A DNA stretch of 63,885 bases, filler included, from Guillardia theta CCMP2712 (taxonomy: Eukaryota; Protista; Cryptophyta), in NCBI RefSeq assembly GCF_000315625.1. It is 6 parts of 6 records of this genome, joined end to end, with 100 filler letters (N's around TTAATTAATTAA, not from the genome) between each part and the next. Parts side by side here need not be neighbours in the genome. Positions count along the whole stretch, not along the records: positions 28,296 to 57,952 come from NW_005434417.1; 5 more parts are not named here. One strand, given 5' to 3'. The number at the start of each line of letters is the position of its first letter. The first letter of the stretch is position 1. This document shows positions 1 to 63,885 of the stretch, in pieces. The notes under the pieces were generated by a model. That model saw nothing but the letters and a program-made list of their open reading frames with translations, searched no databases and had not been told where the DNA came from. The translations under genes and the position numbers were made by a program.

Positions 1-2163
1 GAGTAGAGTAGAGGAGGGAAGAATCGAGAAAAGAATGAGACGGGGGAGGAGAGGGCCAGGAAGAGAGGGGAGAGGAGGAGAAAGGTAACCTTGTTGTTGT
101 ACTCCCTATGATGGAGGCCCGGGCGAACTACACGGATCCATCCAATGGGCTTCCCCTTGCTGTGAATTCGTAAGATGCTCATGAGGTATGTTCCTGGCTC
201 CTCGGTAACATACTACTACTCCTCCTCCTCCTCCTCCTCCTCCTCCTCCTCCTCCTCCTCCTCCTCCTCCTCCTCCTCCTCCTCCTCCTCCTCCTCCTCC
301 TCTCCCCCCCCCCCTGGCGCTCTCTCCCCTCAAACTCTCTTTCTCTATCTCCTGCCCTTCTCTCTTCCTGCCTCTTCGCTCTGCACTTACCGATCAGCGT
401 CCCAGTGCGTCCCAGCCCCGTGTCGCAGTGCACAGCCACCATCCCATCCGTGCTCTCGACCATCTTGATGAAGCGGAAGACGATCTGAGAAGGAGGGACA
501 GGACAGTCTTCGAAGTAGAGGTCCACCACCTCGATCCCGTTGTCCTGCTCGCACACATCAAGACACATTACCTCCGCTTCCTCTTCATCCCTCTCCTCCA
601 CATTCCCTCCCCACTCCTTTTCCTCCCTTCTCCCTCCCGCTCTCCTCCTCCAACTCATCTCATCCCCTCACCCACCTCACTCCCACTCCTCCCCTCGCTC
701 CTCCTCTTCCTCCTTACCGTGAAGATGATCGGGTCGTACTTCTCCTCGTTGAGACGAATAATGCACTTGACCCCCATCTCCTTGAACCGTCTCTAAGTAG
801 AACCGAGGATGAAACTAACGACCCGTCAGCCCCGCACCCTCCATCAGATTCGCTTCCTACCAATCGTACTGATCCTTCGTCCTGCCAGTCCGCATCGTTT
901 GCAAGCTTGTCCACCGGCCCCTGATGTCCTCGTCAACCTCCTCCTCCTCCTCCTCCTCCTTCCTCTCTCCTCTCCCTCGCTCCTCTACCTTCAGGGCAAC
1001 AAGCTTCTTTGGGATGATGACGTGCATGTCGCCGTTGTGCGGGTCGTCGTAGTGCTCGTACTCCTATCCTCATCGTCAGCTCGCACGCAGGCTGACAGCA
1101 AGTGAAACCTCCAGGTCGAAGCTGTCGGGGCTAATCCATCCTTGTCTCTGCACGAGGAAAGAGGAGCGTCAGCTTGCTTGTTCCCCGCCCCCTCCCTCTC
1201 CTTGTCTCCCTCCCTCCCTCCTCTCCCTCCCTCCATGCTCACCTGAGCCTTCTCAAGGCCCTGCCACACGTCCCGTAGCGTCAGCTCGAACTTAGTTTGG
1301 AGGAAGGAGGCTGCAGTAGCGGATCAGCGGAGCGTGGGCGGGGGATAGAGCAACGAACCATCACGGAAGGACTTGATGTGACTTGCAGGCAGCTTGAAGT
1401 GCGGCATCGTCAACCCGTCGCTCTCATGCTCGCGCTCGAGCACCTGCCAGCCCCCGTCAACCTCCGCAGCGAACCAGCAGCTGCACGTTACCAGGAAGCA
1501 ACCGAGCAAGAACGTGGTGTTGGTGCTGGAGTGCCTGTCGGGGGGGGAGCGAAGGACCACGATCTTGCAACCGCAGCAAGTCAGCCCCACACTCCAGCTC
1601 ATCTCCACCTCTCACCTTGTCAGGATGCTCTTGCAGGACCTCGGTGAGGTGCTTGCAGAATCGAGCTATCACGCTGCGGGTTCACATCAGCCCACAGGGC
1701 CCAGCAGGAGCAGGGAGGAGGAGAACCTGAGGTTCACAGGACCGAAGTCGTACGCGTATGGGAAGTAGACGAGGTGTTGCTCCATGTCCAGGAAGTAGTA
1801 CCTGCATGCTCACGTTAGAATGCTCGCGCACGAACAAGCGCCGCCATACCTGTCGGTCTGGTACTCCGCTGGAACTTTCTCGCAGACGATCATGGAGATG
1901 TCTGCAGCAACCTCGTATCTGCGACCAGGTCAGCACAGGCCCAGCTCGACTCTCCGATCGCGCACATGGCGTCAGTGAAGAGGTTCGAGGAGCTTTCCCT
2001 GGCCTTCTCGTCCATGACCATTTTGTCCAGCAGCTCGATCAATTCCTCGTCGCCCATTCCTGCAACAAGTTTCAGCCCTGTGCTCACAGACCGTAGTAGC
2101 CATGAGAGGGAGCGTTACCATGAACGGACCCTCTCCTCTCGTTCTCGCACTCGTCTTCATCAT
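1..2163 (-). CDS. CDC14-like dual-specificity phosphatase, copy A (multi-exon, 3' end runs off window)
   Basis: Spliced exons give YFLDMEQHLVYFPYAYDFGPVNL (Cdc14 N-domain), EMGVKCIIRLNEEKYD, DLYFEDCPVPP and VAVHCDTGLGRTGTLIG (P-loop 401-430). Start approximate. Confidence 0.85.
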
Positions 2164-4364
2164 CGTAGGTGGACATGATCTTGTCGGCCACATGGCTGGA
2201 AGAAATTCTGTTCCCGCAATAGAACGTATCCATGGTTCTGTTTGCACACGAGAAATTCAGAGTTGGGACGATCAGGGTTGGGAGCAGACGCGCATCAAAG
2301 CAGAGATCTCAACTTCTATTTTATCAGGCGTTAAATCTTGTACTCGACCAGCCTGAGCACATAACCTCCTTCACACCCTGCTCGCCTTGCTACTCAGCTC
2401 ATCCATAATGATTTGCATCATCAAATGAAATCGCCATCAAATTATATCACATCTTCTCCAAAACATAACGTGGGAGAACATCGTCACTATCAAATCGCAA
2501 AATCTGGTGTCCGATCAATGCTCACTATTTCCCATCACGGCTTCCCACCCTGTCAGTCCTCTCGAATCCTCCTTGCCTGTGGCTGCTTTGTATTCTATTC
2601 TTCCTCCTCTTCTCATCATTCATCGCTCATATTTCTCTACAAACTCATTCTCATCCTGTTCCTGCTCCTCTCCTATGTTCCCTCTCTTCCTGATCCCCCT
2701 GCTCCCCCTTCTCCTCCTGCTCCTGCTCCTGCTCCTGTTCCTCTCCCCTCTCCCCTCTCCCCTCTCTCCCCTCTTCTCTCTCCCCTCTCCTCTCCCCTCT
2801 CTCTTCTCTCTCCTCTCTCCTCTCTCCTCTCTCCCCTCTCTCCTTCGCTTCGCTCATCACGAGCTTGTGTCAGTCCATCTTTTGCTTCTTGCCACAGTGC
2901 CCACCCCCCATACCCAAGAACCCCATCGGTTGATGAGCAATCCATAACCCACCCTACTTTTCACCTCTGAGTACCCCCATATTCTCCTGACCTATCACCC
3001 TCCAGCCGTGATTTGCTCCACCCTACCCCCTGCTCATCCACTCCAACTTTTCCTAGCCTCATGACCCGTGACAGTAAAACGTTCTCCACCACCCTACCCG
3101 CTTTCCTGAAGAGTTTGTCATACCACCCCATTTTTCCCCCCTGTGAAAACCACCCACCCAAAGACCACAAAGTACCCTACCTTGAACCACCCATTCCCTA
3201 CTTTGCCCGTTTTGGAGTCGGCCAGTCTGCTACCCACCGGTCATCTGAGTACCCTACCCCTCCCTAATGTTCTGGTATCCGCATACAAGCACGATTACTA
3301 CACATTTTCGGACTTGCGTCCCTACAGCCTCTTCGTCAACATAGAACACCCCACCCCCCAGAGAACAGGTAGCACCACCCCACCCCCAGATAATTCTAGG
3401 ACATCTACGTTTGCTGGTCTGTTTGACCCCTCAAAAGCTCACAGAAGAAGGTACCCTTGACACCACCCCTACCCCCCTATCACAGCATAAAAACTCTACC
3501 CCGTGGTCCTCATTTTTGTTACGGGGGTAGCACAACAAAAAGATATTTTAACCCTCGCAGCCTGTAGGGGTCCACTGGTACAAGAGATTACAAAGGTAGT
3601 TTTAAACATCTTCGTAAAGGAGTTTTTCCAAAGATTTTGTATCCGGATATCTCAGTATGCTCGAAACGATCAAAATTAGCAACGTTTCGGCTCCTCGCTC
3701 CGAATCAATCGGCCACATGGTCCGTGATCACGAGACTCATCCGCCAGTGAGGACTCATAACCTGACTGACTTCCGACCTCTATAGACCGGACCACAGGTC
3801 AGTGAGCAAGGTCTGACTGCCGTGACTGAGTCCGGGCCCGAGGCCCGGCGCAGCTCCGGGCCTGAAGGGTAAAAGTTGCCAGTCGGCCGTTAGGGCTGTG
3901 GATACCGGCTGACATTTAAATAAGTTATAGCCTGGATTATAAAATACAAATAGATGTCATCAAAGTGGCTTCAATGCACAGGACCTGCGCCTCTTTATAG
4001 TGCGACTCTTTCGGTTTGACCACCCCACCCCCACCCCCCACCCCTCTCCCCCTCTTTAGCCCACTAGGGAACAGTCGGAGGCTGTTGTAAACTCGGTACT
4101 GTTTTTTACTAGTCCTTTTAAACTGGTCCCTGTAAACTCTCCGCAGTTGCGGCCTCAAAAGGATCCTGTGCCCTTGGGACCCGAGCAAGCGGCTCGTCCT
4201 CCCCTCGTTGCTCGTCGCCCTTTTGCTCCTCCTGCACCTTGCCCTTACACGCCAGCTCCTGTTTTCACCAATCTACACTCTGTTCACACCTCCGCTCCCT
4301 GCCTCCCCCAGCTCCTCTCTGGCAACACTCCAGCAAACAAGCTCTTCCTGTCGTGTCAAGCACC

Positions 4365-6983
4365 ATGAAGCGAGAGTTCAGCTCTGGTTCCGGCAGATTC
4401 AAAGTCTCTTCGGAAGATTTCTTCCTGGACGACATCGCCGAAGGTGCTGTCCGTGCCTTGTACATCGAGCCTGTTTGACCCCAAGCGCAGCCGATGAAGT
4501 CGACATCGAAACGTGCAGCTCGCGCCCGAGACCTTTCTGGCTCTCCGGCAACATGTGATCCGAGCATGTCCTTGTCTCCTGGTGGATGACGATCATCAAT
4601 GCCACAGGATTCCGATCGCAGACCGGATTTCCTTCGTGGGCTGCTCGATCCCTCCGAGCAACGAAGATGACAGGTGAAGCTCCTCTTCCTCGTGTGGTCT
4701 CCATGTCATGCTCATCCTGCAGCCTTGTCTTCGTCGACATGGAAAATTTCCTGGTGTACTACCCGTTCGCCTACGACTTTGGCCCCGTCAATCTTGGGTA
4801 CTGGCGTCAAGGCCTACATGATGTCTCAAGTGATGTTGTACGCCTTCTTCAGCTCCATCCACCACTTTGTCGTCCACCTCAACACAGTTCTCGAGCGCCA
4901 TCCGGATCAGGTTTGCATCACAGCTCTTGTATCGTTTCGCAGCCTCTGACGGTTCTGGTTCAGTGGATCGTGTTGAGGTGTGCACCGGACATGCAAGTGG
5001 TAACCAACGCCGTCATGATGATCGGAGCGTACCTGGTGAGCATACATGCTCGAAGTGACCGAGGTTGGCTGACGTCATGCAGATCGTAGAGGGGATCTCA
5101 GAGCCCGACAACGTGTTCTCCGAAGAGCTCAACGAGGAAACAAGAAACTTGCTTCCATACCATGACGGTGAGATCTCCTGTCGACATGTGCAAGGGTGTG
5201 ACTGTCCTGTACAGCTACCTACTTGCCGACCTCCTTCACCATCTCAGTGGAGGACGTGTGGGCGGGGCTAGCGAAGGCCATGGTGAGAACCAGTGCTAGT
5301 GTTGGGAGCAAGCTTACAGAGCATGCAGAAGCAAGGATGGTTCAGTGTGGGTGGCTCAGAGCATGAGGGCTTTGACTGCGAGGTAAGACGAGACGTTGAT
5401 GGATACCGAAGCTCCTTCTAAGCTCTCTTGTCAGGAGTACGATCACTATGACGACCCTTGCAACGGTGACCTGCATCGCATCATCCCGGACAAGCTCATC
5501 GCATTCAAGGTCTAGCCTCCTCCCTCTCCGCTCCTCCTCCCTTTCTGCTCCTCCTCCCTCTCTGCTCCTCCTTCCCCTCTGCTCCTCCTCCCTCTCCGCT
5601 CCTCCCTCCCTGTCCACATGCTCACTTGAAGGTCCAGGGGCCTGTGGATCACATGCACAACCGAGACTGGTTTGATGAGAACTATGTCAGGATGGTGAGC
5701 CGTCTACAACCTGCCGGTCCTCCTCTGACGATGCGAGCCAGTTCCATCCGAGGTTCTTCGTTGATGTCTTCAAGGAGATGGATGTGAAGTGTGTCATCCG
5801 GCTCAATGGGCCCAAGTACGACAAGGAGACGTTCGAGGTAGCTCCTCTCTCCTCCCCTCATCTCTTCTCTCCTCCCCTCGTCTCTTCTCTCCTCCCCTCG
5901 TCTTCTCTCCCTCTCCTGTTCCCCTCTCCTCTCTTCGCCTCCTCCCTAACACACCTCTCCTTGGCCCTCGTTCTGATTCATCGGCAGGAGAACGGCATCA
6001 AGGTCGTTGACATCTTCCTCGAAGACAATGCTGTTCCCTCCACCCACATCCTACATCGCTTCCTGCAAGCCGTTGAGCTCGCCGATGGACTCGTTGCTGT
6101 CCACTGCGACAATGGGCTAGGAAGGACGGGCACCATGATAGGTGCTGCCCTCCTTCACCACCTCCACCTCCAACACCACTACCTCTTGCTCCTCCTGCTC
6201 CTCCTCCTCCTCACATGGACTTTCAGCGGCCTACCTCATTGCTTTCCGTGGATTCACTGCCCGTGAGGCTATCGGGTGGATGCGTCTGGCTCGCCCAGGG
6301 TCTGTCATCGGAGTACAGCAAGAGGTACACAAATCTTGTTTGCCCTCCACCCCTGACAAGACAGCAGTTCCTCGTCGAGCGAGAGTTCGCCCTGCAACGG
6401 GCTGGCTTCGTAATGAAGTCTAGGTACAGCGGCTGCTCCTGACGTCCTCCTCCTCCTGACCATGACCTCCCAGGTCCTCCAAGTTCATCCTTGATGCCGG
6501 TTTAGACGGGGATCTCAAGGTGCTCAGTTCTGTTCATCCTCTCTCGAGGTATGTTGCTGCTCCCGCTCCCTCCCTGCTCCCTCCTCACCCTGTTGGAAAC
6601 AGTCTGGACCATGAACCCGAGGGGACTGGAAACGAAAGGAAAATCCCTGGCATCAGCGAAGTAAACCAGCCTCCTTCCTGATCTTTCTTCGTTGCTCAAC
6701 CTGTGTTCCTCTCCCTGCCATGACTTGTCCTCCTTCTACCTAGCTCACCCTCTCCTCCTCCTGCTCGACTTGTCCTCCTTCTACCTAGCTCATCCTCTCC
6801 TTCTCTCTGTCATGACTTGTCCTCCTTCTACCTAGCTCACCCTCTCCTCCTCCCTGCCATGACTTGTCCTCCTTCTACCTAGCTCACCGTCTCCTCCTCT
6901 CTGCCATGACTTTTCTCACTCTCTTCTCTCAGACTCGCTTCGCTCCTCCGGCCAGGCGTTCATAGCACGCAGCTGCTTCGTAA
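4365..6983 (+). CDS. CDC14-like dual-specificity phosphatase, copy B (multi-exon)
   Basis: FVDMENFLVYYPFAYDFGPVNLG, NGDLHRIIPDKLIAFK, MDVKCVIRLNGPKYDK, VAVHCDNGLGRTGTMIG (6102-6131), FTAREAIGWMRLARPGSVIGVQQ. 3' end approximate. Confidence 0.88.
6715..6912. repeat. ~46-bp tandem repeat (about 4 copies) in the last intron of CDC14 copy B
   Basis: Recurring catgacttgtcctccttctacctagctcaccctctcctcc unit. Confidence 0.85.
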
Positions 6984-7279
6984 CCATTCGAGCTACTTTG
7001 TGTATAGATAAACCATCACCCCTTTGAAATACCCACCCACCCTCTCAATTATTCAAATTTCCTACCACAAGGAAGTCGATTGGAGGGGTGGTACTCAGTA
7101 CCCCCCTCATCCCCAACCCCCGTTCTTCAGTCTCCAGCAGCAAAATGGCAGACCTGTTCGAAAGGTACGCCAGGAAGAAGATGAAGAGGAGGGAGGGATG
7201 GATGTGAAGCAGGAAACGTTCACTCCTCCTCCTCCTCCTCCTCCTCCTCCTCCTCCGTTGTTCCTTCTTCTCCTCCTCC

Positions 7280-7544
7280 TCATTCCCACAACCAGACAAG
7301 GAAAGGGAGGATGGGAGAGGAGACGCTGACATGACTCGCTCAGGATCAAGAGGGCTGTAAGGAGGATTGAAAGTCGTTCGCACCCTGATAGAAGTCGACT
7401 TGACGTGTGTGAAAGTCGCCTTGTTCGTTTGATTCTTGCCCATGAGGTTTTGTTCACAGGAACATGCGGAGAGCTTGAGAGAAGTCGCTGGTAAGCTGGA
7501 AACAAGACGAGAGGATCGAAGGGACAGAGGAGACGATAGACAAG

Positions 7545-7604
<60 letters not shown>

Positions 7605-10600
7605 CTGATACACACGCTGAGATAAAGCGAGAGATCAGAAAGGAGTGGTTGAGGTGGGTGGGGTNNNNNNNNNNNNNNNNNNNNNNNNNNNNNNNNNNNN
7701 NNNNNNNNTTAATTAATTAANNNNNNNNNNNNNNNNNNNNNNNNNNNNNNNNNNNNNNNNNNNNAAGCTGGTCGGAGGGCAAATTATTTGCCATCTCTGC
7801 GTAGTCTTCTCAATAAACATGTTGGAGGACTCAACAAGCTCTGGAAGAGCGAACATGGGAGCTTCAATCTGCAGGGTCAATGTCAGAAAGGCTCCTTCTC
7901 CCCCCCCCCTTTCCTCCTGCTCCTGCTCTTGCTCCTGCTCCTGCTCCTGCTCCTTGCCCATCTTCCTCCCCTATCCTACTTCTTACAAACCTCGTCTGGG
8001 TTCTGACTGGTCAGCCCTCGCAAGCACTGCCGCAGGTTCGTAGGCAGGGAGACTCTTCCTTCCCCATACCGCAAGGGCACCAGGTCTGACTCGACGTCTC
8101 TCTCCTCCACTGCTGCCTGCCGGGCGAAGCAGTTCTCAAGCTCGCTCTCCTCCACCTGGTAGGGAACGAGACCATCGTCGCTGTCGCTGTCGCCGTCGTC
8201 GATGAGGTGACTTGCACGTGCTGCTGGTCCTCCAGCCTCCTCCTCGTCCGTGCACGAGTCACTGCCTCCCTCCTCCTCGCTCTCGCTCTCGCTAGCGCTC
8301 GACAAGATGATCCGATCCGGGTCCTGACATGCCTGCCACTTCCTGCGGCCACTTGTCTGCTGCCGTCTCCTCTTCGGTCTCGTCTTCTTCTTCTTCTCCT
8401 TGTCCTCCTCCACTGTAACCTCCCCGTCATTCGGCTGCCCCTGAGAAATACTCCCATTCCTCCCCTTTCTTTCGTCCTGGTGTGGCTCGGAAGCATCCTG
8501 AGCATGCGGCAGGGACGATGCCTCGTCCTCCTCGAACTTGATGGGGTTGTCTGGGTTCCAGATGATGGAGAACTGCTCGGCGAGTTGCATTCCGTGCCGG
8601 CGCATCCAGTCCACGTGCCCTGCAAGCCGCAGCTGATGACCGATGTCAGCCAACATGAGCGACCACAAGGTTGTCAGCTGGGAAGAGAAGGAGGGGGACT
8701 TATATCCGATGTGATGGCAGAGGAAGCAGAGGCATCGGCTGAAGGATCAGAAGCAGGAGAACCGAGAGGAGAAACGCAAGGCGGAGGGAGATCAAGAGGA
8801 AACAGGGGGCAGGGGCAGGGGCAGGGGCAGGGGCAGGGGCAGGGGCAGGGGCAGGGGCAGGGGCAGGGGCAGGGGAAGGGGAAGGGGCAGGGGCAGGGGC
8901 AGGGGCAGGGGAAGGGGAAGGGGCAGGGGCAGGGGCAGGGGCAGGGGCAGGGGCAGGGGCAGGGGCAGGGGCAGGGGAAGGGGCAGGGGCGGAAGTTTCT
9001 AAGATGCTGGACCTGGATAGCTTCCAAGACAAACGTGACAACCTGAGCCTCCTCGATGGCTGCTCGGCCTCCCATCGCATGCTGGAGTTGGAGGGTCAGG
9101 ACAAGAAGCGGCAAGAAGGAGGTCATCACCAAACATCGGACGAGCAACCAGAAGACCCGAGACTGGTGCTCCTCGTCCCTCGTCTTAGTGTAGCTCTCGC
9201 TGGCAAACAGCTCTGACAGAGATCTCGTGACCGCATACAAGTTGCTTCGCTTCCCTTCGTACCGACTCATCTGTGAATGTGATGTGATCAGTACAAACCC
9301 CAGCACTCCCCTCCCCCTTCCCCTCCCTCTACTCCTCTTTCTCTGCCTGTCTGCCTGTTGGTCTCCTTCCTGCCCTCCACTTTCTCTCTCTCTCCTCCCA
9401 CCCACTCGCTCCTGACTCTCACTCTCTCGCTTACCTCAAGATAGTCTGTGCTCAAGACCATGAGCAAGATTCGTTCTTTACAACCTCTCTGCAGCGAGAC
9501 TCGATTGATCATGAGCTCTCGGAACAGCAGGTCTCGCACTCGCTCGTCCTCGAAGCACATCGGAGCCACCAGGTCAACAACGAGTGAGTTCACCCTGCCC
9601 TCTCCGAGCGTCGGCCTTTCTCCGACCAGGTCGCTGGGAGCGGAAGAGATGAGGTGGTGCAGGAAGGTGTCGAGGTGACGAGATTTGAGGTTGCCCAGGA
9701 TGTTTCGAGCGATGATGATCGACCTCCGCTTGTTGTACTTGCTCAACGTCTCCTCTACCATCCGCTTCTTTGCCGTCACTTCATCAACAATAGAGGATGA
9801 AACCTTGCTCCCTTCCTCCGGCCCCTTGTCCTCCTCCGCCACCACCAGGTGCCTCAACAGCCAAGTCGCCGATAGCTGAGACTGTCCGGTGATCGCCATC
9901 TTCCCGAAGAGAGAACCGGCGAAAGCAAGGCAAGGCTTCAAGGCTACGAGCGAGTCCTCGTCCTCTTCGCCGACTTGAATTGGGGTTTCTTCGAGGAAAC
10001 GGAGACAGGCTGTTAGGAGGAAAGGAAAGTATTCCTTGGGGTGGAAGAACTTGGGGACCTTTCCGTCGAGTTTATTGCCGATGCGATCCGGCAGAGACAC
10101 TAGCACCTGAGCATCGTCAAGGCGTGAGGCACAGACGTCACAGGGTCACCTGCTCAGCATCCTCCTCGTTCTCCCCGGCAGCACTCTGGTCCATCAAGTC
10201 TCGCATGAAGTTTGTGATCCCCCCCGAGGAGAACCATGTTTGAATGAGGTTGCAGTGGTAGCTTCCTCGTATTTGTCAGATCTCCTCAGCTCGTTCTTGT
10301 CTCAACTCACTTGATAGTAAACGAGTTCCCACTCTGCTTCAGCGCGTTGTTGAGGCCCAGAAGGGAGGGACCGGCACCCTCGATGAACCTGCAGCAGCGG
10401 GTGACCAGACAAGCTCGTTACTGCACCAAGGATATCATCACTTGCTGATGAAGAATACATCGTAACACTTGCTCCGCTCCTCCTCGCTCAGCAGTGAGAG
10501 GTAGTTCTCTCCGATCTACAAGGCGATCATCCCCCAGAGGGTTGGGACAAGGCAAACCTTGCTAGAGAGCTTGACGATGAAGGGGATGTAGCGTCTGAGA

Positions 10601-10864
10601 CAGAAGAACTCTCTCCTGCGTTCCTCGTCCTCTGCTCGATCCATCAGGCAAGGAAGCAAGATGACAACTCTCACTGTCTGACACCAGCCCAGCCAACTTG
10701 CTGAGACTCTCCAGCTCCTGTACCAGGGTCGAGAGGGAGGAGGAGGCGGAGGAAGCCGGTACTAACAAGGAGGGAGAAGGAGATGATGACGACGAAAAGG
10801 AGGAGGAGACAGAAGCATGGCGAACGATGCGGTCGATTGCCGACGCATGTATCGCTGCCGCCAT
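7280..10864 (-). CDS. TELO2: TEL2/TELO2 (TTT complex PIKK co-chaperone), multi-exon, interrupted by an assembly gap
   Basis: LPDRIGNKLDGKVPKFFHPKEYF resembles TELO2 LPDRLGNRL..FFPQNYF. DSDSDDGLVPY matches the CK2/PIH1-binding DSDD motif, followed by PTNLRQCLRGL. KRTRR near 7420. 3' end uncertain. Confidence 0.8.
7665..7764. other. Assembly spacer N-TTAATTAATTAA-N (also 20669-20768, 28196-28295, 57953-58052, 61194-61293)
   Basis: An identical 12-mer with stops in all six frames, centred in a 100-nt N block. Confidence 0.97.
8803..8991. repeat. (GGGGCA)n/(GGGGAA) hexamer microsatellite in a TELO2 intron
   Basis: Direct reading; gives spurious poly-GQ/CP ORFs. Confidence 0.95.
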
Positions 10865-11561
10865 TGCGACTGCTGAGAAAAGGCAGCAAAAAATCCCTAA
10901 GGCACCAATTAGACTGAGACTAGGGCAGAAATTTTGCTCGCTCAGCAAGGTAGGCCTTTTGGTGGTCATAGACAAGGGGGGTGGGTGGGACGGTACAATT
11001 AGTTAGTAGGGGTGGAGGGAAATTAGTATGAAAAGGAGGGGTCTTCAATATTGTAAAAGGGTGGAGGGGGGTTGGAATACGGGTTTCGAGAACTTCGGCG
11101 ATGGAAATCTCCTAGGAGGAGAGAGGAGAGGAGAGGAGAGGAGAGGAGAGGAGAGGAGAGGAGAGGAGAGGATAGGATAGGAGGAGATGTGCGGTGAGGT
11201 GAGGTGAGGAGGCGAGTAGAGAACGGAGGGGAAACGAACAAGGGGAAGGAGGAGGACACAGGGAANNNNNNNNNNNNNNNNNNNNNNNNNNNNNNNNNNN
11301 NNNNNNNNNNNNNNNNNNNNNNNNNNNNNNNNNNNNNNNNNNNNNNNNNNNNNNNNNNNNNNNNNTAAACCAGAGAAAATAGGGAACACGGAAAATATGG
11401 ATAAGAGAAAGGCAAGCAAAAAATCAAGAAGGGAAAGGAAGATTGTGAGGGGGCAATGGACCGCAAGTCAGTCATAGGAGTTGAGGTGTATAACAGTGAT
11501 TAGATCATGCCATAGCTGGTTACGGTTTGACGCATGGACCCTCACTGATGTTCCCTCGCAG

Positions 11562-12398
11562 ATGTCATCCATCAAGGAGATTGAAGAGGACATCCAGGAG
11601 CTCAAGACTCTGTTGAGGTCCTCCAAGCGTCCAAGAATCTCCAACATGTTGCAAACGCACCTGAAGAGCATGGAGGAGCTCGCGTCGGCCTGGAATCAAC
11701 AGGCTGCCAGTATGAAGACCGCGCACGAGCAAGAAATCAAACATCTCAAGGATCAGCAGCAAGCTCAGGCCAAGTCGCAGCCTCTCACCCCAGCTGTCAG
11801 CCAGCAGACCAACGGCTTGTCGACAACGACAGACTCCAACAGCGCTGAGCATCCGGCGGCTCCTGCAAAGGCCTCGGGCCCTCCACCCCAGAAGCTCCCT
11901 AACGCTCCCACGTCGAGTGGCGTGACGACGGCGTACAAGGACTTTGAGAGCCTCATGTTCCTGACTGACGAGTACAACTCACCCACCGTAACTGTCTACC
12001 TGGAGCTGAAGAACGTGGGGGAATTCAAGGACAAGGTCCAGTGCGAGTTCTTCGTGGATCGGGTGGACGTGAAGGTGTTAGATATCAACGGTGTGAACTA
12101 CAGGCGGCACATCACCAACTTGTACAAGGACATCGTGCCTGACGAGAGCTCGTTCAAGGTGAAGAAGAACAGGATCGAGCTGACGCTGAAGAAGGTGAAG
12201 GGAGAGTACTCCTACGAGACGTGGAACGAGCTGTGCAGCAAGAAGCGACGCGACCGGGAGAAGCAGCGAGATCCGATGAACAGCATCATGGAGCTGATGC
12301 AGGACATGTACGAGGAGGGCGATGACAACACGAGGAAGATGATCGGTGAGGCGATGATGAAATCAAGACAGGGGAAGAACAACGGGATGGACATGTAG
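11562..12398 (+). CDS. CACYBP: Calcyclin-binding protein / Siah-interacting protein (N-terminal helical, CS and SGS domains)
   Basis: N-terminal EDIQELKTLLRSSKRPRI, CS domain (VTVYLELKNV...NLYKDIVPDESSFKVKKNRIELTLKK) and SGS tail DPMNSIMELMQDMYEEGDDNTRKMIGEA. Intronless ORF. Confidence 0.92.
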   Translation: MSSIKEIEEDIQELKTLLRSSKRPRISNMLQTHLKSMEELASAWNQQAASMKTAHEQEIKHLKDQQQAQAKSQPLTPAVSQQTNGLSTTTDSNSAEHPAAPAKASGPPPQKLPNAPTSSGVTTAYKDFESLMFLTDEYNSPTVTVYLELKNVGEFKDKVQCEFFVDRVDVKVLDINGVNYRRHITNLYKDIVPDESSFKVKKNRIELTLKKVKGEYSYETWNELCSKKRRDREKQRDPMNSIMELMQDMYEEGDDNTRKMIGEAMMKSRQGKNNGMDM

Positions 12399-12475
12399 AG
12401 ATCTTCTCCCACAAGCAAACATCCGCCACATGCTGTCAATGAAGGAATCAAAGATAACCTTCGCTCTGACATCCC

Positions 12476-15072
12476 TCAGATCTGCGTGTTGCCTGTGCGA
12501 TCTTTGTAGTGTTGCGAGACGCATGCGAGGGCATGGAGCAGGTCCATGTTCCGCAGGTGATGCTTCTGCAGCTGCTTGATCGCATCCTCCTGGTCTTCAT
12601 GTCAAGAGCTCCCAAACGAGAAGCGTCAGGTCACCTGTGCCACTAGCGAGCTCCTCTTCAGGGTCTCATTCTCCTGCACGACCACCTGCATGTCCATCCT
12701 CTCAGCTCGGAGCTGCCGCTCAAGCGTGCCTGACAGCTCCTCCTGCTCCTCAAGCTTTCGCTTCAGCATTTCCATGTCCTTTGTAGTTCTTGCCAGCATG
12801 TCGTCTCTGCTGCGGACCGCATCTGCCGCAGTCTTGCTGGCTCTACGGAGGTTCTCTTGAAGCTCTGAGTTCGCTTGCCGCAGAGATTCAACCTCCTCCC
12901 TTGTCGTGCTCGTCGCTTGCTGGTACCACTGCCCGCCCATCCCTTGCTCCTGCTCCAACATCTGCATGTCCTTCCCGCTGCTCTCATAGTCCACCGGGTT
13001 GCTGTAGGACGAGAGCTCTTGGAGCACGCTCCTCAGGGGATGAGCGTCCTCTGCAAGCGCAGGGCCGAACCAGTCGCGAGCAGAATCCTTGGAGAGCATC
13101 CCGCCGTCCCACGAGGACCTGTCTGTCTCCGGGGGCACCATGGAGCGAGCGCTTGCTATCCCATTGCCCTCCAGCCGGTGGCTCCAGTCCACCTGCGAGT
13201 GGGAGGAGGTCGTCCTGCCGTTCTCGAGCTTGTGGCCATCGTGGAAGCCGACTGAACGAGTCTTGCGGTACTGCTCGCAATCGCGGCAGCTGACGTCAGC
13301 CTGGGGCTCGAGGTAGCCGGGAGGGATGTGGCCGATCGTTTTATGTGCTGTCGTGAGGTGCCTGCTGCCGAGTCGCAGCTGGTCTGGGTTGTCGTTCTTG
13401 ACGATGAAGTGAGCCGTCAGCTTGTTGATGGTCTCGGCGTGTGCGTCGCGTTCTTGCAAGCACATGAGGTACTTCCTCTGATGCTCCTCGTGGCGAGACT
13501 GCAGCTGCTCGCTCCTGCTCTTGAGCTCCGAGTTCTCCTTTTTGAGTCGGAGGAGATCTTTCTGCAGGTCTCCCTCCTGCGACTGCTTTACAGTCTGGTT
13601 CCTGCGGAGCGTGTTGAGCTCTTGCTGCAGCTTCTCATGGTCCCTGGTGACAGCCATGGAGTTTTGCCGCTCTTGCTCCAGCATCAAGGAGACTTCACGC
13701 AGCTCCCTCTCCAGGCTCGCAACGACCTTCCTGCTCTCCTGCAGCTCCATAGCTGCTTGTGCAGCATTCTTCTGCGAGTCTGAGAGCAAGCTCAGCTGCC
13801 TCTCGTGCGAGCGGAGTGATTTCTCCATGTCTCGCGTGTGCTCCTCCATTGAACGAATCGCTCTAGTCTGCTGCGAGTTCTGTTCTTCAAGGTACTCAAG
13901 CTCCGAGGCGAGCTTCGTAGCCTCATCTCTTGCCAGCTGCTCGCTGATCTCTGCTTCCTTGAGCTTCTGCGACATGTTCTCGCACAGCTTCTCCTGCTTC
14001 CGCCTCGTCGCTTCGATCGCCGTCACCTCCGCCTCCATGCGGAAGATCCTCTCGCACCCCTTGGCCAGCTCGTCCATGATCTCCGACTCCACGTTGAGCA
14101 GCCTTGACTTCTCCTCTTGCAGCTTCGAGACCTCTGCTTCATACGTCCTCGTCCTCTCCTCCAACTCTGTCGCGAGGCTGTCGAAGGCTGCTTTGAGTCC
14201 GTCGAGGTCGGATAGCACGTTTCCGCTAGGGTTGAAGGGAGAGGGAGGCTTGACCGAGAGGTCCTTCTGTCAACGAGCAGAGGTCAAGCACACCGCAAGC
14301 AGCTCATTCGACTTACCATGCGCCCTAGGAAATGGTCCAGGCTTCTCCTCGTCTGCTCGCGTGCGGAAGCGATCTCACGAGTCGCATCTTGCAGCCTTCG
14401 ATCCTGCTCTTGTCTTTCTGCGGTGTTTGCGGCTTCGCTAGGACGTTTGACGTCAGGACGATCGTCCTTGCCAGTCGAAAGCAGCAGCTTCTCGAGCTCC
14501 TGGATGTGAGATCGGAGGAGACCCTGAGACTTCGAGCTCGCCGACGACAATCTTCTCAGCTCGTTGTTGATCCGCAGGGCAAACTCGAGCTGTTGCGGCG
14601 AGCCATCGATCTCTGCCTGCTCCGCAAGTTGTCCCACTAGCGCAGCAACATCGCGCATGCTCTCAACCCACCACTTGTAATCTCTCTTCACGTCCATCGT
14701 GATGACCCTGCCGTCTAGGTTCTTCTTCACACGAAGCTGAACTTGGGAGCCAATGAGGTTGGAGCCTCTCAGGAGGGATAGGATGTTGTTCTCGTTGGTG
14801 ACCTCTCCATCCACACTGATGATCTCATCGTGTGCTTCAATCCTCTCTTGCTCCTGCATGTCCGTCGGTCCTCCGGGTATCACCCCAGTCACGATCGTTC
14901 CATTCACAACTAAGCCCAACGTGCTGTCAGAAGAACCCGGCAGGCTGAACTTGTGCCGCAGCCTCTCGATCTCCTTCGTCATGCTTGCCATGCTTACGAG
15001 GTAGATGGCAGACGCCTGCATACAAGAGTTAGACCGGCAATTACTGTGATCTCGGGCAGATTGCCGCTTCAT
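12476..15072 (-). CDS. PDZ-domain coiled-coil protein (multi-exon)
   Basis: STLGLVVNGTIVTGVIPGGP...DEIISVDG...LRGSNLIGSQVQLRVKK is PDZ-like, followed by about 600 aa of heptad-rich sequence. Start at 14991 or 15072. Confidence 0.75.
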
Positions 15073-16460
15073 CAGTCAAGTACAGCATTGTACTAACGGA
15101 TCAGATCCAGGTGTTCTTGATTGCAAATCAGTCAAGTACTATCAGCGTGATCTATGTCCCTTCTTCTCTGACTTCTCACCACCCTGCCTTGCCCAACCAC
15201 TTCACCCGGACCCGCCGCTTGCCAGTTTGCTCGGATGACTCATCGTGAGTCGCAATCCGCTCCACTGCCACTCTCGCTGCTGCTCTACCCATTCTGGCTG
15301 AAGAGCTTCATATGAAGTGGGAGGAAGACCTCATCTCAAGTCTCCCTCTACCGTTCTCTCCATCATCTCCTCCTGCTCTCCTCCTCCTCCTCCTCCTCCT
15401 CCTCCTCGGCCGCTGCCAGATCGCCATTGACCGAACTTGCCCCAGTCGTCAAAACTGCCAAGTGATGGACCCTCATCCCCCAACAACTCCAAATAGAATA
15501 CCACCCTCATCGCCTCTACCCCCTGGATCGTGGTAAAATCACCCCGTCCTCATAGTCCCCTCTACATCACTACCCTTACCCTCCAAAAGCCCTCACCGTA
15601 CCCTACCCATTTCTATTCGTTACTACCCACGGTATGTCAACGATCAATGTACCCCACCCTTCATTCATATGTAAACTACCCCTACCTACCTGAGGAATTT
15701 TTCACCCCTACCCCCTCATCAGGCTGCTTCCCTTCCCGCGCTTTCCGCTTTCCAACCGTCCCAGAATGCAGAAGAGGGAAGGGAAGGGAAGGGAAGGGAA
15801 GGGAAGGGAAGGGAAGGGAAGAGAGAGACAGGAGGAAAGAGAGATTCTCAGATTCAAACGATGAGGGGATCGATGCAAGGAAAGCAGCAAGCTGAAACTT
15901 GAAAAGATGTTTGCGGAAAATGTAAGGAGGTAAAGCGAGATGAGAGGTGAGTTGCCTGGAGTGTGCGACATGGGTATCAAGGATCATGGTGCGACTGTGA
16001 GTAGAATACACTGGACCGCAATATGGCCTGTGCTGAATATCGAAAGGCATTGCAGACAGGGATGAATGCAGCAGCTGACAGGATCGATCGTTGCTTGACA
16101 TGGAAAAGCTTCAGCACGAGGATAGTTTCGTGGAGATCTGGCGCATGAGGAGCAGTGGAATGCGCTGGCAGGGACATGAAATCATGTTGGAGATGCAGAA
16201 TTGAGCGATGGGAGGAGTTGGTAGTGGGAAGAGGAGGGCCTTGAACGCAATGGTGGTGGACGCAACTTGAACTTGCTGGATTCAGAGAATGTGTCTTACA
16301 TCGAGCGAGTACGATGAGGTCCGAGGACAGTGACTTAGCGCGAGGTAGGAGGTCACCCGACAGCAAGCAAATCAGACAAGGAGCTGTAGGATGCTTGACT
16401 CGCGACTGATGAAGGTTTTGACAGGAGCTTTCTGAATCAGATTGTTCATTTGCGTTGAGA

Positions 16461-16953
16461 ATGGATTTCGAGGGTGAAGGCGATGTGAGTTGAGGAGGTT
16501 TGGTTGAAGATTGGATGCTGATAGAGCGTGAACAGAGAACATTCAACCAGGATGAGGTTTATCAAGTTGTCAAGGAGGTCAGTCATGATGCGCAATGTCA
16601 CTTTCTGCTGATGGTGTTGGCTTGCAGTCTGTTGATGCTGTCTTGACCAACGCCTCCTACCTGCATGCTAAAGTCCCACAGTGGCAATCGATGATAGTAG
16701 AAAGCATCCTCAAGCGTCTAGCCACTCTCAACAAACCTTTCAAGTTTGTCGGTGAGTCAGGGAATCGGGAGCTGTTTGATGTCTCTGACTGGCCTCGTTC
16801 TCAGTCACCTCGATGATCTCTCAGAACACCGGAGGAGCTACGCATACCGCACACACTTGCTTCTGGGATGCAGAGACTGATGGATTCGCTAAGTATCGCT
16901 TCGACAACCCGACGCTCGTGTGCCTGACGACAGTCTACGGCATGGGAATCTGA
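16461..16953 (+). CDS. Tctex-1 type dynein light chain (4 exons)
   Basis: Spliced: MDFEGEGD/RTFNQDEVYQVVKE/SVDAVLTNASYLHAKVPQW..LNKPFKFV/VTSMISQNTGG..CFWDAETDG..CLTTVYGMGI*. Confidence 0.9.
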
Positions 16954-17059
16954 TCACAGGAGGCCTCTGCCGTTTCTTGCTCTCTCTCTCGCTCGATCCC
17001 ATGGAATGTAAATGTACTTGTCGTGATATACATGGTTTGCGCAAACAGCCTCCCGTGCA

Positions 17060-20000
17060 AGCTTCACGGGTCCTCCTGCTCCGCGTCCTCCTCCTGGTTG
17101 GCCTGCACGAGCTGCGGGACTTGAGATGTTGAAGCTGACGAAGCAGAGGTACCTTGCCAAGCATCTCTCCTCCTTCATCCCAGGCACAAACCTTCGCAGC
17201 AAGCGTCACGTCTCTGCCTGTCGCGACAGAGGAAACGCTCGCCTGTCTTGTGCTGCACGACAGCAGCGCGTAGGAGGAGACGGTCTCGGGGACTTCGATG
17301 CTCTGCTCGTCCAGCAGCATGTCCGAGCTCAGTTTCCCGCGCCTCCTTCGAGGTCGCAGGTGAAGCGCCGGGGGCAGCGCCGGGCTGAGAGGAGGAGAAG
17401 GCGTGAGAGGAGGGATGAGTAGAACAAGTTGAGGACCCTGCAGTAGCAGAGGGCGCGAGCTGTATGCTCCTCACAGCCTCCTTGTGCGCCCTCCAGCAGT
17501 GCATGGGCTTCACGCAGTTGGCATCAAAGATGGGCTCGAGCGAAGGTCTGAGAAGACCGTGAGCGACTGACTGACAGCAAAGAACAAGCCGAACGAAGAG
17601 AACAAGGGCAGGAGCAGGGGCAGGAGGAGCAGCTGGGGTAGGGGCAGGGGCAGGAGGGGCAGGGGTAGTAGTAGAAGGGGAGACCGACCGAAGCTTTTCA
17701 GCGGCAGAATCTTCACGAATGGTCAGTGAGAGATCTTGAGGATACGGCAACTAAACACAGACGTGAGAGATGGGAGAAGGCAAACGGGGGGTGAGAGGAG
17801 AGGAAAGAAGGAAAGAGGTAGGAATACATTTCGATGCAAGACGGCGAAGTCGATGTCGTCGATGGGCGAGTCTGCAGTGACGTCAGCACAACAAGTTGTT
17901 TCAAGGCAGTCGATTCACGTCGTTGAGGGGATCGAGCTTGACCCCATCGCAACCCTTCCTTGGAGAGAAATCGAAGCCTGCTCCTCCTCTCAGATCCTCT
18001 GCCTCCAGCAGCTCCTGCTCACCTGGGCGAGGTCGGGGATCGCAGCGGGGATCGGAGGGGAGAGGTAGGAGCTTCTTTCGTCTCCACCATCGTCGCTATC
18101 GCCTCCTTCATCGCCTCCTTCACCTTCGGGTCGATCGGGAGGATTCTGCTTGTCTGGCTCCTCACCACAAACTTCTCTGCCAGCGGCATGCGCGGGCTGC
18201 TGGTCCCGCTGAGCATGCTCGCCCTGCGAGGAGAGGAGGCGGTGGGAGAGAAGGGGGAGGAGGCACGGGGAGACACGGCATGCTGGTCGTAGAACCAGTC
18301 GCGCTCGACCTTTCGCAGGGGCTTCAAGTTGTAGGAGAGGACGAGGCCGGAGCTCGTGCCCACCCACAGCATCTTCTTAGCAGCGTTGAAGCACGCTGAG
18401 CAGGGAGTATCTCGCTGGGGCTTGACGAGGGGGGGAGAGGAGGAGGAAGAGGATCTTTCAACGAGGAGGAGCGGGTGGACGATGCAGGAAAGGACGCAGA
18501 CGACTCGTGGAGATGTCCAGGGCAGAGACCACAAGATGATGTGCCCCAGCGCGTCTGCTGAGAGGAGGCAGGAGAGGTCGTCTGCCTGCACGAACTCTAG
18601 CAGCGTCACTTCGCTCGTGTGCCCCCGACACCTCCCCGCGAGTTTCAGCTGCCCTGACGTGACCAGCTGCAGGCGACCGCTGGCCTCCCCTGCGGCAAGA
18701 TGCTGGGAAGCCAATTAGGATAGAAGGGAGTGGAGAGGAGAGAAGAGGCGAGGAGAGGAGAGGAGAGGAGAGGAGAGGAGAGGAGAGGAGAGGAGAGGAG
18801 AGGAGAGGAGAGGAGAGGAGAGGAGAGGAGAGGAAGATGAGGTGAGATGAAGCGAGGAGTGGTGAAGAAAGGAGGGGAGAACAGAGGAGAGGTAGGGCAG
18901 GAGAGGGGAGGGGAGAGCGATGGAAAGGAGAGCGCGAGGGGAGCGAGGAGGAAGAAACCAACCCGTCCTTGCAGCAGTAGGCGATGCAAGTGATATCAGA
19001 GAAGAAGTTGTTAAAAGTTCTGACCGACGACATCTCGACGAGCCCTGGGCTGTGATCATGCAGGAGAATCGTCTTGTCCCATCCCGCAGACACGACCTGA
19101 TGGGAAGATGAGGCGGGACAAGGAAGGAGGGAGGCCAGTCAAGAAAATGACCAGGAGCGGAGTTGGGGAAAGAAGCAGCAGGAGCAGGAGGATGTTGAGG
19201 AGGAGGATGTTGAGGAGGAGGAGGAGGATATTGGAGAGGAGGAGCAGGAGGAGCAGGAGCAGGAGCAGGAGGAGGAGGAGGAGGAGGAGCAGGGGGAGGA
19301 GGAGGAGGATATTGGAGAGGAGGAGCAGGTTGAGTAGGAGGAGGAGCAGGAGCAGGAGCAGGAGCAGGAGAAGGAGGAGGCGAAATTGTTCACCTCTGAT
19401 GATTTTTCGAGGAAGAGGATGGCGGAGACGCACGCGGCGTGAGACCTCAGGCTCCTCAAGATTCTCCCGCTGGTGTAGGAGAAGATGCGCACCCCACCTT
19501 CCTCGTCCCCCAGCACCAGCATCTTGCCGCTTCACCAGTGTCAAGGCAGGAAGGAAGGAGGGGAGGGGAGGGGAGGAGAGGAGAGGAGAGGAGAGGAGAG
19601 GAGAGGAGAGGAGAGGAGAGGAGAGGAGAGGAGAGGAGAGGAGAAGAGTGGAGTGGAGTGGAGTGGAGCGGAGGCTCACTTGGAAGACAAGCAAGCACTC
19701 GTCAAGTTGCCCCCGGGGGGAGGAAGAAGCGACGCAGGAAGGAGCCTGTCCTTGCGCAGTAGACCCGCACGCTGAGGCTTGAGACGACGACGACGCTCTT
19801 GGATCTTGACTCCAAGCTACTCCAAACGATCGGGCCATCGCGATCTCCTGCCTCCTCGCTGCACGCAGACAAGTCACCCTCGTCCTCCTCTCGCTCTCCT
19901 CCCCTCTCACCTGCCGGCGTACTCGAGGGACAGCAAGCGACTCGTGCTGTGCTGCCCGGAGGTCGCCATGGCGACGTGCAGTCGGCGCTTGCAGGGGTTG

Positions 20001-20420
20001 AAGGCGACGGAGGTGACGGAGTAACGATTTGAAATCTCCATCGCATCTGTCGGGAGAGATGAGAACAAGGTAGGAAGACGAAGAGAGGAGTAAGAAGGGC
20101 AAAGGAACAGAAGGCAGGAGGAGGAGCAGGAGGAGCAGGAGCAGGAGCAGGAGGAGCAGGAGGAGGAGGAAGAAGACGACGATGACGAGGAGGAGGAGCA
20201 GGAGCAGGAGCAGGAGGAAGACGACGACGACGAGGAGGAGGAGGAGGAGGGGGGGGGAGGTTGTCACCAGCGAGGCCCAGATACTCGACAAGGAGGTCAA
20301 CAGCTTTCACAGTGTGCAAGCAGAAGAAGTGACGATGATCCCACACCTTCACCACCGCCTGTCCTCCTCCTCCTCCTCAGCTCGCCACCCGTTCACGTCA
20401 CATGCGCTTGCCTGACGGCA
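17060..20420 (-). CDS. WD40-repeat protein (multi-exon, 5' end in gap)
   Basis: VKVWDHRHF, VLGDEEGGVRIF, SAGWDKTILLHD, GHTSEVTLLEF..LLSADALGHIILW, WRAHKEAVRSIQL, VCAWD. Ends approximate. Confidence 0.75.
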
Positions 20421-20832
20421 GATGGTGACGACATGCTGCGGGGGGGGCTGACGAAAAATACTGAAAGCGACACCGGTGAGGAGAGGAGAGGAGGGGAGGG
20501 GAGGGGAGGGGAGAGGAGAGGAGAGGAGAGAAGGGAGGGGAGAGGAGAGGATGGAGGGCAGAGGAGGGCAGGGCAGGGGAGGAGAGGAGAGGAGAGGAGA
20601 GGAGAGGAGAGGAGAGGAGAGAAGGGAGGGAGAGGAGAGTGTTTGTTGTACCTCCTGCTATGCGGATGNNNNNNNNNNNNNNNNNNNNNNNNNNNNNNNN
20701 NNNNNNNNNNNNTTAATTAATTAANNNNNNNNNNNNNNNNNNNNNNNNNNNNNNNNNNNNNNNNNNNNCCCCCCATCCCCCCCCCCCTCGCCTGCTGCTG
20801 CTGCTGCTGCTGCTACTCCTCCTCGTCGTCAG

Positions 20833-21762
20833 GATCTTTGTTCTTGTATGCCTCTTCTCAGGCCTCCCCCTCTTTCTCTGCCGTACATCAGTCTTGTGGC
20901 GTCCTGCGACTGAAGTCAGTCAAGACCTTGACAGCAGCGAGCAAGCACCGTCATCCGGCAGCTTCACTAGCTTCGAGGACATCCTTCCTGCTCGGCACAT
21001 CAGCGCTGCTCCCTCTCCTACTCGCTCCACCATTGCCCGCTATGATGTGACTGGACTGCCCGCTGATTCCTGACAACATCTCTATCAACATCTGCTGCAG
21101 GCAAGAGCAAGTTACCCGGGTGAAGGCACTTGTCGCCATTGTCGCGCTTCTGAATCTGAGAGGTGAAGGTGACAAGAAGCAGAGAAGGAGCAAGGAGGAG
21201 AGCGGAGGAGCAATGAGGAGAGAAGAGGAGCAGCTACCAAGATCGCTTCATCCCCTCCCTGATGCCCTTCATTGTTGGAGTTGCAAAGCTCAAGAGCCCT
21301 GCAAGCGGGTCAGCGAGCATGAGGGCCAGAGGCAGAAGAGGCAGGGGAGGCAGGAGGCGAACGCCCTACCTCAACATGGAGTCACATGCTGAGCACACAG
21401 CAACTTAACTTGCACTTCATCCACGTCCTTCAACTTGAGCTGAGCTGTCAGCATCAGGAGTGAGCGAACATCGACTGCTGAAGACAAGAGACAGAAGTTG
21501 TTTGACATGCTCTCATGACATTCAGAATTTCCTTGACACCAGTATCATCTCGTTTCACCTGCCTCCATCTGCTTCTTGTCCTCCTCTTACCATCACTTCT
21601 GCCTCCTCTTCTCTTCCTCCTCTTCTTCCTGTCTCCTCCTGTCTCCTCCTGTCTCCTCCTCCTCCTCCTCCTCCTCCTCCTCCTCCTCCTCCTCCCTGTT
21701 CTGTATCCTGGAGGTGACACTGCAGCCATGCCGCTATACTCGACCGTGATCCCCATCATCAC
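20833..21762 (-). CDS. Hypothetical multi-exon gene, or upstream part of the WD40 gene
   Basis: Short coding-like segments bounded by GT/AG. No recognisable domain, and separated from the WD40 exons by an assembly spacer. Confidence 0.3.
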
Positions 21763-22407
21763 ATTTCACTACCCCCCCACGTCATAATATACCCGTATAC
21801 TTCAGTGTCAATTTATGTTCCAAGTAGGGGTCTATGTCAGAGACCACCCACATGTCAGAGTACCCCACCCACCTATTTCTAAAAGTAGAAAAGAGGCTCT
21901 CGACTGTCGGACAGCCGCTTGAGTCTCACTGTCCTAGTCAGTCTCAGTTCCCCCGGGCCCGCCGGGTCCCGCGCCGGGCGCCCGGCCGGGCACTGATCCG
22001 ATGCCACGGAGTCCGGCCCGGGATGCATCAGCCTGTTACCGTGACAGGTCATACGGCGAGCCAGTGTCAGAGAAACTGAGTGAGAACCAACCCAGCCGCA
22101 TGGTCCGATCCTGCCAGTGCCGGGCCACTCGACATCAATCAGTGTAACAAGACTCAGTGAGTTTTTGCTCAAGACCGAGTTTACTATGATGCGCGCGAAA
22201 CCAGACTAGGTTGAGGAGAAGCTGCCGTCACGGTACGGTACTAAGTACCGGGGCCGATCCGATCACTGTGACGGTGGCACCGGCCGCGCGTGACTCTCAC
22301 GGGCCCGGGGGGTGACGGGCCCGCCGGGACTCCGGATCCGAGCGACTGATAGCCCATAACGGTCAAGTAACGATTTTTTGTATTTGAAACGGTCAAACAT
22401 CCGTGGA

Positions 22408-22984
22408 ATGCAGTCAATGGTGGGGGGTGGGGGAGGAGGAGGAGGAGGAGGAGGAGGAGGAGGAGGAGGGTGGAGTCAAGCTGGGCTGACTGGAAGTAGC
22501 TGGGGGGGTCAGGGTCTTGCTTCCAGCGGTTCATGGTCAGCAGCGCCACACTCCAGAGTTGAGCCGCAGCAACCGATGGCGCCGCCGAGTCAAGGACCCT
22601 GGCATGGCAGCGGGCAAGTGCATTTCCCTCCCCGGTCATACTCTCCTGTCGACCTGTCTCAGACCCCATGGGCGGATCCTCCTCAGCTCGGAGGAGGCAA
22701 CCAGGGGGTAACTTTCAACCTTCCCAACCCCCCTGCAGGGCAAGAGCTCGCGCTCTACGCCTCGCATGGAGGGATGAGCCAGCAGCAGCCTTATGCTTAC
22801 CCTCCTCCTCCTGCCTTCTCAGAACCTCCCAGCACTAACATGATCGGCTTGGCGAGCATGATGGTGGGGATGCTACTGGCGTTGAGCTTTACATCGCTCT
22901 ACTTCTCAGTGGTAGGGTGTGAGGCGGAGGGAGTGCGGGTGACTTTAATCTCAGACCGCGTACGTCAAGGCCTTCAACGTCTGA
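22408..22984 (+). CDS. Hypothetical G/P/Q-rich protein with a C-terminal transmembrane helix (tail-anchored-like)
   Basis: ATG at 22408 and hydrophobic IGLASMMVGMLLALSFTSLYFSV. A GT..CAG intron then gives TAYVKAFNV*. Confidence 0.5.
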
Positions 22985-23197
22985 GTGATCGTCCTCTTGC
23001 GCCTGAGCTGGTCAGCAGGCATGTCAGGTCAGCAAGCGCGGAGTGAGTGGGAGGAGAACAACCAAGACAACAGGTTAACAAGTTCTTCGAGACTGGTCAA
23101 GGGAGGAGAGACGGCAAGGAGCAGACTAGGAGGAGGAGGAGGAGGGAGGGAGGATAGAGGATGTGTCTGTGAGTTTATTCCATCAAATATTCCTACT

Positions 23198-24976
23198 TCA
23201 GTGCTTCAAACCGCTCAGCTGTCAAGAGGCGTCAGGCTCTCCCTCATCTCCCCGTGCCTCTCTTACCATGGCGCGAAGGTCATCGAGATCCGCTGACGGA
23301 GCGACCTGCACGGTATCGGTGCTGCCCTCGTCGGGCTTCGGCACGCTGTAGGCGAACTGAACGCCCTGCGGGAGCTGCTGCTCGTCTGAGGTGAGACAAG
23401 AGGCTCGGAGAGGAGCCGCTACCTGAGTCGAGCTGGTGGCAGCCCCAGCAGCCGAGACTTCGGAGTCGTCCTCCAGAGTGATGCCCCACTCGTTCTCCTG
23501 CAAGAGGAGGGGGCTCAGTCGCTCGTGCCTCCTCCTCGAGCCTGACTCACCTGCGGTGCTGCAGCCTCCTCGGCGGCCTCTTCCTTGCGCTCGTCCCATC
23601 CCTTGAGGACCTTATCTGCCTTGCCGCTCTTCTTGTACTCCTGGAACACCTTCTGGTTCCGCACGCAGTTGGAGTCTTCACACTGAGGGTTCGGGTGAAG
23701 TCCGTAGGTGGGGAAGAAGTTCTTGAAGGCGTTGTATCCCAGGTACTCCGCCACCTCCCCGAACTCCAGGAGGTACTTGAGCGCGTTCTGCACCAGCAGC
23801 CCCGCCACCACCCCCATCGTCGTCGGCAGCGAAGCAGCGCAGACGTTCTCGCGCTTGAGCTTCTTCTCGTCGAAGCCAGAGGTCGTCACGAGAGGAGGCA
23901 GGCAGCGGAAGCAGGCGAGCCTACCAGGCACCAGCCACTGGATGTGACCCGACATGGCGTCCTCCGACACTCCTGACTCCATCCACACCACCTGCAGCTC
24001 GTTGCATGCCGCGTTGATCGCCATGCGAGCCGCAAAGTTGTCGACGCAGCTGAGGACGAGGTCAACGGGACCTCCGTTCAGACCGCCATGCTTGATGCGA
24101 TCCATGAAGTTCTCGAAGTTGTCGTTGGTGGTGATGTTGTGGCAGAACGACTCGAACTGAACGTCGGGATTGATGGCGGCCAACGTCTGAGCTGCTGCAT
24201 CTGTCTTGCTCATCCCTGCTTGCTCGGGACGGAAGAACAACCTGCCAGTCCAAGATGAGAACGGAGGGAATGAAGGAGGAGAGGAAGGGAGGGAGAAGAG
24301 GAAGGGAGGGAACTGGGAGTCTTAAAGATTTGACCTGTTCATGTTTGCGATCTCAACCGTGTCGTAGTCAAAGAGGAGGAGTTTTCCTTGTCAACGAGTC
24401 AGCGTCTTCCTCCTCCTCGCTCTCTTTCCTCACCGATCCCGCATCTCGTGAGCATCTCCCCTGCTACACTTCCTATACCTCCCATCCCCACTATGATGAT
24501 GCTGAACTTGCGAATGTCCTGCTCCCTAGCTCGTCAGTGCCCTCGGCCTGCCAGCGCTCCCTCGACCTCGTAGTTCTTGACGATCCCCATGGACTTAAGG
24601 GCCATCAAGCGGCTGCTGCACGTTCAGAGGGAGCAGGAGAAGCACCCGCACACCTGTAGGGGTTGTCGTCTCTGACCTCTGACGACATCTGAGAGATCTT
24701 GCCGCGGTAGTGGCCGCCGCTCCCCGCTTCTTGCCGAGCGCCGCTCCCTGCTAGGGTCTCAACCGGCCGAGCAAGGCAGTCACTCCTCACCGATGCTCTG
24801 CAGCTCCTGACGCATCGCCTGGAGCTCCGACCGCAAGCTGTCCGTCTCGAGGGCGTTGAGATGGTTCTGCAAGAGACGTGTGAGCTCTTTCTCACCTCGA
24901 TCTCGATCTCCTCCGCGCTTACCTGCATCTTCTCGAGGCAGGCGAGCAGACGTTCCTCCTTCTCCTGGATGGACAT
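23198..24976 (-). CDS. UBA5: UFM1-activating E1 enzyme UBA5 (multi-exon)
   Basis: [84 protein letters not shown]-like NEWGITL and C-terminal DLDDLRAM. Confidence 0.96.
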
Positions 24977-25709
24977 GGCGAATAACCTGAGCACAAGAAG
25001 CGTGAGGCAGGCACTGAAGCTTCACATCTTGCTGCTTCTGCAGAGGATTGTTACTCTTGTCACTTTCTCTACAACCCCGATTGACTATCCATCGCTGTCA
25101 CATCACCAGACCAACGACTATTCCCCTCCTACCATAGTGATCTCCTGCTGATCGTTTCCTTCTTCCTTCCTTCCTCCTCTCTCTTCCTCCTGCCTTCCTG
25201 CTCTCGCTCTCCCTCTCCCTCCCTCCTATCCCTCTATACCCCGTAGCAGGTCACATTACGCGTGGCCGCCTGCGACTGTTACTGTCATATCAACAAAGTT
25301 TTAAAATAGTAACGGTCACCCACATCCCCGCTCAGACCAGAGTTCATTTCAACGATTTACAATCGCCATGCCAGGAAATTTCGAGGCAGGGGAGATGGCG
25401 AGGGAGGGAGGAGGAGGAGCGGGAGGAGGAGGAGGAGGAGGGAGCTAACAAGTTCAAGCACAGAGACATAGAGATGAGCTGATGACACTGTTGGCTACTT
25501 GAGCACAAGCTCTTGACACCTCCACGGAACGAGCAAGGGGAGGCAAGGCCTGACTTGAAGAGTTCTTCGGACAGAGCCTTTCAGTTGTATCACGACCAAT
25601 GTTGCCCTTTACAGACATGAGCGACATGAGCTGCGAGCAGTGAGCGAGGTCGCAAAGCAGAGCTCATCGGAGTATTTGTGTGAGGTTCAACCTGTAAGGA
25701 GTTGCTGGA

Positions 25710-26775
25710 ATGGCGGAATCCCAAACCTCCGACAGGGAGCGGCGAAGGTTGGAGCAGCAAAGCCTGAGAATGTCGGAGATGTTGCAGGAGGGTGCTGTTG
25801 AGAGAGGAACCAAGGGTTCGAGAGCGAGCAGAGCAGTCACACAAGACCTCCTGGCTGCTGAAGACCTGGAGGCTCAACGGCTCAGGAGGCAGGAGCAGTA
25901 CCTGCATGCTCTCCAGCAGCAGCAGGAGGGAGGAGAGGAGGAAGAGTCGCACTCGGCTACTGTTCGCCGCCGGATCTCTAGGGTGGTGACGAAGGGAGAT
26001 GTGGCTGTGGTTGATGATGATGAGGAGGAGATTGTTCCGGAGCAGTCGCAGGAGGGTCCAAGTGAGAGGAGGGTGCCTGCTGTGATGAAGCGAGTCAGTG
26101 CGAGAGCGAGAGTATCCCATCGGCACGAGGACAAGAGCAAATTCGTTGAGATAGAGGAGGAGGAGCGGCAGGAGGAGGAGCGGCAGGAGGAGGAGAGGCA
26201 GGAGGAGGAGAGGCAGGAGGAGGAGTGGCAGGAGCGGCAGGAGGAGGAGGAGGATCCAAGACTTAGGGCAGGAAGTGAAGGAAGGAGGAGGAACGTACAT
26301 TCCCACGAGGATGGAGAGCGAGGGGACGGAACCTCTGTGCCTGGCATGCCCAGCAGGCGAGGTGCAGGAGACGGACGGAAGGCCGTCATGGAAGACGAGG
26401 AGGAGGAACAAGGCAGAGGCGTGGGAGGGAGAGCGCAGACACAATCGCTGTGTGAGGAAGAGGAGGAAGAGCACCTTAGTAGTTCGAGAGAGCGAGAGGA
26501 GACTGATGTCTCCTACCACCGCAACGAGGTATCCTCCTCGTCCTCGTCCTCGTCGTCGTCCTCGTCCTCGTCCTCGTCCTTCTCCTCCTCCTTTCTGCTG
26601 CTGATCCTCCTTGCTTCTGCTCCTTCCTTGAGGACTGACATTTTCTTTCCAGCAACAACTCCGTCCTAGGTTTACCCCCCAACTTCCTCCTGCTCCTGCT
26701 CCTGCTCCTGCTCCTTCTCCTGCTCCTGCTCCTGCTGCTCCTGCTCCTACCCCTGCTCCTGCTCCTGCTCCTACC

Positions 26776-26814
<39 letters not shown>

Positions 26815-26817
26815 ACC

Positions 26818-26904
<87 letters not shown>

Positions 26905-27950
26905 CCCCATCTCTCATAGTCAGTGACACCTTCAGTCTCCTCACCACATGCTGCCAGCCGCCGACGTGATGTCATCCCAAAAGAACATCAGGGCAGCGAA
27001 CAGCGTGAATCTCCTCCTCCTCCTCTCTCCTCCTCTCTTCCTGCCCATTCCACCCCTCCCCCGCCGCTCTCTCCCCCTGCTCCTCCTCCGCCTCCTCCAG
27101 TTCAAGCTTCTCGTTCAATCCGTCTTCCTCTTGCTACATCCCTGCATCCCCCTCCCCTCCCTCCGCCACCTCCTCCCCCTCTCCCTCCTCCGCCAGTCAC
27201 TGCAGTCGACGGCAGCAGTACACCAGGTTGTCTTCCTGTTCTCAGAAGCCCCCTCCTCGTCCTCGTCCTCGTCCTCGTCCTCCTCTTTGTGCTGCTCCTG
27301 TCGCTGCTGCTCCTGCTCCTTCGCCTCCTAATCAACCGGTTCTTTCAGACCTGCATGGCGACATGTGGCGGCAGGAGGGCGAGGAAGGAGGGGAGGAGGG
27401 CAGCGAGGCAGCTGTCAGACTCTCAGACGCTCAGGCAGGAGCAACTCGTGCTTCCCTCGTCGCCTCCTTGACAGCCATGGCAGGCGAAGACCCGCCGGCT
27501 GCGATGGAAGGACGTCCATGGTGAAGTGACGGAGGAGGGGGAAGGAGGGGAAGGAGGAGGGGGAGGGAGGGAGGGAGGGAGGGAGGGAGGGAGGGAGGGA
27601 GGGAGGGAGGGAGGGAGGCGGGAGGAGGAGGGGTGAAGAAGTGACGGGACATGGGCAGGAGAGGCTCCTGCTGTTGTCGACGACATGGCGACAATGAGGT
27701 TGCAGGCGGTGATGGCGAGAAGATCTTCGGAGGAGAAGGTGAGGAGGGAGAAGAAGAGAGAGGGAGAGGGAGGGGAGGAGGAGGAGGAGGGAGGAGGAGG
27801 AGGAGGGTGAGGAGGGTGAGGAGGAGGGTGAGCAATTGGCAGGCATGGTCGAAGGGATCAAGTCAGGAGGAGGCTGCTGTTGGTGTGAAGGCGTCAAGTC
27901 GGTACAGGTGAGCTCAAGGTCAGCTGGAGTCTGCGGGGAGTGAGTGGACG
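25710..27950 (+). CDS. Hypothetical low-complexity acidic/proline-rich protein (multi-exon, partial)
   Basis: About 270 codons of charged open frame from 25710, followed by repeat-filled putative introns and Pro-rich segments. No domain recognised. Confidence 0.35.
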
Positions 27951-28040
27951 CAGGCAAGACGATAGTGAGAAGAAGATGAAGACGAAGATGAAGATGAAAA
28001 ACACGACAGTCAATGAGAAGCTGACGAGTGAACTCGGTGA

Positions 28041-28148
28041 GATGACGACGATGATGATGATGATGATGATGATGACGATGATGATGATGACGATGATGAT
28101 GATGACGATGATGATGATGATGATGATGATGACGATGATGATGATGAC
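28041..28148. repeat. (GAT/GAC)n trinucleotide microsatellite
   Basis: Direct reading. Confidence 0.95.
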
Positions 28149-28295
28149 AATGTCTATGTGTTTCTCACATCGTCTGTTTTCTTGTCAGATCTCACNNNNN
28201 NNNNNNNNNNNNNNNNNNNNNNNNNNNNNNNNNNNNNNNTTAATTAATTAANNNNNNNNNNNNNNNNNNNNNNNNNNNNNNNNNNNNNNNNNNNN

Positions 28296-31200
28296 ATCCA
28301 TCACATTTCGTCGGACACTGGCAGATCGGCATGCCATGGAGATAGCAGTCGAGCATCTGAGCATAGCGGTGCGGGAAGGCCTTGAGGGGGTAGTAGCTCG
28401 AGACTCGCATCGGAGAGGGGCTCAGGTCACGCTCAGGAAAATGAGCGAAGATGGTAGACTGCAAGACCCTATCCTGCGACTTGAGCGAGACATAGGATTT
28501 ACTGGCAGAAGGTAAAAAGTGCCTCAAGCAAAACAAAGCAGGAACAAGCTGAACCTCCAGGCACACAGTCCACAGCGAGAAGCTGCACAATCACACACAA
28601 AACACAAGCCCGAAAAGAACCAGCACTGCTGCCACCCAGACGCGGCAGCGCCAGCCCAAGCGCGAAGCCGCGCAGACAAGCAGCCTAAGGGTCAAGCAAT
28701 CAAGCAACAAGCAGCAGGAGCATGCAGGGAGGAATAAAAATCCCTTACACGCGATACCCGGAGGCAGCCGACTGACCACTGTCAGTCGAGACGTCCGCTG
28801 CCGCCACAAAGCGGGGGCGGCCGCCTCCAGCGTCAGCTGCATGGGTGAGGCGCTGATAGGTGGCGGCGCGTTTGCGAGCCAAGACCTCAGCAGCAGGGCC
28901 GTCATCAGGCACGAAGTGCCGACCAAACGCCGCATCCTCAAGAGGCATTGAGCGCTGAGCAANNNNNNNNNNNNNNNNNNNNNNNNNNNNNNNNNNNNNN
29001 NNNNNNNNNNNNNNNNNNNNNNNNNNNNNNNNNNNNNNNNNNNNNNNNNNNNNNNNNNNNNNNNNNNNNNNNNNNNNNNNNNNNNNNNNNNNNNNNNNNN
29101 NNNNNNNNNNNNNNNNNNNNNNNNNNNNNNNNNNNNNNNNNNNNNNNNNNNNNNNNNNNNNNNNNNNNNNNNNNNNNNNNNNNNNNNNNNNNNNNNNNNN
29201 NNNNNNNNNNNNNNNNNNNNNNNNNNNNNNNNNNNNNNNNNNNNNNNNNNNNNNNNNNNNNNNNNNNNNNNNNNNNNNNNNNNNNNNNNNNNNNNNNNNN
29301 NNNNNNNNNNNNNNNNNNNNNNNNNNNNNNNNNNNNNNNNNNNNNNNNNNNNNNNNNNAGTGGATTTACTGGCAGAAGGTAAAAAGTGCCTCAAGCAAAA
29401 CAAAGCAGGAACAAGCTGAACCTCCAGGCACACAGTCCACAGCGAGAAGCTGCACAAGCACACACAAAACACAAGCCCGAAAAGAACCAGCACTGCTGCC
29501 ACCCAGACGCGGCAGCGCCAGCCCAAGCGCGAAGCCGCGCAGACAAGCAGCCTAAGGGTCAAGCAATCAAGCAACAAGCAGCAGGAGCATGCAGGAGGAA
29601 TAAAATCCCTTACACGCGATACCCGGAGGCAGCCGACTGACCACTGTCAGTCGAGACGTCCGCTGCCGCCACAAAGCGGGCGGCCGCCTCCAGCGTCAGC
29701 TGCATGGTGAGGCGCTGATAGGTGGCGGCGCGTTTGCGAGCCAAGACCTCAGCAGCAGGGCCGTCATCAGGCACGAAGTGCCGACCAAACGCCGCATCCT
29801 CAAGAGGCATTGAGCGCTGAGCAATGATGTCCGCCAGATACCAGATGAAGCGGAGGGTGTCAGGATGCAGGGTACCGTCCGTCGAGATGGCAAGAGGGAT
29901 GAACGCTCGAGGAGGAGTAGTCATGGCATATGCAGCGCGATGTTTGCGAATGCGTCGAGGTTGACCTCCCCCCACTTGGTCAGGTCGGCAGAGCTACCAA
30001 TGTAAGGGTGGACCAACGTCACGTCCGCCATCAAGCCCTCGTACTGCTCGGACCCTCGATCGCGGATTCCAGGAATGCCAGTGGACCCGATAATGGATTT
30101 ACTGGCAGCCTCAAGCAAAACAAAGCAGGAACAAGCTAAACCTCCTGGCACACAGCGCACAGCGAGGAGCGGCACAATCACACACAAAACACAAGCCCGA
30201 AAAAAACCAGCACTGCTGGCACCCAGACGCGGCACCGCCAGCCCAAGCGCGAAGCCGTGGATATCGCCCTTCATCTGGCGGCCATGAGGATGGGAGGGTA
30301 CCTGCCGTCGAGAACGAGGATCCCCCACTGTATCGATGACGCTCTGAAGACCAGCTTCGTTCAGCATCGACCGAATCGTACGAGTAAGGTTGTCATGCGC
30401 CGTGGGAAGCTTGGAGGATCGGCGTTTGCAGGTCTGGAGATGATGTGCAGCAACGGAGGGATCGAGCTCGCGCTGACATCCATCACATTTCGTCGGACAC
30501 TGGCAGATCGGCATGCCATGGAGATAGCAGTCGAGCATCTGAGCATAGCGGTGCGGGAAGGCCTTGAGGGGGTAGTAGCTCGAGACTCGCATCGGAGAGT
30601 GGCTCAGGTCTCGCTCAGGAAAATGAGCTAAGATGGTAGACTGCAAGACCCTATCCTGCGACTTGAGCGAGTGTGTCCTGCGGCTGTGCAAGGTGAGGAT
30701 ATCACGCTGCTGATCGGTCAGCGCAGCGCGAGCATGCACATGGCGAGGGAAGACGCGCATGACAAGAGGGGTCACATTTCGCTGCGCAGGGGGAGGAATG
30801 AAGTGCTCATGAGACGAGTCGACGAGAGCGCGCAAACCAGGGATGTGTACCACTGATGCCGGGGGGCGTCCTGCGTCATCAGGCACAGCAGCCGGGGCAG
30901 GTGGGATCGCCGCGCCATCTGCAGCCGGACGGTGCAGGAGCCTTGACACGACGGTAGAGGATCGCTCCAGCATTATGAACGAAGTCGTGCGCCTCAACGA
31001 AGAAGGTCGCCAGAGGATGCTTCTGGGCACGGAGAGATCTCGAGCAGTGAACGTCCAGGCTATGAGGAGAGGGCAGCGTCCGGGACATCGGCTGGTCAGA
31101 GTACCAAGCGAGGAAGCGAGCGATAGCCGTATAGTAAACAGCGGGGTGTAGACCCTCAGAGGCGTCCCCTCCCCGACTATGCGGAAGCTCCCGCTTGAAC

Positions 31201-33090
31201 CTCGCAAACTCGAGCAGGTCGGGATGCGCGGCGAGGTACTGCGAGGAAGGCCAGCGGTGGTATTTCTCAAGCGCCAGGTGGACAGAGAGGTCAAAGCGAC
31301 GAATCTGTGACTGGACCCGCGGGAGAAACGGAGATGACCCCTGGAGGAAGAAGCGCAGCTTCTGGAGATGGCTCGCCCTCACCAGCGTCTTGAACATGAA
31401 GCCATGCTGGACGAGCCCGAGCTTCGAGAGCTCTTCGTTGAGGGTAGAAACCTTCGCTCGGAGCTGACTAGCATGAAATCCATCCGTGCCGATAGGCAGG
31501 CCGCCAAGTGTAATCCCGCCAGTGACGACCTCGAAGTGAAGAAGTTGAGTCTTGAGACGGCGCTTAAGGCTCTTCTTCAGCTGCGAGAGATCAGGGTGTT
31601 GATGCCAGGAGGGGATGTAAACTTTCGACTCGCGAGGTTGAATCTCTAGCTTCAGATCAGCCAACATGTACTTCTTCATAGCGGACGTAGCTGCAACGGC
31701 ATCCTCGAGTGGACCGACAAGCACGACGTTGTCAGCATAGGCCAAGACTCGAACAGAGGGAAAAAGATCTGCGATATGGAGGAGCAGGGGGTGGATACTG
31801 TGGCAGAAAAATACGCTGGAGGGGACATCGCCCTGACAGACGCCCGAGGTACACTGAACGGAGGCTGACTGACTTTTGTGAAAGAGTCGAAGGTCAGCAG
31901 AGTCTCCATAGTAGCTGGAGAGGTAGGAGGCGAACAAACGGAGATGCTCGCAAGAGGGCAAGCTTGCGCCTTCAGTGATGCTCCCATTAGTGCTATCAAA
32001 GTAGTCGCGACTCGCACGTCCCTCGATTGCATCGAAGAGAGCCTGGCGGTCGAGGGAGTTGAAGGCGTTCTTTGCATCCAAACTCACCAGCACTGTGGAG
32101 TATAGGATTTACTGGCAGAAGGTAAAAAGTGCCTCAAGCAAACAAAGCAGGAACAAGCTGAACCTCCTACGGAGAAAGGGCAGCCGCCGACAAGAGAGGA
32201 GCCGGCGTTGCCCGGGGGTCCGCCGGGGGCAGCGGACGGTGGCACCCACTGTGGGGTTGGCAACATCCTCATCATCACCGCTGAAGGGGCAGGAGCGCTG
32301 ACGCGGTTTGCGAGAACTTCAGACAGCCGTCTCGATCGAGTCCGAACTGAATCGCTCGAGGGTGAGACGAGAGGAAGTGCTGGTCAAGAAATGAGCGAAT
32401 CGCTGCCGAGGCAATGCCCAAGGACCGTCGTGACCCGACCGATGCCGGGGAGGAAGCAGGCGAGCTCGGACCAGCAGCAAGCACCCCAGTGGTGTCGAGC
32501 TCTCCGGAGGCACCCGACGTCACAGTGAGGGACGGAGACGCCTCGCCAGCTCCGCGCCGGTCGTCGGGGCCACTCGAAGGGTGTCCCCCATCGGAGTCGG
32601 AGACCTCCGGCGAAGACTCCTCGGGCGACTCGACAAAGTCCGAGGAGGAGCTGTCCTCTGGCTCGAGAAGTGCTTGCGCCCGCAAGGGCGTCATGCGCCT
32701 CGCACCAGACAGGAGCGCCTCCAGCGTCAGCTGCATGGTGAGGCGCTGATAGGTGGCGGCGCGTTTGCGAGCCAAGACCTCAGCAGCAGGGCCGTCATCA
32801 GGCACGAAGTGCCGACCAAACGCCGCATCCTCAAGAGGCATCGATGGATGCTGTGGCAGAAGAGTACGCTGCCACGGTTGTACGGATTTACTGGCAGAAG
32901 GTAAAAAGTGCCTCAAGCAAAACAAAGCGTTTAGCTTGTTCCTGCTTTAAATCCGTACTACCAGCGTACTCTTCTGCCACAGCATCCATCGACTCTACGC
33001 TGGAGGGAAAGAGTTTTACAGCGGCTGACTGATCCTTGTGGCAGTGAAAGAGTCGAAGGTCAGCAGAGTCTCAGCAGTAGCCCTTGAGGG
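28296..33090 (-). mobile_element. Cluster of 5'-truncated, rearranged CRE-like non-LTR retrotransposon copies (RT plus restriction-like endonuclease)
   Basis: RT motifs LDAKNAFNSLDR, SGVCQGDVPSSVFF, LAYADN and LGGLPIG. CCHC knuckle CDGC..HHLQTC, AHDNL, KGDI..MADVTLVHP and FIPLAISTDG. The element 3' terminus recurs at 28495, 29362, 30095, 32105, 32884 and inverted at 32954. Confidence 0.9.
29610..32093 (-). pseudogene. Disrupted RT-ZnF-endonuclease ORF of the largest retroelement copy
   Basis: Starts abruptly just before LDAKNAF, so the upstream RT motifs are missing. Split over three frames (30879-32093, 29921-31294, 29610-29975) and carries a 165-nt insertion. Confidence 0.85.
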
Positions 33091-33100
33091 AGGAGGGGGG

Positions 33101-33261
33101 GCTTAACTCGGTCAGCTTAACTCCTTGAGCTTAACTCGGTCAGCTTAACTCCTTGAGCTTAACTCGGTCAGCTTAACTCGTTGAGCTTAACTCGGTCAGC
33201 TTAACTCGTTGTGCTTAACTCGGTCAGCTTAACTCGTTGAGCTTAACTCGTTGAGCTTAGC
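33101..33261. repeat. 14-bp tandem array with 28-bp higher-order alternation (11 units)
   Basis: gcttaactcggtca alternating with gcttaactc(c/g)ttga. Confidence 0.95.
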
Positions 33262-33273
33262 TTTAATGGCTGC

Positions 33274-35661
33274 TCATTGAGCATCAAGATTTGCCGACGC
33301 GTGCGGGTGTCGCTTGTGCAGACCAGAAGAGACCTGAGGGCCCGTGAGCGATGGAGCAGCTCCTTCCATCAGCCTCACCGCGTCCGCGTCATCCGCTTGA
33401 CTGACAGTCTCAGCAGCTCCGCCAGCTGTGAGCAAGAGTGTTGAGAGGAGGCAGGGAAGCAAAGGGATCCTCACCTGACTGCTCCACAAGTTCGCTGCAG
33501 AGGTTGAGCAGGTCGCGGATCTCTCGTTGTCGTCCCTCCATAAACTTCAGCATGTGCTGCATCTTCAGCTTTCTGACAGGCGTGACCTCCGCCGTGCCCG
33601 CGCTCGACGGCTTGCGAGCCTCGTAAGTCTGAACGATGCTTGAGATGTGATTGCACTGCGAGCTGACCATGGGAAGCAGAACTTGCTGCAGCCGCAGCTT
33701 CAGCATGGTCAACTTGTTCGCTCTCTCTGCCTCTGCCATGTCACTCGCTGCAACGAGCGCGTCGATCTCGCTGGCCGTCACTTCCATCTGCTCTTCGAGA
33801 CAACGCTTAACAGGCTCGAGGGCAGAGATCTCTGGGGCCAGGAGGGAGGACACGAGCCCTTCGCTGGCAGCAGACGCTGACGGGCCCGTGGGCTGCTGCT
33901 AACACGTCAAGAGGTCTCAAGGCAGTCAAAGAGCTCACGCTTCCACTCGAGAGCTGCCCGGCCAGCAGGGACGGAAACGAAGTTGCGGGAGCCACGCCGG
34001 GGAGTCCGAAGAGTTGAGGGGGGAGGGGGGGCAGTGACGGAGGCGTGAAGGGTGAGGGAAACGAGAAGCCGGTGCCATGGCTGCGACAAGTCAAAAGATT
34101 GAGGGAGTGAGAGCGACAAAGAGATGAAATTTCATCGCCGCACCTCGTTTGCGGAGTTCTCAGCAAATCCACACCCACGGCTCGAGCGTGAGCAGCAGCT
34201 GCCGCCGAAGCTGCTGCTGCTGCTGCTGCCGCCGCCGCTTGTGGAGTTTGTGGAGAGTGAAAGGAGGACACATGAGGTTCAGTAAGGTTTCGACGCGCAA
34301 GGGAGCTCTCGGCAGCGTTAGAAGCATCGCGAGGTTCGGGCTGATGCGGATCAACGGCAGACGGGAGGTTCGAAGGTCGCACCTCCTCTCGGCTAAACGA
34401 GTTGGCGACTTGCCTGGCAGGACTGGGTGGGCGAGGCCTCTGGTACCATCAGAGTCAGCAGCGCCTCCTCTCTGACTCTCTCACCTGCTCTTGTCGCTGG
34501 TTCTGCACCTCTCGCTCGCCTGCTGCTTCTTCGGCTTGTGCTGGCACTGGCTGGGCGTTGTCAATCTCAACTTGCATACGACACGTCGGGCACTGGCTGT
34601 GCTCCTCCAACCAGGATCTCAGGCAATCGAAGTGGAAGATGTGACCGCAGGGCAACTTCTTGGCGTGAGGGGGCTGCATCTCTTCTCTGCAGATGATGCA
34701 AGTGTGATCCATCCTAGAGAGCTCTTCTGCCGTGGCGTTGGGGAACCTCGTGTTCATGTTGACAATCACTCTTCGATAGCGAATGAAATCAGCAATCCGC
34801 TTCTTAAAGTTCCCAAACGTGTTGTAGAGGTCCCTGACAATGTGTAGTGGAATTCCGTAAAAGGACAAGACGATTGAGAAGAAGATCAGATACACGAAGA
34901 GCTGAAAGAGGTCACTGATGAGATTCAAATAGAAGCTGTAAACTGCCTTGTTCGACCACCTTCCATGTCGTCTCATGTCAATGACATAGAGCATGTACTT
35001 CAAGAAGGTCGTTGTGATCGTGCTCGCGAGTATCACGTATTCGAATGCAAATAGAATCAGGAAGGAAGGGCCTTCCAAGAGAAGGGTTTTAGCTTGCCAA
35101 ACAAAGAAGAAACAATCAGTAGTGAACAAGATTCCCATCAGCATCAAAATTCGGATGTGAGTCAAAGTAGAGACCGCAAGCTCCGTATGGAAATGCTCCA
35201 CGCGGAATTGTGACAGCCAATGAAAGACTTTGACAAACAAGAGAACTGTGAACAGAAAGACAAAGCGAAACTTCAACTCCTCTCGGAATATGGTGAGAGC
35301 CAGACAAGTCTCGGTGACGGCAAACCAAATCTTCTCGTAGAGGCGAAGCTCTTCAGTTGGTCGCAAAGAACCGAGAAAGATCTGTAACCAAACACACTCA
35401 GCGACACCAACAGACTTCTCCTTGTGCACCTTGCGCACAAATTGCGCGAAGATTAAGGCAGCCACGAAGACCATGTTTCCCATCACCGTCACGCAGAGCT
35501 TGTTCGTCCCAAGATGAACAACGATGGGATAAAATTGCTTTCGCACCTAAAGAAACTTTCAAACATTGGAAGCACACAAAAGATTTCACCTGCACTGCAT
35601 GCGTAATGCATGCAACAGTGGCTAGAATGGAAAAGAGACAGTATGTGCGCACGCTGATCAT
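33274..35661 (-). CDS. HRD1: HRD1/synoviolin ERAD RING-H2 E3 ubiquitin ligase (multi-exon)
   Basis: KQFYPIVVHL, WFAVTETCLALTIFREE, LFAFEY, YGIPLHIVRDLY and RING CIICREEM..KKLPCGHIFHFDCLRSWLEEHSQCPTCR. Confidence 0.95.
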
Positions 35662-36101
35662 CGTTTTGGTAGAAACGCCACACGAGCAGAATGACTTGAA
35701 TCAAGATCCCGCAAGTTGCTCAAAGAAGGATCATTGAAAGAATTGATGAACTATAGCAGTTGCTTGGCTGCAAAACTTCCTGTACACAAAAGAGAATTCA
35801 CGTCAAAGTTCGGGCAAGGCCCTAAAAATATTTCACAATCGATTGTGACAAATAAACTTCCTCCCTTCCGCTGTTCTGTTCATCACAAAAAACTACCAGT
35901 TCTTCTGTTTTGATCTCTACTTCCCTCCCCTCTCTTCCCCCCCTTCTCTCATTTTGCCTCTGCTGTTCTCCCCTCCCCTCCCCTCCTTGCTGTACACATC
36001 TGTCGACCATGATCTGTATCTGTTCATTTCTATGCTCTCCCCTCCAATCTCCTCCTTGCTGTACGTATCTCTCTCGGCTATGATCTCGATCTATTCACTC
36101 G

Positions 36102-37043
36102 TCTTCTCTCTCAGTCTTCCATCATCTATTCACTTGTCTTCTCTCTCAGTCTTCTATCATCTCTTCTCTTCTCTCTCAGTCTTCTAGCATCTCTTCTCTT
36201 CTCTCTCAGTCTTCCATCATCTCTTCTCTTCTCTCTCAGTCTTCTATCATCTCTTCTCTTCTCTCTCAGTCTTCTATCATCTCTTCTCTTCTCTCTCAGT
36301 CTTCTATCATCTCTTCTCTTCTCTCTCAGTCTTCTATCATCTCTTCTCTTCTCGCTCAGTCTTCTATCATCTCTTCTCTTCTCGCTCAGTCTTCTATCAT
36401 CTCTTCTCTTCTCTCTCAGTCTTCTATCATCTCTTCTCTTCTCTCTCAGTCTTCTATCATCTCTTCTCTTCTCTCTCAGTCTTCTATCATCTCTTCTCTT
36501 CTCTCTCAGTCTTCTATCATCTCTTCTCTTCTCTCTCAGTCTTCTATCATCTCTTCTCTTCTCTCTCAGTCTTCTATCATCTCTTCTCTTCTCGCTCAGT
36601 CTTCTATCATCTCTTCTCTTCTCTCTCAGTCTTCTATCATCTCATCTCTTCTCTCTCAGTCTTCTATCATCTCTTCTCTTCTCTCTCAGTCTTCCATCAT
36701 CTCATCTCTTCTCTCTCAGTCTTCTATCATCTCATCTCTTCTCGCTCAGTCTTCTATCATCTCTTCTCTTCTCTCTCAGTCTTCTATCATCTCTTCTCTT
36801 CTCTCTCAGTCTTCTATCATCTCTTCTCTTCTCTCTCAGTCTTCCATCATCTCTTCTCTTCTCTCTCAGTCTTCCATCATCTCATCTCTTCTCTCTCAGT
36901 CTTCTATCATCTCTTCTCTTCTCTCTCAGTCTTCTATCATCTCATCTCTTCTCTCTCAGTCTTCTATCATCTCTTCTCTTCTCTCTCAGTCTTCTATCAT
37001 CTCATCTCTTCTCTCTCAGTCTTCTATCATCTCTTCTCTTCTT
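36102..37043. repeat. 30-bp minisatellite, about 31 copies
   Basis: Unit cttctatcatctcttctcttctctctcagt, with a few recurrent single-base variants. Confidence 0.97.
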
Positions 37044-37468
37044 TTCTCTGCTCTGCTCTGCTCGCCTCATTTGATCTCCACGCTCAACATTTTCATCCTC
37101 CAACCCACCCCCTACCCCTTCATTGGTTGAAATCATCAAAAGTACCCCACAAGAATCGTCCAAGTACCCCTACCTTTCTCCTAGCTACATCAAGACCACC
37201 CCCCTTTGCTCCCTGACCCTCCTGGCCTTTCTACGTGTACAGTGGTGCTGATAACTAAAACTCTACCTACTACCCCTACCCCTACTTTGATACCAATTCT
37301 ACCCCTTTGTTCCTCCATGGGTCTTGGCTCAATTACTACCCCCGACACAGACTAGGAATACCCCCACCCTCGTAGAGCTCAACCCCACCTGCTACCCCGT
37401 AGTACTCACTACCCCCTATTTGACCTTGTACTACCCCTGGTGTCATCTAAGATGCGCCTGATATCGCC

Positions 37469-37918
37469 ATGGGCGCGCGATCCTCCAAGACCGCCACTTG
37501 CTCACCTGCAGAGCAGCAGGGACCCCTCCCTCTTCCCGCTGATGGACCCCTCCCTCTTCCCGCTGATGGAACCCTCCCTCTTCCCGCTGATGGGCCCCTC
37601 CCTCTTCCCGCTGATGGACCCCTCCCTCTTCCCGCTGATGGAACCCTCACTGATGTCAAGCCTTCAAACTGCAGCCTTCCCATAGCCACATGCGTGAGAA
37701 GCGACGAGCAGCGGCACCCGAAGGCCAGATGCCTCCTCATGCCTTGGCATCTTTGCCGATGGCTGGAACAACTCGAGCAGCCAGATTCAAAGACCCTCCA
37801 GCAGGCGTGCCGTGAGTTCTTCAAGTTTCAGCTCCAATATGATGCAAGAGAGGAGGAACTGAATGACGAACTCGATAAATTCTCAATCACACCAACAAGC
37901 AATGACAGCGATGCATGA
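37469..37918 (+). CDS. Hypothetical protein with (GPLPLPAD)x5 repeat
   Basis: 149-codon open frame with a 24-bp repeat at 37520-37654 and a natural-looking C-terminal half. Start uncertain. Confidence 0.4.
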   Translation: MGARSSKTATCSPAEQQGPLPLPADGPLPLPADGTLPLPADGPLPLPADGPLPLPADGTLTDVKPSNCSLPIATCVRSDEQRHPKARCLLMPWHLCRWLEQLEQPDSKTLQQACREFFKFQLQYDAREEELNDELDKFSITPTSNDSDA

Positions 37919-37989
37919 ACACCGGCTCTCTCTTTCAACCCTTCCTTTAATGTACATCATCAACTCCATCCTTCCTTCCGGATATTTAC

Positions 37990-39270
37990 ACAGCTGATCT
38001 AACGAGCCCTTTGGTCGAACTCGTTTCGATGCAGGAAGTGCTGCCGCGAAGTTCTGAGCACGTGGTAGTTGTGCCTGGGGAACGCGTATCTACGCTGTTG
38101 CCAATCACCCTCGGGTCTGAATGCATGCAGTCTCGACGTGTCAGATCCACCTTCCTCCATATTCATGTGCGAGGAAGGGGCATCAGGTGTAGGAAGCGAC
38201 GAAGGAGATTGCTGCTGTTCGGGCCCTTGACGGTGATGCATCTTGTACAGCAGGGGCAAACTTGCGAAATGGAGTCAGAGCGGCTAGCAACACAGCTCAG
38301 TTTCACCTCTTTATCCAAGCTTCCATCTGATCGAGAACTTCCGGCCGTGGGAATTCAAACTTGCACGTGGACTGGAAGGTTTCTTGTGCCGCATGCACAT
38401 ATGCCACCGCATTCGCCATGGACAGTGCCAACCACAGTCTCATCTTGCTGATGGCCAGGGTGCAGCACACTTGCGCCTCTTCAAAAGAATTTCTGCAAGG
38501 AGAATTCAGACAAACATCCACTGTAAAAAGCTATCACTGACAGTTTGAACTTCTTGAAGCACTTGGAACCATCTGCCGACTGCTACACGATTATCATGAT
38601 GTTGATTTTTTATCGCATCACCTTGATAAAGCTTGGAATGAGGGTTTCCCGTCTGGACCGCTTTGCTTGCCAGTCTACTCACAGAGTGAGATGGTGACAA
38701 TTAACATCCTGTCCAAGTCTCACCATCCCACGCGACCTCGCGGTGTACGTGCTCGAGGTCCAGGGCATGCGCACGGAGAGCGAAGCTGAAGACGACAACA
38801 AACCCGATGAGTGTCAACACCTTTGCCCCGCGATTCATTGCATCAATGCACAATGGGCGATCGGCTTCCTGTCCTGAAACTCACTCTACGACTGCGCAAA
38901 GCAGCTGTGTGCTGTATCGTGTCACGATCCCAAGCGTCGAAAGTGAATAGAGTATTTCAAAAAGCTTTTGAACGCATCATGCAAGGAGATATCCGAGGCC
39001 AAATATCCTATCAAAGCTGTCAGGATCCTCACGAAGCACCGACGGTGCAATATCAATATATCTCCTCCTATCTCCTATCTCCTCTCTCCTATCTCAAGTG
39101 TCAAATGGATTTGCCACATGGTTGCAGCTCATCCGATCAGAATTTCCGTCTCGTGAAGCCACTCACTCACTTCATGCATCACAAGACAGGTTATAGTCGT
39201 GTGCAGTTGCTAAAACTCAAGAGCTCCTTGCATTCCTGCACGAGGTTTTGTGCTAAGTTCACCTCTCGTT
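37990..39270 (-). CDS. Possible hypothetical multi-exon gene with Cys-rich segments
   Basis: Short coding-like blocks (GGICACG, QVCPCCTRC) between GT/AG sites. No family recognised. Confidence 0.25.
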
Positions 39271-39396
39271 AACCCTCCCTCATTCCTTGTTTGCGTCCTT
39301 CCCTTTGCTTTCAGTCCTCTCAGTACTTTCAATTCTTTCTAGAGGGAGATTTCATGAGACACTGAGGATGGGGCGTGAAGTCAAGCAAACAAAAAA

Positions 39397-39484
39397 CATC
39401 TAAACATACCAGTGGCATCTAAATATACCAGCGGCATCTAAACATACCAGCGGCATCTAAACATACCAGCGGCATCTAAACATA
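39397..39484. repeat. 20-bp tandem repeat, about 4 copies
   Basis: catctaaacataccagcgg-type unit. Confidence 0.9.
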
Positions 39485-39869
39485 TTAGACCCTTTTCGTT
39501 TCTACTCTCCTCCGCTACTTCTCTCTGCTCCTCTTCTCCTCTTCCTCCTTTCTTCTTCTCTCTTGCTCTTGGCTTATGTCAGCATGGCCGGTGGGACACA
39601 GTGACAGGATGGATGTCAGAGGACAAGGGGGGTGGGGGTGGTAAGGTATGGGTCAGGTACCGGTCCGAAAAACCACTGTTTTGGAGGTACCAGCAGGAAC
39701 CCAAGGATACCAGGACCCCACCTGTAGAACCTTCGTGGGGCTAAGGGGGTCAGGGTCGGAAGAGGAAAGGGTGGGGTATTTTCAAGGTAAAAGGAGGGGT
39801 GGGGTTGATCAAACATGACGGGTGGTGGCAAGGTGCATCAGGAGGGGTGATCACGTCGCACATAGAGTA

Positions 39870-40540
39870 ATGGCGGACGAGGTAAGCGACGAAGAAGGAA
39901 GAGGAAGGCATGGCGTGGGGGGAGGTGATCAGAAGAGCATGACATCTCAAGGAGATGCCAAAAGTAAACCAGAAGATGTTTGGGAGCAGGAGAACGTGCG
40001 TAAGATATGACTGCGTAGGAGAACTCAACAGGGATCGAGAACAGAAAGGTTTATGAGGAAGTGGTTGGGAGCACTGATCTAGCTCATGTTGAGAACCATC
40101 AGTCAATGTTGTGTCTATCTTTGCATCAATCGAACATTATGATGTCTTTGAAGCATCAAAATGTGTAAACTCTCTCCCCATAGAATTGGGAACAGGGTTC
40201 TCGAATGTAGAGACCACAATCTTCTACAAAAAGTGGTACGAGTAGAAGGGATAGGAATGCTTAGTTGTAATCACTGCATGGTACTTCTTGATAGAATCAA
40301 GAATTTCCGACTTTTTCATTTTCTGCCATCTTATAGGGAGTGGAAGACATATATACTGATGAGTGTGACATGTGGCAGCGTTGGTGGCGTCGAAGAGAAG
40401 GAGAGGAGAGGAAGAAGTGGAGGAGGAGGATGAAGCACATCACATCCCAGTAGACGCAGGAGGTCTCAAGTCTGCTCGCCTCCGGTTGTCACATCGTTAT
40501 CATCGATTCGCCCGCGGGGCGCCCAACAGCGGGTGAGAGC
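39870..40540 (+). CDS. Hypothetical small multi-exon gene
   Basis: ATGGCGGACGAG followed by GTAAGC..CAG, then KSMTSQGDAKSKPEDVWEQEN and further micro-exons. End uncertain. Confidence 0.35.
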
Positions 40541-40899
40541 CTGCCTCAGATATCACTTACATCACCGACCAAAGAGTCAGAAGAAGAACAACCACACAAA
40601 CAACTACAAGTACATTATCACCACCACCACCACCAACTACTACTAATACTACTACTACTACTACAACTACAACCAGAGACAGAACATGAAATTTGGTTTG
40701 TGAAGCATGGGGAAAGTAACACGCGGAGCGAGAACTCAGAAGCAGCAAGGAGACTGAAGGAGACTGATGGGATGTACGTGACGTGTAGCCCATGGTAACA
40801 CGTATGCTTTCCTGTCTTTCCTCCTCTTCCTCCTCCTCTTTCCTTGAACTACAGCACTGTATATCCATGTTGAATGTTTAATACAACAAGGCCTCAAGT

Positions 40900-41757
40900 T
40901 CATCCCACTGTCGACTTGGGCTGATGAGATGAGCTGATGGGATGAGTGGAGCGAGCACTTCCCTCTCCCTTGAGCAGCCTGAGCTTCTTACTCGCGTGCT
41001 GAGCATGCAGGTCGTCGACGAGCGCGTGGCTCACGCTCTTGGTGGTGTCTTGGCGAGCTTCTAGGTCATCCATGGAGGAAGGGAAAACCTTGCTGTTGAT
41101 GGCATCGAGATGCTTCTCGTACTGACGTGCTTGCTCGTGAGCTCTCAGCCGCTCGAGTTTTGTCTTCTGCAGGTCAGCTTTCTCGTTGTCCTTGTCCTCC
41201 AGGTGCCTCATCTTCTCCTTCTCCCGAATCAACGCTTCCTTTGCCTTGGCGAAGTCTTCGCTGAACGATCGGCCCGAGTCCCGTCTGGCAGAGCCTTTAG
41301 CTTTCTCGTTTGAAGACGCATGCGTATGGCTTGAGCTCTTCGCTTCCTGCTCTCGGTGCGCTGCATGCTTGGCTTGCATCACTTTGGCAAGATGCTTCTT
41401 GCGAGGCGAGGTAAGCTGTACCGCCTGGTTCTCCATACTGTCATAGAAATCATTGTCAAGCCTTCGCTCCTGCTTGGCCGAGATCCCATGCTTGTGCTTT
41501 TCGGCCACCTGATGATGTTGGGGCGCAGCGTGGGCATCCGCAGCTTTGTGCTTGTGCGAACGAGCACTGACATGCTTGGCTTGGTCGCGAGCGAAGATGG
41601 AGTCGAAGAAGGAGTTCTCCAGGGCGAGCTGCTGCCCCTCCGTCTCCAGCTCTACCCCACCTCTAACGCTCACTGTTCTCCATCCGAGGAGACTCACAAG
41701 CGCTGCCCCCGCGAGCGCCGCCATGAGCATGGCTCCCTTGCTGACCCTCGCTGCCAT
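40900..41757 (-). CDS. Hypothetical signal-anchor/secreted His/Lys-rich protein
   Basis: MAARVSKGAMLMAALAGAALVSLLGW hydrophobic leader, then a charged helical region. The ORF-track extension to 42171 is spurious. Confidence 0.65.
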   Translation of the reverse strand: MAARVSKGAMLMAALAGAALVSLLGWRTVSVRGGVELETEGQQLALENSFFDSIFARDQAKHVSARSHKHKAADAHAAPQHHQVAEKHKHGISAKQERRLDNDFYDSMENQAVQLTSPRKKHLAKVMQAKHAAHREQEAKSSSHTHASSNEKAKGSARRDSGRSFSEDFAKAKEALIREKEKMRHLEDKDNEKADLQKTKLERLRAHEQARQYEKHLDAINSKVFPSSMDDLEARQDTTKSVSHALVDDLHAQHASKKLRLLKGEGSARSTHPISSSHQPKSTVG

Positions 41758-42005
41758 GCCGAAGAGCCGCTTGTAAAACAACGAGAAAAACAATAATAAA
41801 CAAAAAGGTTTACTCAAAGTTAAGTTAAAAATCAGTACGAGGACAATGCGAGAAGAGAAAGACAGCGAGAACCAACCTAATGCTGCCAACTGCTGTCCTC
41901 CAAAGAAAAAGGTCTTCACAGGAGGGGGTAGGGTTGTACTGCAGTATATGCCACCGGTACCCTGATTGATTAATTCGGGTGAGATGGTGGAAGGTTTTAG
42001 GTTCT

Positions 42006-42075
42006 GATGTAGATGTAGATGTAGATGTAGATGTAGATGTAGATGTAGATGTAGATGTAGATGTAGATGTAGATG
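42006..42075. repeat. (GATGTA)n hexamer microsatellite
   Basis: Direct reading; lies between divergent genes. Confidence 0.95.
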
Positions 42076-42133
42076 AAAGAGGAACATCATCAGCAGTAGG
42101 GCATAGCTCATCTCCACCAACTCATTTGCTGCC

Positions 42134-45100
42134 ATGTCCTCCTGGCCGCTCGTGTTGTGTTGTTTCTGCATTTCTCTCGCTCGCTGTCATCTGGTTCAGA
42201 TTGTGCAGCCAGAGTCCTTCGCGTCAGTGCACAGGCCCTTCGAGCTGGTCATCGATGTGAGGAGAGCGCGAGAAGCACTGGGGGGCTGGCCTGTGTCAGC
42301 CGAGATAAGCTTCTTCAAGGGGGAGACCACAAGCTGCGACGAGGAGGTGGTGTACGCAAGTTTGACCCTCGAATGGGCTGACACAAATCGACGAACTGAA
42401 CGAGTTGGGGAGGAATGGGAGGAAGGAACCTACCTTCTCTGCCTTTCGCTCCTTCGCAGTTCATTTGTCATCGAGCAAGCGACGAGGATGTTCTACCTCG
42501 AGGACGAGCTCCGGCTCAGCGCTTCTTTCATGCCCAAAGTTCCTCCGCCACTTGTCGTCCACTTGAGTCAACTTGAGCCAGAAGGATCTGTCCAGCTGCG
42601 CTTGAAGCTTAGTCCCGCCGTCAGGAAGAGGATGAAGGAGGAGAAGTATCGTGTTGAGGTGAGGGTGGATGGCGTCGCGATGTTGGAGCTTGAGGAGCAG
42701 CACTTGTTCTGGTCCTCCTCTCGCGCCATTTCCTGGCGTCGCTTCCAACAAGCTCTCTCAGCCCGGGCAGATGGCGATGCCTCCTACCAGCTACTGCCGC
42801 ACGCATGCTGCTGCTGCCTCGGCAAAGACGTGAAGCAGCTTCGGGTTGCCTTCGCCTCAACCACAAACGAGCTGGAGAGCAACGGGTGGAAGGAGGAGGG
42901 GGAGGAGAGGGAGGAGGGCAAAAAGGTTCTTGCATCTTGTTACCCCAACCTCACTGTCGAAAATGTTGTCGATTGGTATCGATCTGACGCCTCAGCTCTC
43001 TTCCTCGGCGACGCCTTTGGTGTCCCTTCCTCGCATTCTTCCCATCTTGATCTGCTTCGCTCGTGGATCGCTCAGGTGCCTCCCTGGATATCGCTCGACG
43101 TTGGAACCTTCTTCGCGTCCTCCATGTCCAGCCCCTCGCTCTGCCTCTCCTTCCTCGGCTCCCTGCCTGATGCCCCGGCCATGGACGGCAGGACGCGACG
43201 AGCGCAGCTGCTGTGGGGGTACGAGGGGGAAGTGATGCTGGAGAGCGTGAGGAGGATCGAGTCCCAGGCAGGAGTGAGGGTGTCGTCCGTCTACCTCGTG
43301 TCGGACTTCTCCCGCAGAGACGAGGCTCTTTCCCTCGCGGTCGCGCTGCAGCCAGTCGCTTACCAGGGGCTGCTGCGGGGAGGGCGACGAGAGGAAGAGC
43401 ATGTGGGTGTGCGGGAGCTGCTGTGGACGCGAGACCTGGAGGTCTGTTCGCTTACCGACTTCTTCCTCAGCAACGACGTGAGCGGGATCGGAGAATGCTC
43501 TCCCTGGACTGCAGAGGTAAGAGCACGACGGAAGCTGAAGCGACGGGGAATGCGAGAAGGAGGAGGAAGAGAGCGGGAAGCGACTGGCGGAGAGAGAAGA
43601 GTAGAAAGGAAGGAGGGGGAGGGGGAGGAAGAGGAAAGCTTGTCGGCAAGTTCTCGTTCGTATGACCTTTACGGGAAGCTGGTGGAGTACGACCAAGAGG
43701 AGTGCATGAAAGAATCAATGACATCACACGCACAAGGCAAAAGAAAGGAGAAGAGGAAGAGGAAGCGAGAGGAGCGAGAGAAGAAGGAAGAGGAAAGAAA
43801 GCGAGTGGCGGGTCTGGAGGGAGAGGAAAGGAGGAGAGGAGAGGAGAGGAGAGGAGAGGCAATCAGAGGTCCTCAGCAACCTCCTGTCCCCGTCGAGCTT
43901 GATGTGCAAGCTTGGTGGAGAGCTGCAAGGCGACCAAGAGAGTTTCCAGGCGATCTTTTTCTCCCCAACGCCTCCTTGTGCGACGACCCCTTCCTCTTCG
44001 GCGATGGCCCCTGCACCGATGGCGCGAAGGTCTTATGCCGAAGTCTGCTCGAGGACAGCAGGTGGAGGAGGACGTGGAATGAAGAACCTGAAGGTGCACA
44101 GGAGGGAGCAGACGCAGGAGGAGCAGGAGGAGCAGGAGGAGCAGGAGGAGGGTCGGAGAGGTGTATCGTGTACTCATTCGGGGTTGGTTTCGACGTGAAG
44201 TTCGAGGAGGCTGTCTTGGCACGGACCGACTGCCTTGTCTTCTCTTTCGATCCGACCCCAGCTGTGGTTGAGCTGATGCAATCTCAAGCTCGGGAGGAGC
44301 GGTGGCAGTTCTACCCCTGGGGGATCGCGTCGTCCAGCAGAGTCGGGGAGCTGGTGATGAGCGACGCGTCGCTGCTGGAGGTGGAAGGGAGGCAGGCGAT
44401 GCCAGCTGACGTGTTTCAAGTTCGCTTCTTCTCCCTGCCGCACATCATGCGCGAGCTCGGGCACGAGAGGGTCGACGTTGTCAAGCTGGACGTGGAGGGG
44501 ATGGAAGTGGAAGTGCTGGAAGGGCTGGAGGAGGAGACGCTCAGGAGCATCGGCCAGCTGGTGGTCGAGCTGCATGTTAAGGAGCTTCTGCCGATCCTCC
44601 ACCTCCAGGACGTGGTCGAGCTGGAGGCTGAGCGGGGAGGAGGGCGGTGGATCCAGCTGAAGCAGAAGCTCGCAGCTTCAGGCTTCCTCCTGTTCCACGT
44701 GGCTCCTCAAACCTACTTCTCCCAGGGCCTCTGCTTCTCCTCCTCCAACGCCGGCGCCATCCTCGAGCTCTCCTTCCTCAACTCCCTCGCCCTTCACCTC
44801 CCAGTGCTGTCAGAGCCCCCCAATCCCCCCGACGTGCTCCCAGCTGACGTCGCTCCGCATGCTGTCAGGAGGCGAGAGGATGAAAGAGTGTTCGATAACG
44901 GAGAGGAGGAGGAGGAGGAGGAGAAGTTTCTCTTCACTTCTCTTCACTTGCCTACTCGCGCTGCTCTCAACTCGCTCCCTCAGCTCGTGCGGTCGTTGTG
45001 GGTGAGGACAAGCTTGCGTGCCTGACTTACTCCCTGACCCTCTGCCGCAGCTGGGTCAGGTGCTCAGGAGGAGTGTGGTCTTACCCGCAGATGGCAGCAT

Positions 45101-45428
45101 GGACAACCTGCTGCAGGCAGGTGACAAGCATCAGGTAGACCCCTTTCCTTCCTCCTCCGCCAGCTCCTCTCATTTCAGTTCAGGTCGCCGCATTCATCGA
45201 GGACGTCAAGCTAACTCGAGGGCAGCATCGGGTAGAGGTACAGCTCCAGCCTCTGCCCCTGAACCTGCTCCTGCTGCCCCTGCTTCCCCTACCCCTGCTG
45301 CTGCTGCCCCTGCTCCTGCTGCCCCTGCTGCTCCTCTTTCTGCTTCACGTCAGTATGCTGATGTCTGGCAGGTTCTTCTCCTCTTCTCCTCCCGCTCCTT
45401 CAACGCATCCGATACACTTGTCGTCTAG
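42134..45428 (+). CDS. Secreted METTL24/Methyltransf_22-like methyltransferase with a degenerate O-fucosyltransferase-like middle region
   Basis: Signal peptide, then DGAKVLC, CIVYSFGVGFDVKFE, VFSFDPT, LGHERVDVVKLDVEGME and QLVVELH. Main ORF 42134-45025, with probable extra exons after it. Confidence 0.8.
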
Positions 45429-45628
45429 ACCCTCTGCCTGCAGCTGTACGCCTGCTCTTCGTCTCTCAGGCGGAAGCATAGGCATGGAGCAAAGGAGAGG
45501 AAAGGACAAGAAGGGGAGGAGAGAGACTATAGTTTACAAGATACCAGAAATCTTCCTTCTCCTCCTCTTCCCCTTCGTCCTCGACCACTGCCTCGCCTCC
45601 CCCTCGTTTGTTTGCTTTCTCATTCTCC

Positions 45629-48469
45629 TCACTCTCTGAAGTATCTACTCACCACCGGCTGAGCCTGCTGCCTCATCCCCAGCACTAGTCGTGAATTGAG
45701 TCGCTCCAGCAGGCCTCCAACGATCTGCAGCGCGAACTGTCGCATACCCGGAGCGATCTGAGGGAGGAGAGAAGCGATCTCCGAGGGGTCTAACCCAGAA
45801 CTCGCTAGCCCCTCCAGCAGCGACCCTCCTCCTCCTCCTCCTCCTCTCGGAGCCCCGAGAAACGTGAGAAGCTTGTCTGCGTTGGAGATGAGCTTCTCAT
45901 CTTGCTCGCTGAGAGGAGGGAGGAGCGAGCGGAATATCGGAGGAGGAGGCGGAAGGAGAGGGTTGCGGTCTAGGGAGAGTCGCTGCAGCAGCTGGAGGGC
46001 GGCGCCTCGGGACATGGCGTCAACTGAGTTGACAGTCTCGTCGAGGATGAACTGACGGAGAAAAGAGCCGCTGTCACTGAAGAAGAACACCAGCGCCTCC
46101 TGCACTCCCGACTTCTTCCCTTTCCTCCCTCCTCCACTGCTCCCCTCCTGCTGGGCCGGCGGCAACATGCTCGCGCTCCTCCGCCTCACACGCGATCGAG
46201 CGCCAGCGACTGGGGTGAGAGCAGGGGAGCGAAGCAGCAGCGGTGGTTCTCCTCCCCTCTCTCCCTCCTCCTTCCTCCCTGCGGTACCCGAGTCGCGCAC
46301 GTCGACGAAGGTCTGGAAGGCCTGGAGGAGCTCGATGAGGCGGTCGACGTCGAAGCTCGAGCCCTTGCCATACACCATGTACCGCAGGGCACTGCGGAGG
46401 CGAGGAGCGTCGTCGGTGAGGAGGCGCTTGGAGAGGTAGGGGAAGGCCTCGTCGATGAGCGCAAACTGCGGGTTGCCGACGAGCGCGATGCCCTCGAGGA
46501 CGCCGATGGCGCGGATGACGAGGGCGAAGTAGGGAGGGATCTTGAAGGGAAACTTGAAGGTGATCTGCGCCAGGTCCCCCGCCAGCTCGTTGAAGTTGAT
46601 GCCTCGCGCCCCTCCCCCGCAAGGGCCTGGTCGAAGACGTTCTTGAGGGCCGGGAGAAGGTCCTTCTTGAGCTCCTCCACGTCAGTCTCGGGGGGGATAA
46701 AGTCGAGGGACACGAAGTCTTGAATGATCTCCTCATAGTCGCGATTCAGTAAATGAGCGATCGCCTCGATCATCCCATACTTCTGATCGTCCGTTACCTG
46801 TCACCTCCTCCTCAGTATCCTCTTCCTCCCTCCCTCCCCCTTCCCTGCTCTTCACCGACCTGCGTCATCAGCCCGAAGTCGAGGATCGCCAGCTTCCCCT
46901 CGGGTGTCCTCAGCATGTTCCCAGGGTGTGGGTCCGCGTGGAAGAAGCCGCTTTCGAGCAGCTGGAGCAGCGTCAACGTCAGAGGCACCAGCAGACGAGG
47001 GGCGAGGGGAGAGGGGAAGGGGGGAGGGACCTGCGTGAGGTAGGCGATCATGCCAACAGCCACCAGCTCCTCCACGTCGTCAGACTCGCTCTGGCTGAGC
47101 TTCACGCCTTCAATCCACTCGGCCACGTGGACTCGACGGGTCGTGAACTCCGGGTAGACGCGGGGAACGACAACCTGCGAGATATTCTGCATGATCTCTT
47201 GGAAGTACTCCCCGTTCTTGCACTCCAGCACGTAGTCCAGCTCCCCGTAAAACCTGCAACACTCTCAGCTCTCCTCCTCCAGTTCCTCTTCCCCTCCCCC
47301 TCCCCCCCGGTGGTGCTTTACCTCGGTGCGAACTCATCGAGGAGCGCGAGGAAGTCGGTTCTGCCGAGCTTGAGGCTGTCAGCGAGCTGCGCGGCTTCAC
47401 GCATGAGGTAGAGGTCGAGCGACACTGTCTCCAGCACAAACGGTCTCTGCACCTTCACCGCCACCGTCGCGCCATCCTTCCTCAACACGCCGCGGTAGAC
47501 CTGCCCAAGGGAGGCGGCGGCGATAGGCTGCGGGGAGAGCTCGGAGAAGACGTCGGTGACCCTCACCCCCAGCTCGCTCTCCATTGTCCTCATCGCCAAG
47601 TCGTTGTCAAACGCGGGGACCTTGTCGCAGAGACGCTGCAGCTCGTACATGGCTTGAGGGGAAAGGATGTCAGGCCTGATCGCCAGCGCCTGTCCCAACT
47701 TGATGAAGAAAGGCCCGAGGGAAGTCAGGATCTCTCGTAGCTTCCTCGTCCTTATCACGTCGTTCTTCTCGATGTTGCCCGTGATGGCGTCGAGGACCAG
47801 AGGCAAGAAGAAGCCCGACGCTGCTGTCATCACCTGCACCAGACGTGCCAACACGATGCCGGGTCGCTTGCGGTAGTAGTCCTGCCAAGACGTCAGCAGC
47901 ATCACTAGCATACACGTCAGCAGCATCACTAGCATACACGTCAGCAGCATCACTAGCATACACGTCAGCAGCATCACTAGCATACACGTCAGCAGCATCA
48001 CTAGCATACACGTCAGCAGCATCACTAGCATACACGTCAGCAGCATCACTAGCATAGGCGTGACCTTGAGGAGGTCAGGCTCGTAGGTCAGCGGCAGTTC
48101 GTTGCCGCTGTCGAACTGGACGACCTGAATGGTCTGACCCTCTTGCGCGAAGTCATCCTGGTTCAGCGACGTTCCTCGCATGCCCTCCATCAGGATTCTC
48201 ACGCGCTCGTCCTGCTCCATCTGCTTCCTCGCGTCTGCCGCCTGCATCTCAAGTCAGCCCTTCCTCTTCCTCCTCCTCGTCAGATGATCCACCGCATTCG
48301 ACAAGGACCGCACTGACGTCCGGGGGGGAGACTGAACCATGAGAAGGGAGCTTCTTGCCGCCCTCGACCTCTGCGAGGGGAGGGAGGGGCGCCATCCGAA
48401 AGAGCCAGAGAAGGAGAAGACGAGCTCCAGTGGAAGAGCCAAGGAGATAAGCTTCAGCGCTGCACGCAT
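45629..48469 (-). CDS. ABC1/UbiB atypical kinase with a bipartite plastid-targeting leader (multi-exon)
   Basis: LGPFFIKLGQALAIRPD, PIAAASLGQVY, VAVKVQRP, FFHADPHPGN, LDFGLM and PFKIPPYFALVIRA. The N-terminus is a signal peptide followed by F and an S/R-rich transit-like peptide. Confidence 0.93.
47890..48056. repeat. 24-bp tandem repeat x7 within an ABC1 kinase intron (47882-48064)
   Basis: Unit acgtcagcagcatcactagcatac. Confidence 0.95.
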
Positions 48470-48758
48470 GTTCGCTGTTCAAAAGGTTCCCTTAAACCTC
48501 ACGCATACAAGTGCTGCAACCAAATCAGTTCATTCAGTCTAGTCGTCCAAGCTCCCCTCGCTCCTCTTCCCTGCTCCTGTTTTTGTACAACTTCTACATC
48601 TTCGTTCCCTCACCTTAATTGTTTAAAACCTCTACATCTTCGTTCCCTCACCTTAATTGTTGAAAACCTCTACACTTTGAGACATGCATGCTTCGTTGCA
48701 TCTTGGCTTTGTCTATTACTACGCAAGCCCTTCTCATTCTATCTCAACCGTAAATTTG

Positions 48759-49107
48759 TGCTCTGCTGTTCGACAACAATCTTGTTTACAGTAGTTCTTG
48801 CTCTGCTGTTCGACAACAATCTTGTTTACAGTAGTTCTTGCTCTGCTGTTCGACAACAATCTTGTTTACAGTAGTTCTTGCTCTGCTGTTCGACAACAAT
48901 CTTGTTTACAGTAGTTCTTGCTCTGCTGTTCGACAACAATCTTGTTTACAGTAGTTCTTGCTCTGCTGTTCGACAACAATCTTGTTTACAGTAGTTCTTG
49001 CTCTGCTGTTCGACAACAATCTTGTTTACAGTAGTTCTTGCTCTGCTGTTCGACAACAATCTTGTTTACAGTAGTTCTTGCTCTGCTGTTCGACAACAAT
49101 CTTGTTT
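48759..49107. repeat. 40-bp perfect minisatellite, about 8.7 copies
   Basis: Unit tgctctgctgttcgacaacaatcttgtttacagtagttct, with no spacers. Confidence 0.97.
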
Positions 49108-50547
49108 TCTCTCTCTTTCTCTGATTTTGTTGAACCTCTACATGTGTCTCATGCTTTCAGGTACAAGGACCCCCACCAACACCTTTCCAGTACCCCACCG
49201 TCTCCGTCCCCCGTGAGTACCCCCCATTTACCACCTATGTACCCCACCCACAGACCCTCCAAAGTGCTTTTAGTGGAGGTACACACCCTTAGGAGTCGGG
49301 TAGAAAAACACCCTTAGGAGTGCTACCCCTACCCCTCAATTCCCATTGAAACCACCCCCCTTCCCTCCTCCCTCCGAGCGTTATATGAGACTCGCAACCG
49401 TAAGTCCGAGAGTCAGTCGGACCGCCCCGCCGGCCCGGGGGCCGCCGGGAGAAGGCCGCTCGGGGCCCAGGCCGGGCCCGCCGGTCACTGTTCAGTTGTT
49501 ACGCTTAGGCAGAGTCCGACATAGGCTTGAAATGACGAGTTCTTCGATTCTCCGATCATGGCATCCAACGCTTCCTGTCGAGTTCGGATACACTTACAGC
49601 TGCTCCCAGTCCCTTCAAGGCTTCAAGTTGGCGGCCCGGCTTCAAGTTGAGATGGCGGCTAGGAAAGCCCTCTCTTCGTCCCACACCGTCACCGTGGCCG
49701 TCTTGAAAACACGTCAGTCGTCTTGGTTTACAGGAGAGTTTTTGTTAACTCGGCGCTACTAGCCTATCTGCCTGGCCGCACGGCTGGCACTGTAGTACGA
49801 TCCATCAAACTTCCTCAGTGCTGAGAGGTGGTCTCGTGCCTTCATCGTAAGGCCTCCCCTGTCTCGTTCCATGATTGGCAGCCTGGTAATACTTCAGTGG
49901 CAAGTCTTCCCACTAGCCGTTATTGAGATGGCCATATCCTGTCACTTGCCGCGCTGTCCTGTCCGACGTACGGTAGAGTGATATAAGCCGCGTGACTCGC
50001 TGAGTCGCTTATCACCTGCTGCCATCCACTATGATGGGTCCTACTCAGTAGCTAGCCGGGTTCCGAGGCTTGCTGTACGTCCGATCGTCCGACCGGTCCC
50101 GGGCCGCTATGTAGTCCTTTCCGTGCAGGCTGAGCTTGTGCGGCACAGAGCCACAACGACCCGGCGTACTGCTTGACATGACCTCAGTGGCAGTGAGGCC
50201 CGGTGAGTCAACTTGGCATCAGTCACCGTTGAAGGGCCTCGCCCGGGCCCGACCGGGCCGCGTGGCGGGCCGGCGGCGGCGGGTGACCGCCGGAGTCACT
50301 CAATCCCTCAGTCAGTCCCCTCAGCGCCCCTCCTGAGTGTCAGCGCCCGGCCCGCCGGGGCCCAGCCTGGGCCGGTCCGCCGGGCCCTCCGGGGTTATGA
50401 GGGGGATGAAAGTTTGTTTCTGCCGTTTCACTCAGTTCGATTTTTGAAGGAGGGGAAGAGAGAAAGAGAGGGAGAAGAAGCGAGGTCAGAGACAGTGGCT
50501 ATCTTGAGAGGAAGGACGAAGCACGGTGAGAATCCCTAGCAGGGATC

Positions 50548-53500
50548 ATGTTCACAGATGTCACAGCAGTGTCAGAGATGTTCTCATTTGACAACTGCTC
50601 ACGAGCTGTATGGTTGCGTGACAGTAAACAAGTCTGGGTTGAGGGGGAAGTACTTGGGTCGGGGTCAGCAGGGAGGCTTCGATGCCGTACGAGCGAGGGA
50701 GAGGTGAGGGAGGTGGAGGCAGACCATGTCGCCCTCAAGAACCCGCGAGCTGAGCAGACCATGGCCGACCTGACGTCCCTGACTCAACTTGACGAGCCAA
50801 ACGTGCTCTTCAACCTTCAGTCTCGCTTCCTCGAGCTCTGCATCTACACCTGGACCGGCCCGATCCTCCTCGCCGTCAACCCCTGGCACACGATCGAGGG
50901 CCTCTACAGCAGAGCAAGCATGGCAAGCTTCATTCGCGACCGCCAGCGGCGCCTCTCTCCCCACGTCTACTCGGTTGCTCATCGCGCGTACGAGAGCCTG
51001 TCGAGCACGCAGAGAAGTCAGTCTATCCTGGTGAGCGGCGAGAGCGGATCAGGGAAGACAGAGACGACGAAGCATCTCCTGCAGTACCTCGCTGCTTCCA
51101 GCTCTCACTCTTCCTCCCCCCCCCCCGGCGAGCATGAGCTCTCCTTGCAGCATATGAGCATGGAGCAGCAGGTCCTACTGACTAACCCCATCCTCGAAGC
51201 CTTCGGCAACGCCAAGACTGTGAGAAACGGTGCTGGAGGCGTGCGATGAGGAACGAGACTGACGTAGGTGCAGACAACTCCTCGCGATTCGGGAAGCTGT
51301 TGATCCTTCAGTTCCAAGAAGAGGTGGAGCAGGCAAGCGATGCGAGGAGGATGCGAATGTGTGGAGCAAAGATAGAGACTTACCTGCTGGAGAAGTCGAG
51401 GGTGGTGCGACAGGGAGGGGGGGAGAGCAACTACCACATCTTCGAGGCTCTCAGAGACAGCTTGCTTGCTCGCTCCCCTGCCTCCTCCTCTCGCTTGCCT
51501 CCTCTGCCCCCCGAGATTCAGTTGGGTCTCGGCGTTCAAGACTTTCGCATCCTCGGCTCGTCGTCTTCGGCTCATCCTGTAGTTTCGCCGCCATGTCGCT
51601 TGCTGGAGGTGTACGAGGCACTCGCGTCCATCGGAGTCAGCGACCAGCAGTGGCTCGACCTCACCCGCGTCCTCCTCGCGCTCCTTCACCTCGGAAACTG
51701 CGACTTCATGGCTGACACCTCCAGCAGCAGCACCAGCGACGTTGACACTGCCCGTCTGCGTTCCAGCAGTGATGTGGAAGTGGCGGCGAGGCTGCTGGGG
51801 TGCGAGGAGGAGGAGCTGGTGAAGGGGCTGCTTGAGCGGCGAGTCAAGACGGTGGAGGAGAGCGTAACGATCTGCAACAGCCGAGAGAAGGCGGAGACAG
51901 CACGCGACTCGCTGATGAAAGCTCTTTACGGCCTCCTCTTCCACTGGATCGTCTCCAGAGTCAACGACTCCCTCGCCACGCCCACAGGACGCGAACTCAG
52001 AAGCTGCAGCAGCGGCTCCAGCAGCGGCTCCAGCAGCGGTCGGAGGGATGGCTCAAGGTCGGTGAGCATTGGGGTGCTTGACATCTTCGGCTTCGAGTTG
52101 TTGGAGAGGAACGGCTTCGAGCAGCTCTGCATCAACTATGCCAATGAAAAGCTTCAGCTGCAGGTGTGTTCGAGCTCCTGCAAGCTCTTCTCCTCCATCC
52201 TGCCCTGCCCTGTCCTAACCTCTGCTCTGCTCTGCTCTGCTCTCTGGTGTGCTCGAACTCCTGGCACTCGGCCTGACGCTGCTTGGTAGTTCAACGAATT
52301 TGTGTTCAAGGAGGAACAGGAGGAGTACCGCAGGGAAGGCATCCCCTGGGAACTGGTCAGCTACAAGGACAACCAGCCATGCATCGACCTGATCGAGGGC
52401 AGAGGTCTCTAGGCTCCTTCCCCCTCGCCTCTGACCGTGAGAGCAGGAGGACTTCTGGCGCTGCTCGACGAAGAGTGTCGCGTGCCTCGAGGAAGCGACG
52501 ACGGGTTCGTGTCCAAGGCTCGGGGGATGCAGCAGGAGCATCTCAAGGCGCCAAAGAGAGAGCGGGAAGCGTTTGCTATCCTCCATTACGCTGGAGAAGT
52601 CTGCTACAGCAGCCGAGGGTTTGTCGACACCAACAGGGACCTCGTCTCGCAGGACTTGCTCGCCCTCCTTGGCTCCTCTCGCTGTTCGCTGCTCTCCCAC
52701 ATGATGCAGGTGGACAAGCGGGCAGGAAGGAGCAGCATGCCTGGCAGGCGGAGAGAAGCGAGGCAGGAGACGATTGCCTCTGAGTTCAAGCAGCAGCTCA
52801 CTTGCTTGACGGCATCCCTCGTCGAGACCGACCGGCACTACGTGCGATGCCTCAACTCCAACGCCCTCAAGCTCCCCCACAAGTTCGACAAGCCGCTAGT
52901 GGCGCATCAGCTGCGTTGCAACGGAGTGGTGGAGGCTGTGCGGGTGGTGCGGGCTGGTTTCACGGGGAGGTACGGGAGGAAAGAGTTCGAGTCTGCCTTC
53001 GCCTCGCTCGCCGGGAGGAGGAGAGGAGGGGAGGCGAGCACGAACGAGGCCATCTCCGACGTTCTGAGGTGAGCGCGTGCCTGCTCCTCTGCTCCTGACC
53101 TCAGCGCGTGCAGGCTTGCGGGGTTGAGGAGGGGCGAGGACTACGAGATCGGAGCATCCAAGGTGTTCCTGCGGGAGGGGAGGATCCACAAGGTGCAGGA
53201 GCTGCTCGCAAGCTTGTATCAAACTTCCGTCTGCTCCTTGCAAGCACGAGCCCTCGCCTGCCTCGCGCGCAGGCAGCTGAGCATGCGGCGACTGAGCTGC
53301 GTCAAGATCCAGCGATGGCACCGGGCGATGAGGGCGAGGAGAGACACCTGCCTGCTGGTGCTCGGCCACGTGCGCAGGCTTCAATCCGCCATGCGCATGC
53401 GCAGGCGTCGCTCGTTCCTGTTGGAGAGGAGACAGGCAGTCTTGTCCATGCAGCGATGGTGGAGGAGGAGCTTGCAGCACGCTCTCGCTCGCTCCCTCGC

Positions 53501-54074
53501 ACTCGCCCGTCGGCCACGGCTTTCAAGGCTTGGGAACGCGTTTGTGGATGCGATGCTGGAGGAGCTTGAGGAGAAGAGAAGAAGCGTCGAGCAGCTCGAG
53601 AGCCTCACGGCCTCCCTCCTCCAGCAGCTGCAGGACTGCGACACGGAGCTGCAGCGCAGTCGGATGGAGAGACTGAAAGAGGAGGCCAAGTACGCCTGCG
53701 CGATAGAGGAGCTCGAAGGAAAGGTCTTCGCACAGAGCCAGCGGGCTGAGGAGGCTGAGGAGCTGGTGCTGCAAGCCAAGACATCCATCCATCGCATCCG
53801 GGAGGAGCGAGACGAGCTGCGGCAGCGATGCTCTCTGCTTTCCGCTGACTGCGAGGAGATGAGGGAGGAGATGAAGAGGATGGAGAAGGCAAGGCAGAGG
53901 CTGCAGCAGGAGAGCGACTTCCGACAGACGCGTGTGCTGGAGCTGTTGAACCATCGGAACCTGCTCAACGGCTCCAGCAAATCTCGAGTAGTCATCAAGA
54001 AGTCTCCTCCTCAATGGAAGTGGAACCGACTGCAGGAGCGAGAGCGAGCGAGCAAGCCTACGCTGAGCGGATAA
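50548..54074 (+). CDS. Myosin heavy chain (SH3-like N-terminus, motor, IQ motifs, short coiled-coil tail)
   Basis: [81 protein letters not shown] and [12 protein letters not shown]. Confidence 0.95.
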
Positions 54075-54192
54075 TAAGAAGTAGCGACGACTCTAGCTCC
54101 CTCTCCAGCTCTCCTTCTCCACTGAGCTTCCGAAGTTCACTGAGGCCCTGAGTCAGTCGGCCGCGGCCACTGAGCCTGAGGCTCGGAGAGTC

Positions 54193-54266
54193 GGGCCTCC
54201 GAGTCCGGGCCTCCGGGCCTCCGGGCCTCCGGGCCTCCGGGCCTCCGAGTCCGGGCCTCCGGGCCT
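54193..54266. repeat. 9-bp (GGGCCTCCG-like) tandem repeat
   Basis: Direct reading; lies between the myosin stop and the next ATG. Confidence 0.85.
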
Positions 54267-54301
54267 TCCCTTTTGTAGTCTGCCAAGACAAAGTGTGCTG
54301 A

Positions 54302-56816
54302 ATGAGAGCGAGTCGATCCATGCTGGCTAGACTGACGCTGCTGCTCACGCTGCTGCTGCTCTCCTCCTCACCCACCCCCTCCTCCACCTCCTCACCCACC
54401 CCCTCCTCCACCTCCTCACCCACCCCCTCCTCCTCCTCCTCATCCACCACACCCTCCACCTCCTCACCCTCCTCGTCCTCACCCTGCATGGACTCAGATC
54501 CCAACTGCTTGTCCTTTGCCATGGCGGGCGAGTGCAGGTGAGAGCTTAAGGAGATGCTGCATCTGACACAGTCTCAGTTGGAACGACTACGTGAAGAGCG
54601 CATGTAGCGGAGGATGTGAAGAGAGGAAGGGCCTGACGGCTGCATACAGGCAGAGCCTCCTGTAACTCCTGCCATGCGCCTGTAGACGAGAGAAGCGAGA
54701 GCGAAGCGTCGTTGAACAGCATCCCTCTCCTCTTCCAGGGACGAATCCAAAGTTCTGTCGAGGGAGTGGAGGTAGAGAGGAAAGAGCCAACAATGGTCAG
54801 CGGAGGAGGAGAGATCCGCGCGTTCCTTCCTCTCCTGTCTGCCTGCTGCTGCTGGGGGAGTCAGGTAATGATCCGCTACGAGGTCACAGGAGAGAAGCTT
54901 GTGCCTGATCAAGGCATCGTCTTCCTGCACATGGACGGGGAGGAGAGGGAGGCCATGCCGTTCTCCCGAGGAGAGTTTCACCTGCTCCTCGCCCACCCAG
55001 GCCTCTACCATCTCCAACTCTCCGTCGACTCGCACGACCGGCTTCAGCGCTTTCTGCTCCTCCCCTTCTCCGTCAATGTCAGCGAGCATGGGTGGCAGAC
55101 AAGCAGCACACCAGACGAGCCATGCGCGGAGCCCTCGGTGTCATCGTCAAGTGAGGACGGCGAGCGAGTGCTCCCGCACTCTCTCAGGCGACTCTCGTCC
55201 TCCCCCTGCCCCGTCCACTGCCTCGACACCGAGGTCGCTTGCCTGTCGCTCTCGCTGTCGGAGTGAAGACCCTCGAGCAGGCGCTGCAGGAGCGAAGAGA
55301 CGCGGCGGCGATGGAGCTGGACGAGCACGCGGTGCCCTCGCCTCTCCTCTCCCTCCTCGTCCTCACTCTCCTCGCAGGCAGCAGCAGCTCGCAAGCCGTT
55401 TGTTGTTCAAGTGGGAGCATGTGACGGGCGGAGTTTCGACCCCCTTCACAAGTAAGTGAGGAGGAGGCAGGGGAGGATGAAGCAGAGGAGGCAGAGAAAT
55501 GTCTGAGCGTCTTGCAGGTACATCATTGATCGAGGATGGCATGGCGTCCTAGTTGAGCCACTTCCTGACCTTTTCCAGTCCCTCAAGGTTCCGTGCTGCC
55601 TCTGCTGCCTCTGCTGCTGCTGCTCCTGAGCTTTTTGCCTTGGCTTGCTTCGTGCTGCTTTCTCTTGCTTCCGCTTACACACCAGTAGGAAACGTACAAG
55701 CACAGTGAAGGACTGAAGTTTGCCAACGTTGCTGTGACCGACCCCGACCAGGTTTTAGTCTTCATCCTCCCCCTCGTCTCTCTCCTCCTCCCTCTTGCTC
55801 TCACCTCCTCCTCCACCACCACATCTTCTTCTCCTCCCCTTCTTCCTTGTACTCTTCATCTTCAACTCGATCCTTCCCTGCTTCCTCCTCTTCCTCATCT
55901 CCTGTCATGGTGCCTGCAGGTCTGCGAAATGTTTCGGGTGCCGCGGGCACTTGTGGATGAAGAGGAAGTGCCCGACTGGGTAGCTGACCCCCCACCTTGC
56001 TCCTCTCCAAAATTCTCGTCTTCGTCCTCGTCCTTCTCCTCTCACATACCTGTAGGCCGTTGGAATCTCTTCCTTCTTCAACGATCGCTCCGTGAGTGGA
56101 AACTCGTCCTCCCTCCTCCCTCCTCCCTCCTCCTCCTCCCGCCTTTCTCTACTTCTCCTCGCGTCATCTAATCTTCTATCTTGCAAGGCCATCTCAGGGA
56201 TCGGAGCAGCGCAAGAAGATTTTGAGCTTTACTCGCAGAGGTCAGAGAACTCCTCCTCCTCCTCCTCCTCCTCTCCTCCTCCTGCTCCTCTCCTCCTCCT
56301 CCTCTCCTCCTCCTCTTCTGCTCTGCCTAACGATCAAACAGAGTCATCAAACAGAAGGTTACATGCGTAACCTTGAGCGAGGTTTCCCGTCTCCCACCTT
56401 CTCTCTTTCTTTCTCCTTTCTTCTTCCCGTCTGGCTCTGCCTCTCCTCTCACTTCCCCAGCAGCTGTTCTCCTCGCACCAGGTGGAGCGTATCGACTGGT
56501 TCCAGGTGGACGCGGAGGGATACGACGCCAGCATCCTCAAGCAGCTCGACCTCCCTCGCTGGCGCCCAGCCGTCATTAGCATGGTGCTCCAATGCTGCTG
56601 CTGCTGCTGCTGCTGCTTCTCCTTGCTCGACTACATGGTCTTCTGCTTTCTCTCCCCTGACTGATCCCTTCTCGCTTTCCTCCCTCACCTAACTCGCAGG
56701 AGACGATCAACTTGCAAGCCCAGGAGCTCGCGCAGGTTTACAGCAGCTTGACTACCTCGGGGTACGACGTCTGCTCGGATGGACGCGACCTACTCGCCCT
56801 CCTCACCTCCCCTTAA
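54302..56816 (+). CDS. Secreted FkbM-family methyltransferase with an S/T/P stalk and an ShK-like domain (multi-exon)
   Basis: Signal peptide, SSPT repeats and CMDSDPNCLSFAMAGEC..C..GC. Then FVVQVGACDGRSFDPL, GWHGVLVEPLP and IDWFQVDAEGYDASIL. Confidence 0.85.
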
Positions 56817-57279
56817 CCACCAGACTCTCCACCACCTCGTTTCTCCTCCTCCTCTTCTTCTTTTCTCCTCCTCCTCGTCTTCATCTTCGTCCTCGTCCTC
56901 GTCCTCGTCATCATCCTCGTCATCATCCTCGTCTTCATTTTCATCCTCGTCCTCGTCCTCATCCTCGTCCTCCTCGTTTTGCCTCCTCCCCTTGCGTGGC
57001 TCTACGTTCTGTTCTATTGTTTTATTACTTTCTGCTCCTTATCTTAGTTTGCTCGCGTAGTGCTGCACAAGTTTCTGTCAGCATCTCTCCTCCTCTCCCT
57101 CCTCCTCTTCCTCTCCTCCCCCTCTCCTCCTCCTCTTCCTCTCCTCCTCCTCTTCCTCTCCTCCCCCTCTTCCTCTCCCCCTCCTCTCCTCCTCCTCTTC
57201 CTCTCCTCCCCCTCTTCCTCCCCTCCCCCTCTTCCTCTCCCCCTCCTCTTCCCCCACTTCTCACCTTCACTAGTCGGGT

Positions 57280-57952
57280 CCTGCGCTGGGGGTCGCGGAG
57301 GATGAACATGACCACGAGAGAGGCGACGATGATGCAGACGAGGAAGACGCGGAGGAAGGGGAGGAGCTCCCAGCGTCGCAGAACTCCATGCTGAAGTTCG
57401 CAGCAGGCCAGAGATTCTTGTGCTTGCTCAAGCTGAAACAAGATTCAGCTGAGCGAGAGGGGGAAGCAGCGAAAGCAGCGAGGTTGTATGGGAGGTGACG
57501 GTTTCGGTAGTGAGGGGAGATGGGCGGAGAGAAGGGGAGAGAAGGGGGAGGGGGAGGAGAACGAGGGAGGAAGAAGGGGAGGACCTTGGAGGTGGTGGTA
57601 TCGAGGAGGAGGTGGGCCTGACGTAGGATGACGTCAGCTTTGAAGAACGCTTGCTGAAGGTGTGCGCGGTAAAGAAACTGAGCTGCCAGCGAAAGCTCCT
57701 CCTCCAACTCCAGCAGTCTCCCGTGTAGCTCTCCCAGCGTGCGCACAGCCGCTGAATGCGCTAAGCTGGGAGGAGGAGGAGAAGAGGAGGAGGAGGAGGC
57801 GAAGGCTGCGTCAGGGTTCGGATGGGAAGAGGAAGTCTCCGTCCTTTCTCCGAGACTGTCAAAGAGGAAACGAGAAGCGAAGGAGTCGAGGAGCGCAAGG
57901 GTGTCCTCGTCCCTTTCGTGCGAGGATTGGTTGGTGAGGAGGAGGAGGAGGG
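57280..57952 (+). CDS. Hypothetical acidic protein fragment, runs into a gap
   Basis: Exon-like blocks (EDEHDHERGDDD..MLKFAAGQRFLCLL). No family recognised. Confidence 0.3.
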
Positions 57953-58186
57953 NNNNNNNNNNNNNNNNNNNNNNNNNNNNNNNNNNNNNNNNNNNNTTAA
58001 TTAATTAANNNNNNNNNNNNNNNNNNNNNNNNNNNNNNNNNNNNNNNNNNNNTCTTTCAAGGATTTCTTCCATGATTTTTTATTTGAATGTAATATCAAA
58101 TATTTCTACTAAATTTTGAATATGTATGTACATTATGAAAAACATATTGAAAATGCCTGGTCCACGTGATCACACGCGCCGACGGC

Positions 58187-58902
58187 ATGTCCACGAATGG
58201 CTCCGTCCCTGCAGGTCAGAGGCGGGGCAGACCCCCTGCCCCCTCCTCCTTCCTCCATCCCCCTACATGCCCTGCTGCTTCATCTCGTGCCTCTCCGCCT
58301 TTCCTCACTTCCTGCCTCTCTCCTCGATATGCGTGGAGCTTCTTATCCGTCCCCTTCAGGGACCGTGGCACCGCCGAATCCTCAGGCCGCACCAGCACCA
58401 CCACCGGCAGGCTACGTACCGCCGAGTGCGTGCCAATCAGTTTGCCTCCTTGCATTTAGTTTTGATTGCCGATGCAGCATATGCTCCACAACAAGCGTAT
58501 CCTCAACAGGTGGACTAGTTACACACTTCACTCAGTTGATTTCAATTGCGTCAGGCATATCCAGGGTATCCTCCAGTTGCTCAGCCCTACGGTCCACTAG
58601 CTCGTCAGAATTGAAGACCTCCTGCAGCTAAACCTGCACACAGGCTACCCCCCTCAACCATATGGATACCCTCCTCAAGGATACCCAGGATATCCTGCAT
58701 ATCAGGTGAAGCAGCTTGCGCGAAGTGGACGGTTTTCTGATTCAATGATACCGTGTGTGAAAAGGCGATGCCCCCTGCGACTCCCATGGTTTCACCGCAT
58801 ATTCAGGTTCTCTTTGTTGATGAGAAGGGTGTCGGTGAACAGGTCAGCACAGAGACCGCCAACCACCCAGATATCGTTGCCGCCGCCGCCAACAACCAAC
58901 AC
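58187..58902 (+). CDS. P/Y/G/Q-rich N-terminus built from micro-exons (C-terminus in gap)
   Basis: MSTNGSVPA/GTVAPPNPQAAPAPPPAGYVPP/..AYAPQQAYPQQ/AYPGYPPVAQPY/GYPPQPYGYPPQGYPGYPAYQ, with GT-AG introns. Confidence 0.6.
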
Positions 58903-59670
58903 NNNNNNNNNNNNNNNNNNNNNNNNNNNNNNNNNNNNNNNNNNNNNNNNNNNNNNNNNNNNNNNNNNNNNNNNNNNNNNNNNNNNNNNNNNNNNNNNNN
59001 NNNNNNNNNNNNNNNNNNNNNNNNNNNNNNNNNNNNNNNNNNNNNNNNNNNNNNNNNNNNNNNNNNNNNNNNNNNNNNNNNNNNNNNNNNNNNNNNNNNN
59101 NNNNNNNNNNNNNNNNNNNNNNNNNNNNNNNNNNNNNNNNNNNNNNNNNNNNNNNNNNNNNNNNNNNNNNNNNAGCTTAGCCAGTGCTATTTCTTTTCGG
59201 GGGCATTTGGATCCTCTCATTCAGGATTGAGCCTTGTCGTTTGTCTCTAATCCTCTCATTCAAAATTGAGTCTTAAAGCTTGCTTGAAGCGCAGGTCGCG
59301 AATGAGAACTAGCATATTCAGCCGGATAAGAGAGAGAGGGGACATGGCCGGAATTGGCACGAACAGCGGGAAGGGGGGGGATGTTGGTTCATGCCAGTCA
59401 GGGCAGGCAATGCTGCGGCTGGAGGGGATGAGGGCTATTCATTACCGCGACCAATGATAGAGGAGGGCGAAATTGGACGGGTCAGGTGATGAATTCATGT
59501 TTCTTCAGCATAGCCCAGCTGAGCTTGTGTTGAAGCTTGTCACATCGAGCACTGCCCGTGTCCTTACACATTCAGGGAGTCCATCAGCTTGTGTGAGGCT
59601 GACCAGGTCAGAGAACTTTCTCCGCATGCTGTGAGGAAGGGAAGAGAAGCTCGCACTGGAAGCTCCAGCG

Positions 59671-61100
59671 ATGGACCTCTTCACCAACCCCATGAGTCTC
59701 AAGATGCTGGTTCCAGAGGAAACAGTTCAATCTCTTTCTGACAGAGGACAAGACATGAAAGTCTCCTTCCTTGATGCGGGGGTGCACGGGGGGCAACGAG
59801 CTTCAGGTCTGGTCAACGATCCGTCGATCGCAAGCCTTCCATCGTGCCCAGCAGGCCTCGCTCGCCTAGCAGGAGCGTCTCGCGTTGTCCAGGTGCGCGT
59901 CAGCCTGCCTTGAGAGACGTGACGGATGAGGAAACAGGAGACGGATGGCAGCCATGAGACTTTTATGCAAGGGCTAGCGCACAGGGATGAGCACCAGGAG
60001 CATGAGGAAGGCGGGAGAGGAGCGACGGGCAAGGACAGCGAGGGGGGAGTCGAAGGTAGAGTCTGAGAACCCAGGAGGAGGGAGTGACTTACATGTTGTT
60101 GAAGATGCATCAACTGGAAGGGAGCACAAGAAGTGAGATGCATGCTTGCAGCTCTCATCTCTCCTAACACACCTCTCGCAGGAATTGTCATTTCTGCCAG
60201 CACGTCAAGGTGAAGAAGGGACGGTCAATGGTCGCATGTGAGACGCCGGTGCGGGCATCATGTTTTTGGACCTTGTGCCTAGTGACTCGTTGTCTGATCT
60301 GACGTTTTCCTTGTTCTGCTCACCTCTTGCCTGGTCCCCTCGCTACGTCTCTTCCTCTTCCATCTCCTCCGTGCTGTCGCAGGGCTGTACGTTGCGATTT
60401 TGCGTGCACTGTTTGAATACGCAATTCACTCAAGAGGTGAGTGCAAAACTTCTCACAGAGCCACGAAGAGTAATTAATGGATGGGGAGATAGAGAAGAAG
60501 GGTAGAGAAAGATGGAATGGGGAGGGAGGAAGGGAGGGAGGGAAGGAGGGTAGGAGGGAGGGAGGAGGAGGAGGAGAAGGGTTGACAAGGATTCCGAAGG
60601 TGGAGGAGGTGTGGAGGATGAACGTGAACGGGAAGTGGAGTTGCCCTCTCTGCAAGCAGATCTGCTGCTGCACCAAGATCCCCCGCCTGTGCGACGAACT
60701 TCACCGACACTGCAAGGCATACAGGTGAGGAGAGGAGGGGAGTGGGAGAGAACGGAAGAGGGAGCCGGTCAGGGAGAGCAGTGGACAGTGAGCAAGGGGA
60801 GCTGGAGCAGCAGATACCGCAGGGGCTCGCGCAACGAGTGCAGTAGCGAGTAAAAGCGAGTTCCAAGAGGTTGCAGGCTGAGGGCGCGAGTGAGAAGAGG
60901 GAGCATGTGGTGACCTGACGTGTTGAAGAGTCGGAGAAGGTCTGGAGAGGAGGAGCTGACCCGGATGTTGGTAGATATCGAGACAAGAGAGCACAGGAGC
61001 AGTCGCGCAGGTGTAAGGACAGGTAAGAACACAAACAAGAATCAGTCCTCCTCCTCTTCCCTCTCCTCCATCTCCTCCCTCTCCTCCCTCTCCTCCTCCC
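59671..61100 (+). CDS. zf-4CXXC_R1 (CDCA7-like) zinc-finger protein (multi-exon, ends uncertain)
   Basis: RNCHFCQHVK, GCTLRFCVHCLNTQF and KWSCPLCKQICCC..C..HRHCKAYR. Confidence 0.65.
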
Positions 61101-62194
61101 TCCCCTCCTCCTCCTCCTCCTCTCTCTATGCTCCTTGGACTTCTTACAGCTTCCCGATAGTACTGGGGTATCTCTAAAATCTGAATACTGATGNNNNNNN
61201 NNNNNNNNNNNNNNNNNNNNNNNNNNNNNNNNNNNNNTTAATTAATTAANNNNNNNNNNNNNNNNNNNNNNNNNNNNNNNNNNNNNNNNNNNNTCCTCCT
61301 CCTCCTCTGGTCCGGATTCCGTTCTTTCCCTTGCACCTCCTCGGCCAGAGCACCCCCATGCTCCTTTTAAGTTACCTTCAATGTTCCTGTTACATAAGTT
61401 ACCACGGCCCGTGACACCGGCGGGCCCGGGCCCCGGCCCGGTGGCGGGCCGGCCACGGCCGGGTTTCCCGAGTCACTGAACTGACTCTTTCAAGTCAATG
61501 AGTAAAAGTTTGTATGGTGTCACGAACTGCAACGCGGCCTCCGGCAACCATCACCAACTCCCTAAGAAGAGGGGGTGGTTGAACACTGAGGTGTTCATAA
61601 GGAAACAAGGACGGTACCGGTACTTCTGAGATAAGGGAGGGGTCATACAAGCCGTATACTTGCCATGTTGAAGTGGGGTAGGGTCAGTGAGGCCCCGGTA
61701 GTCAACCTGGGGGCGTAAAGTTGAATGACAGCGCGGTAGGGTACTTGTCAGGGGTGGGTGATAAGAGGGTGAGAAGGGGGTGTCTAGAGGTTTATTGGGG
61801 GTGGTCTGTGCTTGTGATCAGGGGGTGGGTGGGTACCCCGGTTGGCATCTCTAGGTGGGAGTGAGTCACGATCGCAGATAAGCATGTCAGCGGAGGCTGG
61901 GAGGTGGAACAGGGGGTGGGGGTGGATCATTTTGCTGATACCACGGGTGCTGATGACAGGGAGAGGGAGGGTGATGGGGTCAATGTACGGATTTTGAATA
62001 TGGAAGGGTGGGTGGTTCATTTAGCTAATAAAAGGGCGTCAAGAAGAGAAACATTTGATACGTCAAGGCGCGGACGAGGAGGAAGGAACGAAGAAAAGAA
62101 GAGCGCACAAGGAGAGAGAGGGAACAGAAGGAGCTGAAGGATAAGAATAGCAAAACATTCAAGACATCGAACGGGTTAGCCTTGAGCAACAACG

Positions 62195-63213
62195 ATGAAA
62201 GTTACTGTAGAACAGTTGCAGCAGGAGCTAGAAAAGCAAGGGCTAATGGATCTTGTTGAGAAGCACAGGGGAGCAGAGGAGGTCCCTCACCTCCTCAATC
62301 GCTTTCTTGTCGCGAGGAAGCACAAGCTGAAGGACGCAATGAAGATGATCAGGCAAGACCTGGAGTGGAGGGAGACAGAGAAAGTGCTAGAGATTAGGAA
62401 TCGAACGTCAAGGGAAGTGCTCAACGCAGAGATCAATCCTCAAGGGAAACAGCTTCACGATGAGCTCTTTCCGCACGGATTTCTCGGCACCTGCAGGATG
62501 GGGAGGCCAGTCCTGTACCTCCGGTTCGGCAGGGACTTCGATGCGGAGAAGCTGGATAAGAACGCGCATCTCACACACGAAGACTTGGCGAGATACAACA
62601 TCTGGATGATGGAGAGGGTTGCTGCCAAGATGAACTTCGAGGGCCAGTGGGTGGTCGTGGTTGACCTGGAAGGATGGCATCTAGGTCAGATGACAATCCG
62701 AAACATGAAGGTTTTGCTTCTTTCCTCAGCTGCCCCGCCCGGCCTCTGACCCTCTTCCAGTACGTGAAGCAATTCGCGGACAAGAACTCCCTGCACTATC
62801 CCGAGAGGTGGTCTCCTTCGATTATCTCGCTCTCCTTGCTAACTCCGAGCTTGCAGGGCAGGAAAGATTTTCCTCATCAATGTTCCTTCTGTCTTCTCCA
62901 AGTGCTGGAGGTTCGAGAAGTTTAAGCCACCTTGCATCTTCCTTTCTCATCCATCTCTTGTAGTCTGATGAAGCCATGGCTGGACGATGTGACAAGAGAG
63001 AAGATAGGATTGTACCGCTCGCCGGAACAGGTATCTCTATAGCGCTTTTCGCATCTTGGTAATGTGACGTACTCTTCCTAGTGGATCCCTGCTATTAGCG
63101 AACTAATGGACTTGTCCATGCTGCCCAAGCGGGTCGGAGGGAATGCGAATCTCGAGTACGACAGCCACTCTCTTGACCCCTCAGATAGCGAGTACAGGAC
63201 AGTGACAGCTTAG
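62195..63213 (+). CDS. CRAL-TRIO/Sec14 lipid-binding protein (multi-exon)
   Basis: LLNRFLVARK..A.KM....L.WR, GRPVLY, VVVVDLEG, HYPER/AGKIFLINVP, LMKPWLDDVTREKI and LPKRVGG. Confidence 0.92.
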
Positions 63214-63885
63214 CTTCTCCATGTACAACTCTTATGTGTTGATAAAACAAGTTTGAACAAGCAGCACGTTCAATGATTGTTATTGCCTCTCATAGGACCG
63301 TACTGCATTCAGACTCGGACGCCAGTTGCTCGTCCGGGACCTCGGATCGGCTGATCGTCCGGGTCTCCTACGGACTCTACCGTCGATTCTGTGGTCCGGG
63401 GCTGGCGACCGTCGGACTTTATCATGTCAGTGTGCGGCAGTGCGGCAGATCCGACGTACAGCAGTTTTGACGTCCTACAACCGTAGGCGTCAATGTTATT
63501 GAGGCCCAAAGAGAACCCGCTCAAGTCATAATTAGAATGAATATGAGGGCAGCAATTTTCGGACTTGAATTGCTAGGCCCGGTGTGGGCCCACAAAGGCA
63601 GGAGAGCGAGTTGGATGAAGGGGGTGGATGAAAGAATTTCAGAATGTGGGGTGGGGTGGGGCGAAAAGCTACTCAAGGTGGGGTGTTATTGTTGATTTTG
63701 TACAGGTAGGGGTGATTGTGTTGAGGACCGAGGGGGTAGGGTGGAGAGTATATAAATGAGAGGGGGGTCGTGTCTTTATATGTCAATGGCTGTGGCATCG
63801 GTGATCGCGTTCGCACAGACAGTCAACGTAAGAGGAGGAGGAGGAGAGAGAGAGAGAGAGAGAGAGAGAGGAGGAGAGGAGGAGG

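What the first reader, a model, noticed from the sequence alone, without database searches (positions are those of the whole stretch)
28296..32930. Head-to-tail retroelement chain with the signature of serial template jumping
Seen: on the minus strand the same terminus ..GGCACTTTTTACCTTCTGCCAGTAAATCC, with no poly(A) or simple-repeat tail, ends units at 28495, 29362, 32105 and 32884. A deleted variant ends at 30095. The three readable junctions (28495, 32105, 32884) continue through a few extra bases (TATGT, TATAC.., GTACAACCGTGG) straight into an internal position of the same element: the pre-zinc-knuckle region, the LDAKNAF RT motif, or the RT QGD region. Overlapping copies differ by substitutions (28296-28489 vs 30478-30670), so they come from different templates. 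Known: R2-type RTs add non-templated bases at the end of a template and jump to the 3' end of another RNA, giving exactly [3' end][extra nt][5'-truncated unit]. Inference: this CRE-like family either concatenates several RNAs in one insertion or targets its own copies. I know of no description of this in this lineage.
Basis: partly seen in the sequence, partly recalled or inferred. Interest (0 to 1): 0.75.

Follow-up and report, generated by a model that had tools for sequence, protein, structure and literature searches.

The report
Nested R2-like retrotransposon copies in Guillardia
This stretch is a pile-up of broken copies of an R2-like jumping gene of the alga Guillardia theta that inserted one into another by ordinary cut-and-copy insertion, not a chain stitched from several RNAs in one event.

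Summary
The terminus ..CTGCCAGTAAATCC occurs five times on the minus strand, with no A-tail, and each readable junction runs through a short filler into element-internal sequence.

The headline mechanism does not hold where it can be tested. Intact relatives from the same genome (Guillardia theta CCMP2712) give the normal protein order.
- The termini at 32105 and 30095 belong to short 5'-truncated 3'-end fragments of about 150 and 160 nt. Both sit inside one continuous host copy.
- Removing them restores ..DEDVANPTV|LVSLDAKNAF.. and ..KGDIH|IPGIRDRG.. exactly.
- The 32105 insert is flanked by an 8-bp duplication (CCACAGTG). The 32884 insert is flanked by a 7-bp one (CAGCGTA). These are target-site duplications, which indicate sequential target-primed insertion into existing DNA copies.
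- The termini at 29362 and 28495 cannot be judged, because of the 396-N gap and the piece edge.

The element is a diverged non-LTR retrotransposon with a restriction-like endonuclease (reverse transcriptase (RT), CCHC knuckle, then the endonuclease). Its closest solved relatives are R2 proteins. Membership of the CRE clade was not tested.

Gene models on other scaffolds show the same kind of composites, so nesting is a habit of this family. Whether it reflects active self-targeting or only survival in safe DNA is open. This is a new family of a known kind, of modest interest.

The parts
32996..33096 (-). E, part 1. The oldest layer: a degenerate, 5'-truncated RT fragment (..DSADLRLFH..PSSV) that abuts the 28-nt tandem repeat.
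   Evidence: About 80% identical to 31863-31930. tblastn to P0026 residues 281-305, with an in-frame stop.
32872..32995 (-). I3. A short insertion into E made of an inverted copy of the downstream flank, filler and part of the 3' end, then a direct 43-nt 3' end (32926-32884) and the filler GTACAACCGTGG (32883-32872).
   Evidence: Flanked by the 7-bp duplication CAGCGTA at 33002-32996 and 32871-32865. Inverted repeat 32841-32992, 72.5% over 160 nt. Removing the insert and one duplicate reads PSSV|LFCHSIH, as in P0026.
32845..32871 (-). E, part 2. The RT continues (SVLFCHSIH) after I3.
   Evidence: The inverted arm keeps 3 more bases of E (CTC) than the direct copy, so E once ran on past 32845.
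32410..32844 (-). D1. A fragment of the C-terminal coding region (MPLEDAAF..SRRSLGIA) with no 3' end of its own. It is fused at about 32410 directly to the N-terminal part of the RT of copy H.
   Evidence: 99% identical to 29685-29813. tblastn to P0019 residues 339-496, 92%. The junction reads ..SLGIA|SAAIRSF...
29362..32409 (-). H. The host copy, 5'-truncated. It runs from the N-terminal RT region (AAIRSF..) through the RT, CCHC knuckle, RLE, C-terminus, stop (about 29610) and 3' UTR to the terminus at 29362. It is interrupted by I1 and I2. It also carries a frameshift near 30925 and an internal C-terminal deletion (QLTLEA|AARF).
   Evidence: tblastn to P0026 residues 167-869 and P0019 is colinear apart from two inserted blocks. 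Excising I1 and I2 restores the normal protein. RVT_1 match.
32099..32246 (-). I1. A 5'-truncated, internally deleted 3'-end fragment (a C-terminal piece ..PPSAAPGGPPGNAG.., then the last 64 nt of the 3' UTR, terminus at 32105) plus the filler TATACT. It is inserted into the RT of H between ANPTV and LVSLDAKNAF.
   Evidence: 8-bp target-site duplication CCACAGTG at 32254-32247 and 32098-32091. 32102-32167 is 98.5% identical to 28492-28558. Host continuity shown.
30077..30256 (-). I2. A 162-nt 3' UTR fragment (30256-30095, the variant with the 13-nt deletion) plus an 18-nt filler (30094-30077). It is inserted into the endonuclease domain of H exactly between GDIH and IPGIRDRG.
   Evidence: 30108-30257 is 93-94% identical to the 3' UTRs at 28521-28670 and 29388-29537. 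No host base is lost and no clear duplication is present.
28963..29358 (.). Assembly gap of 396 N. It hides what follows the terminus of H (only ACT, 29361-29359, is visible) and the 5' limit of unit A.
28495..28962 (-). A. A C-terminus plus 3' UTR unit of the same deletion subfamily as the end of H. Its 5' limit is lost in the gap.
   Evidence: 98.7% identical to 29362-29824. It has 5 extra homopolymer bases and 1 substitution.
28296..28494 (-). The filler TATGT (28494-28490), then F, a further young copy entered at the pre-CCHC region (SLKSQD..CQCPTKCDG) and cut off by the edge of the piece.
   Evidence: 98.5% identical to 30478-30671. tblastn to P0026 residues 700-765.
33101..33259 (.). A 28-nt (2 x 14) tandem repeat directly upstream of the nest. 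This is context; it is not shown to belong to the element.

Best explanation
Window 28296-33096 (minus strand) is a nest of at least six separate copies of one family of non-LTR retrotransposon of the cryptophyte alga Guillardia theta. The family encodes a single long protein: a reverse transcriptase (RT), a CCHC knuckle and a C-terminal restriction-like endonuclease (RLE). This is the R2-type layout.

Shown:
- An old copy (E) was hit by a tiny insertion (I3) and by a long 5'-truncated copy (D1+H).
- H was later hit twice by very short 3'-end fragments (I1 and I2).
- Beyond the gap, another 3'-end unit (A) sits in front of another copy (F).
- I1 and I3 are bracketed by 8-bp and 7-bp target-site duplications. 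I1 and I2 interrupt an otherwise continuous reading frame.

Inferred: each event was an ordinary target-primed reverse transcription.
1. The endonuclease nicks DNA.
2. The RT starts at the exact RNA 3' end (..AAATCC, no A-tail), after adding or copying a few extra bases. These form the variable fillers of 5-18 nt.
3. The RT usually falls off early, which gives the severe 5' truncation.
4. The second strand is cut 7-8 bp away.

The apparent 'head-to-tail chain' is what nested insertions in the same orientation look like when read linearly. The reason copies pile into each other is not settled. It could be a real preference for the family's own DNA or chromatin, or better survival of insertions in dead element DNA in a gene-dense genome.
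For: Identity of the element:
- All 25 word-search hits to the RT open reading frame are G. theta CCMP2712 proteins at 59-100% identity.
- A profile of 10 diverse relatives hits R2 proteins best in the Protein Data Bank (E 8e-10 and 1e-9). L1 ORF2p scores only 0.12.
- A predicted structure of the C-terminal half has R2 proteins as its top 7 Foldseek matches (E 1e-5 to 1e-2), followed by PD-(D/E)XK nucleases.
- C, C, H, C, then H, D, D and K are invariant or nearly so.

Nesting:
- Many independent gene models read ..DEDVANPTVLVSLDAKNAF.. and ..KMKGDIHIPGIRDRG.. without interruption.
- In the window these are split by blocks made of 3'-end sequence.
- Cutting the blocks out restores both peptides in frame.
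- CCACAGTG lies at 32254-32247 and 32098-32091. CAGCGTA lies at 33002-32996 and 32871-32865. An exact 8-mer at the expected place, allowing fillers of 0-20 nt, has a chance of about 3e-4.
- Another locus shows the same pattern: P0013 reads ..ATFF[3' UTR..RKS]YTPFFVEAHD. That implies AAATCC, then TATAC and one unresolved base, then a repeated CCTTCTTC.
- 8 of 30 gene models, on different contigs, put a late part of the element before an earlier part on the same strand.

Clustering: no element sequence occurs in the other 24.8 kb of the piece.
Against: - I2 has no recognisable target-site duplication. An exact 'jump out and back' during one cDNA synthesis cannot be formally excluded for it.
- The D1|H joint (C-terminal region fused to the N-terminal RT region) has no terminus and no duplication. 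It needs a different explanation: an internal template switch or a DNA deletion.
- The junctions at 29362 and 28495 are untestable, because of the gap and the piece edge.
- No DNA of any other copy could be fetched. The 'canonical' order therefore rests on predicted proteins, some of them spliced gene models.
- The assembly in this repeat is of uncertain quality: there is a gap, and there are homopolymer differences beside it.
Confidence: 0.8

Rival explanations
1. Serial template jumping. During one insertion the RT reached the 5' end of one, possibly broken, RNA, added a few untemplated bases, jumped to the 3' end of another element RNA, and repeated this. The result would be [3' end][extra nt][truncated unit] concatemers.
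For: R2 RT does add untemplated nucleotides and does jump between templates in vitro (PMC8857657). Every terminus here is followed by a short non-element filler. The mechanism remains possible for the junction at 28495, whose upstream side is hidden by the gap. Some kind of template switch is one way to explain the D1|H joint.
Against: - At 32105 and 30095 the sequence upstream of the short 3'-end block is the exact continuation of the downstream unit.
- At 32105 and 32884 the block is flanked by 8-bp and 7-bp duplications of host sequence.
- A jump model would need the enzyme to return to the first template at, or 8 nt behind, the point it left.
- The layers also differ in age: E is about 80% identical to H, while the inserts are 93-99% identical to other copies. 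That points to separate events.
Confidence: 0.06
2. Assembly artefact. Reads from many near-identical copies were mis-joined, so some or all of the junctions do not exist in the genome. In particular, the units on the two sides of the gap could be one copy placed twice.
For: - The nest contains a 396-N gap flanked by a 468-nt direct repeat.
- The two repeat copies differ mostly by homopolymer-length errors on one side.
- The piece ends inside a copy.
Against: - Chimeric joins would not create exact 7-8 bp duplications at the right places, nor leave the host frame intact.
- Equivalent composites appear in gene models from many other scaffolds.
- The units on either side of the gap differ by a substitution far from the gap and by their 3' flanks, ACT against TATGT.
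Confidence: 0.08
3. DNA-level rearrangement. An original head-to-tail tandem array of full copies was whittled down by unequal recombination, deletions and a fold-back inversion, without new retrotransposition.
For: - The D1|H fusion, the shared internal deletion (QLTLEA|AARF) and the palindromic structure of I3 are the sort of thing recombination or replication errors produce.
- Gene models elsewhere suggest tandem arrangements, for example P0166 and P0004.
Against: - Deletions in a tandem array cannot place a 150-nt 3'-end block inside an otherwise uninterrupted RT or endonuclease frame, nor flank it with a short duplication.
- The fillers match nothing else in the piece.
Confidence: 0.06

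Closest known systems
R2 non-LTR retrotransposons (solved: R2Tg 9DOU/9NL3, R2Pm 9NL2, R2Bm 8GH6)
   Same: - One long protein with an RT, then a CCHC knuckle, then a PD-(D/E)XK restriction-like endonuclease.
- Best sequence-profile match and best fold match.
- A sharp 3' end without an A-tail, and extra bases at the 3' junction.
- 5' truncation.
   Different: - Very distant: a single sequence finds nothing in the PDB.
- No family other than RVT_1 was found in the full-length relative P0175, and on reading it I saw no N-terminal zinc-finger or Myb motif.
- Insertion sites are varied rather than one rDNA site.
- It makes 7-8 bp duplications.
- Motif C reads (Y/F)ADN, not ADD.
CRE/SLACS/CZAR and NeSL
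   Same: The same general RT, CCHC and RLE layout. This comparison rests on my own knowledge; no reference sequences were at hand.
   Different: Those elements sit in spliced-leader genes of trypanosomatids or nematodes. This one is in a cryptophyte and inserts at different positions within its own copies. Clade membership was not tested.
Zepp LINE clusters of Chlorella and Coccomyxa
   Same: A LINE of a unicellular alga that accumulates as clusters of nested copies, with non-random placement (PMC3446292).
   Different: As far as I know, Zepp is an L1-like, poly(A)-tailed element with an AP-type endonuclease, and has one cluster per chromosome. Here the element is RLE-type and has no tail. Its chromosomal distribution is unknown.
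L1 5'-truncated insertions and twin priming
   Same: Severe 5' truncation, short duplications, and an inverted 5' segment next to a direct 3' segment (I3). The L1 side of this comparison is from my own knowledge.
   Different: The inverted arm of I3 also contains the filler and 34 nt of downstream target, which classic twin priming does not predict.

Membership tests
RLE-bearing (R2-type) non-LTR retrotransposon | Reverse transcriptase of the non-LTR type | tested here: met
   RVT_1 scores 33.3 bits for P0026, above the cut-off of 29.6. The window's own open reading frame scores 25.6 bits, below the cut-off. The family profile hits R2 RTs at E 8e-10 and L1 ORF2p at 0.12.
RLE-bearing (R2-type) non-LTR retrotransposon | CCHC knuckle followed by a PD-(D/E)XK endonuclease, C-terminal to the RT | tested here: met
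   Invariant or nearly invariant C196, C199, H211, C215, H226, D270, D290 and K322 in 14 sequences. The top 7 Foldseek matches of the model are R2 proteins, followed by PD-(D/E)XK nucleases. The match is colinear with the R2Tg RLE (sub-threshold second stretch).
RLE-bearing (R2-type) non-LTR retrotransposon | Insertion by target-primed reverse transcription: fixed 3' end, variable 5' truncation, short target alterations | tested here: met
   Five identical termini. The 5' ends lie at different internal positions. There are 8-bp and 7-bp duplications.
R2 proper | N-terminal zinc-finger/Myb DNA-binding domain and insertion at one 28S rDNA site | tested here: not met
   Pfam finds nothing except RVT_1 in the 1468-aa relative P0175. 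Insertion sites in the window lie at several different element positions. No full-length protein of this exact family was available.
CRE clade | RT groups with CRE1/CRE2/SLACS/CZAR in a tree; insertion into spliced-leader genes | not tested
The host is a cryptophyte.
Template-jump concatemer | The inner unit is not flanked by a target duplication, and the upstream unit is unrelated in register to the start of the downstream unit | tested here: not met
   At 32105, 30095 and 32884 the upstream sequence continues the downstream unit. Two of the three have 7-8 bp duplications.
Template-jump concatemer | The same, for the junctions at 29362 and 28495 | not testable with these tools
   The upstream or downstream side is hidden by the 396-N gap or by the piece edge.

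The most novel reading that the evidence does not exclude
This cryptophyte RLE family may actively home to its own genomic copies, for example through pairing of its RNA with element DNA or through a chromatin mark. That would build self-made nests at many positions, mostly in the same orientation. It would do so with a reverse transcriptase whose catalytic motif C is (Y/F)ADN rather than ADD throughout a broad, undescribed clade.
Probability: 0.2. Interest if true: 0.55.

Novelty: new member of a known kind. Interest (0 to 1): 0.3.

Why it matters
It corrects an attractive but wrong reading. The chain is not evidence that template jumping happens in vivo.

It also documents an undescribed, recently active R2-like retrotransposon family in the model cryptophyte Guillardia theta, with three features of interest:
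- clear marks of target-primed insertion (a fixed 3' end, fillers and 7-8 bp duplications);
- a strong tendency to nest;
- an unusual (Y/F)ADN catalytic motif.

For annotators: many G. theta 'hypothetical proteins' are spliced chimeras of these nested fragments.

Tried and rejected
- A scan of metagenome contigs for the 22-nt terminus found nothing. A scan for relatives of P0026 found nothing confirmed.
- A single-sequence search of the PDB with P0175 gave no hit. Only the family profile reached R2.
- The 3' UTR (251 nt) does not fold better than shuffles (z = -0.23), so there is no support here for a structured 3' recognition element.
- The fillers were searched in the whole piece and match nothing else, so a templated origin within the locus is rejected.
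- I first guessed an apicomplexan host from the neighbouring genes and read a paper on apicomplexan mobile elements. The protein search showed the host is Guillardia theta.
- Literature searches for 'Guillardia theta' with 'non-LTR', and for 'YADN', gave nothing relevant.
- I considered an intron to explain the QLTLEA|AARF deletion and rejected it, because there is no GT at the boundary.
- I considered that E and F are one old copy and rejected it. E is degenerate and about 80% identical to H, while F is 98.5% identical to H.
- A common nick-site motif could not be derived from the five sites available.
Full report
**1. Observation**

The 14-mer CTGCCAGTAAATCC occurs five times in the window. 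All five are on the minus strand, ending at 28495, 29362, 30095, 32105 and 32884. No shuffle out of 100 reached that number. Four copies share about 45-65 nt of identical upstream sequence. The copy at 30095 lacks 13 nt just before the terminus. None is followed by an A-run or a simple repeat.

Each terminus is followed by a short stretch that matches nothing else in the piece:
- TATGT at 28495
- TATACT at 32105
- 18 nt at 30095
- GTACAACCGTGG at 32884
- ACT, then N, at 29362

Element-internal sequence follows each filler. One addition: the junction at 30095 is readable too.

**2. The gap**

The only N run in the piece is 28963-29358. The 468 nt before it (29824-29362 on the minus strand) and the 468 nt after it (28962-28495) are direct repeats. 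They differ by five extra bases, all in homopolymer runs on the 28495-28962 side, and by one substitution. The sequence is not continuous across the gap.

Two readings remain open:
- Two real units of the same subfamily. The substitution and the different 3' flanks favour this.
- One unit placed on both sides by the assembler.

Either way, the 3' flank of terminus 29362 and the 5' limit of the unit ending at 28495 cannot be read.

**3. Whose element, and what kind**

The RT open reading frame (30879-32093, minus strand) has only a sub-threshold RVT_1 match. A word search returned 25 proteins, all from Guillardia theta CCMP2712, at 59-100% identity. The exhaustive search added these:
- an 871-aa uninterrupted relative (P0026, 94% identical);
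- a 1315-aa G. theta gene model (P0166);
- a second G. theta family at 41% identity, with a 1468-aa full-length protein (P0175);
- many environmental relatives at 22-36% identity.

A profile of ten of these finds R2 retrotransposon proteins as the best solved relatives (E 8e-10 and 1e-9). L1 ORF2p scores only 0.12.

In an alignment of 14 members the C-terminal half has an invariant or nearly invariant C-C-H-C knuckle, an H, two D and a K. An AlphaFold model of that half has mean pLDDT 60.8 and about 70-93 in the core. Its seven best Foldseek matches are R2 proteins, followed by PD-(D/E)XK nucleases.

The element is therefore a diverged non-LTR retrotransposon of the R2 type, with a restriction-like endonuclease (RLE). 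I could not place it in the CRE clade or any other named clade, because no reference sequences were available.

Pfam finds nothing except the RT in P0175, and on reading the sequence I saw no N-terminal zinc-finger motif.

**4. The normal order of the protein**

Many independent models agree on the order:
- ..RPIVIGSAHRRLATKLALAAIRSFLDQHF..
- DEDVANPTVLVSLDAKNAF..
- YADN..
- CQCPTxCDGC..HHLQTC..
- HGRKMKGDIHIPGIRDRGSEQYEGLMADVTLVHP..
- KIRKHRAAYA..FIPLAISTDG..
- IAQRSMPLEDAAF..QLTLEALLSGARR..SRRSLGIAAASPPS..SPSAAARFVAAADV..GYRV, then the stop codon.

**5. Re-reading the window against that order**

tblastn of P0026 and P0019 shows that 32430 down to 29610 is one colinear copy, H. It is interrupted by two blocks.

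Block I1 (32246-32099):
- It consists of a piece of the far C-terminus, an internal deletion, the last 64 nt of the 3' UTR, the terminus at 32105, and TATACT.
- It sits between ..ANPTV and LVSLDAKNAF.
- It is flanked by CCACAGTG at 32254-32247 and 32098-32091.

Block I2 (30256-30077):
- It consists of 162 nt of 3' UTR, the terminus at 30095, and an 18-nt filler.
- It sits exactly between ..KGDIH and IPGIRDRG.

Cutting out I1 with one copy of the 8-mer, and I2, restores ..GDDEDVANPTVLVSLDAKNAF.. and ..HGRQMKGDIHIPGIRDRGSEQYEG.. in frame. An exact 8-mer at the expected place, allowing fillers of 0-20 nt, has a chance of about 3e-4.

The terminus at 32884 belongs to a third small block, I3 (32995-32872). 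It lies inside an older, degenerate copy, E, which is about 80% identical to H and contains a stop codon. I3 is flanked by CAGCGTA at 33002-32996 and 32871-32865. Removing it gives PSSV|LFCHSIH, as in P0026.

Three of the five termini are therefore the ends of short 5'-truncated copies that were inserted into pre-existing DNA copies. Two of the three have target-site duplications.

A template-jump concatemer predicts neither the duplication nor that the upstream unit continues the downstream one. The layers also differ in divergence: E is about 80% identical to H, I2 is 93-94% identical to other 3' UTRs, and I1, D1 and F are 98-99% identical to other copies. This points to successive events.

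**6. What remains unexplained in the locus**

- *The D1|H joint.* Upstream of H lies D1 (32844 to about 32410), a stretch of the C-terminal coding region that is 99% identical to other copies. It is fused to the N-terminal RT region of H with no terminus and no duplication (..SLGIA|SAAIRSF..). This could be an internal, microhomology-type template switch during one reverse transcription. It could also be a deletion between two tandem copies. I cannot tell which.
- *The D1+H insertion into E.* D1+H appears to be inserted into E at ..CATCGA|. The inverted arm of I3 preserves three further bases of E (CTC) that the direct copy has lost. The three bases visible after the terminus of H (ACT) fit E resuming as A|CTC. 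That is very weak evidence.
- *The shape of I3.* I3 is partly palindromic. It holds an inverted copy of the downstream flank (34 nt), the filler and part of the 3' end, followed by the direct 3' end, filler and flank. It resembles twin priming or a fold-back, but the inclusion of target flank in the inverted arm is not standard.
- *I2.* It has no clear duplication.

**7. Is this locus special?**

No. Gene models from other scaffolds show similar composites:
- P0013 reads ..ATFF[3' UTR..RKS]YTPFFVEAHD. This implies the terminus, then TATAC and one unresolved base, then a repeat of CCTTCTTC.
- P0008 reads ..SKS|YTY.., then RT sequence.
- P0004 reads ..SKS|IVAPIL|MKGDIH.
- P0021 reads LTM[..VNP]IKAMQLT.
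- P0025 reads ..VNP|RSMPLEDAAF.

Mapping 30 models on the normal order gave these counts:
- 8 models have a late part before an earlier part on the same strand.
- 5 models have inverted 3' UTR pieces next to coding sequence. Orientation is therefore not strictly uniform across the genome.

These models were retrieved by similarity to the element and are spliced predictions. They show that nesting is common, not how common.

Within the piece, all copies lie in 4.8 kb and none in the other 24.8 kb. That is clustered, but the window was picked for that very reason.

Nested LINE clusters are known in other microalgae, for example Zepp (PMC3446292).

**8. Mechanism**

Shown:
- A fixed 3' end.
- Variable fillers.
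- Variable and often extreme 5' truncation.
- Staggered duplications of 7-8 bp.
- The R2-type enzyme layout.

Inferred: target-primed reverse transcription in which the RT starts at the exact RNA 3' end without needing homology to the target. Untemplated addition would give the fillers. Untemplated addition and homology-independent priming are documented for R2 RT in vitro (PMC8857657).

The recurrence of TATAC after AAATCC at three loci hints that part of the filler may be templated, either by a longer RNA 3' end or by read-through.

Not settled: why copies land in each other.

**9. Verdict**

The template-jumping reading is not supported where it can be tested. The best reading is a nest of sequential insertions of an undescribed R2-like family of G. 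theta.

**10. Limits**

- No genomic DNA of other copies could be obtained.
- For coordinate mapping only, two database proteins were joined inside a script. No sequence was printed or saved as a product.

Noticed in passing
window 31730-31741 (minus strand; YADN in the RT), and alignment A1: Motif C of the RT reads (Y/F)ADN. D and N are invariant in 10 relatives that are only 22-34% identical to each other. The N aligns with the second catalytic Asp of R2Tg 'AFADD'. The family nevertheless looks recently mobile, with copies 98-99% identical and target-site duplications. A search of the paper library for 'YADN' found nothing relevant.
   Followed up: partly
window 32841-32995: The small insertion I3 is an imperfect palindrome. 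Its inverted arm contains 34 nt of the downstream target flank, a near-copy of the filler, and part of the 3' end. The direct arm holds the complementary part of the 3' end. It looks like a fold-back or a variant of twin priming. The mechanism is unexplained.
   Followed up: partly
window 33101-33259: A 28-nt (2 x 14 nt) tandem repeat of about 5.7 copies, 96% matching, directly abuts the 5' side of the oldest element fragment. It could be a target or a landmark for the nest, or it could be coincidence.
   Followed up: no
window 28815-28830 and 29678-29693, compared with 32710-32724: Units A and B share an internal deletion of the C-terminal region (QLTLEA|AARF, which removes LLSGARR..SPSA). 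This defines a deletion subfamily that has itself been copied. There is no GT at the boundary, so it is not a spliced intron.
   Followed up: partly
P0027 and P0175 (Guillardia theta and transcript assemblies): G. theta carries a second, related family at 41% identity. It has an intact 1468-aa protein recovered from ENA and Logan assemblies, which suggests it is expressed and possibly active.
   Followed up: no
window 47890-48056, 48759-49107 and 36102-37042: There are perfect or near-perfect minisatellites: 24 nt x 7 (100% matching) inside an ABC1-kinase-like open reading frame, where it encodes LVMLLTCM repeats; 40 nt x 8.7 (100%); and 30 nt x 31 (96%), which is strongly C/T-rich. This is unusually clean for coding or intronic DNA.
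   Followed up: no
window 34455-35546 (minus strand), 47318-48247 (minus strand) and 50548-54074 (plus strand): The neighbouring host genes are an HRD1/synoviolin-type RING E3 ligase (Pfam E 1.5e-83), what by eye is an ABC1-like kinase fragment, and what by eye is a myosin-like gene split by introns. The nest lies in ordinary gene-dense DNA about 1.3 kb from the HRD1 gene.
   Followed up: partly
P0001-P0025 and P0164-P0168: Many G. theta 'hypothetical proteins' are gene-model chimeras that splice together sense and antisense fragments of this element, including translated 3' UTR.
   Followed up: partly
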